In this document: positions 1 through 42,999 of the stretch, in pieces
Numbering within the stretch: position 1 is the first letter of the stretch
Layout: the number at the start of each line of letters is the position of its first letter
Source: Planctomycetia bacterium
GTDB taxonomy: Bacteria > Planctomycetota > UBA1135 > UBA2386
NCBI GenBank assembly: GCA_005776365.1
Contig: SXPK01000186.1
Coordinates: 1-42,999 of the forward strand
Reading direction: 5' to 3'
DNA length: 42,999 nt
Translations under genes and position numbers: made by a program
Notes under the pieces: model-generated
The model's database searches: none
Seen by the model: the letters and a program-made list of their open reading frames with translations, nothing else
Told to the model about the DNA's origin: nothing

Positions 1-1266
1 ATCGACGAGTCCGATGGCGCGGTTGGGGATTTGCCGCGCGGGCTCGATCTAGGTTACGCCGGAACGAGCCACAAGAATTGCAAGGGCATCGTGAAAGGGA
101 TCGCGAACGCGTGCCTGCTTGAAATGCACCGGCGACTGGGTCGGCAGGTCGTGCTGACGGGCGAGGATTTGTGCAACCTTGGCCCGGTGGCGCTGCTTCA
201 GGATTTGGCAATGATGTCGCTGCTCGGCATCGGGCACGTCGAACGCAATGGGCATCATTATTATCGCGGATTGGGCATGTGGCCAGCGGACTGGCAGGAC
301 GAAGTGCTCACAACGCACGGAGATATTTACGAGCGTCACCGCGATGGTTTCGCGTGTCTGCGAATTTGCGAAGGTCGCATCGCGCTCGACGGTGCGAAGT
401 GGGACACCGGCGATCGGCGCACATCGCTCCCACCCGAACGACGCGCGGTCGGGTTCGTATTCCAAGACCATCGGTTGTTCCCGCGGCTCGACGCCCGCGA
501 CAACGTCGCATTCGCGCTGCGCTGCCAAGGTGTGCCAAGGCCGAGCGCGCGGGCGACCGCAGAAGCCTGGCTGCAACGAGTCGGCCTGCAGGACCGCGCG
601 CGCGCACTGCCGTCTGAGCTCTCCGGTGGCGAATCACAGCGCGTCGCGCTCGCACGCGCACTCGCCAGCCAACCACGGGTGTTGCTGCTCGACGAGCCGC
701 TCGCTGCCGTCGATGCGAGCAGAAAGGCAGAGTTGCGGCGCGATCTGCGCGCGCACCTCGACGCATTCGAGGGCCCCCGCATCGTCGTCACGCACGACGC
801 AGTGGACGCATTTGCGATCGCGGACCGCGTCGCTGTGCTCGAGAACGGCGTCATCGTGCAGCACGGCGCGCCGGCCGACATCTGCGCCGCTCCGCGCACC
901 CGCTACGTCGCCGACCTCGTCGGACTCAACTGGTTGCGAGGCACCTGCCGGGCCGGGACCTTGGCGATCCATGGCGGCGGCGAGCTGAAGGTCGCGTGGC
1001 AAGGTGAAGGCAACGCGATCGCCACGATCCACCCGCGCGCAATCGCGCTCTTCCCCTCTCGACCCGATGGCTCGCCGCGCAATGTGTGGCAGGCCACGGT
1101 CGCGTCGATCGAACCGGCGCTCGACGGTCTGCGGGTTCGGCTCGTCGGGCCAGTGCCGCTCGTCGCCGAGATCACTGAGTCCGCTCGCTCGCAGCTTTCG
1201 TTGCGCCCGGGATCGAGCGTCTGGCTCGCGCTGAAGGCGACCGAGATCGCGGTCAGTCCCGCCTGA
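1..1266 (+). CDS. Chimeric ORF, 5'-partial: enolase/mandelate-racemase-like C-terminal fragment (to ~390) fused in frame to a ModC-like ABC ATPase lacking Walker A, with C-terminal TOBE domain
   Basis: Frame is open from base 1 (IDESDG...GYAGTSHKNCKG...EDL...LLQDL...HVERNGHHY). After GRIALDG it becomes an ABC ATPase: Q-loop VFQD, signature LSGGE, Walker B LLLDEP, H-loop VTHD, then TOBE-like 'SPRNVW...AEIT...L.PG..V...LKATE'. No GxxGxGKT/S motif. Confidence 0.75.
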   Translation: MDESDGAVGDLPRGLDLGYAGTSHKNCKGIVKGIANACLLEMHRRLGRQVVLTGEDLCNLGPVALLQDLAMMSLLGIGHVERNGHHYYRGLGMWPADWQDEVLTTHGDIYERHRDGFACLRICEGRIALDGAKWDTGDRRTSLPPERRAVGFVFQDHRLFPRLDARDNVAFALRCQGVPRPSARATAEAWLQRVGLQDRARALPSELSGGESQRVALARALASQPRVLLLDEPLAAVDASRKAELRRDLRAHLDAFEGPRIVVTHDAVDAFAIADRVAVLENGVIVQHGAPADICAAPRTRYVADLVGLNWLRGTCRAGTLAIHGGGELKVAWQGEGNAIATIHPRAIALFPSRPDGSPRNVWQATVASIEPALDGLRVRLVGPVPLVAEITESARSQLSLRPGSSVWLALKATEIAVSPA

Positions 1267-1350
1267 CGACGGAAGGAATGATCGCGCTGCCGCGTTCGGG
1301 CGACGCATCGACGTCGCGCATCGGCGCACTTCGGCGCGAGATCGGGCGCC

Positions 1351-2250
1351 TTACGGCCGCGCCGTGCGCAGCCCCCCGTGCAGCGAACCGTCCTGGCCGA
1401 TGACGACCGCCTCGAATCCGCCGTAGGACGGATTGGGGATCAAGATCCATCGCGTGCCCCACCATGACGCGCGCTCCGCGACGATCGCGGCGCGATGCTC
1501 TTCGGTTGCGCGACAGTTCGCAGCATGGCGTTCTGGATCCGCGTCCTTCTTCGGGTCGGTGTCCGAGGCGAAGTCACCGAGGTTGTCGCCGACCAGTTGC
1601 ACGACACGGAATCGATCGGCGACGAGCGCTCGCCGAGACGCTTTGTCGGAGCCAGCGCCGCGCTCGCCCTTGGTCAGCACCACATCGAACCCGTCGTGCT
1701 CGTCGATCGGGAACCCCAAGGCGCGCAGATTGGCTCGCGTATCCGACTCTTCGGAACTGGGCGAGTTGACGTCGCCAGAATCCGCCTTGCGGTTGGTGAG
1801 ATAGACCACACGGACCGACAGCTTGTGCGCCATGCGCGCGTATTCGAGTGCGCCTGGAATCGCGGTTGCGCGACGCTCCGCAACCCAGCCTGCCCACGCG
1901 ACCGGATCAAAGCCCTTGCCGTCGCGGATCCGTCGTGCCGCGAACGCGGTGTTGTCGAGCACGGTTTCGTCGACGTCGACCACGACTGCGAGCGGCTTCT
2001 GCGCGAGAGCCGCGTCCGCTTGCTGTTCCAGACAAGCAGTCCACGTTGCGTCCGCGATCGTGCGCGGCAGCGCATCGGCCGCAACTCGATAGGCCTGCTC
2101 GCAGGCCGCGCGATACTCAGCGGCGCGCTGCATCCAGACGACGGCGAGCGCCTGGTCGTGCTGCGGCGACGGCTCTACTGCGCATGCGGCAAGCGCCAGG
2201 AGAAACAGGACGGCGGCGACGGAACGACTCACCGAGAAGGCGACGGTCAT
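1351..2250 (-). CDS. 5'-nucleotidase, lipoprotein e(P4) family (HAD class C acid phosphatase)
   Basis: Lipobox LALAAC; HAD motif DVDETVLDN; YLTNR, GDNLGDF and IPNPSYG motifs. Start placed at MTVAFSV (ATG 2250). Confidence 0.88.
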   Translation of the reverse strand: MTVAFSVSRSVAAVLFLLALAACAVEPSPQHDQALAVVWMQRAAEYRAACEQAYRVAADALPRTIADATWTACLEQQADAALAQKPLAVVVDVDETVLDNTAFAARRIRDGKGFDPVAWAGWVAERRATAIPGALEYARMAHKLSVRVVYLTNRKADSGDVNSPSSEESDTRANLRALGFPIDEHDGFDVVLTKGERGAGSDKASRRALVADRFRVVQLVGDNLGDFASDTDPKKDADPERHAANCRATEEHRAAIVAERASWWGTRWILIPNPSYGGFEAVVIGQDGSLHGGLRTARP

Positions 2251-2302
2251 CGACACAGTTCTAGGCGGAGCCGATGAGCGTGTCGAAACCAGCGACGGAA
2301 CT

Positions 2303-2800
2303 TCAGCGCAACAAGACGAGTTGCGGCACGGCATCCGCGTCGCACCAAACGATCGCGTCCTGCCCCCACTTCGCGCCGATTTGGCACGCGTCCTCGAACA
2401 GCAGGCCAAAGCAGAGGCAACTCCGCTCTTCGGGCCAGCCGTTGTCCGGATGCCCGCCTGCGCCTTCGTAGGACACGCAACCGATCTTCGCGAGGTCGGC
2501 GAGCAACGCCGCGTGCCGCGCGAGATTCTCCGACTCTTCGATCGCTGCGCCGGACGGATTGAACGCGGTCACGAATGCGCAGGTCGCGACGCCGTGCCGC
2601 CTCATCGCCTCCGCCAGTGCCGCATTTGCTTCGCCGATGCGCAGCGTGATGACCTCTGGCGTGCGCACGGAGTAGTGCGTCTCCATGTAGGCGACGAGCT
2701 TGTCTTCCGCGACGACGGTCGCGTGCGCCGTCGTCGGCGCGGACGGTCGCTGCGTCGCGAGCACGACGTGCGGAGCGGTGTTGTGACGGCGCCACGTCAT
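2303..2800 (-). CDS. DUF3293 domain protein
   Basis: Motifs AYMETHY, FVTAFNPSG, EN..RHAAL, WPEERS, WGQDAIVW match this family. Start uncertain (2800, 2764 or 2686). Confidence 0.75.
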   Translation of the reverse strand: MTWRRHNTAPHVVLATQRPSAPTTAHATVVAEDKLVAYMETHYSVRTPEVITLRIGEANAALAEAMRRHGVATCAFVTAFNPSGAAIEESENLARHAALLADLAKIGCVSYEGAGGHPDNGWPEERSCLCFGLLFEDACQIGAKWGQDAIVWCDADAVPQLVLLR

Positions 2801-2855
2801 GGCTTCGCTCGCGTGACGGCAACGCAAGCCCACGTCGAGCTTCTTGCGAGTGAGT

Positions 2856-3338
2856 TCACTTGGCCTTCTTGCCGCGGGGACGCTTCTTCTGCGCCGCCGA
2901 ACGATCGATGAGCTTGCCGCGAGCTGTCCGCGGCAACGGGGCGCCACTCGATTCGATCGCTGCAGCAAGCAGCGCCTCGATATCTGGGTGCCGAAGTTGC
3001 TTCGCGGACTCCAGCACCACGAACCGCACCTGCTTCCCCGTTCCTTGCAGCAGCTTCTTGGCGTCGGGCAAACGGGGCCCATTCATCAGGTAAAGGCGCA
3101 CGCCGTCGCCACGCGCCGCGATCGATGCGACCGCATCCAGGGGATGCTCCGTCCTCGAGTAGGCGATGACGAAGAAGCTGCCGTAGTCGTAGAGCAGTTC
3201 GTTCGTGGCCGGCAGTCGCTTCTGCATCGCGAGGCGTATCGACTGAATCACCTTCTGCTCGGCAGCATCGAACTTCGCCATGCAAACGCGAAGCTTGTCC
3301 AACGCGGGGTCTTTGTCGCCAACGAGTCGGCCTGCCAT
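2856..3338 (-). CDS. DUF1801 (YdhG-like) domain protein
   Basis: LPATNELLYDY...VIAYS...VRLYLMNGPRLPDAKKLLQGTGKQVRFV pattern; basic C-terminal tail. Confidence 0.7.
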   Translation of the reverse strand: MAGRLVGDKDPALDKLRVCMAKFDAAEQKVIQSIRLAMQKRLPATNELLYDYGSFFVIAYSRTEHPLDAVASIAARGDGVRLYLMNGPRLPDAKKLLQGTGKQVRFVVLESAKQLRHPDIEALLAAAIESSGAPLPRTARGKLIDRSAAQKKRPRGKKAK

Positions 3339-3585
3339 CGAATGTGCCTCTTGCTTGCTCAAGATCGTGCGCCAAAGAGGCGCAAGTCAACCGACCTTTT
3401 GCCGCAAGCGTCAAAGCGACGCTCGTCGACTCCGAAGTCGCCTGGACACCGATCCTACAGCTCTGGCGCGTCACGCGATCCTCGGCCTTCGGGCGCGGGT
3501 AGAAGCAAGACCACGCTCACGGCACCGCTCTAACCTTGGGGCAAGGCTTCCGTTCCACGTTGCGTTGGTCGTCCACGCGCCAGCA

Positions 3586-4071
3586 CTACGAGTCAGGCTC
3601 CTCCGGCTCTTCCTCGAGTTCGTCTGCAGGCACGAACTTGTTGCCCTTCCACCCATACTCGTCGCCATTGATGCTCGCTCTGCTCTCCTGCGGACAGATG
3701 CTGCGCGCCAACCTCAGCAACTCCGTTTCGCTGATGTGCCGCGACAGGAAGCTAGGGTCCGTCGTTTCGGTCAAGAAGGTGTCCGCAGTGGCCAGCGCCT
3801 CCTCAATCGACTCGTAGGGACCGGTGGTCGCCCAATCCGTCGATATGCAGATACAGATGTCGCCCACCACACGGAGCCACGACGAGCCCGAGTCCCAGCA
3901 GAACTGCAGCGCTTCCTCCGAGCATGCGTCGAAGGCTGTGCACGCGCAGTCGAACAAGTCGGGAACGCCCTGGGCACAGCTTTGCTTGAGTTCTTTCACG
4001 AACGCATCGACGAAGTCGGAATCCTCGAGCAGTTTAGGCAGCGCCTTCACCCACAAGTTGGCGTCATACAT
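3586..4071 (-). CDS. Hypothetical acidic, Cys-rich protein
   Basis: Protein-like composition (not the Arg/Ala-rich pattern of shadow ORFs); 8 Cys; poly-acidic C-terminus ELEEEPEEPDS. No family recognised. Confidence 0.6.
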   Translation of the reverse strand: MYDANLWVKALPKLLEDSDFVDAFVKELKQSCAQGVPDLFDCACTAFDACSEEALQFCWDSGSSWLRVVGDICICISTDWATTGPYESIEEALATADTFLTETTDPSFLSRHISETELLRLARSICPQESRASINGDEYGWKGNKFVPADELEEEPEEPDS

Positions 4072-4605
4072 GGCGGTTGCCTCCACGGCGGACGCCGCCT
4101 TTGTCGGCCCCAGCGCGACCCGGCAGGCGGCCGCTGGCAGGCGAATGCAATCGCAGCCAGATGGCGTGCCGACGCGCCGCGAAGGACCGCAGCGTCCAGA
4201 GACGTTGCTGGAGATTGGACTGAACAGTTTTCATCGGGTTCTTCCTGCGCCCGCACCTTGCAGACCGCGCCATTGCGGAACGCATGCCAGGGCCTCGAAC
4301 ACCGGGCGCGGCGCCAAGCGCCGCAGGAGCCTTCGTTCGCCGGGCCAACCGCCCGCGCGCATCGATCCGGCGAACTCGCCGGATCAAGCCACCTTGCCGC
4401 TCCTCGGCAGGTTGGCCGCCCCGCGCTGCCGCGTGGGACTGTCCTGATGCTGGTTCCCTTCTCGCATCTCGGTGCGCGGTCGTCAATGCGCGGATGCTTT
4501 GTGCTCGTGTCATTGTGTGTCATGACGTTCCCCCGAACGAGCGATGAGCACATTGTGACCCCATGGACCCTTGCATCCCAAGGTGTTGGATCCGAAGGAT
4601 GCGCT

Positions 4606-5427
4606 ATGAAGTCCGACTCGACCGTGTCCGCCGACTCCTTACGCGACGAAGTGCGCGCGCACTACGCCGCCATCCCCTCGGCGGCAGTTGGCGCTGCGTG
4701 CGCGCCAGGGTGCTGCGGCGCCAATCCCGACGCGTCGCTCGACCTCGGCTACACGAAGTCAGAACTCGACGCGCTGCCCGAGGGCGCCAACCTCGGGCTC
4801 GGCTGCGGCAACCCGCAAGAACTTGCGCGACTGAAGCGAGGCGAGCGCGTGCTCGACCTTGGCAGCGGCGGCGGCATCGACTGCTTCCTCGCGGCGAAGC
4901 AGGTCGGGCCTGGCGGCCGCGTGATCGGCGTCGACATGACACCAGAAATGCTCAAGAACGCGCGCGCCGCCAGGGACCGCATGGGCGCCGCGAATGTTGA
5001 GTTCCGCCTCGGCGAGATCGAACACCTGCCGGTTGCCGACGGCTCGATCGACGTGATCTTGTCCAACTGCGTCGTCAATCTGTCGCCCGACAAGCCGCAG
5101 GTCTTCCGCGAAGCCTTCCGAGTGCTCGCGCCGGGCGGCCGCCTGGCGATTCGCGACGTCGTCGCCACTGCGCCGATGCCGACCGAACTCGCATCCGACC
5201 CGCGCATGGTCGCCGGCTGCGTCGGCAACGCCGCGCCAGTGCAGCAACTCGAAGCCGCGCTGCGCGAGGCCGGTTTCGGCAACGTCGACGTCGAGGTCGA
5301 CGAGTCGAGCCGCAAGGTCATCGCGACGTGGTTCCCGGGCGCTGGCGTGGAGAACTACGTCGCCTCGGCCAGCATCACCGCGCACAAGCAAAGCGCCTGC
5401 GATTGTGGGCTCGGCGACTGCGCTTGA
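4606..5427 (+). CDS. arsM: Arsenite S-adenosylmethionine methyltransferase
   Basis: N-terminal CC pair, GLGCGNP, SAM motif VLDLGSGGGIDC, GVDMT, ILSNCVVNLSPDK and GCVG. True start is ATG 4606 inside the longer track ORF. Confidence 0.92.
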   Translation: MKSDSTVSADSLRDEVRAHYAAIPSAAVGAACAPGCCGANPDASLDLGYTKSELDALPEGANLGLGCGNPQELARLKRGERVLDLGSGGGIDCFLAAKQVGPGGRVIGVDMTPEMLKNARAARDRMGAANVEFRLGEIEHLPVADGSIDVILSNCVVNLSPDKPQVFREAFRVLAPGGRLAIRDVVATAPMPTELASDPRMVAGCVGNAAPVQQLEAALREAGFGNVDVEVDESSRKVIATWFPGAGVENYVASASITAHKQSACDCGLGDCA

Positions 5428-5567
5428 TTGAGCAAGGGTCTTGCGGCTCCTGCACGTGCCGGCCTTCGCCACCCCTGCCACTACCCGCTGCCACAACCTG
5501 CTGCCAGCCGAAGGCACCTCACGCAAGTGCGTGCTCGGTCTCTACTAGGAAGCGTCCGACTGAAGAA

Positions 5568-5643
5568 TGGTGGGCCGTGCAGGATTCGAACCTGCGACTT
5601 CGACCTTGTGACGATCGCACTCTACCAACTGAGTTAACGGCCC
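5568..5643 (-). tRNA. tRNA-Val(CAC)
   Basis: Reverse complement folds as a 76-nt cloverleaf: acceptor GGGCCGT/ACGGCCC, D arm ACTC/GAGT, anticodon stem CGATC/GGTCG with loop GT-CAC-AA, T arm GCAGG-TTCGAAT-CCTGC, encoded ACCA end. Confidence 0.96.
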
Positions 5644-5935
5644 GTCCGAACGGGGCGGCGAACACTAGCCAGCGGCCACGCCTCGTTCAAGCGGAGACTC
5701 CCCTTCGGCACGCGCGGACACGGGCCTGAACAGGGCACCGCCCGCGGGTCCAGCTGCGTTCGCGAACTCCTGTTGCCATCGGCGCATCTGCGGAGGCAGA
5801 ACGAACGCGCGTCTGCACACCCGCGAAGCCATGCCTTTCCGTCCACCACCAGGTCGCCCCAAACTGCCTGAACGGCTGCAGCGCGCCGTTGCCGTTGGTC
5901 GATGAGCGACAGGTCTTCGAGGAGAGCACGACCCG

Positions 5936-7117
5936 ATGCTGCATTTCGTTTCCGCATTCTTGGCCCTGCAAGTCGCAGCGCCGCAGAACCCGACCGAGCC
6001 CACGCTGACGTCTGGCAATGCAGTCGTTGCCGCGGTGCCCACCGCGCCCGCAGTCGACTCGGCGATGGCCGCCCCCGCCTTGCGCGGAGCGGAGAAAGCC
6101 GGACCCGGCGAGGAAACCACAGCCTTGGTCGCCGACCTCGTGCAACACCAGGAGACTTCGATCGCAACGCGCGCCGCTTGGCTGCTCGGCGAATGGAAGT
6201 CCGTGCGCGGCGTCGACGCGCTTGCGCAAGCGATCAAGCAGAGCAGCAACGCCGATCTGCGACTGCAGTGCGCAGCGGCGCTCGACCGGATCCAGAACAG
6301 CCCCGCAACGGAAGCGCTGATCAACGGGCTGCACGACACCGACATCTCGGTGCGAGCATTCGCGGTCCAGGCGCTTGCGCGGCGCAGGCCGACAGGCGCC
6401 TCCCAACAACTGCTCGCGCTGATCGAGCGCCAGGGCGCAGCTGGTTCCGATGATTCGCACAAGGACGTCGCTGCCGCGCTGATCGCGCTTGCCGACCTCG
6501 GCGACACCAGCGCGATGTTGCCAGCCGCCGCAGCGGTGCGCTTTGAGTCCAAAGAAACGGGTCCGGCGCTCGCCTTCCTGTTTCAAGAACTGTCGCACAA
6601 GCTGCCGCAGTCGTTCGAAGCGACGACTCTCGTCGCCGCGCTCGATCACCAGGAGCCTCTGCTGCGCCGCTATGCGATCCAGCGCCTCGGCGAACTTCGT
6701 GATCCGACTACGGCGCGCGCGCTCGAAGGCCGGCTCGCGACCGAGGACCAGGCGCTGCAGCCATTGATCCGTGTCTCACTGGCGCAGGTGCGTCGCGACC
6801 AGATCGAGAACGGCGCCGACCTCGCACTGCGCGCAAAGAACAATGCCCTCGCGATCGGCCGCATGGTCGAGCGCCAATGGAACTCGCTGGAGACCGGAAC
6901 ACGACTGTCGACGGCGGCGACGACGTGCGTCGTCTCGTTCGGGATGCTGATGATCCTCGTGGCCCGCCGGCGCGCTCGCCACGCCGAAGCAGCGACCATT
7001 GCCGCCGCGGCAGGTGCCTGCCATCCGACGATGCTGCGCACCGCGCGCCCCGAGACCCGCGCAGTGCCTCGCTTCGAAGAAGCCTCGCGCACGCCGGTCG
7101 GCAGCGGCAGGTCTTGA
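5936..7117 (+). CDS. Exported HEAT-repeat protein with C-terminal TM segment
   Basis: Signal-like N-terminus; PBS/HEAT-like repeats (TRAAWLLG, LRLQCAAALD, VRAFAVQAL, LRRYAIQRLG); hydrophobic VVSFGMLMILVA followed by RRRAR. Confidence 0.8.
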   Translation: MLHFVSAFLALQVAAPQNPTEPTLTSGNAVVAAVPTAPAVDSAMAAPALRGAEKAGPGEETTALVADLVQHQETSIATRAAWLLGEWKSVRGVDALAQAIKQSSNADLRLQCAAALDRIQNSPATEALINGLHDTDISVRAFAVQALARRRPTGASQQLLALIERQGAAGSDDSHKDVAAALIALADLGDTSAMLPAAAAVRFESKETGPALAFLFQELSHKLPQSFEATTLVAALDHQEPLLRRYAIQRLGELRDPTTARALEGRLATEDQALQPLIRVSLAQVRRDQIENGADLALRAKNNALAIGRMVERQWNSLETGTRLSTAATTCVVSFGMLMILVARRRARHAEAATIAAAAGACHPTMLRTARPETRAVPRFEEASRTPVGSGRS

Positions 7118-7136
7118 ACCAGGACACGACAAACCC

Positions 7137-8279
7137 ATGCGCCGCAGCCCGACGCGCCTGACGACCGCCGCGATCGCCGCGGCCATGTCGATCGCCTGCG
7201 CGCCGGCGACGCTCGCGCAGCAAGCGTCGTGGCGCGTCGCCTTCGGCCCGTCCGCTAGCGCGATCGGCGCCTCCGCAATCGACTGGATGCGGCGTGAGCT
7301 GCTCGCCACGAATGCCGCTTGGCCGCTGCTCCGCGATGCGTCCGCGCCATTCTGCGCGTGGAATGACGGCGACAAGATCCTCTTCGGCGAAGCGATCACG
7401 CTGCCCGGAGAATGCGTCGCCGCCGGCGAGTTCGTCGTCGACAGCTCGACGATCGCGTTCGAGTGTCGCAACGACGGCAGTGAGACATGGCGTCTGGCTG
7501 GCGCCCGACTGCCTGCGCCGATCGCAAACCTGTTCGCGCAACTTCGGATCGACGTCGACGGCCCACCGCGCGCACTCGACTTCGCATCGCTCGCGGGCAA
7601 CCTCGCTGGCGTCGCAGTCGAAGAAGACTCGCGCGCGCGCGTGCTCCACCTCGCCGCGCTGCAATGCGGCGAAGTGACGCTCGCTGCAACCCGCGAGCAG
7701 GGGCGCATCGTCATCACCGGTCGCAGCGGCGGCGGCCTCGTCGGACCCGCATGGATCCTGGCCGAGTTGCGGAGGCGCGATGCAGCGCAGACCATGGATG
7801 CCAGCGTGCTCGCATGGACGGCACGCGCTTTTGCTGGCGCCGACGCGGACCGACTCGAAGCCGCCCGGCAACTTCAGCGCGCAGGCGCGGCGGCGGTGCC
7901 CGCGCTCCGCGCGCTGCTTCACGGAGACGAAGCGAGCAGGCTGTGCGCCATCGATGGACTCCTTCGATTGAAGGCTGTCAGCGAGTTGCCGCGCATCGTT
8001 GCCGCCGCCGACATCGACATGCCGCTCGCGACCGCGATGGCCGAGACTGCGATCGAAGAGTTGCTGCCGCTGGCGGATTCAGACACTCGCGAACGGGCAC
8101 GAAAAGCGCTCGCCCGCAACGCCGCGCTAGCACCAGGGCTCATCGCATCGTCGCCGCGCGCCTCGGGCGAACAGCGACAGCGCCTCGTGACGATTGCGAC
8201 GCTGACGCTCGCGTGTCTCGTTGGACTGTGGCTGCGAGAACGCGCGCGCCTCGCCAGAGCGGAGCGCGCCTTCGCCTGA
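7137..8279 (+). CDS. Exported hypothetical protein with HEAT-like repeats and C-terminal membrane anchor
   Basis: Signal peptide MRRSPTRLTTAAIAAAMSIACAPATLA; HEAT-like AVPALRALL and LPRIVAA; terminal TM helix plus basic tail. Confidence 0.7.
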   Translation: MRRSPTRLTTAAIAAAMSIACAPATLAQQASWRVAFGPSASAIGASAIDWMRRELLATNAAWPLLRDASAPFCAWNDGDKILFGEAITLPGECVAAGEFVVDSSTIAFECRNDGSETWRLAGARLPAPIANLFAQLRIDVDGPPRALDFASLAGNLAGVAVEEDSRARVLHLAALQCGEVTLAATREQGRIVITGRSGGGLVGPAWILAELRRRDAAQTMDASVLAWTARAFAGADADRLEAARQLQRAGAAAVPALRALLHGDEASRLCAIDGLLRLKAVSELPRIVAAADIDMPLATAMAETAIEELLPLADSDTRERARKALARNAALAPGLIASSPRASGEQRQRLVTIATLTLACLVGLWLRERARLARAERAFA

Positions 8280-8285
8280 GGGCGA

Positions 8286-9413
8286 TCAGCCGCGCTTCTT
8301 TCGCCAGATCTCGAGCAGCTCACGCTCGCGCTCGGCCGCCAACCCGGTGCTGCGGAACGGTCGCTCGCCACGCTCCGTCTTGGCCCATTGCAAGGTGTCG
8401 CGGATCGTGTCGGCGAGCGGACGAAAGCGCATGCCTTCCTTGCGGGCGCGCGAGTTCGCGTAGACACGACGCCCATCGCGCGGAATCCACAGCGGCATCT
8501 GCATCCACGGACCGACCTTGTTCTCGGCGAGGAACTCCTCGTCGACCCAGGTCAGCGAGCCCGGCGTGCTCGTCGCGCACTTGCAGCCATAGAGGACCTC
8601 CTCCATCGTGACTACGCCGTCGTAGCCCACTGCGTTGAACACGCCGACGACTCGCCCTTCGACGCAGTGCAGCATCCAGTCCGCGAGGTCGCGCGCGTCG
8701 ATCATCTGCACCACGGCGTCGCGGTCGCCTGGCGCGAGGATCTCGCCGCCGCGGTCGATGCGCACCGGCCACCAGGTGAATCGATCACTGGTATCCCGCG
8801 GGCCGACGATCAGTCCCGGACGGATGTTGCAGACGCGGCCTGGCATCGCTTTTTCGGCGGCTTGCTCGCAGCGCGCTTTCATCGCGCCGTAGTTCGGCAC
8901 CGCCTCACGGATCGTGCGCGCCTTCTGCGCCTCCTCGTCGGAGATCGTCATCAGCGTCGCGTTCTCGTCGAGTTCCTGCTTCGAGTCGCCCGATTCTTCG
9001 TAGACCGAAACCGTGCTGACGAACACGTAGTGCTTCGCAGTCGCAGCGAACATCGAGGCGCTCTGCTCGACATGCGACGGAACGTAGCCCGACGTGTCGA
9101 CGACCACGTCGAACTCGCGGCCCTTCAGCGCCGACAGATCGCCGGTCTCTCGGTCGCCTTTCACGTGCTCGACCGTTGGAAACAGGTCGGCTCCGGTCTT
9201 GCCGCGATGGAACAGCGTGATCGAGTGGCCGCGCGCCAGCGCTGCGCCGACGAAGTGCGGCCCGAGGAAGCCGGTGCCTCCGAGCATCAGGATGCGCTGC
9301 GGCCCCGCGCCGGAAGCCGCTGTGCCTGCGGCAGCCAGTGTGTCGCAGAACGGCAAGGCGAGCCCCGCTGCGGACGCGCGGGCGAGGAAGGATCGTCGGG
9401 TCGGTTGGGCCAT
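8286..9413 (-). CDS. NAD-dependent epimerase/dehydratase (extended SDR) with twin-arginine signal
   Basis: TRRSFL Tat motif; GGTGFLG Rossmann motif; VSTVSVY; YGAMK catalytic motif; RPGLIVGP. Confidence 0.88.
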   Translation of the reverse strand: MAQPTRRSFLARASAAGLALPFCDTLAAAGTAASGAGPQRILMLGGTGFLGPHFVGAALARGHSITLFHRGKTGADLFPTVEHVKGDRETGDLSALKGREFDVVVDTSGYVPSHVEQSASMFAATAKHYVFVSTVSVYEESGDSKQELDENATLMTISDEEAQKARTIREAVPNYGAMKARCEQAAEKAMPGRVCNIRPGLIVGPRDTSDRFTWWPVRIDRGGEILAPGDRDAVVQMIDARDLADWMLHCVEGRVVGVFNAVGYDGVVTMEEVLYGCKCATSTPGSLTWVDEEFLAENKVGPWMQMPLWIPRDGRRVYANSRARKEGMRFRPLADTIRDTLQWAKTERGERPFRSTGLAAERERELLEIWRKKRG

Positions 9414-9515
9414 CGGCGTGTTCTACGTCACCGACGCCGCGATGTTGGCGCGCACGCCAAATCTCCACGACGGTTGCCGAGATCGGGGTGCTGGTCCCAA
9501 CCAGAAGCGGCCCGA

Positions 9516-10847
9516 CTAGAAGAAGTCCAACTCGCCCGTGCTGTCTCCAAACGCTGTCGCGCGCAAGCCCATGTGCCGCATCACCGCGACGTAGAGATCC
9601 GCCATCGGCGTCTCCTTGGCGCAGACGAAGTGCTTGCCGCCGCTGTGCCCACCCGCCACCAAGACCGGAAGGTCCTCGTGGTTGTGCTGGTCGCCATCGC
9701 TGATGCCGCAGCCGTAGACCACCATCGTCTGGTCGATCAATCGGCCTGACTCACAACGCGAATCGACGAGCTTCTGCACGAAGGCGGCAAGCCGTTCGAT
9801 GTGGAACCGGTTGATCTTGCGGATGCCAGCGAGCTTCTGCGCGTCCTTGCCATGGTGGCTGAGGTCATGATGGCCCTCCGGAACGCCCAAGAACCGGTAG
9901 CTGCGGTTGCTGCCTCCGTTGCCGAGCATCATCGTCGCGACGCGCGTTTGGTCGGTTGCGAACGCGAGCGCGAGGATGTCATACATCGCGTCGAGTCGCG
10001 CCGCGAAATCGCCGCGCTCGGCCATCACGGAAGCGGGCACTGCCGGTGCTTCTTGCTGCGAGTTCTGTTCGCGCTCGATGCGACGCTCCAGGTCGCGCAC
10101 GCTGTCGAGATACTCCGCGAGCTTGCTGCGATCCCGACCTCCGAGTTCGCGGGCAAGGCTCTGCGCGTCCTTGCGAACGGCGTCGAGCAAGCTGCGGCGC
10201 GAAGCCCGCGCGGCGGCTTGCGCCTCTTGGTCCATCGCCGCATCGGGGTCGCCGAACAAACGCGCGAAGGCGGCTCGCGGCTCGGCTTCTTTGGCAACCG
10301 GCGTGCTCTTGCCTCGCCAACTGATGTTGTTGCTGTAGGCGCACGAGTAGCCCGAGTCGCATACGCCACCCGCAGCGCCGCGTTCCATTCCGAGTTCGAG
10401 CGACGGGAACCGCGTCTGCTCGCCCACCGCCGCCGCAAGCTCCTGGTCGATCGAGACGCCGGCCTCGATGTCTGCGCCGCCGGTTTTTCGCGGATGCGCG
10501 CACGTGAGGAACGAGGCCGCGGCGCGCGCATGGTCACCGGCACCGTCGCCGTGTGCGCGGCCGCCATCCAACGCAAGGCCGGAGATGACGGTCACGCGAT
10601 CCCGCACGGGATCGAGCGGCTCCAACAAGAACGGCAACTGGCCGAGCCGCCCTGGTGAGGCGGGGCGCCACTCATCCATCTTCTTGCCGTTGGGCGCGAA
10701 CACGAACAAGGCGCGACGCGGCGCGGCGATCCCGCGCGGTTCTAGTGCGCGCTCCATCGCGTCGAGGAAGGGCAACGCGAGCGCAGCACCGGCCCCGCGC
10801 AACACGGTGCGTCGACTCAGGCAGCGGTTTTGGAACATCGAGTTCAT
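9516..10847 (-). CDS. DUF1552 domain protein (Tat-exported)
   Basis: SRRTVLRGAG..LALPFLDAM; SIDQ; RFPSLELG; CDSGYSCAYSNNISW; DQTRVAT; HHDLSHH; HNHEDLP. Confidence 0.92.
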   Translation of the reverse strand: MNSMFQNRCLSRRTVLRGAGAALALPFLDAMERALEPRGIAAPRRALFVFAPNGKKMDEWRPASPGRLGQLPFLLEPLDPVRDRVTVISGLALDGGRAHGDGAGDHARAAASFLTCAHPRKTGGADIEAGVSIDQELAAAVGEQTRFPSLELGMERGAAGGVCDSGYSCAYSNNISWRGKSTPVAKEAEPRAAFARLFGDPDAAMDQEAQAAARASRRSLLDAVRKDAQSLARELGGRDRSKLAEYLDSVRDLERRIEREQNSQQEAPAVPASVMAERGDFAARLDAMYDILALAFATDQTRVATMMLGNGGSNRSYRFLGVPEGHHDLSHHGKDAQKLAGIRKINRFHIERLAAFVQKLVDSRCESGRLIDQTMVVYGCGISDGDQHNHEDLPVLVAGGHSGGKHFVCAKETPMADLYVAVMRHMGLRATAFGDSTGELDFF

Positions 10848-13150
10848 CGAACTGTCTCCCGCATCAAGAACGCTTGGCTTTCGACGACGACGCTTACGAG
10901 ATCACGGATGCTCACCTTGCCCAACGTCGCCAGCCGATCGACAGCAGCGTCGAGCACGACGCGCTCGACCGGCGACGCGTCGCGGCCGACGCCATAGACG
11001 AAGAGCTTGCGCTGCAGTGCGCGCAAGAAGGTGGGGTCGTCGCGCAGCAACGCGCGCAGGCCTGCGACGCCGTCGACTCTGGCGCCGGACGGGAGTTCCG
11101 CGCTCGCGTCGATCGGTTGCCCCGCCACAGAATCGCGCAGTCGCCCCACCGCGTCGAACTGCTCGAGCGCGAGGCCATAGGCATCCATGCGAACATGGCA
11201 ACTCGCGCACTCGCTGCGCTCACGATGCGCCGCCAGCTGCGCGCGCAGACCCTGCGGCGTCGCAGCAGCGCCCTCATCAGCGAAGATGGCATTCCCCGGC
11301 GGCGGCGGCGGCGGCGCCTGGTCGAGCAGGTTCTCCAGCGTCCACTTGCCGCGCTTGACCGGCGACGTGCGCGTCGGATTCGAGGTGACGACAAGCCACG
11401 AAGCGTGGCCGAGAATGCCGCGGCGCACCGCCAATTGGCCGTCTAGCTGCACGCGCTCATGCGTGGCGTCGAACTCACCCGCGATGCCATAGAAACTCGC
11501 CAACGCCGCGTCCACGTGCGTGAAATCCGCGTCCAACAGTTCCCGCGCATCGCGAGCTTCGCGCAGCACGGCGAGGAACAACAACTCCGTCTCCCGTCGC
11601 ATCGACGCACGCAGGCTGTCGTCAAGACGAGGGAACAGCGAAGGGTCCGGCATGCGCGCCTCGAGCGATCGCAATTCGAGCCATTGCGCCGCGAAGTCCG
11701 AGGCAAGCCGGTCCGCGCGCGCGTCCGACAGCATGCGAGCAACCTGGGCCTTGCGCCCCGCCGCGGTGCTCAGTTCGCCGCGCCGCGCAGCCGCCAGCAG
11801 TTCCTCGTCCGGGCAACTGCTCCACAAGAAGAACGACAACCGTGAAGCGAGCGCTTCGGCTGGCACGGCTTCCACGCCATCCACCGCGGCGCGCGTCGAC
11901 GGCGCCTCGATGCGGAACAAGAACCGCGGCGATGCGAGCGCCGCAGCCAGCAGATCAGCGAGCGACTCGGATCGCGACCCGCCCGCCTTGTGCCGCCTTG
12001 TCGCCACGGCCGCCAATTCGCGCACGGCCTCGGGTTTCGCAGTCCCGCGCCAAACGCTCGCCGCGATCGTTCGCGCGACGAGATCGAATGGCTTGTCGTC
12101 GAGTCCTTCCAGCCATCGTTGTTGCGGCGGGATCGTGCGCGATTCGAACGGGCCTTCGATCACGACGCGATCGAGCAGCAGATTGCGATCGCGCATGGCC
12201 GGATCGGGATGATCTGGATCCCAGTGATCGTTGATGAAGGCGATCTCGATGCGATGCCGGCCCTTGCCCACGGGCAAAGTGATCGTCTCCGGTCGCAACT
12301 CGCGCTGGTGCACATCGACTACCGCGAGCTCCCTGCCATCCAGGCGAACGCTGAGCCGAGCCGGCTCATCACCCGCTGGCGTCGCGCCGGCATGCACGGT
12401 GATCCGACACGTGCCGCTCCGTGCGATGTCGAAGGCGCTGCCCAATGTCGCATTGGTGTAGAGATTGGCGATGTCCGAGTTCGCGTCGAACCCTGGGCCG
12501 TCGACGAGATCCATGGACTCGCCTTCGATCGTGCTCATGGCTGGCGTCGCGCTTTCGTCGAAAAAAACCTGCGACGCAACGTCTTCAGCTGCGGCAAGGT
12601 AGGCCTCGAGCCGCAGCGTCGAGAAGGAGAGCGCATCTCCGATCGAGTCAAATCCGTAACCGAGATCGTCGGCGGGGAACGCCGTCGACTTCTCGGTCGC
12701 AACCCCAAACAGATCCTCGATGCAGCGGTCCCATTGGGTCTGCGACAACCTTCGCACGGTCACCCGCCCCGGTCGGGGCCGTAGTTTCGCCGCTTCTTGC
12801 ACGAGGAGCGCATCGCATGCCGAAATCAGCGCCGCACGATCCGCTGGAGTGATCTGGTCTGCATCCGCAGGCGGCATCTCGCTGGCGCGCACGCGATCGC
12901 GGACCTTGCTGAGGGCGATGAGCCTGGTCTGCAAGTCCGCATTTGCCACGGCCTTGAGGTCGAGCGCCCCCTTGGTCGCATCGCCGCCGTGACAGTCGAC
13001 GCACGATCGCTCGAATGTCGCGTGCATCGGCTCGGACCATGGCCCTTGCGCGGCTGCGGCTGTTGCGCTGAACGCGAGCGCAAGACCGGCGATGACATCG
13101 GGATGACGCACGGATTGGAGAGTAACAGGCGGATGACCGCGCAGTGACAT
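10844..13150 (-). CDS. Planctomycete cytochrome c / DUF1587-1595-1592-1588-1585 protein with inserted carbohydrate-binding-like domain
   Basis: CVDCH heme motif, EMPP, GYGFDSIG, LASRLSFFLWSSCPD, RTSPVKRGKW, CASCH. ATGA overlap with the DUF1552 gene. Start may be 13111. Confidence 0.9.
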   Translation of the reverse strand: MSLRGHPPVTLQSVRHPDVIAGLALAFSATAAAAQGPWSEPMHATFERSCVDCHGGDATKGALDLKAVANADLQTRLIALSKVRDRVRASEMPPADADQITPADRAALISACDALLVQEAAKLRPRPGRVTVRRLSQTQWDRCIEDLFGVATEKSTAFPADDLGYGFDSIGDALSFSTLRLEAYLAAAEDVASQVFFDESATPAMSTIEGESMDLVDGPGFDANSDIANLYTNATLGSAFDIARSGTCRITVHAGATPAGDEPARLSVRLDGRELAVVDVHQRELRPETITLPVGKGRHRIEIAFINDHWDPDHPDPAMRDRNLLLDRVVIEGPFESRTIPPQQRWLEGLDDKPFDLVARTIAASVWRGTAKPEAVRELAAVATRRHKAGGSRSESLADLLAAALASPRFLFRIEAPSTRAAVDGVEAVPAEALASRLSFFLWSSCPDEELLAAARRGELSTAAGRKAQVARMLSDARADRLASDFAAQWLELRSLEARMPDPSLFPRLDDSLRASMRRETELLFLAVLREARDARELLDADFTHVDAALASFYGIAGEFDATHERVQLDGQLAVRRGILGHASWLVVTSNPTRTSPVKRGKWTLENLLDQAPPPPPPGNAIFADEGAAATPQGLRAQLAAHRERSECASCHVRMDAYGLALEQFDAVGRLRDSVAGQPIDASAELPSGARVDGVAGLRALLRDDPTFLRALQRKLFVYGVGRDASPVERVVLDAAVDRLATLGKVSIRDLVSVVVESQAFLMRETVR

Positions 13151-13206
13151 TCGCGGCGACGCAGCGGCTTAGCAGTGCGTTCTCAGAAACGCCAAGAACG
13201 CACACC

Positions 13207-14322
13207 ATGCAACGTCGACTCCTCCCCCTCCTGTTCCTATCCGCCACGTCCGCCGCGCAGAACTACCTCTACCTGCCTGCGTCCACGTCGCCCAACGTCG
13301 TCGAATCGTCGAGCTACAACCTCCGGCCGTTCATGCAGACGAATAGCCGCGTGCAATTGTTTTACAGCGCGACCGAAGTCGGCGGCTCGCTGTTCACCGC
13401 CAACGCGTTGTCGTTTCGTTATGACGGCCCGATCCCGCAGGTCGGCGCGCCGGGCCCATTCTCCGTGCAACGCCTGCGCGTGCACGTCGGCACGACGCAG
13501 ATCGCGCAACCGACGGCCTCGTTCGGCGCCAACCTCTCGCAAGCGCTGACCACCGTGCACGACGCGGCCTTTTCCTATCTGCCCGACCCGGGCTCGGCAT
13601 TCCCGCATCCGTGGGAAGTGCCGAACACGTCGATGCGGATTCCATTCAACGCACCGCTGGGCGTCGCGATTCCTGCCGGCGGCTTTTTCGTCGTCGACGT
13701 GCAGATGGAAGGCAACAACATCGCCAACTTCGGTTTCTCGCACGCAATCCTCGACGGCTTCATGGCCACCGGAGGCGTCGCGAACGGCACGACGAGCAAT
13801 TTCGGTCAGGGCTGCAACGCCGCCATCGGTGCGCCAGCAGCGACGATCAGCACGACGGGCACGCACGCGCCCGGCGCTGCGCACTTCGTGTCGGGCCAGA
13901 ACCTCGGCGCCAGCACGATCGCGCTGCTCGTGCTTTCAGGCAGCAACACAACGAGCCAATACGGCCTGCTGCCCTTCAATCTGCCCACCACCAACTGCAA
14001 CCTCTACACCGAGACCGAACTCAGCTTCGTGATGTTCACGGATGCGAGCGGCGCGATCGCGCCAAACGCGCAAATGGGCGCGATCTCCGTGCCGGCCGAC
14101 CCTGCATTCGCCGGCGTCACGATCTACGAGCAGTTCGTCTCGCTGGTGCAATCCGCGAATCCATTCGGCTTCGTGCTCAGTGACGCGCGCGCGATCACCC
14201 TCGGCTCCTTCACGGCGCCATCGCTCGGGGTCTACACGGTCTCGCACGGCGCCGACGCGAACGCGGCGACCGCGGACAAGGTCGAGCCGTTCGGCTACGC
14301 TCTGCGGATTCAGTTGAACTGA
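13207..14322 (+). CDS. Secreted beta-rich hypothetical protein
   Basis: Signal peptide MQRRLLPLLFLSATSAAQ; S/T/N/G-rich mature region; strong GC3 bias in this frame. Confidence 0.85.
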   Translation: MQRRLLPLLFLSATSAAQNYLYLPASTSPNVVESSSYNLRPFMQTNSRVQLFYSATEVGGSLFTANALSFRYDGPIPQVGAPGPFSVQRLRVHVGTTQIAQPTASFGANLSQALTTVHDAAFSYLPDPGSAFPHPWEVPNTSMRIPFNAPLGVAIPAGGFFVVDVQMEGNNIANFGFSHAILDGFMATGGVANGTTSNFGQGCNAAIGAPAATISTTGTHAPGAAHFVSGQNLGASTIALLVLSGSNTTSQYGLLPFNLPTTNCNLYTETELSFVMFTDASGAIAPNAQMGAISVPADPAFAGVTIYEQFVSLVQSANPFGFVLSDARAITLGSFTAPSLGVYTVSHGADANAATADKVEPFGYALRIQLN

Positions 14323-14332
14323 AGCCCCGCCG

Positions 14333-15364
14333 TTGACCCGCAAAGGCCCGCTCCTCACTGCCTGCTTCCTCGTCGCCAACCTCGCGCTCGTTGCTTGGTG
14401 GACATGGTTCCAGGTCGCGCAGGCAACCGCGCTGCAAGATGCGGGTCAGTTCCTCGCCCGTGGCGAAGTCGATGCCGCGGCGCGCGCACTCGGCGCGACG
14501 GACGCACAGACGCTGCCCGAGCTTGCCGCGGCGCGCCGGCGCATGTTCTTGAGCGAGGGCTTGGCATTCACTGCCGTGCTCGCGCTGGCTGGCTTCGGCG
14601 TCCTGACTCTGTTGCGCCGTGAAGCGAAGCTCCGCGCCGACCAGGATCGATTCCTCGCCGGCGCGACGCACGAACTGAAGACGCCGCTCGCAACCATCCA
14701 ACTGCTGCTGGAGTCGTTGCGCGACGAGCGATTGCCGCAGGAGAAGCGCGACCGCTACCTGCAAAGCGGCCTGCTCGAGGGCCAGCGACTCGAATACGGG
14801 CTGACGAACCTGCTGACTGCGGCCGGCCTCCGCAGTGCTGGCGCGCGGCGCAGCACAAAGAGCGAAGCCGACCTCGCCGACGACGTGCGGCGTTCGATGC
14901 ACAAGCTGCAGGCCCGCGCCGAAGCCGCCGGAATTCGACTCTGCGAGGATCGCGTGAGCGCCGTGCGCATGCTGCGCGATCCCGAGGCAATGCACCTGGT
15001 GCTGCACAACCTGATCGACAACGCGATCAAGTACTCGATCCGCGGCGGCCGTGTGATGGTGTCGCTGCGCGAAGAGGCCAATGCAGCCGTCCTCGTCGTG
15101 CGCGACGAGGGCCTGGGGATGGACGATGAAGCGCTCACGAATGCCTTCGTTCCATTCTGGCGCGGCCGTGACTCTGGCACTGGCGGCACGGGACTCGGGC
15201 TGTTCCTCGTGCGCGGGCTCGTCGAATCGCATGGCGGCACGGTCGCGGCGGCAAGCGAGGGTCTTGGCAAGGGTGCGACGGTAACGGTTCGCATGCCGCG
15301 CCGCAGTTCCACGCCCATGCCTTCGCCGCGCACGAATGCCGCGCCCGACGAGGGCCGCGCATGA
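14333..15364 (+). CDS. Membrane sensor histidine kinase
   Basis: Two TM segments; H-box ATHELKTPL; N-box NLIDNAIKY; G1 DEGLG; F-box; G2 GTGLGL. Confidence 0.95.
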   Translation: MTRKGPLLTACFLVANLALVAWWTWFQVAQATALQDAGQFLARGEVDAAARALGATDAQTLPELAAARRRMFLSEGLAFTAVLALAGFGVLTLLRREAKLRADQDRFLAGATHELKTPLATIQLLLESLRDERLPQEKRDRYLQSGLLEGQRLEYGLTNLLTAAGLRSAGARRSTKSEADLADDVRRSMHKLQARAEAAGIRLCEDRVSAVRMLRDPEAMHLVLHNLIDNAIKYSIRGGRVMVSLREEANAAVLVVRDEGLGMDDEALTNAFVPFWRGRDSGTGGTGLGLFLVRGLVESHGGTVAAASEGLGKGATVTVRMPRRSSTPMPSPRTNAAPDEGRA

Positions 15365-16047
15365 GTCGCTGGATCCTGGTCGTCGAGGACGAACCAGTTC
15401 TCGGCGAGTTGCTCGTCGACAACCTGCAGCTCGAGTCCTACCACGCGGAGCTGGTGCGAAGCGGAGCAGACGCGCTGACGCGCATGGAGAAAGGCGGCAT
15501 CGATCTGCTGCTGCTCGACGTGATGCTGCCGGGCTGCGACGGCTTCACCGTGTTGCACCGACTGCGGCAGCGCGGCGACACGACGCCAGTACTGATCCTC
15601 AGTGCCCGCAGCGCCGACCACGACAAGATCCGCGGCCTCGAGCTGGAGGCCGACGATTACCTGACCAAGCCCTTCAATCTGCGCGAACTGCTGTTGCGGG
15701 TCGACGCGCTGCTGCGGCGCACGAACGCACCGAAGCCAGGCGCAGACACACTTTCGTTCGGCGGCAACTCGATCGACTTTCGCGCCATGCGCGCGACGAC
15801 ATGGTCCGGCGAGGACCTCGAGCTCACGGCGACCGAAGTAAGGCTGGTCAAGCTGATGTCGGCGCATGCCGGCACCGTCGTCAGCCGCAAGATCGTAGTC
15901 GAACATCTATTCGGCAGCTCCGCGCCATTGACGGTGCGCACGCTCGACAACGTCGTGTTGAGGCTGCGAAAGCTGTTCGAGCGCAACCCGGCTGAACCGA
16001 AGCACCTTCACACCGTGCGCGGACTCGGGCTTCGGTTCGATCCCTAG
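15361..16047 (+). CDS. OmpR/PhoB-family response regulator
   Basis: Receiver motifs VVEDE, LLDVMLP, KPF; winged helix ending HTVRGLG; ATGA-coupled to the kinase gene. Confidence 0.95.
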   Translation: MSRWILVVEDEPVLGELLVDNLQLESYHAELVRSGADALTRMEKGGIDLLLLDVMLPGCDGFTVLHRLRQRGDTTPVLILSARSADHDKIRGLELEADDYLTKPFNLRELLLRVDALLRRTNAPKPGADTLSFGGNSIDFRAMRATTWSGEDLELTATEVRLVKLMSAHAGTVVSRKIVVEHLFGSSAPLTVRTLDNVVLRLRKLFERNPAEPKHLHTVRGLGLRFDP

Positions 16048-16170
16048 CCGCGGATGCTGCGACAGATGGCGAAGGGCGAGGGCCACAGGGCGCGCTCGCG
16101 CCATCGGCTCGGCATTCCGTCGGAACCGAGACACGCGCACCCTGCGGGAGTAGAACTCCTGCCCCAAATC

Positions 16171-17178
16171 ATGAAGCCGCTCTACGTCTCGTCCTTGTTT
16201 CCGTCCCTCCTGTTGCTCGCGCCGCTCGCTGCCCAGGACGCCATCCAGCTCCAGCCGCCCAAGTCCGGCAAGATCGCATTCGTCCAGCTCGGCAAGCAGG
16301 AGCAGAACATCAATGCCGGCGGCCAGGAGATGAATGTCACCCAGGAGATGACGCACCACTTCACCATCGAAGTGACCGGCGTCGCCGACAACGGGACGCG
16401 GACCTTCACCGTCACGATCGAGCGCATCAACGGCAAGCTCGACATCCCGATGGCCGGCGAGATCGAGTTCGACTCGGCGGCGAAGGCCGACGGAGCGACC
16501 GAGGAGGAAGGCGAGGACGGCCCGATGGGCGGCATGGGCCTTCCGAGCGGCACCAAGATTTCGGCGGGTCTGCGCGAGCTCGCGGGCAAGTCGTTCACGA
16601 CGGAAGTCAGCGCCGATGGAACGATCGTGGGCATTGCTGGCTTCGACGAAGCGCGCAAGGCGGCGAAGCAAGCGTTCGGCGGCCCGGCCGCGCAGATGAT
16701 GGAAGGCGCATTTGCGGACCGCGGCCTCCAAGGCCTCGTCCGCGGCGCGATCGGTCATTTGCCGAAAGAAGCCGTTTCGGCCGGAAGCGAATGGGAGACG
16801 AAGAACGACGTCGGCGGCCAACTCCCCATGGAGCAGTCGCTCAAGATCACGGTCGCCAAGCTCGACGCGGCCACTGCCGAGTTGACCTACGCTGGTGAGT
16901 CCAAGGTCAAAGAGGGTGCGCGCATGCCGATGCCGGGCGCCGAGGTCGAGGGCGGCAAGGTCGAAGGCAAAGCGACGATCTCGCGCGCGGACGGCTTCAC
17001 CATCCATTCGAAGATCAGCAGTGGCATGTCGATTTTCGCCGAGAACGAGATGGTCGGCGAGATGACGATCGAGATGAAGATGACGTCGGAGACCAAGCGG
17101 GCGGATGCAGCAAAGGCGGAGCCGAAGCAGGACGAGGCGCAGAAGGAGCCCGCGAAGACGCCCGAAGCTGGCAAGTGA
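16171..17178 (+). CDS. Secreted protein, DUF6263-like
   Basis: Signal peptide; pattern EFDS...GKSFT.EVSADGTIV.I.G...LPKEAV.AGSEW resembles DUF6263. Confidence 0.65.
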   Translation: MKPLYVSSLFPSLLLLAPLAAQDAIQLQPPKSGKIAFVQLGKQEQNINAGGQEMNVTQEMTHHFTIEVTGVADNGTRTFTVTIERINGKLDIPMAGEIEFDSAAKADGATEEEGEDGPMGGMGLPSGTKISAGLRELAGKSFTTEVSADGTIVGIAGFDEARKAAKQAFGGPAAQMMEGAFADRGLQGLVRGAIGHLPKEAVSAGSEWETKNDVGGQLPMEQSLKITVAKLDAATAELTYAGESKVKEGARMPMPGAEVEGGKVEGKATISRADGFTIHSKISSGMSIFAENEMVGEMTIEMKMTSETKRADAAKAEPKQDEAQKEPAKTPEAGK

Positions 17179-17229
17179 GCGCGCCTGGATCGGTCGCGGG
17201 CGCCATCGTGGCGCCCGCCGCGCGGCGAC

Positions 17230-18540
17230 TCAGAACACGCGCACGGCAAGCACGTTCGACGACGACAGCGGCAGCGTGAAGTTGGCAGGATCGAATACGA
17301 CCGTCTGCAGCCAGATCTGACGGCCCGAGCCGACGCCGGTCGGCCCTTGCAGGTTGACGGTCCAAAGCCCGCTCGCGTCGGCGATGCCGATTGCCACTTC
17401 TCCATACGAAGTGAAGTTGTTGCCAAGACCGAGCGAGACGATGCCTGGTGCGACGCTAGGCACGTTGTCGAAAGCGGCGAGCAACAGGTTGTAGCGGCCG
17501 GCGTCTGAGTAGACGCGGAATGGGAACTGCACCTGCGTGTTGAGCACCGGCGGGCCTTCGAACCGCGGCGGGTCGATGCCATTGACCTGGATCACGAAGG
17601 CCTGGCTCGGTCCCGCGCCGCTCTCAACGGTGATTGGCGCCGGACCGATCGCCGGCAGAATCGGTGGCGTCACGCGCAACTGCGTCGACGACAGGACCTG
17701 GAAATTCACCACCGTGCTCCGAAACAGCACGCGAGAAGTCTCGTCGAGGCGTGCGCCCGTCAACGTGATCGCCGGCGTCTGGTAGCTCGGAACGACCGAC
17801 GGCGCAGCGCCGGTGACGACCGGCGGCTGCAGCGATCCATAGGTGCGGCGCAAGACCTCGAGGTCGCCGACACTGAGTTGCGTCCGCTGCCCCATCGTCG
17901 CTTGCTGCGATTGGTTGGGTGGCAAGGCGACGATCGTCGTTGCGCCGTTGATGCCGCCCTCCGTCGCGCCAAAGTGCATCACCGAGGCGAAGTCGTAGGG
18001 CTGGCCGTAGGTGTTGCCCAGCGGCACGAGACTGAACTCGACCGCCCGCGCCGGATCGATGTTGGCCTGCTGCACCTGAACGTAGGTATCGCGATCAGGC
18101 CGCTGGTGCTCGTGCCAGAAGCCAAGCACGTGCATCAACGCGTGAACGACTTCAAAGCGCGTCCCCCAGTTGGCGACGAACAGCGTCTGCATGCCGCCTT
18201 GACGTCCGATCGGAGACGAGTTGATGCTCGCGTCGCGAACCAACACGTAGTCCGTCTGCGTCGAGTGCGGCACGAACTGCACGCGCACGCGCGAGCTGAG
18301 TTCTTGCATCGCCGCAGCCAGACCTTGCGCCATCGCCGGAGTCACGCTCGCGTGCAATGCATAAGGAACGACGCCGTTCTGCCAAGCCTGCCCACCGAAC
18401 AGCCGCGCATGTGGCGACCCTCCAGCCATCAGGACGCATCCTGCATAGGGGCGCAGCAACACCGCGTCATCGACGGCGAGACGTTGCGCAGAAGCGGCAG
18501 CGCAGAGCGCGAGGACACAAGTCGACAGCAGGATGCGCAT
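17230..18540 (-). CDS. Astacin/M12A metallopeptidase-like protein (predicted inactive) with IPT/TIG domain and C-terminal domain
   Basis: Signal peptide; W.NGVVPY; S.IGRQGG.Q; HALMHVLGFWHEHQRPDRD; YDFASVMHF; IPT-like PVVTG..P...ITLTG...LRVTPP. Confidence 0.88.
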   Translation of the reverse strand: MRILLSTCVLALCAAASAQRLAVDDAVLLRPYAGCVLMAGGSPHARLFGGQAWQNGVVPYALHASVTPAMAQGLAAAMQELSSRVRVQFVPHSTQTDYVLVRDASINSSPIGRQGGMQTLFVANWGTRFEVVHALMHVLGFWHEHQRPDRDTYVQVQQANIDPARAVEFSLVPLGNTYGQPYDFASVMHFGATEGGINGATTIVALPPNQSQQATMGQRTQLSVGDLEVLRRTYGSLQPPVVTGAAPSVVPSYQTPAITLTGARLDETSRVLFRSTVVNFQVLSSTQLRVTPPILPAIGPAPITVESGAGPSQAFVIQVNGIDPPRFEGPPVLNTQVQFPFRVYSDAGRYNLLLAAFDNVPSVAPGIVSLGLGNNFTSYGEVAIGIADASGLWTVNLQGPTGVGSGRQIWLQTVVFDPANFTLPLSSSNVLAVRVF

Positions 18541-18611
18541 GGCGAGGGCCGTGGATTGTCGCCCCGGTCGCCGATGACGCCACCCCCGACGTCGCGTCAT
18601 CTTCCGCGGCT

Positions 18612-19091
18612 CTAGAACCGCGGTCTGAACAGCCGGTCCGCGAAGGCGCTGCCTTTGTGCCGCTCCGCGACGCGGTGCGTTCGACGCATCGCCTCGGCGA
18701 TCGGCAACAGCACCGCAGCATCGGGAACAGGGAGCCAGATCGCGTGCCCCTGATGCGAGTCGATCATGCGGTCGAACTCGAAGGTGTCCTTCGCTTGCTC
18801 GAGTCGGTCCAGCAGCGCCTGATCGAGCAGCACACAGCCCGCCGGCGCGAACTGCTCCCCGCGGCCAAGCAGCGTGTCGACGCTGACGCGAAATAGATCC
18901 GCGAGCTTCAACAGGTCCACGTGGGTAGGGGATCGCGATCCGCCTTCCCAGCGACACACCGCCGACTCATGCACGCCGAGCTTCTTGGCGACCTGATCCT
19001 GGGTCAGGCCGTGGCGCGCCCGCAGTTCGCGAAGCTTGGTCGCCAAGATTCTTGACACTTCCGCGTAGGGGTCGGGTTCAGGAACCAACAT
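18612..19091 (-). CDS. XRE-family (HTH_3) transcriptional regulator with unknown C-terminal domain
   Basis: LRELRARHGLTQDQVAKKLGVHESAVCRWEGG.R.P...L.KLADLFRVSVDTLLG. Confidence 0.9.
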   Translation of the reverse strand: MLVPEPDPYAEVSRILATKLRELRARHGLTQDQVAKKLGVHESAVCRWEGGSRSPTHVDLLKLADLFRVSVDTLLGRGEQFAPAGCVLLDQALLDRLEQAKDTFEFDRMIDSHQGHAIWLPVPDAAVLLPIAEAMRRTHRVAERHKGSAFADRLFRPRF

Positions 19092-19274
19092 GGGACGACC
19101 GAGTCTAGCTGGGAGCGAGTCTGAGGCTACGCCTTGTAACAAAAGAACTTTTACCATCCTTACGGAACACGAGAACCAGGGACTTTGCCGCCTCCTCCAG
19201 AAGATTCTTCGTCACTATTCTTGACGTTTTGGCATTTCTTCGGCTGAATCCCCCATCCGTGAGGAGCCAAGCCG

Positions 19275-19796
19275 ATGTGGAGTGCCCCGCCTGCTTTTGA
19301 CCCTGCCCGTCTGCTGCGCATCGCCAGCCGAGCCGCCAGCCTGGTGACTCGCAACCCGCTTGTGGTCGAGGAGGCCGCCGAACGCGCCTTGCACCAGCTT
19401 CAGCTCGCGTTTCTGACCGGAACCCCGATCGACCACCCCGAGGCTTGGCTGTGCACCGTTGCCCGCCGCTCGGCCTTGGCGATGCAGCGAAACGCGAGGG
19501 CACGCACGCGGACCATCGAGGAGAAAGACGACGTGCCCGAGCCCGAACCCAACGCGTTCCCTTGGACGAGCGACCGCCTCCGCTGCGCGATCCGCTCCGC
19601 GCTGACGCCGCGCCAGCGCGACGCTCTCGACGCCGCACTGAGCTGCCGCACCACGCGCGAAGCGGCGCGCACCTGCCACATGAACCCGCGCGACTTCCGC
19701 CGCTACCTGGCAGCAATCTCCCGCCGCGCACGTCGACGACTCGATGCCACAGAGGGCAGTGATGGAGCGGCGGCCGCCGCGACGCCTGTCGACTGA
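19275..19796 (+). CDS. ECF-sigma-70-like protein
   Basis: RBS GAGGAG at 19261; region-2-like VEEAAERAL and EAWLCTVARR; region-4-like LTPRQRDAL...TREAAR. Confidence 0.65.
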   Translation: MWSAPPAFDPARLLRIASRAASLVTRNPLVVEEAAERALHQLQLAFLTGTPIDHPEAWLCTVARRSALAMQRNARARTRTIEEKDDVPEPEPNAFPWTSDRLRCAIRSALTPRQRDALDAALSCRTTREAARTCHMNPRDFRRYLAAISRRARRRLDATEGSDGAAAAATPVD

Positions 19797-19847
19797 GTCA
19801 GAATCCGGTGCGTGCCTCGGGCACCGCGCGGCTCTAGCCTTGGTCGA

Positions 19848-21053
19848 ATGATCCGGCTCCAACTCGCTGCCTTCGCCTGCTTCATTGCCGTGGCCTCCGC
19901 CGCGGCCCAGTCAAAGGGTTACACCGACACGCCGATGCTGCCCGACGGCAAGTGGCGAGTTCACGACGCAACCCGTCCGCATCCGCAGGTCGTTCTGCCC
20001 GGCTCGGCTACCGACCCGGTCCCGCCACCCAAGGACGCGATTGTCCTGTTCGACGGCAGCGACCTGACGCAGTGGAAGGGGAGCAGCGATGCCGCGAAGT
20101 GGACGGTGGCGGACGGCTGCATGACGGTGAACGGCAGCGGCGACATCCACACCGTGCGCGAGTTCGGCGACTGCCAACTGCACGTCGAATGGGCTTCGCC
20201 GGCGCAGGTCGAAAGCGAGTCCCAAGGCCGCGGCAACAGCGGCGTGTTCTTCTTCGATCGCTACGAGATCCAGGTGCTCGACTCCCACGACAACGTCACC
20301 TACGCGGACGGTCAAGCTGCCTCGATCTACGGGCAGCAGCCGCCGCTGGTCAACGCGTGCCGTCCACCAGGCGAATGGCAGACCTTCGACATCGTGTTCC
20401 GCGCGCCGAAGTTCGGCCCCGAAGGCGGTCTGCTTGCACCAGCTCGCGTGACGATGTTCCACAACGGCGTCCTCGCGCATCTCGACCGGCCGATGTGGGG
20501 AGCTACCGCGCATCGCACATTGCCTAGCTACAAGGCGCACGATGCGAGAGGTCCGATTCGTTTGCAGGACCACGGCAACCCAGTCCGTTTCCGCAACATC
20601 TGGGTGCGCGAACTCGACCTGACGGGAACGCCGCCAGCGCCGACGCCGGGCGGCGCCAGTTTCGAGCCCAAGAAGTCGATGGACCAATCGATCGCCGATG
20701 TGATGGGCCGCACCGAGATCATCGACGATGCCATCGTCGTGCAGCACGTGCTGGTGTCATTCAAAGGCGCGCCGCGCATGACCACGATCACGCGCAGCAA
20801 GGACGACGCGCGCCTGTCCGCCGAGAAGATCTGGTCGAAGGCGACCAGCGGCGCGGACTTCGCAGGCTTGATGAAAGCGCACAGCGACGACACGGGTCCG
20901 GGCGAGTATCCGATGACAAAGGCCACCCGCTCGCAAATGGTCCGCGGCTTCGGCGACGTCGCCTACCGCCTGCGGATCGGCGAGATCGGCGTCGCGCCAT
21001 GGGACGCAGCCGGCAGCCCCTACGGCTGGCACGTCATCAAGCGCATCAAGTGA
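19848..21053 (+). CDS. DUF1080 (3-keto-disaccharide hydrolase-like) domain fused to parvulin-type PPIase
   Basis: Signal peptide; LFDGSDL..W, LHVEW, GNSGVF, YEIQVLDS, LQDHGNPVRFRNIW; then HVLV...HSDD...MV.GF...SPYGWHVIKR. Confidence 0.9.
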   Translation: MIRLQLAAFACFIAVASAAAQSKGYTDTPMLPDGKWRVHDATRPHPQVVLPGSATDPVPPPKDAIVLFDGSDLTQWKGSSDAAKWTVADGCMTVNGSGDIHTVREFGDCQLHVEWASPAQVESESQGRGNSGVFFFDRYEIQVLDSHDNVTYADGQAASIYGQQPPLVNACRPPGEWQTFDIVFRAPKFGPEGGLLAPARVTMFHNGVLAHLDRPMWGATAHRTLPSYKAHDARGPIRLQDHGNPVRFRNIWVRELDLTGTPPAPTPGGASFEPKKSMDQSIADVMGRTEIIDDAIVVQHVLVSFKGAPRMTTITRSKDDARLSAEKIWSKATSGADFAGLMKAHSDDTGPGEYPMTKATRSQMVRGFGDVAYRLRIGEIGVAPWDAAGSPYGWHVIKRIK

Positions 21054-21068
21054 CGCCGGGAGCCGGCT

Positions 21069-21713
21069 TCAGGTCGGCTTCAGTAACAGCTCACCTGTCG
21101 ACAGCCATCGCTCGACGGCGAGCAGTTCGTCGTGGCAGGGCACGTGAACGTGGCGAGGCACTCGACGAACGCGCGAGTCATCGCGCGAAAAGGGCGGCGG
21201 TGGATCGACCGACCACAAGGCGCTGGCGGCGCGCGGCGTCATGGCGAAGAAGATGAGCTCGGGCTCGGGCAACTCTTCATGCCACCCGACAAGGCGATCG
21301 GTGACGTCGTTCAGCAGCAACTGCCAGTTCTGCAAGCGCAGCCGCGATCCGTAGCGCGACTTGCCCTTCGTCCTTTGGTGCGTCACCTGCGCCTTGCCGT
21401 TGCCGCGCACGACGTAGCGCTTGGCTGCCTTATGGCGCACCAGCGCGTCGCCATCCCAGTAGCCCATCGCCATCGCGCCATACTGCAACAGAACGACTTC
21501 GTGTCGGAGCGGCAACAACGAGGCTCGTGCGAGATAGGCCGCGGCGCTCTCGCCCGGCCTCGCGTCCTCGAACACGGCTGGGAGGAGAAGTCGTGGCGCG
21601 AAGGGCTCGCCCTCCGCCACAAAGCAGCGACCGGCGGAGTCGGCCAACGAGCGCGGATATGCCGCGACAAAGTCGGTCAACTGCTCCTCGGCGTCCGCAC
21701 TACAAAAGCGCAT
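21069..21713 (-). CDS. VLRF1-family (Vms1-like, bVLRF1-type) release factor
   Basis: HK..KRYVVRGNGKAQVTH..TKGKSRYGSRLRLQN and PPF.RDD.R.R.VP.HV..P resemble the bVLRF1 family. Confidence 0.75.
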   Translation of the reverse strand: MRFCSADAEEQLTDFVAAYPRSLADSAGRCFVAEGEPFAPRLLLPAVFEDARPGESAAAYLARASLLPLRHEVVLLQYGAMAMGYWDGDALVRHKAAKRYVVRGNGKAQVTHQRTKGKSRYGSRLRLQNWQLLLNDVTDRLVGWHEELPEPELIFFAMTPRAASALWSVDPPPPFSRDDSRVRRVPRHVHVPCHDELLAVERWLSTGELLLKPT

Positions 21714-21921
21714 GGTTGGATTGTCGCACGGCGGCTGCCATCACAACGCATCGAGTTCACCTGACCCTTCGACCAGGTGACCCAGCGCTCCAGACGACGC
21801 TGCTGCCTTCCCACTGGTTCTTCGCGTCCCTTGGGTCATGCGTCGCACGTCGTCGCGACACGAGCAAACATGAGCGACGAGACAGACGCGCAGGCCCGCA
21901 GATCGAGGTAGCATCGACGGA

Positions 21922-23325
21922 ATGACCCAGGGCCTCGGCAGCGGCAATCTCCCGATCCGCGTCTGCACGGTCGGTTCGGGCCCGTCGGCGTTCTACGCCG
22001 TCGAGGCGTTGCTGAAGGCAAGCGGACTCGACGTGCGCGTCGACATGTTCGAGCGCCTGCCGACTCCCTTCGGCCTGGTTCGCGGCGGCGTCGCGCCGGA
22101 CCACCAGAAGATCAAGTCGGTCAGTAAGGTCTACGACAAGATCGCGGAGGACCCGCGCTTCCGCTTCTTCGGCAACGTGCGCATCGGCAAGGACCTCACG
22201 ATCGAGCAGCTCGAACGCAGCTACCATGCGATCGTCTGGGCCATCGGCTGCGAGAGCGACAATCGCCTCGGCGTGCCTGGCGAGGACCTCGCTGGCGTTT
22301 GCTCCGCGACCGAGTTCGTCGGCTGGTACAACGGTCACCCCGACTTTCGCGATCGCACCTTCGATCTCCAGCGGTCGCGACGCGTCGCTGTCGTTGGCAA
22401 TGGCAACGTCGCGATGGACTGCTCGCGCATCCTGCTGCAGAGCGCCGATCGACTCGCCGACACGGACATCGCCGACCATGCCCTAGCCACGCTGCGCCAG
22501 AGTTCCGTGACCGAAGTCGTGCTGCTCGGTCGCCGCGGACCAGCTCAAGCGGCGTTCTCGCCCAAGGAGATCGAAGAAATCGCCGAGTTGCCAGACGTGG
22601 ACGTCGCAGTCAGCGCGGAGGACGCGCACGTCGACGAGCATTCGGCCAAGTGGCTCGAGACCCAGGCGCGCAGCGCGCAGCGAAGCGTCAAGTTCTTGCA
22701 GGAGTGCGCAGCCCGCGGCCCTCAAGACCGCAAGAAGCGACTGACTTGCCGCTTCCTCGTCGCGCCGGTTGCGTTCGAAGGCGACGGCGGCCGCGTCCGC
22801 GCAATCACGTTGCAGCACGCCGCCCTCGATCTCGACAAGGATGGCACTCCACGCGCGCGACCGATCGACCGCTTCACGACCCTAGAAGTCGACCTCGTGC
22901 TGAAGGCAGTCGGCTACCGCGGCGTGCCGCTACCTGGTCTCGCCTTCGACGATCGACGCGGCATCATCGCCAACCTCGATGGGCGCGTGCTGGACCGAGT
23001 CGGCGGCGCGGCGCGCAGGGGGCACTACGTCGTCGGTTGGGCGAAGCGGGGGCCAACCGGTTTGGTCGGCACCAACAGCCCAGACAGCAAAGCTACGGTC
23101 GAACAGCTGCTACAAGACGTCCGCGCCGCCACGACACTTGCGCCGACTGTGGAAGGCGGCGCGGAGAAGGCGCTGCGTGCCGCCAATCTCGACTTCGTGA
23201 CCTGGCAAGACTGGCAGCGGCTCGATGCGCATGAACGCGCGCAAGGTCAAGATCGCGGCAAGGTCCGGCACAAGGAGCCTGACGTCGCCGCGTTGCTCCA
23301 GGCAGTTCGCGCCCTGCGCAAGTAG
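21922..23325 (+). CDS. Ferredoxin--NADP+ reductase, adrenodoxin-reductase/FprA type
   Basis: VGSGPSAFY, PFGLVRGGVAPDH, FVGWYNGHP, GNGNVAMD, GRRGPAQAAF, GWAKRGPTG. Confidence 0.93.
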   Translation: MTQGLGSGNLPIRVCTVGSGPSAFYAVEALLKASGLDVRVDMFERLPTPFGLVRGGVAPDHQKIKSVSKVYDKIAEDPRFRFFGNVRIGKDLTIEQLERSYHAIVWAIGCESDNRLGVPGEDLAGVCSATEFVGWYNGHPDFRDRTFDLQRSRRVAVVGNGNVAMDCSRILLQSADRLADTDIADHALATLRQSSVTEVVLLGRRGPAQAAFSPKEIEEIAELPDVDVAVSAEDAHVDEHSAKWLETQARSAQRSVKFLQECAARGPQDRKKRLTCRFLVAPVAFEGDGGRVRAITLQHAALDLDKDGTPRARPIDRFTTLEVDLVLKAVGYRGVPLPGLAFDDRRGIIANLDGRVLDRVGGAARRGHYVVGWAKRGPTGLVGTNSPDSKATVEQLLQDVRAATTLAPTVEGGAEKALRAANLDFVTWQDWQRLDAHERAQGQDRGKVRHKEPDVAALLQAVRALRK

Positions 23326-23336
23326 CCAAATGCCAG

Positions 23337-23355
23337 AAGGCGGCCATGCCGCCTT
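23337..23355 (+). terminator. Possible terminator hairpin after the reductase gene
   Basis: AAGGCGGC-CAT-GCCGCCTT just after the stop codon; no strong U-tract. Confidence 0.35.
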
Positions 23356-23645
23356 GCACTGCGTCGGGGACACGCAACGGCGCCACCCCCTGACTTCGAT
23401 CTCCGCGGCCCGCCGTCTCGCCCTATGTCAGCTCCCCGCTGCGTTGCCTCAAACCAATGAGTGCACAGCAGTGAGTTCACCAGCGGTCTGCGCGCGAGAC
23501 CGGGCACCGAAATCCTGGAGCCGAGAGCGAGTTGGCAGCGAGATCCGAGGTCGCTGCGAAGAACTCGCATCGAGGCGACCGGATTCGGAGTCGGGCGTCC
23601 GCGCGATTGCCTCGTGAGGTCACGGCCAGCAACACAGACCCTGTC

Positions 23646-24137
23646 ATGGACATCGCCGATCTCGCGTTCGCACCCGACCTCATCCTGAGCGCCGGCTCGC
23701 CCTTGCTCGCAGCCGTGCAACAGATGCGAACAAGAGGAATCGAATGTGCCCCGGTGATCGACGCGCAAGAGCGCCTCGTCGGCGAACTTCGCATCCGGCG
23801 CGCCGCCGATTCGCTGCAGCACAGTTACGCGCACAACGGCCCGGTACTCGTCGGCAGCGCGATGGCATGGGACGTCCAGACGGTGTGCTCGCGCACATCG
23901 CCGCGCGCTGCCCAGAACAGGATGCAGCAGCGCAAACTCGAATCGGTCTATGTCGTCAGCAGCGAGCTGCGACTCTTGGGAGTTCTGCTGCGGACTCATC
24001 TCGACAGAGCAGCCGCCGGCTGCGAAGGGTGCCCGAGCGATCCGAGCCAGCACGGGAACTGCCGCGGCCGCTGGTGTCGCCATGCTGGCTTCTGCGCCAA
24101 CGCTGACAAGCCGAGTGACGCGGCGAACAGCGCATGA
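23646..24137 (+). CDS. CBS-domain protein with Cys-rich tail
   Basis: Two CBS-like units (AVQQM...CAPVIDAQERLVG; AM..DVQTV...M....VYVV...RLLGVL.RTHL); tail C.GC...C...WC...FC. Confidence 0.65.
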   Translation: MDIADLAFAPDLILSAGSPLLAAVQQMRTRGIECAPVIDAQERLVGELRIRRAADSLQHSYAHNGPVLVGSAMAWDVQTVCSRTSPRAAQNRMQQRKLESVYVVSSELRLLGVLLRTHLDRAAAGCEGCPSDPSQHGNCRGRWCRHAGFCANADKPSDAANSA

Positions 24138-25240
24138 TCGAGCCACAACGAAGGCGGCTCGCAGTGATCATGGTCTGGGTGCCCGCCAAGGGACGGCTGC
24201 GTCGCGGGTCCGCTGCACAATCCCGAGGTCGCGATGGGCGCGCGGTCCTGGTCCTCAAGTCGGATCGTTCGACTCGGCTCGCAGTCACTCAATGAGCCCA
24301 CGTTGGGCGCGTGTTCATCGCTCGCGAGCGAGCACGCATAGAGGCGCAACGTTGCGAGCCCTTGGCTGTGGATGACGAAAGGATCACGCGAGATGCGGCT
24401 AAGCACTTCGCCCCATCGCTCTGCCAAGTGGACTGAAGGCAGTCGCAACGAACGAATGCTCGGGAGCCGCCGACGCGAAGCATCCACTTCGAGCAATCCT
24501 GGCCGTCGTTCCAGTGCGAATGCCGCACATAGGCCCAAGCACTTCCACTGAGAACTCGCGATGCATCGCAGCTGCAACGCGCAACACAACGAGATGCCTC
24601 GGCACCACAGATGGGCTGACAAGAGATTCAGGGCCTCGAGTCCTCACGCACCGTCCCGAATCGACGAAGTGCGCGAAACAAGGACTTCGGCGCCAGCGTT
24701 GCGCGACTGACCACTCCAGCATCCTGCGCTTCCGACAATCCGTTGTGACGATGGCAACCCGACCTGGCTACGAACTTCTGCTGCGCATCGCGCGGGATGT
24801 TCGTTGTGCACTGCCGACGCAGAGTCAGCAGCGGCGACTGGGCGAGATCCATCGCTGCGGTGCGCCGCTTGGTGATGCAGCAAGGCCATTGCGCATCGTC
24901 GTCGGCGAACTAGGGCCCGTCACTGCCTTCGAACTCATGCCCGCGTCGCTCGGGCTTTGCTGGGTTCTCGTCACAAAGCCGCGGCTCGCCACGATTCGTG
25001 CGAACCAGGCGCCGGTCTTGTGCGCAGTGAATTGCGCGCCCTTCAGCGCGTTGTCGTTGACCACATCGAGAAGAGCACAAAGCGGCACTCGCGGACCTTC
25101 GCGCAATCGCCACCGAGCTACACGCAGCCCATCGACGCATGCGCGTCATGGCGAGCGAGTCTTCTCGGCAGCGAGGCGCTCGAGCGGAGTCTGCCGCAAC
25201 CCATCTACATCGAGACCGCGCACGGAACGCGCGCGTGCCC

Positions 25241-25254
25241 TCGAACTGAATCAA
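25241..25254 (+). promoter_or_regulatory. Weak FNR/Crp-family-like box upstream of the nos operon
   Basis: TCGAA-CTGA-ATCAA matches 8 of 10 positions of TTGAT-N4-ATCAA. Confidence 0.25.
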
Positions 25255-25280
25255 CCACCGTCGCACCGAAGGAAGTGCTT

Positions 25281-25688
25281 ATGAGACTCGCCACCAGGAC
25301 CATTCTCGCGCCGACTGCCACCCTGTGCCTTCTCGCCCTCGTCTCCGCATGCGGTGGCGACGACGCGAAGGCGCAACGCCGTTCCTTCTCGGTCCCTGCC
25401 GCCCGCAAAGAAGCGAACGACCTCTACCAATCGCTGTGCTCCACCTGCCACGGCCCGTCCGGGCGAGGCGATGGGCCAGGAGCAGCTGCCTGCGACCCCA
25501 AGCCTCGGACCTTTCTCGACGTAGCTTGGCAATCGTCGGTCACTGACGAACACATCGTCAAGACGGTGACCTTTGGCGGCGCAGCCGTCGGGAAGAGCCC
25601 GCAGATGCCGGCTCAACCCCAACTCAAGGGCAAGACCGAAGTCCTCCAACACCTCGTCGCAATCGTCCGCGGCTTCGCGGCGCAATGA
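25281..25688 (+). CDS. Monoheme cytochrome c lipoprotein (NosC-like)
   Basis: Lipobox LVSAC; CSTCH; G.GDGP; SPQMP axial Met; RBS GAAGGA upstream. Confidence 0.9.
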   Translation: MRLATRTILAPTATLCLLALVSACGGDDAKAQRRSFSVPAARKEANDLYQSLCSTCHGPSGRGDGPGAAACDPKPRTFLDVAWQSSVTDEHIVKTVTFGGAAVGKSPQMPAQPQLKGKTEVLQHLVAIVRGFAAQ

Positions 25689-25747
25689 CGACCGTCCGCC
25701 GAGCTACCGCATTCCCGCCAGTTCCCATGACTCGAAGGAGCATTGCC

Positions 25748-27712
25748 ATGAACGACAGTCCCCGATCCATCCGTCTACTGGCCTTCGCAACGTGCGCCGC
25801 GCTCGCGGCCTCGTGCGGTGAAGGCAGCCCAGCGTCCGCCGGAGCCTCCTCGATCGGAGGCGACGCCCGGACGATCATCGCCGAGCGCAACCTGAACGAA
25901 GCCGACGTGTCGGCAGCGCTGTCGACCTACACGCCCACGGGACGCCACGACGAGTACTACACGTTTGCGTCCGGCGGCCACGCAGGCAACATCATCGTGA
26001 TCGGGGTGCCGAGCATGCGCATCCTGAAGTACATCGCGGTGTTCACCCCCGAGCCGTGGCAGGGCTACGGCTACGGCGACGAGAGCGGCGACCTCCTCAA
26101 AGCAGGCAGCCGCGCCGGCAACCTGATCACCTGGGCGGACCAGCACCACCCTGCGCTCAGCGAGAGCGGCGGCGAATATGACGGCCGTTGGCTGTTCATC
26201 GGCGACAAGGCGAACCCGCGCATGGCGGTCATCGACTTGCGGGACTTCATGACCAAGCAGATCGTCACGAGCGAGCTGCTGCAATCCGATCACGGCGCAG
26301 CCTTCGTCACGCCAGACACTGACTACGTGATCGAGACGTCGCAGTATCCGGCGCCACTCGGCGGCAAGTACGCGCCGATCGAGAGCTACGACGCCGAGTA
26401 TCGCGGCGCGATGGTGTTCTGGAAGTTCGACAAGCAGAAGGGGCGGATCATCCCCGAGCAGTCCTTCGCCATCGAACTGCCGCCGTACATGCAAGACCTC
26501 GCTGACGCAGGCAAGCGGGTCAGCGACGGCTGGGTGTTCTGCAACTCGATCAACACGGAACGGGCATGGGGCGGCACGATGGAAGGTAAGCCCTCGCTCG
26601 AGTCCGGGTCGACGCAGAACGACATGGACTACCTCCACTGCATTCCGTGGAAGAAGGCGGAGCAGGTCGCGGCCGCCGGGAAGACGGAAACGATCGCCGG
26701 CATGCGCACGATCCGGCTGCAGACCGCGATCGACGAAGGTCTCTTGTTCCTCGTGCCGGAGCCGAAGAGCCCGCACGGTGTCGACATCACGCCAGACGGT
26801 GAGGACATCGTCGTCGGCGGCAAGCTCGACACGCACTGCACGGTCTACAGCGCGACGAAGATCAAGGACCTCGCGGAGCAGAAGAAGTTCGCCGGACGTG
26901 ACCCCTACGGAGTCCCTGTCCTCGACTTCAAGCAGTCGATCCGCGGCCAGTGCGAGATCGGCCTCGGCCCGCTTCACACGCAGTTCGACGGCCAAGGCAA
27001 TGCCTACACCTCGGTGTTCATCGAGTCCGTCGTGGCGAAGTGGTCGCTCAAGGACCTCAAGTTGATCGAGAAGATCGACTCACACTTCAACATCGGTCAC
27101 CTGTGCGCCGCCGAAGGCGACACCGTGTCCCCGGACGGCAAGTACCTGCTGGCGATGAACAAGTGGGCGCTCGACCGCTTCGCGCCTGTCGGCCCGCTGC
27201 TGCCGCAGAACTTCCAACTCGTCGGCCTGGCAGGCCAAAAGATGACGCGGCTCTATGACATGCCACTGCCGCTGGGCGAACCGCACTACGCGCAGATGAT
27301 CAAGGCGGACAAGCTCAAGCCCATCGAGGTCTACACGCCGATCGGCACCAACCCGTTCCACGAAGGCGTCGATCCAAACGCGGTGACCGCCGGCAAGGAA
27401 CGCATCGAGCGCAAGGACGACGGCGTGCACGTCTGGATGACCGCGGTGCGCAGCCACTTCACCCCGGACATCGTCCGCGTGAAGGAAGGCGACGTGGTCC
27501 ACCTGCACGTCACCAACGTCGAGCAAGCGCACGACGCCACGCACGGCCTCGCGATCGGTTCTCACAACGTCAACCTGAGCCTCGAGCCGGGCAAGCACTG
27601 CAACGTCACCTTCACGGCCAAGCGAGCGGGCGTCTACCCGTTCTACTGCACCGAGGTCTGCTCGGCGCTGCACCTGGAGATGGCGGGCTACTTGCTCGTC
27701 GAGCCGCGCTGA
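25748..27712 (+). CDS. nosZ: Sec-dependent (clade II) nitrous oxide reductase
   Basis: CuZ His motifs DQHHP, DHG, SPHG, GPLH, NIGH, EPHY; CuA motifs THG and CTEVCSALHLEM; IAVFTPEPWQGYG is typical of clade II; RBS GAAGGAG; lipobox LAASC. Confidence 0.97.
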   Translation: MNDSPRSIRLLAFATCAALAASCGEGSPASAGASSIGGDARTIIAERNLNEADVSAALSTYTPTGRHDEYYTFASGGHAGNIIVIGVPSMRILKYIAVFTPEPWQGYGYGDESGDLLKAGSRAGNLITWADQHHPALSESGGEYDGRWLFIGDKANPRMAVIDLRDFMTKQIVTSELLQSDHGAAFVTPDTDYVIETSQYPAPLGGKYAPIESYDAEYRGAMVFWKFDKQKGRIIPEQSFAIELPPYMQDLADAGKRVSDGWVFCNSINTERAWGGTMEGKPSLESGSTQNDMDYLHCIPWKKAEQVAAAGKTETIAGMRTIRLQTAIDEGLLFLVPEPKSPHGVDITPDGEDIVVGGKLDTHCTVYSATKIKDLAEQKKFAGRDPYGVPVLDFKQSIRGQCEIGLGPLHTQFDGQGNAYTSVFIESVVAKWSLKDLKLIEKIDSHFNIGHLCAAEGDTVSPDGKYLLAMNKWALDRFAPVGPLLPQNFQLVGLAGQKMTRLYDMPLPLGEPHYAQMIKADKLKPIEVYTPIGTNPFHEGVDPNAVTAGKERIERKDDGVHVWMTAVRSHFTPDIVRVKEGDVVHLHVTNVEQAHDATHGLAIGSHNVNLSLEPGKHCNVTFTAKRAGVYPFYCTEVCSALHLEMAGYLLVEPR

Positions 27713-27741
27713 ACCGGAGCGATCCGCAGAACGGTGCTGCA

Positions 27742-29064
27742 ATGAACCGCCTCCCTTTCCTCCTGCTCGCCGCCCTTGCCGCATCCTGCGGCAAGGGGCG
27801 CGCAGCGCCGGTCGCGAGCCGCCCGGTTCCGCAAGGCGGAGTCGTGGTCGAGGCGGGCCAGAAGCTCCAGGCGATCGTCGATGCAGCGCAAGATGGCGCC
27901 GTGCTGACGCTCGCCGACGGCGCTCACAGAGGGCCTGTAGTCGTCGATCGCGGCATCACCTTGCAGGGCAAGGTGACTGCCTGCATCGAAGGCGGCGGTT
28001 CGGGCTCCACCGTCACGCTGCGTGGCAAAGCCAGCAAGTTGCTCGGCTGCACGATCCGTGGCAGCGGCGATCGACTCGATACGCAGGACAGCGCGGTGCA
28101 CGTCGAAGGCGAAGCCATCGTCGTCGAGGGCGTGCGGATCGAGGGCGCATTGTTCGGCGTGCTGGTGCACAAGAGCAACGCGGTCGTCATCCGTGACAAC
28201 TTGATCCTCGGCAATGGCGCCGAAGCGATGGGCCTCCGCGGCGACGGCATCCGCCTCTGGGAAACACGCGGGTCCGAGGTCTCGGGCAACTTCGTCCGTG
28301 ACCACCGCGACGTCGTCGTCTGGTACTCGCCGAACAACCGCGTCACCGGCAACCACGTCGAACGATGCCGCTACGGGACGCACTACATGTTCAGCCATGA
28401 CAACGTCGTCGAAGACAACGTCTATCTCGATGACGTGGTCGGCATCTTCGTGATGTACAGCCACGACCTCGCAATCCGCCGCAACCTCTTGGCGCGCGCC
28501 TCCGGCTCCGCTGGCATCGGGTTGGGCGTGAAGGAATCCGGCAATCTCCGTGTGGAGGACAACTGGTTCGTCCAGGACACGACCGGCATCTACCTCGACA
28601 CCTCTCCACTCGACCCCCAGCACCACGATTGGTTTCGGGGCAACGTGATCCGGCTGTGCGACACCGCGCTTCATCTGCACGCAAAGACGCCGCGCAACGA
28701 CTTCCGCGACAACCTGTTCGCGGACAATGGCGCCGTCATCGCGGTCGGCGGCGAAGGCGACGCACTCTCGTGTGTGTTCGAAGGCAACTACTACGACGTC
28801 TACCAGGGCTACGACTTGGATGGCGACGGCTTTGGTGACGTGCCGTTCGAACTGCGCCGCTTGTCGAGCCAGATGGAATCGCGTTATCCGGACCTCGCGC
28901 TGCTGCATGGCGCGCCGGTCATGGCCGCCGTCGACATGATGTCGCAACTGGTGCCGTTGTTCGCCCCGCGCACCCTGATGCGGGACTCGCGGCCGCGCCT
29001 GGATGAGCCTTCGCCCGTGTTCGTCCCCGCGCCGATCCTGGAGGCAGAGCGCCATGCGCGTTGA
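27742..29064 (+). CDS. nosD: Nitrous oxide reductase maturation protein NosD
   Basis: Beta-helix repeats; RGDGIRLW; RYGTHYMFS; GNYYDVYQGYDLDGDGFGDVPF; lipobox LAASC. Confidence 0.95.
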   Translation: MNRLPFLLLAALAASCGKGRAAPVASRPVPQGGVVVEAGQKLQAIVDAAQDGAVLTLADGAHRGPVVVDRGITLQGKVTACIEGGGSGSTVTLRGKASKLLGCTIRGSGDRLDTQDSAVHVEGEAIVVEGVRIEGALFGVLVHKSNAVVIRDNLILGNGAEAMGLRGDGIRLWETRGSEVSGNFVRDHRDVVVWYSPNNRVTGNHVERCRYGTHYMFSHDNVVEDNVYLDDVVGIFVMYSHDLAIRRNLLARASGSAGIGLGVKESGNLRVEDNWFVQDTTGIYLDTSPLDPQHHDWFRGNVIRLCDTALHLHAKTPRNDFRDNLFADNGAVIAVGGEGDALSCVFEGNYYDVYQGYDLDGDGFGDVPFELRRLSSQMESRYPDLALLHGAPVMAAVDMMSQLVPLFAPRTLMRDSRPRLDEPSPVFVPAPILEAERHAR

Positions 29065-29932
29065 ACTCAAGAACGTCTGCAAGCGCTTCGGCAAGTTTGC
29101 GGCACTGCAGGATGTGACGCTTGCCTTCGCCTCCGGCTCGCGCACCGCGCTGGTCGGACCCAATGGTTCCGGCAAGTCGACGTTGGTCCGCATGCTGATG
29201 GGGATGCTCGAGGGCGACGGCGAGTTGACTCTCGACGGCCTGGATCCGGCGCAGCGACGCCAGGAGCTCGCGCCCCGCATCGCCTACGTTCCGCAAGTCG
29301 CGCCGAGGTTGTGGGCCAACGTCCGCGACCTGGTGCGCGCCACGGTCGGACTTCGTGGAGGAACGGAGTCGCGCGTCGTTGAGATTGCGGCCCAACTCGG
29401 GCTCGACCTCGAGGCCGTCGCGCTGCGGCCGTTCCGAGCGTTGTCCGGAGGCATGCGGCAAAAGGCGCTCGCAGCAACCGCCTTGGCGTCCGCCGCGGAC
29501 CTGCTGATCCTCGACGAGCCGACAGCCAGCATGGATCCGCGGAGCCGCGCGACCTTTCACCGCCTGCTCGACGACTTGCCGCAGCGCCCCACCGTGCTGC
29601 TCTGCTCCCACCGCCTCGAGGAGATCCGCCGCCACGTCGACTCCGTCGTCGAGTTGGCCGAGGGCAAGATCGCATGGCAGGGCGCATCGCGTGACTGGCT
29701 CGAAGCGCATTCGGAATGCGTGGTCGAACTGAGAACTGTCGACCAGCGAGCCGGCGAATGGCTCGCGCTGCGCGGCTTCTGCCGCGTGCGCAGCGATTGG
29801 TGGCAACTCGCAGTGCCGACCGCACAGCGGGCCGCGCTCGTCAGCGAAGTCATTCGCGAACTTGACGACGCCGTGCTCGACCTCCTGGCGCGAGATCTCG
29901 AGAGCGCCGAACCACAAGCCGTCCCCCTTTGA
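29054..29932 (+). CDS. nosF: ABC ATPase NosF
   Basis: GPNGSGKST, LSGGM, ILDEP, SH; overlaps the nosD end. Confidence 0.9.
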   Translation: MRVELKNVCKRFGKFAALQDVTLAFASGSRTALVGPNGSGKSTLVRMLMGMLEGDGELTLDGLDPAQRRQELAPRIAYVPQVAPRLWANVRDLVRATVGLRGGTESRVVEIAAQLGLDLEAVALRPFRALSGGMRQKALAATALASAADLLILDEPTASMDPRSRATFHRLLDDLPQRPTVLLCSHRLEEIRRHVDSVVELAEGKIAWQGASRDWLEAHSECVVELRTVDQRAGEWLALRGFCRVRSDWWQLAVPTAQRAALVSEVIRELDDAVLDLLARDLESAEPQAVPL

Positions 29933-29941
29933 GGAATGTCG

Positions 29942-30415
29942 ATGAGCCCCTCTGCCCTCGGAACCCGCATCCTGCTCGCCGCTGTCTTCTTGACTGCGGC
30001 AAGCGCGCTCGGGGCCGCAGTCCTCTCCGCGAACGCACTGCCAGATGGTCCAGCGCACGTGGTCTGGGACAAGGCCGCATGCGAACACTGTCGCATGCAC
30101 CTCGGCGAGCCGGCGTTCGCGGCGCAAGTCGTCTGCAAGGACGGGCGCGTCGCATTGTTCGACGACCCAGGTTGCTTGTTCGAGTGGCTCGACACCGAGC
30201 GCCCCGAGGTGCACGCGACATGGTTCCACGAGCTGCGCGGCACGAGTTGGCTGCGCGGCGAAACGGCGATCTTCGAGCGCGTCGAACAAACACCGATGGG
30301 CTACGGAATCGGCGCAGTCGCGCACGCGCACGGCGACGGCGCGACGATGACCTTTGAGCAAGCCAACGCCCATTGCCTCACGAAGAACTCCACCCCGTCG
30401 GGAGTGACCCGGTGA
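29942..30415 (+). CDS. nosL: Copper chaperone NosL
   Basis: CEHCRM, FDDPGC and TPMGYG motifs; N-terminal hydrophobic anchor. Alternative start 29936. Confidence 0.87.
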   Translation: MSPSALGTRILLAAVFLTAASALGAAVLSANALPDGPAHVVWDKAACEHCRMHLGEPAFAAQVVCKDGRVALFDDPGCLFEWLDTERPEVHATWFHELRGTSWLRGETAIFERVEQTPMGYGIGAVAHAHGDGATMTFEQANAHCLTKNSTPSGVTR

Positions 30416-31251
30416 CTTTCGCCACCCAGCTCGCGGTCGTAGCGCGGCTCGATCTCGCGGAAGTGCGCCGCTCACGCTGGCTCGCCTCGTGCCTCATCGT
30501 CCACTTCTTGCTCGCGGCGGCGTTCGTGCTCGTCGGCCTACGAGAGTCGTCGGTGCTGGGTTTCACGGGCATGGGCCGCGCGCTGATGTCTCTGAGCCAC
30601 GCACTCGTGTTCCTGCTGCCGCTGCTGGCGTTGGTCGCGACTGCACAAGTGGTCAACGGCGCACGCGACGATGGCACGCTGGAGTTGCTGCTGAGCCACC
30701 CGGTGTCGCGGCGAGGTTGGTTTGCCGGAACGACGCTGCTGCGGCTGTGCGCCCTGGTCGCGCCACTGCTCGTTGCAATGCCGATCATGGCGATCGTCGG
30801 ATCCCTCGCGTTCGGCCAGGACATCCCGTGGAGCTACCTGGCAAGAACGCTGCTGGTCGGAACCTCACTGCTCGCTTGCTACACGGCGATCGGACTGTGG
30901 ATCTCGACCTTCGTGCGCAACCAGGCCAAAGCATTGATGCTCGCCGTGCTCGCCTGGGCGGCCAGCGTCGCATTCCTCGACTTCGGTCTCGTCGGCATGA
31001 TGTTGCAGTGGCGGCTGCCGCCAGCGTCCGTCTTCTCGATCGCTGCGCTCAATCCAGTCCAGTGCGCGCGCCTTGCGCTGCTCTCGGCGGCGCAGCCCGA
31101 ACTGTCCACCTTCGGTCCCGTGGGATTCTGGCTCGCGAATCGAGTCGGCACGGTCGGCCTGTTCGCGATCGGAATCGGCTGGCCGCTGCTGCTCGGGCTC
31201 ACGACGTGGACGCACGCGCAGGCCCGGTTCTGCCGCCGCGACCTCCTCTGA
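30412..31251 (+). CDS. nosY: ABC permease NosY
   Basis: About 6 TM segments; RDDGTLELLLSHPVSR; LNPV..AR; GTGA overlap with the nosL stop. Confidence 0.9.
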   Translation: MTFATQLAVVARLDLAEVRRSRWLASCLIVHFLLAAAFVLVGLRESSVLGFTGMGRALMSLSHALVFLLPLLALVATAQVVNGARDDGTLELLLSHPVSRRGWFAGTTLLRLCALVAPLLVAMPIMAIVGSLAFGQDIPWSYLARTLLVGTSLLACYTAIGLWISTFVRNQAKALMLAVLAWAASVAFLDFGLVGMMLQWRLPPASVFSIAALNPVQCARLALLSAAQPELSTFGPVGFWLANRVGTVGLFAIGIGWPLLLGLTTWTHAQARFCRRDLL

Positions 31252-31259
31252 GCCACGCC

Positions 31260-31910
31260 ATGAACCCTCTCCCCAGCTCGTTTGCCGACTACCTCGACAC
31301 GCCGTTGCGATTCCGTTCGCGAATCTTCCTCGCACTGCTGGTCGTGCCCCTGCTGTTCAGCCTCGCGCTCCCGCTGTGGCGCATCAGCATGACCGCGCCG
31401 CAGTATCCGAAAGGACTCTGGCTCGACATCCACGCCGGCGGTCTCGACGCAGGCAACCGCGGCCACGACCTCACGGAGATCAACACGCTCAATCACTACA
31501 TCGGCATGGCGCACATCACGCGCGAAGAACTGCGCGACCTCGATTGGCTGCCATTCGGGTTGATCGGGCTCGCTCTGGTCACGCTGCGATGCGCAGCGCT
31601 CGGCAACGTGCGTGCGATCATCGACGTGTCGATGATGGCCGCCTACATCTCGATGGTCGCGTTCGGACGATTCATCTGGATGCTGTGGACCTTTGGCCAC
31701 AACCTCGACCCGAAGGCGCCGGTGCGCATGGACCCCTTCATGCCGGTCGTGTTTGGCAGCAAGCAGATCGCCAACTTCATGACGCACAGCTGGCCGCGAC
31801 CTGGATCCGCCTTGCTGTTCACATTCACGTTTGGCGTTTGGGCGCTGACGGCCTGGTTGCTGTGGAGCGGCAGGGCCAAGGCCCGAAGGTACGCGCTCTC
31901 CGCGGCATAG
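31260..31910 (+). CDS. nosB: NosB-like membrane protein
   Basis: PLWRI...APQYP.GL, EIN.LNHYIGM, FGHNLDP.AP and P.VFGSKQIANF are characteristic of clade II nosB. Confidence 0.88.
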   Translation: MNPLPSSFADYLDTPLRFRSRIFLALLVVPLLFSLALPLWRISMTAPQYPKGLWLDIHAGGLDAGNRGHDLTEINTLNHYIGMAHITREELRDLDWLPFGLIGLALVTLRCAALGNVRAIIDVSMMAAYISMVAFGRFIWMLWTFGHNLDPKAPVRMDPFMPVVFGSKQIANFMTHSWPRPGSALLFTFTFGVWALTAWLLWSGRAKARRYALSAA

Positions 31911-32011
31911 CCGCGGATCAGGATCGAGTCAGTCTGCGCGACGTCCCCATCGGGCACCACGGCCTCGCAGCAGTCCCAGGCGGTGCGCTTCCACGCCGCT
32001 GCCGCTTTGCC

Positions 32012-33010
32012 TCAAACTAGGTCGCTGTCGCCCGAAGTGTGGAACCACTGCTCGCGGTAGAACAGGGTGCCGCGATTGTCGAAGGGGATCACGACGAGGA
32101 AGTAAGTCGTGCCGTAGACCCGGAACCCGAGCGACTGAAACTTCAGGAAGCGCGGATTCATCTGCGGGAAGAGCGTCGCGAGCACGGGGCAAGCCTGCTC
32201 GCTCGCGAGCCTCTCGCAATGGGCCACGAGCGAGGTCATCGCGTCTTCGTCCTCGACCGGACACAGCCAGTCGACGATCTGACCAGCGCCCGGAAACAAG
32301 AAGTCCGTCTTGGTGAACACCGCGACGCCGCGCAACGCGCCAGTCGCTGCCTCGCGACATTCGACCAACGTGTACTTGGCATCGACTGCGTCGGCGTAGC
32401 GCCAGTTCAGATAGCGCGCATCCCGAACGATCGCGAGGCGACACTCGTCCTTCAGCCGGTCCCACAGCGCGTCGACGTCTGCCGACACGCGCGCAACGAC
32501 GCGAGTCTGCAACCGCGCCGACGTCGGGCGGGGCGCAAAGCCGCCGGCCTCAGCCGTGCGAAACAAGAAGTCCCAGTCGCGAATGTTCTCGTAACGGAGG
32601 TACTTCTGTCCGATGCGCCAGTTCGGGATCGGCCAGCCGTAGTGGAAGCGAGCCTGCCCGGGCGCCGAGCCACCGAAGATCTCGTACATCTTCAAGCCGA
32701 TGTGGACGAACAACCCCGGACGCACGCCGTGGCGCCGGAAGTCAGGCAGCACCCACATGTCGAGGCCCTGTGCCGCGATCAGGTCCTCGCCTTCCATCCG
32801 CACGCGCACCGGCAGGCTCGTGTAGCTGCCGATGATGCCATGCTGCTCGTGCTCGGCGACCGCGATGTGGTAGGCGCCGACGGGGTTGTCGCGGAACTTC
32901 CAGTGGAAGTGCTCCAGCGACCGCGGCTTCGTGAACACCGCGTTGTAGCCCGCGAGCAGCGCCTGCTCGTCGCCTTCGCGGAACGCACGGATCGTGATCG
33001 GGTCACCCAT
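32012..33010 (-). CDS. GNAT-family N-acetyltransferase
   Basis: WKFRDNP; DMWVLPDFRRHG...GLF acetyl-CoA-binding motif; RDARYLNWRY; GDSD end. Confidence 0.85.
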   Translation of the reverse strand: MGDPITIRAFREGDEQALLAGYNAVFTKPRSLEHFHWKFRDNPVGAYHIAVAEHEQHGIIGSYTSLPVRVRMEGEDLIAAQGLDMWVLPDFRRHGVRPGLFVHIGLKMYEIFGGSAPGQARFHYGWPIPNWRIGQKYLRYENIRDWDFLFRTAEAGGFAPRPTSARLQTRVVARVSADVDALWDRLKDECRLAIVRDARYLNWRYADAVDAKYTLVECREAATGALRGVAVFTKTDFLFPGAGQIVDWLCPVEDEDAMTSLVAHCERLASEQACPVLATLFPQMNPRFLKFQSLGFRVYGTTYFLVVIPFDNRGTLFYREQWFHTSGDSDLV

Positions 33011-33060
33011 GGCAGTGTTGTTCACTCTATCGGCGCACATCGTGTGCCGCCTCCGGTTGC

Positions 33061-34545
33061 TCACGGCGCCGCATTGCGCGTGTACCACGCTTTGCCGTGC
33101 AGCATCTTCGGCGCCACTCGACCAGGAAGGGCCGCGGCGCGGACTGCGGACGCATCCAGCGAATAGACGCGGCCGTCGACCAGCGACGAAAGCGCCATGT
33201 GCACCATTCTGCCGTCGCCGTTTCCGACCGTCGCCTTGGCGATGTGCGACTGCACGTCGCGCGGCGGACAGCCGTAGCTTTCGTGGTGGTCGTAGGTCCA
33301 ACTCTTGATCTTCAAGGAGTCCAGCGAAGCACCGTCGACCGGCATCGAGAACAACAGGTCGAAGCCAGTTGTCGTCGCCTTTGCCTCGACGAGGTCGAAG
33401 GGCGTCTCGCCGTTCCACCGCAGGCGCTGCAATCCGTGTTCGGATTGGCCGAGCGAGCCCCAGCCGCGATTGGTGAGCCCGCACCAAAGCGAGCCGTCCT
33501 TCGCCCACAGAACGCGCACGATGCCGCAGGCAAAGCCGCGGCGGAACGGATAGCACGCGCCCTGCCAGCGACCCTGCACGCGCTCCAGCGACATGCGGAA
33601 CACTTCGGAGCTGTACTGGTCGCCGCAGAAGACTTGACCGCGATAGGGGCCAAACCGACCGGCGTCATCCCACACGAATCCAGCCGGCGAACGTCCGCAC
33701 TCGTCGTAAGGGATCCACACGGCGGGCAGCCGAAAGTTCGGGATGGTCGTCGCAGCCTCGGACATGCGCAGACCGCTCTTCACCTCGCCTGGATGCGCTG
33801 CCTTGCTGCGCGGGTCCTTGCAAGAGTCGATGCCCCACGGGTGACCGTGAAAGTCACCGCGCTGCAGCGGCGCGAACTTGCTCGTTGCGCACCACTCGCC
33901 CTGATTGTCGCTGTAGAAGACTTCGCCCCACGGCGCCGTGCCGATTCCCGCGGGCGAACGCAGCCCCGCGCACTCACCAGTCCACGAGCCGTCCTTCTGC
34001 ACAGCGATGGCGAAGCCGCGAAACGGAGCGCGGCCAAAGGGCTCGTCGCCAAACGGCTTGTTCAGCGACAGCCACATCGAGCCATCCCCGGCGAGCGCAG
34101 GGCCGAAGCAAGACTCGTGGTAGTTGCCGGACAAGACCCAACCGCTGGCGACGGTCTCGAGATCATCCATGCGTCCATCGACGTCGCGATCGCGCATGCG
34201 CGACAACTCGCCGCGCTGCGCGCAATAGAGCCAGCCCTCATGCTCGAGCAGACCGAGCGGCTCCTGCAGGCCCTCGGCCCACAACGCAAACTTCGGCTGC
34301 GCGGAGTATGGCTCGGTGATGCGCCAGATCTCGCCGCGTCGCGTGCACACGTAAAGGCCGTCGTCACGTTCGGCGATGCCGCCGACTTCGAGCACGACGC
34401 CCTCCGGAACTGGCACGTCGACGATCGTGGCATAACGCGCCTCGCCCTCCACCGACACCGCAGCGACCGGGGCCGGTGAAGCGGGCTCCTGCGGAATGGG
34501 CTCAACGAACACGAGCGACAGGAGCGCCGGCACGAAGTGGATCAC
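33061..34545 (-). CDS. Secreted beta-propeller, glucose/sorbosone-dehydrogenase-like ('large multifunctional secreted protein' type)
   Basis: Signal peptide from GTG 34545; LEVGG, TRRGEIW, EPLGL, GNYHE, GLRSPAG, DNQGEW, FGPYRGQ, QGACYPF, RGWGS. Confidence 0.82.
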   Translation of the reverse strand: MIHFVPALLSLVFVEPIPQEPASPAPVAAVSVEGEARYATIVDVPVPEGVVLEVGGIAERDDGLYVCTRRGEIWRITEPYSAQPKFALWAEGLQEPLGLLEHEGWLYCAQRGELSRMRDRDVDGRMDDLETVASGWVLSGNYHESCFGPALAGDGSMWLSLNKPFGDEPFGRAPFRGFAIAVQKDGSWTGECAGLRSPAGIGTAPWGEVFYSDNQGEWCATSKFAPLQRGDFHGHPWGIDSCKDPRSKAAHPGEVKSGLRMSEAATTIPNFRLPAVWIPYDECGRSPAGFVWDDAGRFGPYRGQVFCGDQYSSEVFRMSLERVQGRWQGACYPFRRGFACGIVRVLWAKDGSLWCGLTNRGWGSLGQSEHGLQRLRWNGETPFDLVEAKATTTGFDLLFSMPVDGASLDSLKIKSWTYDHHESYGCPPRDVQSHIAKATVGNGDGRMVHMALSSLVDGRVYSLDASAVRAAALPGRVAPKMLHGKAWYTRNAAP

Positions 34546-34610
34546 GCGCCGCAGCGTAGTGGCGAGCCGAGCGACGTCCCAGCCTGAGATCGAGCGCTGC
34601 GAACGAAGCT

Positions 34611-35195
34611 TCAGACTGCGAAGGTCTCGAACACTTCTACCGTCGAGATGTGCCGCGCGATGCCGCGGCACCGCGCCAGGATCGCCGGGTCTACGGTCTC
34701 ACGATGCGCTTCGAAGGCCTGCCCCAATCGTGCCGCATGCTCCGAAGCCAGGGCTTTGAGGCACGCCGGAAGAAGTTGATCTTCCTCGCGAGCGATGTGC
34801 TGCCGCTCGCGCCGGCAGAAACCGATGGACGCGTGCGAGAGTCGGTTCGCGTCGCGGCGCGCAAGCGCCTCGAGAATCGTGCGCATCATGCGGCGGCCGT
34901 CCGCGTGCTCGGCTGAGAGGGCCATCACCGAGTCGATGTGTTCCGTCAGACCGAGGCGATGCAGCTCGGGGAAGAGCACGGACTCTTCCTTCTCGTGATG
35001 CAAGCGGTCGAGAAAGTGCTCGAGGAACTCGACGACGCGCCGCCAGAACTCCGGCTCGAGGTTGCTGCCCGCCAGCATCCGTCGCGACTCGCGCTCCATC
35101 GCATCGACGACCGTCAGCATCAGTCGATGCTCGTCGCGGAGGACGGCGACGGGATGCTCAGGCGGGGATCTGTGCCGATTGGTCGATGCGTGCAT
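34611..35195 (-). CDS. Hemerythrin (HHE) domain protein
   Basis: EHRL, HHEKEE..LFP, EH..GR and HIAREE..LLP di-iron ligand pattern. Confidence 0.88.
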   Translation of the reverse strand: MHASTNRHRSPPEHPVAVLRDEHRLMLTVVDAMERESRRMLAGSNLEPEFWRRVVEFLEHFLDRLHHEKEESVLFPELHRLGLTEHIDSVMALSAEHADGRRMMRTILEALARRDANRLSHASIGFCRRERQHIAREEDQLLPACLKALASEHAARLGQAFEAHRETVDPAILARCRGIARHISTVEVFETFAV

Positions 35196-35681
35196 GCGAA
35201 AACCCACTGGGAGCCGTGAGGATCGTGACCAGCACAACGTCGCTTGGGAAGCGCGGCTTTCGTGCAAATCGATGAAGCTTCTGTGCACCGACGGATTTCC
35301 CATGGGGACATTGCAGACGCGTCCAGCAGCCAAATCTAGAACGGCTGCACACGAAGGCCCTGCCAGCATCGACACGTCAAAGCAGTGCGAACGATGTCGA
35401 GTCCACGGACGCGCCGCTATTCGCACGACGCCCGGATCGGCCGCGATGCCAGGGCATCCTGGTCCGCGCGAGGCATCGTCGCAGTCGGTGATGCGACGTC
35501 CGGCGCCATCGCAACCATCGCGCACGAGACTCCGCCGAGGTCAGACGCATGCCGCCAGCAAATGGCGGCCAGGCCCCGCGTCCCCACTCCAACTCTCGAC
35601 CAACAATGCGTCGCCGATCCTCTCATGCACGAGCTGAAGAAGCCGCCACGTCCGGGTGAAGGCTTGGCCAGCGACGGGCTC

Positions 35682-38123
35682 TCACCATGAGTATCGCAAC
35701 GACAGCGATTGCCCGGCCTGTAGATCCCTTGGCCCGGCGGGCGCGCCGTCGATGGTCACGCGCGCAACGCCGCTCTGCGCCGCGGCCTCGACCCGAAGTG
35801 CGCCCTGCTCACAGCGGATCGTGCGAACGAACTCGACGCCTCGGCTCGTCAACTCCGGCGCGATCGAGTCTTCGAATAAACAATCGCCGACTCGAGAACG
35901 AAAGGTCGGATGGCCATCGTCCGTGCGCCGCTGGCCGATGTTCCGTGCAATCGCGCTCGCTGCCGTCGCATCGCGGATCGGCAGCGGATCCAACGTGACG
36001 CGATCGTCCGACAACGGCAGGAGCAACTGTCCCGCACGGCCACTCCACGTTCCTGCCGCATCGATGAACGAGCCGCGCCACAACCACGCGAGTTGCGCAT
36101 GCTCGACGTCGTATGCGTAATGGCCGCGAAGCGGCGAGCCGACCGCGACACAACGCGCCGAGAGTCCCTTCAAGAACGCGCCGTGCAGCACCGGTCGTTC
36201 GAGCGGGTCGAGTTCCATGCCATCGCCGACGCTGCGGTAGCCGTTGGGCACCGGCGCGGCAGCGCCGAGTGAACCCCAGACTCGTATCGCGTCGACTTCG
36301 GCCTTGGCCCTTTCATCGTCGCGCAGCCAGAACGCCGGCATGCGCGTGCCCGGCCGCAACGCCGTCGCGTGCAGGAGCCAGTCCGCGAACCATGCGGGCT
36401 TGAGACGTTCGTGCTGCAGCGCGAGGTCCATGCCTTGCGGACCGATGGCGCGCCGACCGCCAAAGGGATGGCACGTCACGCAATTGCGACCGTTGACACC
36501 CACGAGGTGTTGGCCTCGTTGAGCCATCTCGCCGTCGAACGCTGGCTCGACATCATCGCCCGGCCTCGCATCGACGCGCTCGAACAACTCCGCGAACGAA
36601 GTGGCGAGATCTTCCGGCAGGCGCGGCATGCGCGCCTTCAGGTAACCCCGGGCGCGACGCTCACCCACGAGCAGAAGGCGGAGCCAATCCTTGCGCAACC
36701 GATGGCCGGCGCGCGACAGGTCCGGGGGCACGCGGCCTTCTTCGCCGATGTCTTCGACCTCGACGAACCGAGCGCGCACCGCGGCATCGATGCCACCGCT
36801 GCCATTCCGCTCGTGGCACGACACGCACCGCCTGGCCTGCATCGCGGCACGCAGCGCAATATCGGGCGCAGGCTCGATGCGCGACGATTCTCGCGCCGCC
36901 GCAAACACCGCTTCGCCGTCTGTAGCGACGACGCAGCGGCCTGCGCGCAGCTGCGCCCACGGCGCGGCCTTTCGTGGCGGCGCGGCGCCGACGTGTTCGT
37001 GACAGGCAGCGCAGTTGCGCGCCAAGAACGCTGTCTCGCCGCGCGCAATGCTCTGAGCGTCGACGCGCGGCATCACACTCGCGGTCGGCACGAGGCTCAG
37101 AGCCTTGCGCGCAAAGGCGGAGCTGGGCACCGGCGACTCTTCGATGGAAGGTCCCCGCCACAGCAGCTCGAGACTCTCCTGGCCGGCGAGTTCGGTGAAC
37201 ACGATGCGCAGGCGGCGGGCGCCAGCGTCGAGACGAACGGTCGCGCTCTTCCGGCGATGCGGGGCGACCTTTGCGTTCTCGACGACGAGCGCATCATCGA
37301 TCCACAACCACGAAGAATCGTCGCTGCCGAGCGTGAACGTCCAGTCGCCGGCCTCCGGCACGAGCAGCAGGCCGCTGAATCGCAACGCAAAGTGGTCGTT
37401 GCGCGTCCGCAGGCTGACGTCGACGTGATCCGTCGCGCCCTTGGCCTTCGGCACGACGCCATCGAGACTCGGCAACTCGTCGCCGACGAGATCGATCTCG
37501 AAGCACTCCCAATCGAGTCCCTGGGCGGGGGCGTCGTCCCGGTTCGGCGCCTGCGCGCGCAGCAAGAACGCCGCGAGGTCGGTGGCTTCGCTGGGCGATA
37601 GCGCGAAGTCGTGCGCAAGATCGGGCCGTCGCGCGCTCGGCTCCTTCAAGAAGGCGACGACGTGCGCGTGGTCAGTCCGCGCTGCAAGCGAGGCCATCGA
37701 CGATTCCGCATGGCACGCGACGCAGCCGAGTTCGCCGAACATCCGCTCGCCGCGTGAAGTTGCGTCGGCTGCGACCGTCGCTGGTCGCAAGGCCTCTGCG
37801 GTGCCGCCACGCAACATCGCCGCGATCGCGTCGGCATCCTCGCCGGCGTGGTGCGACTTCAAGAACTCGACCAGCGCGCCGCCCGAATGCCAACCGGTCG
37901 CATCGCGCAGCGGGATCCGCGGCAACGGCGCGAATGCAGAGGCGGCCGGACCATCCAGTGCATGGCATGCAACACACCGTGATGTCTGCGCCGCGGCCAT
38001 TGCGGCATGCGGCTCCAGCAGTGCGAGCGACGTGGCGTTTTCGTCGGGCAAGCCGGTTTCGCGCCCGCAACCGCCGCACGCGAGGACGACCAGGACGAAG
38101 GTGCTCGCACGCAAGAAGCGCAT
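35682..38123 (-). CDS. Multiheme (5 CxxCH) cytochrome c lipoprotein with PA14 domain
   Basis: LACGGC lipobox-like signal; CVACH twice, CAACH, CVSCH, CVTCH; PA14 motif FALRFSG...F.LGSDDSSWLWID; RMP Met motifs. Confidence 0.9.
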   Translation of the reverse strand: MRFLRASTFVLVVLACGGCGRETGLPDENATSLALLEPHAAMAAAQTSRCVACHALDGPAASAFAPLPRIPLRDATGWHSGGALVEFLKSHHAGEDADAIAAMLRGGTAEALRPATVAADATSRGERMFGELGCVACHAESSMASLAARTDHAHVVAFLKEPSARRPDLAHDFALSPSEATDLAAFLLRAQAPNRDDAPAQGLDWECFEIDLVGDELPSLDGVVPKAKGATDHVDVSLRTRNDHFALRFSGLLLVPEAGDWTFTLGSDDSSWLWIDDALVVENAKVAPHRRKSATVRLDAGARRLRIVFTELAGQESLELLWRGPSIEESPVPSSAFARKALSLVPTASVMPRVDAQSIARGETAFLARNCAACHEHVGAAPPRKAAPWAQLRAGRCVVATDGEAVFAAARESSRIEPAPDIALRAAMQARRCVSCHERNGSGGIDAAVRARFVEVEDIGEEGRVPPDLSRAGHRLRKDWLRLLLVGERRARGYLKARMPRLPEDLATSFAELFERVDARPGDDVEPAFDGEMAQRGQHLVGVNGRNCVTCHPFGGRRAIGPQGMDLALQHERLKPAWFADWLLHATALRPGTRMPAFWLRDDERAKAEVDAIRVWGSLGAAAPVPNGYRSVGDGMELDPLERPVLHGAFLKGLSARCVAVGSPLRGHYAYDVEHAQLAWLWRGSFIDAAGTWSGRAGQLLLPLSDDRVTLDPLPIRDATAASAIARNIGQRRTDDGHPTFRSRVGDCLFEDSIAPELTSRGVEFVRTIRCEQGALRVEAAAQSGVARVTIDGAPAGPRDLQAGQSLSLRYSW

Positions 38124-38182
38124 GTTCGCAGCATGGACCGATGGTGAGTTCGCGGCAAGCGCGCGCTACCGTGCCCGCCCCC

Positions 38183-39511
38183 ATGGAACTCGATCTATTC
38201 GCCGCGTGCCTGCCTGGGCTCGAGCCGCTGCTCGCAGCCGAACTCGCGGCACTGGGCACAGAACCTGAGCCGCAGCCAGGCGGCGTCGCGTTCTGCGGCT
38301 CGCGCGAACTGCTGCTGCGCGCCCACCTGCACGTCGGCACCGCGAGCCACTTGCTGCTGCGCTGCGCGACGTTTCGCTGCCTCAACCTCGCCGATCTCGA
38401 ACGCAAGATAGCAGCGATGCCCTGGCGCGATTGGGCAACGAGCGACTCGGTGATCGAGGTCGACGCGACCGCGCGCAAGAGCCGCCTCTACCACACCGGC
38501 GCGATCGAGGAACGCGCGCAGAAGGGCATCGCCGCGGCGCTCGGGGTCGAGTTCCCTCGCATCCGCGAAGCCGCGCAGTCGACGCCGGCGACGCAACGGA
38601 AGAAGCGACTGTCTGACAAGCCGCTCAGCGCGGCGGCGCGTCGCGGCCGCGGCCCCAATGCCAAGCACCCCGATCAAAAGTGGCTCGCGCGCCAGCAAGA
38701 GTTGACTGAAGCGCGCAACAAGCAAGAAGCCGAAACCAAGGCGCGCAACGAGGCCGCCGAGATCGAGCGCCTCGCGACAGCGCCGCGCGTGCGCGTCGCG
38801 GTCCGCTTCGTCGATGATGTCGCGACGCTGTCGATCGACACCTCGGACACGCCGCTGCACCGCCGCGGCTATCGGCTCGACGGAGCCAAGGCGCCGCTGC
38901 GCGAGGACCTCGCGTTCGCGATGCTGCGCGCCGCTGGCTTTGTGAAGGGGATGTCGCTGCTCGACCCGTTCTGCGGCGCGGGCACGATCGCAATCGAGGC
39001 CGCGAGCATGGCCGCGGGCCTGCCGCCGGGACGACTGCGCCCACCGCCGCTGCGTGGCCTCGCGCTCGCTGATGACGCCGCATGGCAGAAGCTGCTCGCC
39101 AACTTGCCGTCCGCGCCAGATCGAACCTCCATCGGCTCGCGCATCGCCGGCAGTGACCGCGACAAGGGCGCGATCGCTGCAGCAATCGAGAACGCGCGCC
39201 GCGCCGGCGTGGAGCACGCGATCGAGTTCACTTGCTGCGCAGTGTCGGCCACGCCCTGGCTCTCGGACCCATCGCTTGCCCCGGCGAACTTGCTCGTCGC
39301 CACGAACCCGCCGTATGGCCGCCGCGTCGCGAGCGGCCGCGATCTGCTGCCGCTCTACCAGACGCTCGGCCACCGCGTGGCCGGCATCGTCGACGCGCGC
39401 GCCGCGATCCTTGCGCAAGACGTTCGCCTTTGCCGCAGCACGGGCTTGGACCTGCGCGCCGCATTCACAACGCGCCACGGCGGCCTGTCCGTCGCGTGCA
39501 TGCTCAGCTGA
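38183..39511 (+). CDS. THUMP-domain class I SAM-dependent RNA methyltransferase (RlmL/UPF0020 family)
   Basis: ACLPGLE.LL..EL, SRLYHTGAI, LHRRGYR, APLREDLA, DPFCGAGTIAIEA, TNPPYG. Confidence 0.92.
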   Translation: MELDLFAACLPGLEPLLAAELAALGTEPEPQPGGVAFCGSRELLLRAHLHVGTASHLLLRCATFRCLNLADLERKIAAMPWRDWATSDSVIEVDATARKSRLYHTGAIEERAQKGIAAALGVEFPRIREAAQSTPATQRKKRLSDKPLSAAARRGRGPNAKHPDQKWLARQQELTEARNKQEAETKARNEAAEIERLATAPRVRVAVRFVDDVATLSIDTSDTPLHRRGYRLDGAKAPLREDLAFAMLRAAGFVKGMSLLDPFCGAGTIAIEAASMAAGLPPGRLRPPPLRGLALADDAAWQKLLANLPSAPDRTSIGSRIAGSDRDKGAIAAAIENARRAGVEHAIEFTCCAVSATPWLSDPSLAPANLLVATNPPYGRRVASGRDLLPLYQTLGHRVAGIVDARAAILAQDVRLCRSTGLDLRAAFTTRHGGLSVACMLS

Positions 39512-39554
39512 ACGCCCTCTCGCATCCGCTGACTCCTGACGCGAACATGCGCGC

Positions 39555-40559
39555 ATGACCGATCCGGCGCCCGCCGCGAACACATGCTGCCCGCTGCGCG
39601 AAGCGGAGCTTGCGCTCGTGCGCGACGCCGTGCTCGCGTTGGAAGCGTCGGAGGGCGTGGGTCGAGAGTTGGCGGCCGCGATCCGCTCGCAACTGACCAA
39701 CCTCGACTGCCTCGGCGCCGCGCTCGCGAGATATCCGTCACCGCTCGAAACGCAGCGTCTTGGCGACCGCCGCCGCAACCTGGACACGCTCGTGCATGCG
39801 CTTTCGCGCACGGATGGCGTGGGCTTTGGCCTGCGCGCGCCGACGCAGTCCGTCGTCGGTCGCGCGCTCAGCACCGCGCAGATCAACTTCTTCCGCTTGA
39901 TCTGGCACGCGTGCGGCACCATCGCCGCGAACCAAGGCGGACTCGCGCTGCGCGAACGAGCTGCGCGCTCCTTGCGCACGAGCGTCTACACGCACCTCGT
40001 GGAAGAGGCGATGACGGAGCTGGCCACCGACGGTTACCTGCCGCAGCCCCTGCGTGCGCGCGCGGTGCGGCAACTCGCGCAACTGTGGGCACACCGCCTC
40101 ACGTGGCGAGTCAGCGAGTTCTTCCCGATGCTCGAAGCGACATGGGAAGCGCGCAGTCAGGTGCGCGTGCACGGCGGCACGCTGCTCGGCACGAGCGAGA
40201 TGTTCCAGCTGATGACGAAGGGCGGCGACCCTGCGTTCGTCGAGTTCCTGATCGGGCGTGCGCACGCCGATGATGCGGTGCTCGCGTTCCGCGAGTTCCT
40301 GCTCGACCGCAGCTACGAGGATCTCGAACAACTCGTCGATCGCATGGCGCAAGAAGGGCGAAGCAGCATCGAGCTCGACTCACAGCCGCGCGGCGGCGAA
40401 CGCGACGCGGGATCGATCTTCTACGAGTTCTTCCAGGCACGCCTGCTGCAAGCCAACGCCCGCCGCCTCGCCCGCATCCCAGGACCAAAGCACACCGCCG
40501 AGGGCTACGTGCTGCTCTCCTGGCTCGAACAGATCACCGACCCCGGCCCCGAAACCTGA
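39555..40559 (+). CDS. Conserved hypothetical helical protein
   Basis: Clean 334-aa ORF with typical codon bias; motif-like segments YPS, PT..V.GRA, LW.HR, GTLLGTSE, EFL...SYE, PGPK.T.E. Confidence 0.82.
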   Translation: MTDPAPAANTCCPLREAELALVRDAVLALEASEGVGRELAAAIRSQLTNLDCLGAALARYPSPLETQRLGDRRRNLDTLVHALSRTDGVGFGLRAPTQSVVGRALSTAQINFFRLIWHACGTIAANQGGLALRERAARSLRTSVYTHLVEEAMTELATDGYLPQPLRARAVRQLAQLWAHRLTWRVSEFFPMLEATWEARSQVRVHGGTLLGTSEMFQLMTKGGDPAFVEFLIGRAHADDAVLAFREFLLDRSYEDLEQLVDRMAQEGRSSIELDSQPRGGERDAGSIFYEFFQARLLQANARRLARIPGPKHTAEGYVLLSWLEQITDPGPET

Positions 40560-40596
40560 TCGCGGGGCGCAGGTGCCTGCGCGATCGCGACCCGCG

Positions 40597-42747
40597 TCAG
40601 CGCAGATGCCGGTGCCGGCCGCCGCTGTCCTTGGCGATCCACTCGAGGATCTCGAGCGATCCGCCGATCGCGATGGTGTGGATCACGACCTTCCGGTTCT
40701 GGTTCCAGCTCACGACATCTTCGCGGATGCGGAATGGGTCGATCTGCTGCCCAACCGTCGGCTCGCCATCGGACATCACGAAGATCGTGTCGACGTCGGG
40801 ATCCAGAAACGCCTTTTGCAGCGAGTCGTAGAGGTTGGTGCCGCCCGCCGCGCCCAGCCGCGAGATCCAGATCTGGGCTTCGTCGCGGTCTGCCTTCGTC
40901 CCCTTCGACATGGCGCCCTCGCGCCACGGCTGCACGCCGCTCGAAAACGACAGGATGTTGAACCATGCATTGTCGGGCAGATTGGACACCGCCAGCGACA
41001 ACTCCTGCTTGGCGACCTCGATGCGCGTTGCTCGCTGGTCGTTGACCATGCGTCCATACATCGGCTCGAGCATCGAGCCGGAGACGTCGATCACGAAGGT
41101 CACGCGGGTCGACTCGACCTGGATCCCGAAGAACTTCGACGTCGAGACCGTGCGCTGCGCCTGTCGCTTCTGCTCTTTCGCACGCGCCGCCTTGTCGAAC
41201 TCGTCCTCGGTGACGCAGCGGAAGTCAGCCTTCGCCGTCACCCACCACGCCTGCCACGCCTTTGCGTCGTCACCCCATGGTTGCGCGGTCAGGCGCCAGA
41301 GCGCGGCTTCGATCTCGTTCTTGAGCCTGCCGTTCTCCTTGGCGATGCGGTCGACCAGCGGGCCTACGCAGGCGGAGATGCGCAACTGCAGCAAGCCGTC
41401 GACGGCGATGCCGCGCGTCGACGCGTCGTCGTGCGCGAGCGAGTCGACGAGAACCGGAAGCAGCGACTTGGTCTTCGACGCGGCGATCTGCAAGAGGGCC
41501 TGGTTGCGCACCTGCCGATCTGCGTCCTTGACGAAGCCAACCAGCTCGTCGAGCCACTTCGAGCTGCCCTGACTCAATGCGCCGAGCGTCTCGATCGCGA
41601 GCGCGCGGTCCTGCGGCGACTTCGGCTTCTGCAGCAACTTGCGAAGCTCCGGCACCGCATCTTGATCGCCATTGCGCGCAATCACCCGCGCGGCAGCGCG
41701 ACGGACTTCTTCCTCCTTGTCGTCCACGGACTTCCGGATCGCAGCCTGCACTTTGGGATCCTTGATGCGGCTCGCAGCGACCAGCGCAAACGCCTTCTCG
41801 TGCTCCTTCCCTTTGCCAACCAGCTTCCCGACCTTCTTCTCGGTCGCGTCGTCGCGCAGATCCGCGATCAGCGTCGCCATGGAGAAGCGCAGGTCTTCGG
41901 GCGTGACGTCGCGCTTCTTGGCGAGTGCGAGAAAGGTCGCAACGGCCTTCGGTCCGTCGCGGTCGATCAGGATCTTCGCGGCCTCGGCGCGGTCTGGGCC
42001 TGGCAAGTCGACTCGCTCGAGCATCCACGCCGCCATCTCGCCGGTTTTCGGCAGCCCGCGATCGCTCATCGCCCTCAGCGCCGCGCGACGGATCTTCGAC
42101 AGTGCCTCGCGACGCAGCGTCTCGACCAGTTCTTCTTCACCGAGGGCCGGCGCGAGTCGTTGGAAGGCGGCGAGCCGGATGCCTGGAAACTCCGGGGGCT
42201 GAATCGTTCCGTCGGCTGCCTTCTTCTGCTTGCCTTCGAGGTTCCACAACTCGCGATACCAGGCATCGTCCCCTGCATCGGCGAGCTTCTTGTGCTGATC
42301 GAGCGCCAGTTCGCGAACGTGATCGTCCACGCGGCTGTCGACGATCTGCTTCAACAAGCCTTTGCCGAACTGTGCCGACCGGCCCAGTCCGACGACCGCC
42401 GGGTCACGAACTTCGTCCTCTGCTGTGTTGGCAGCGATGTTGGCGAGCTTCTCGCACGCAGCGGCGGCTGCATCCTGCTGCTCGGCGAGCAGCGATAGCG
42501 CGCGCACGAACGCACGACGCATCGCGATCGTGCGGATCTGGTCGTAGAGCGAAGCGAGACCGCGCGCCGCCGCATCGGTGCCTGCCTTCGAGGCCTGCTC
42601 CGGCAAGGCAAGATCGGCGTCATCGCGCTTGCTGCGCAATTCGTCGAGGGCTTGCTCCGGCGACAGGTCCGTGGGTTTGGACTCTTGAGCAGGCGGCGAC
42701 GCAACCGCAAGCAACACAGCGAGGACGAGTTGAAGGAGCGTGCGCAC
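40597..42747 (-). CDS. Secreted HEAT-repeat protein with C-terminal VWA domain
   Basis: Signal peptide from GTG 42747; many HEAT repeats; MIDAS motif DVSGS...GGTN...SDG; FFGI motif before the VWA domain. Confidence 0.88.
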   Translation of the reverse strand: MRTLLQLVLAVLLAVASPPAQESKPTDLSPEQALDELRSKRDDADLALPEQASKAGTDAAARGLASLYDQIRTIAMRRAFVRALSLLAEQQDAAAAACEKLANIAANTAEDEVRDPAVVGLGRSAQFGKGLLKQIVDSRVDDHVRELALDQHKKLADAGDDAWYRELWNLEGKQKKAADGTIQPPEFPGIRLAAFQRLAPALGEEELVETLRREALSKIRRAALRAMSDRGLPKTGEMAAWMLERVDLPGPDRAEAAKILIDRDGPKAVATFLALAKKRDVTPEDLRFSMATLIADLRDDATEKKVGKLVGKGKEHEKAFALVAASRIKDPKVQAAIRKSVDDKEEEVRRAAARVIARNGDQDAVPELRKLLQKPKSPQDRALAIETLGALSQGSSKWLDELVGFVKDADRQVRNQALLQIAASKTKSLLPVLVDSLAHDDASTRGIAVDGLLQLRISACVGPLVDRIAKENGRLKNEIEAALWRLTAQPWGDDAKAWQAWWVTAKADFRCVTEDEFDKAARAKEQKRQAQRTVSTSKFFGIQVESTRVTFVIDVSGSMLEPMYGRMVNDQRATRIEVAKQELSLAVSNLPDNAWFNILSFSSGVQPWREGAMSKGTKADRDEAQIWISRLGAAGGTNLYDSLQKAFLDPDVDTIFVMSDGEPTVGQQIDPFRIREDVVSWNQNRKVVIHTIAIGGSLEILEWIAKDSGGRHRHLR

Positions 42748-42999
42748 GAGAAGAACTCCCAGAGAGGAAGGACGCGATGCTCCTTGGCGGCTACGTCGAA
42801 TCAAGGAGCCGGGCAATCACCGATGGCGCTCCATGAGGCAAGAACACGCAAAAGGGACCTCGTGCCGTCGATGGATTGACGCCAGGACCCTGACGGGTGA
42901 CCACCGCATGATCGAGCAGAAAGCGCATGGGATGCGCGCTCGACCCAAGCTTGCGTCTGCCTAGCATGCGTCCTCCATGACGCTGCTCGCATCGCGCAT

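Follow-up and report, generated by a model that had tools for sequence, protein, structure and literature searches.

A predicted Ig-like domain recurs on exported proteins of one part of the Planctomycetota

Results

Two proteins with different N-terminal parts, encoded in a window of 42,999 nucleotides (the whole stretch of planctomycete DNA that was analysed), carry the same domain, here called the handle domain, and a profile search detects it in 99 of the 3,001 predicted genes of this Planctomycetota genome (65% complete). The preliminary description had expected the shared pattern to recur on exported proteins and to be lineage-specific; both expectations were borne out, with about 100 carriers in this genome and the domain confined to one part of the phylum (63 of 301 Planctomycetota genomes). 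The two proteins and the genes between them are laid out as follows.

13207..14322, + strand: protein 1 (371 aa), with no Pfam or NCBIfam match; signal peptide, unnamed N-terminal domain (~170 aa), handle domain and 38-aa extension
13207..13257, + strand: predicted Sec/SPI signal peptide of protein 1, Gln at +1 (home-made score 4.5; a sequence reading)
13258..13776, + strand: unnamed N-terminal cargo domain of protein 1, with 7 close paralogues and another 4 weaker ones in this genome
13795..14205, + strand: handle domain of protein 1, residues ~197-333 (HMM-aligned 200-331; 77 bits, a self-inclusive score, as this copy belongs to the model)
14206..14319, + strand: 38-aa C-terminal extension of protein 1, downstream of the handle and kept in 7 protein-1-type paralogues
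14333-15364, + strand: histidine kinase, between proteins 1 and 2
15361-16047, + strand: response regulator, between proteins 1 and 2
16171-17178, + strand: DUF6263 protein, between proteins 1 and 2
17230..18540, - strand: protein 2 (436 aa), an astacin (M12A) peptidase with signal peptide, TIG domain and divergent handle domain
18487..18540, - strand: predicted Sec/SPI signal peptide of protein 2, Gln at +1 (home-made score 4.85)
17839..18384, - strand: Astacin catalytic domain with HExxH-type zinc-binding motif, residues 53-234 (PF01400, E 1e-39)
17614..17823, - strand: IPT/TIG domain, residues 240-309 (PF01833, E 1.7e-5)
17233..17577, - strand: handle copy of protein 2 (residues ~322-436), divergent, ending the protein and lacking the conserved cysteines

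All six motifs first quoted for the two proteins are in place, at residues 278-282, 295-313 and 318-332 of protein 1 and residues 387-391, 399-416 and 420-435 of protein 2. Taken alone, the pair does not rise above chance: BLASTP of protein 1 against protein 2 gave a best E of 3.1, which is not significant, and jackhmmer seeded with either segment did not recover the other. The proposed kinship of the segments stands at the level of profiles. A profile grown from protein 1, with protein 2 excluded from the model, scores protein 2 at 18.4 bits (E 6e-4) against 9.9 bits for the best reversed decoy, and HHalign of protein 2 with 11 orthologues against alignment A1 gives a probability of 89.6 (E 1.9e-6, score 37.7), compared with scores that do not exceed 15.9 for five other stretches of that alignment and 15.4 for 40 column shuffles. 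Judged by these sequence comparisons, the common segment is real and is detectable at the profile level only. The length originally suggested, roughly 100 aa, was too short, since the domain spans about 125-135 aa; it usually contains two cysteines, and the copy of protein 2, among the most divergent, lacks both. The C-terminal placement that had been claimed holds for protein 2 and fails for protein 1, whose copy precedes 38 residues that are also conserved in its orthologues. These orthologues occupy 13 loci, every one adjoining the same kinase/regulator pair, and a profile search found no handle domain in the three genes separating proteins 1 and 2 (14333..17178).

An Ig-like beta-sandwich is the predicted fold of the handle. 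The AlphaFold2 model of the protein 1 copy (pLDDT 89.8) is all-beta, with a beta-strand as the last element; the tail of protein 2, folded without an alignment, reached a pLDDT of 35. A structural search with the handle model placed generic Ig, MG and Fn3 folds in the best rows (Z up to 7.8, rmsd 3.3, 109 aligned), and neither a T9SS CTD nor a cohesin chain is among the best 50 structural matches listed, deeper ones being possible. Foldseek returned nothing at E<=0.001; its weak top rows, none of them significant, include the cavity-bearing beta-sandwiches macromomycin (E 0.018) and MD-1 (E 0.14). Sequence searches of Pfam, NCBIfam and PDB gave no match, and the domain is accordingly not the already described Pfam family that the preliminary description had allowed for. 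Among 63 domain copies, none matched TIGR04183 or PF18962 at E<=0.5 and none matched dockerin PF00404, for which the genome as a whole has 0 matches. All 30 matches in an ESM Atlas search are unnamed, the best three mostly from Planctomycetota, and relatives of the domain form 24,788 clusters at 50% identity. Its make-up is apolar and nearly uncharged (Lys 0.3%, median net charge -3), and no conserved cleavage motif stands out ahead of it when the alignment is inspected by eye. We did not find the domain described in the main texts of the mostly open-access literature covered.

In 82 of the 99 carriers the domain ends at most 10 aa from the stop, and almost always there is one copy per protein. 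The remaining carriers have 245-381 residues, in large domains, downstream (six), 35-45 (six) or 11-20 (five), so the handle tolerates N-terminal and internal positions and is not strictly C-terminal. Such a spread, with 245-381 or 35-45 residues following, fits a folded handle; the strong C-terminal bias, seen here and in 148 of the best 150 matches outside this genome, fits an export signal equally well. By a home-made score, signal peptides are present in 61 of 87 carriers vs 588 of 2,605 other proteins, and an enrichment at C-termini and on signal-peptide proteins, proposed earlier as a check, was thus found. Gln occupies +1 in 39/61 carriers vs 115/466 others. None of the 87 carriers has a lipobox, which 129 of the 792 other proteins with a signal do have (1/87 vs 139/792 without a filter that favours carriers), and three lipoprotein-like MauG paralogues lack the handle while two SPI paralogues have it; lipid anchor and handle domain are almost mutually exclusive. 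Carriers resemble extracellular proteins in composition (0.7% Lys against 3.2%, 2.2% Glu against 5.9% and 4.9% Asn against 2.3%), and on a composition axis trained on them, 30 of 1,775 non-carriers reach the first quartile of carriers. A transmembrane-like stretch occurs in the mature part of 3/87 carriers, and the handle itself has no terminal helix. The cargo is diverse: the 96 cargo parts form 51 clusters, and Pfam recognises cargo in 29 of 63 scanned carriers, including S8, C1, M14 and trypsin peptidases, Kelch, PKD, CHRD, GDSL, MauG and FGE-sulfatase.

Within its order the handle domain is present in 120 of 121 genomes. The exception, G015 (91% complete), is nested inside the order in an RpoB tree (support 0.996) and has 39 dockerin matches at E<=0.001, or 44 at 0.01, where four order-mates have none. 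The dockerin loci match the core DNA of G015 itself (tetranucleotide r 0.94; others <=0.64), and of the 16 dockerin proteins recovered, 3 have homologues among the handle-bearing cargo of the present genome (E 1e-31 to 4e-9). This swap rests on one assembled genome, the sole member of its family. A weak handle match in G015 (10.8 bits over 37 aa in a 90-aa frame) was rejected. Cohesin gave 0 matches in G015, so that even the dockerins of this genome are without a known receptor. Across the phylum, none of 34 dockerin-rich genomes is among the 63 handle-carrying ones, an exclusion that tracks kinship and amounts to little more than one contrast. In the sister families f33, f42, f58 and f62, no divergent handle tail was seen on 8 complete S8 peptidase C-termini, in a survey that gave a usable reading at 10 of 17 loci, none from G177.

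Discussion

We tentatively favour the view that the handle is an uncleaved, non-covalent dock onto a shared surface partner, engaged after export that probably proceeds via type II secretion. Carriers are predicted from sequence to be exported by Sec with cleavage of the SPI signal. They may then fold in the periplasm, often with one disulfide, because two cysteines are conserved and the cargo includes c-type haem proteins, and would cross the outer membrane through the GspD secretin, since the genome encodes GspD/E/F and no component of a T9SS turned up. The handle would finally bind a surface scaffold and so replace a lipid anchor, by analogy with what has been proposed for dockerins of other planctomycetes. 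An export or attachment signal analogous to the T9SS CTD had been suggested before; the attachment half of that idea fits better, and the T9SS half is so far unsupported, given the N-terminal and internal copies and the detection of PorV in 0/5 genomes. A wider proposition, which we hold more doubtfully, is that one portable folded domain serves as the universal handle of the outer secretome of this clade, read by the type II machine or by a dedicated scaffold and interchangeable with dockerin.

Several known systems resemble the handle in part. The T9SS CTD is one beta-sandwich domain found, mostly C-terminally, on about 100 unrelated SPI proteins per Bacteroidota genome. Like the type A CTD (TIGR04183 / PF18962), the handle is one domain on many unrelated SPI proteins with similar cargo; unlike it, the handle has no HMM match, is longer, usually has two cysteines and occurs in N-terminal and internal copies, and PorV was not found in the five genomes searched. 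A second parallel is with the non-cellulosomal dockerin tails of Planctomycetota, likewise a terminal module on dozens of exported enzymes; PMC6461901 puts forward, as the 'planctosome' hypothesis, that freshwater planctomycetes use dockerins to attach peptidases to a scaffold on their surface. In G015 dockerin takes the same position on homologous cargo, and the two expansions are mutually exclusive, yet sequence and fold are unrelated (an all-beta model vs paired calcium-binding repeats) and the handle has no known cohesin-type partner. PEP-CTERM, GlyGly-CTERM and MYXO-CTERM, which consist of a short motif, a transmembrane helix and basic residues (see also PMC11980579), are likewise lineage-restricted, many-to-one tags on exported proteins, whereas the handle is a folded domain lacking a helix at its end. 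The Fn3 domain of the T2SS pectate lyases Pel3/PelI is also Ig/Fn3-like, and its loops are reported to form part of the T2SS signal in Pel3 and can aid recognition (PMC7949064); it belongs to one enzyme family, whereas the handle is common to about 50 cargo families with putative T2SS dependence.

The last comparison raises an alternative that we consider rather unlikely, in which the handle is a modular type II address label read by GspC/GspD or the pseudopilus tip, the cargo then being freed or otherwise held, and in which an Ig-plus-dockerin tail took over the labelling role in G015. The type II system is present and not specific to carriers: GspD occurs in 57 of the 63 handle-carrying genomes, with a GspD/E/F operon in G166 (GspF scores above its cut-off; GspE and GspD stay slightly below or below theirs), but 56 of 238 domain-free genomes have it too, including sister families with handle-free S8 peptidases, a distribution that follows kinship. 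In favour of a label, G015 retains every conserved secretin clade, and haem c and cysteines suggest that the cargo must fold in the periplasm. Although Pel3 lends the idea a precedent, PMC7949064 treats T2SS signals as composite structural features rather than one common domain, and some extracellular-looking proteins of the present genome lack the handle. A double-secretin locus considered as a machinery candidate was rejected, being far wider (226/301 genomes) than the domain.

It is less probable that the handle is an ordinary module for a ligand such as lipid, LPS or glycan, spread by domain shuffling and binding the outer membrane or substrate directly with no protein partner. The apolar, nearly uncharged make-up, the Ig-like fold, the cavity-bearing sandwiches among the non-significant Foldseek rows and a stand-alone copy (G000:C160) would suit such a role, but the domain almost always occurs once per protein in this genome, nearly always terminally, and in one clade. 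Typical carbohydrate-binding modules differ from this single-copy, terminal pattern. Moreover, in G015 the handle is replaced by dockerin, a protein-binding module. We think it very unlikely that the handle is a C-terminal signal of the T9SS kind that a dedicated, so far undescribed translocon and sortase would cleave and conjugate. The cargo classes, the SPI signals with frequent Gln at +1, the possibly similar predicted fold class and the C-terminal bias all agree with one; against it stand the N-terminal and internal copies, an alignment in which the eye picks out no conserved cleavage motif, PorV in 0/5 genomes (single-contig G166 included) with a working control, SprA in 0/5 with a control that was silent everywhere, and peptidase C25 in only 2/5. 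The dedicated translocon or peptidase anticipated in the preliminary description did not emerge, as none of the three candidates profiled co-occurs with the domain.

Returning to docking on a shared partner, a clade-wide Ig/beta-propeller lipoprotein is one candidate. It counts against this candidate that G015 retains it although the domain is gone there, and that 5 of 30 carriers gave no match to it; a single complex prediction of its propeller (A4) with the handle (A3), run without controls, gave no answer (score 0.00). Repeat-rich scaffolds were also sought by self-BLAST, a probably uninformative screen with 0 hits. The swap in G015 is a natural experiment in which genes retained in carriers and lost in G015 form a shortlist of partners, and it ties the handle to the dockerin tails that other planctomycetes have and that still await an explanation.

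This very large uncatalogued family marks about 3% of genes in these bacteria and offers a direct means of listing their outer secretome. How T2SS cargo is selected is an open question according to PMC7949064, and a shared domain would make it directly testable by fusion. If the universal-handle proposition is true, the domain would represent a novel system of protein display, or else the first type II secretion signal that is domain-sized and transplantable. Planctomycete dockerin expansions poor in cohesin would then be explained as serving the same function. The stand-alone G000:C160, a signal peptide plus the handle domain alone, hints that the domain has a function of its own.

The handle domain forms a large, mostly C-terminal family

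The domain under study, of about 125 residues and here called the handle domain, was first noticed in two secreted proteins of the window:

13207-14322, + strand: protein 1, 371 aa, without Pfam match
17230-18540, - strand: protein 2, 436 aa, astacin plus TIG

The motifs quoted for these proteins in the preliminary description are all present, and the proposal that both share a common segment holds at the profile level but not in direct comparison, in which the two segments show no significant similarity (BLASTP E 3.1). Jackhmmer searches from either segment never retrieved the other; seeded with that of protein 1, the search converged at 73 reading frames. The protein 2 segment matches one family member (E 1.2e-4), and protein 2, kept out of the iterated HMM, scores 18.4 bits against 9.9 for the top reversed decoy among the genes of the source genome. 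A profile of protein 2 orthologues matches the handle-domain alignment (A1) at a probability of 89.6 and scores 37.7; no control exceeds 15.9.

In the source genome (3.66 Mb, 65%-complete; 3,001 genes from a simple gene caller, reversed sequences serving as decoys), the iterated HMM takes in 99 genes, bearing out the expectation of many paralogues. Another 12 divergent tails, some seeded by eye and more weakly supported, bring the proteins bearing the domain (carriers) to about 111. The domain ends at most 10 residues from the stop in 82 of the 99 genes and 11-20 residues from it in 5. Six genes, protein 1 included, have 35-45 residues behind it, an extension kept across the protein 1 subfamily, and six have 245-381 residues comprising FGE-sulfatase, Kelch or glycine-rich domains, so that the proposed C-terminal location stands as a bias and not as a rule. 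Conservation centres on two cysteines (both present in 32 of 63 alignment rows), a single glutamine, a number of glycines and prolines, and S/T-N-G/A at the end. The FGE-sulfatase domain, whose fold is a common target of diversity-generating retroelements, lies C-terminal to the handle domain in three carriers (L005:4-1263, L005:2482-4926 and L043:4-1245). L042:4-438 (contig G000:C160) consists of a signal peptide and the handle domain only, as does G000:C63:12341-12739, at 13.3 bits and below threshold.

The family is real, very large and uncatalogued. A profile search returned 24,788 clusters (E<=0.001), and in 148 of the best 150 of these the C-terminus lies within 10 residues of the domain end. 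At least 63 of 301 phylum genomes encode it (E<=1e-5), a lower bound because 13 candidates were scored per genome; of the candidates scored, 148 of 150 are positive in one genome (G166), and three small genomes have 24-37 positives. Searches of Pfam, NCBIfam and PDB sequences gave no match. Literature searches turned up no account of the domain among the papers they listed, and the words 'secretion' and 'C-terminal' do not occur in the searched text of bioRxiv 10.1101/817700. AlphaFold2 predicts an all-beta fold (pLDDT 89.8). Its top structural matches are Ig, macroglobulin and Fn3 folds of a generic kind (Z 7.8, rmsd 3.3, 109 aligned), a level that the search tool regards as common. Single copies (L060 in G283 and L061 in G195) occur in families f58 and f62, in which most sampled members lack the domain; these are possible gene transfers, and offer a test case for cargo function without the clade's machinery.

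Most carriers have predicted signal peptides and very few a lipobox

Signal peptides, as proposed, are enriched among carriers (61/87 against 588/2,605 other genes, by a home-made score rather than SignalP); among carriers missed by the score, about 12 have a plausible signal from another start and 4 are cut by contig ends. With a carrier-favouring filter, a lipobox is called in 129 of the 792 other signal proteins and in no carrier (0/87); without it, the counts are 139/792 and 1/87. The cargo is diverse, with 51 clusters from 96 cargo parts and Pfam domains in 29 of 63 carriers scanned. Carriers are high in Asn and Thr and low in Lys, Glu and Arg. Just 30 of 1,775 other proteins reach their first quartile on this composition axis, itself trained on carriers; by eye, these 30 include Ig lipoproteins and what looks like the hook protein of a flagellum. 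We infer that carriers make up the bulk of the outer secretome. At +1 of predicted SPI sites in the source genome, Gln is the commonest residue (39/61 carriers, 115/466 other soluble signal proteins); this preference is reminiscent of the Q-rule of Bacteroidota.

Dockerin-like repeats in the one genome of the order without the domain

Of the order's 121 genomes, 120 have the handle domain. The exception, G015, is one assembly and its family's sole member; in it, all five FG-GAP proteins end in dockerin-like repeats, and PF00404 has 39 matches (E<=0.001) against none in four order-mates. An RpoB tree of 29 taxa (four sequences partial; the source genome, without rpoB, absent) nests G015 inside the order with FastTree support of 0.996. 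In base-word profile, the dockerin loci of G015 agree with its core loci (r 0.94), and one of them has core genes on its contig. Of the 16 dockerin proteins recovered, 3 have homologues among the handle-bearing cargo of the source genome. G015 retains all conserved secretin clades, and no cohesin was found in it. Across the phylum sample, at least 7 dockerin matches among 20 scored occur in 34 genomes, none of them a carrier genome, against at most 5 among 20 scored in carrier genomes; this exclusion follows kinship.

Candidate machinery and rival readings

Two features were singled out in the search for machinery:

L175:4393-7374 (G000:C117): Ig/propeller lipoprotein, 994 aa, with Big_5 Ig domains, YncE-like propeller and conserved terminal tetrapeptide
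L086:8135 to L087:5117 (G166), L096-L097 (G185) and, in part, G000:C82: conserved double-secretin locus

We tentatively favor the handle domain as a surface-docking module: carriers would fold in the periplasm, be exported by type II secretion and be held non-covalently at the cell surface by the domain. The 994-aa lipoprotein, a candidate surface scaffold or S-layer component, occurs in 25 of 30 domain-rich genomes, neither of the 2 single-copy genomes and 2 of 24 negatives (one being G015). That the domain is instead an address label for type II secretion is somewhat less probable, and compatible with surface docking, as both can hold; a GspD/E/F operon is present, its GspD occurring in 57 of 63 carrier genomes and 56 of 238 others. 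Secretin counts range from 3 to 9 per genome. Direct binding of lipid or glycan is unlikely. Least probable is a processed signal of the T9SS type, the analogy originally suggested: PorV was found in 0/5 genomes with a working control, and the domain is not a T9SS CTD. SprA was found in 0/5 with a silent control, and peptidase C25 in 2/5. None of these distributions, nor that of the double-secretin locus, tells function from kinship. Compared with other many-to-one tags of exported proteins, the handle domain is of the same kind but a new variant.

In G166, the double-secretin locus has two large secretins, of which the first is lipoprotein-like, on either side of one TolQ/ExbB-like gene and a pair of ExbD-like genes (the latter by eye). 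Next come a HAD hydrolase and an actin of the MamK family (NF040964 over cut-off). The arrangement is reminiscent of an envelope machine driven by protons. In G015 the secretins enclose a decarboxylase instead of ExbBD. The paired locus, like homologues of its secretin, occurs in 226 of 301 phylum genomes.

Other genes in the window

One conserved pair, a histidine kinase and a response regulator, adjoins protein 1 in 13 of 13 related loci (window 13207-16047), and protein 1 may share the regulation of this two-component system or feed into it. Two further features lie in the window:

24957-31251, + strand: nitrous oxide reductase cluster (cytochrome c, NosZ, NosD, ABC ATPase, permease)
21069-21713, - strand: bVLRF1-family release factor (PF18826)

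NosZ and NosD lack the handle domain, as expected because they are periplasmic proteins. The bVLRF1 family, named after Bacteroidetes, is here encoded by a planctomycete.
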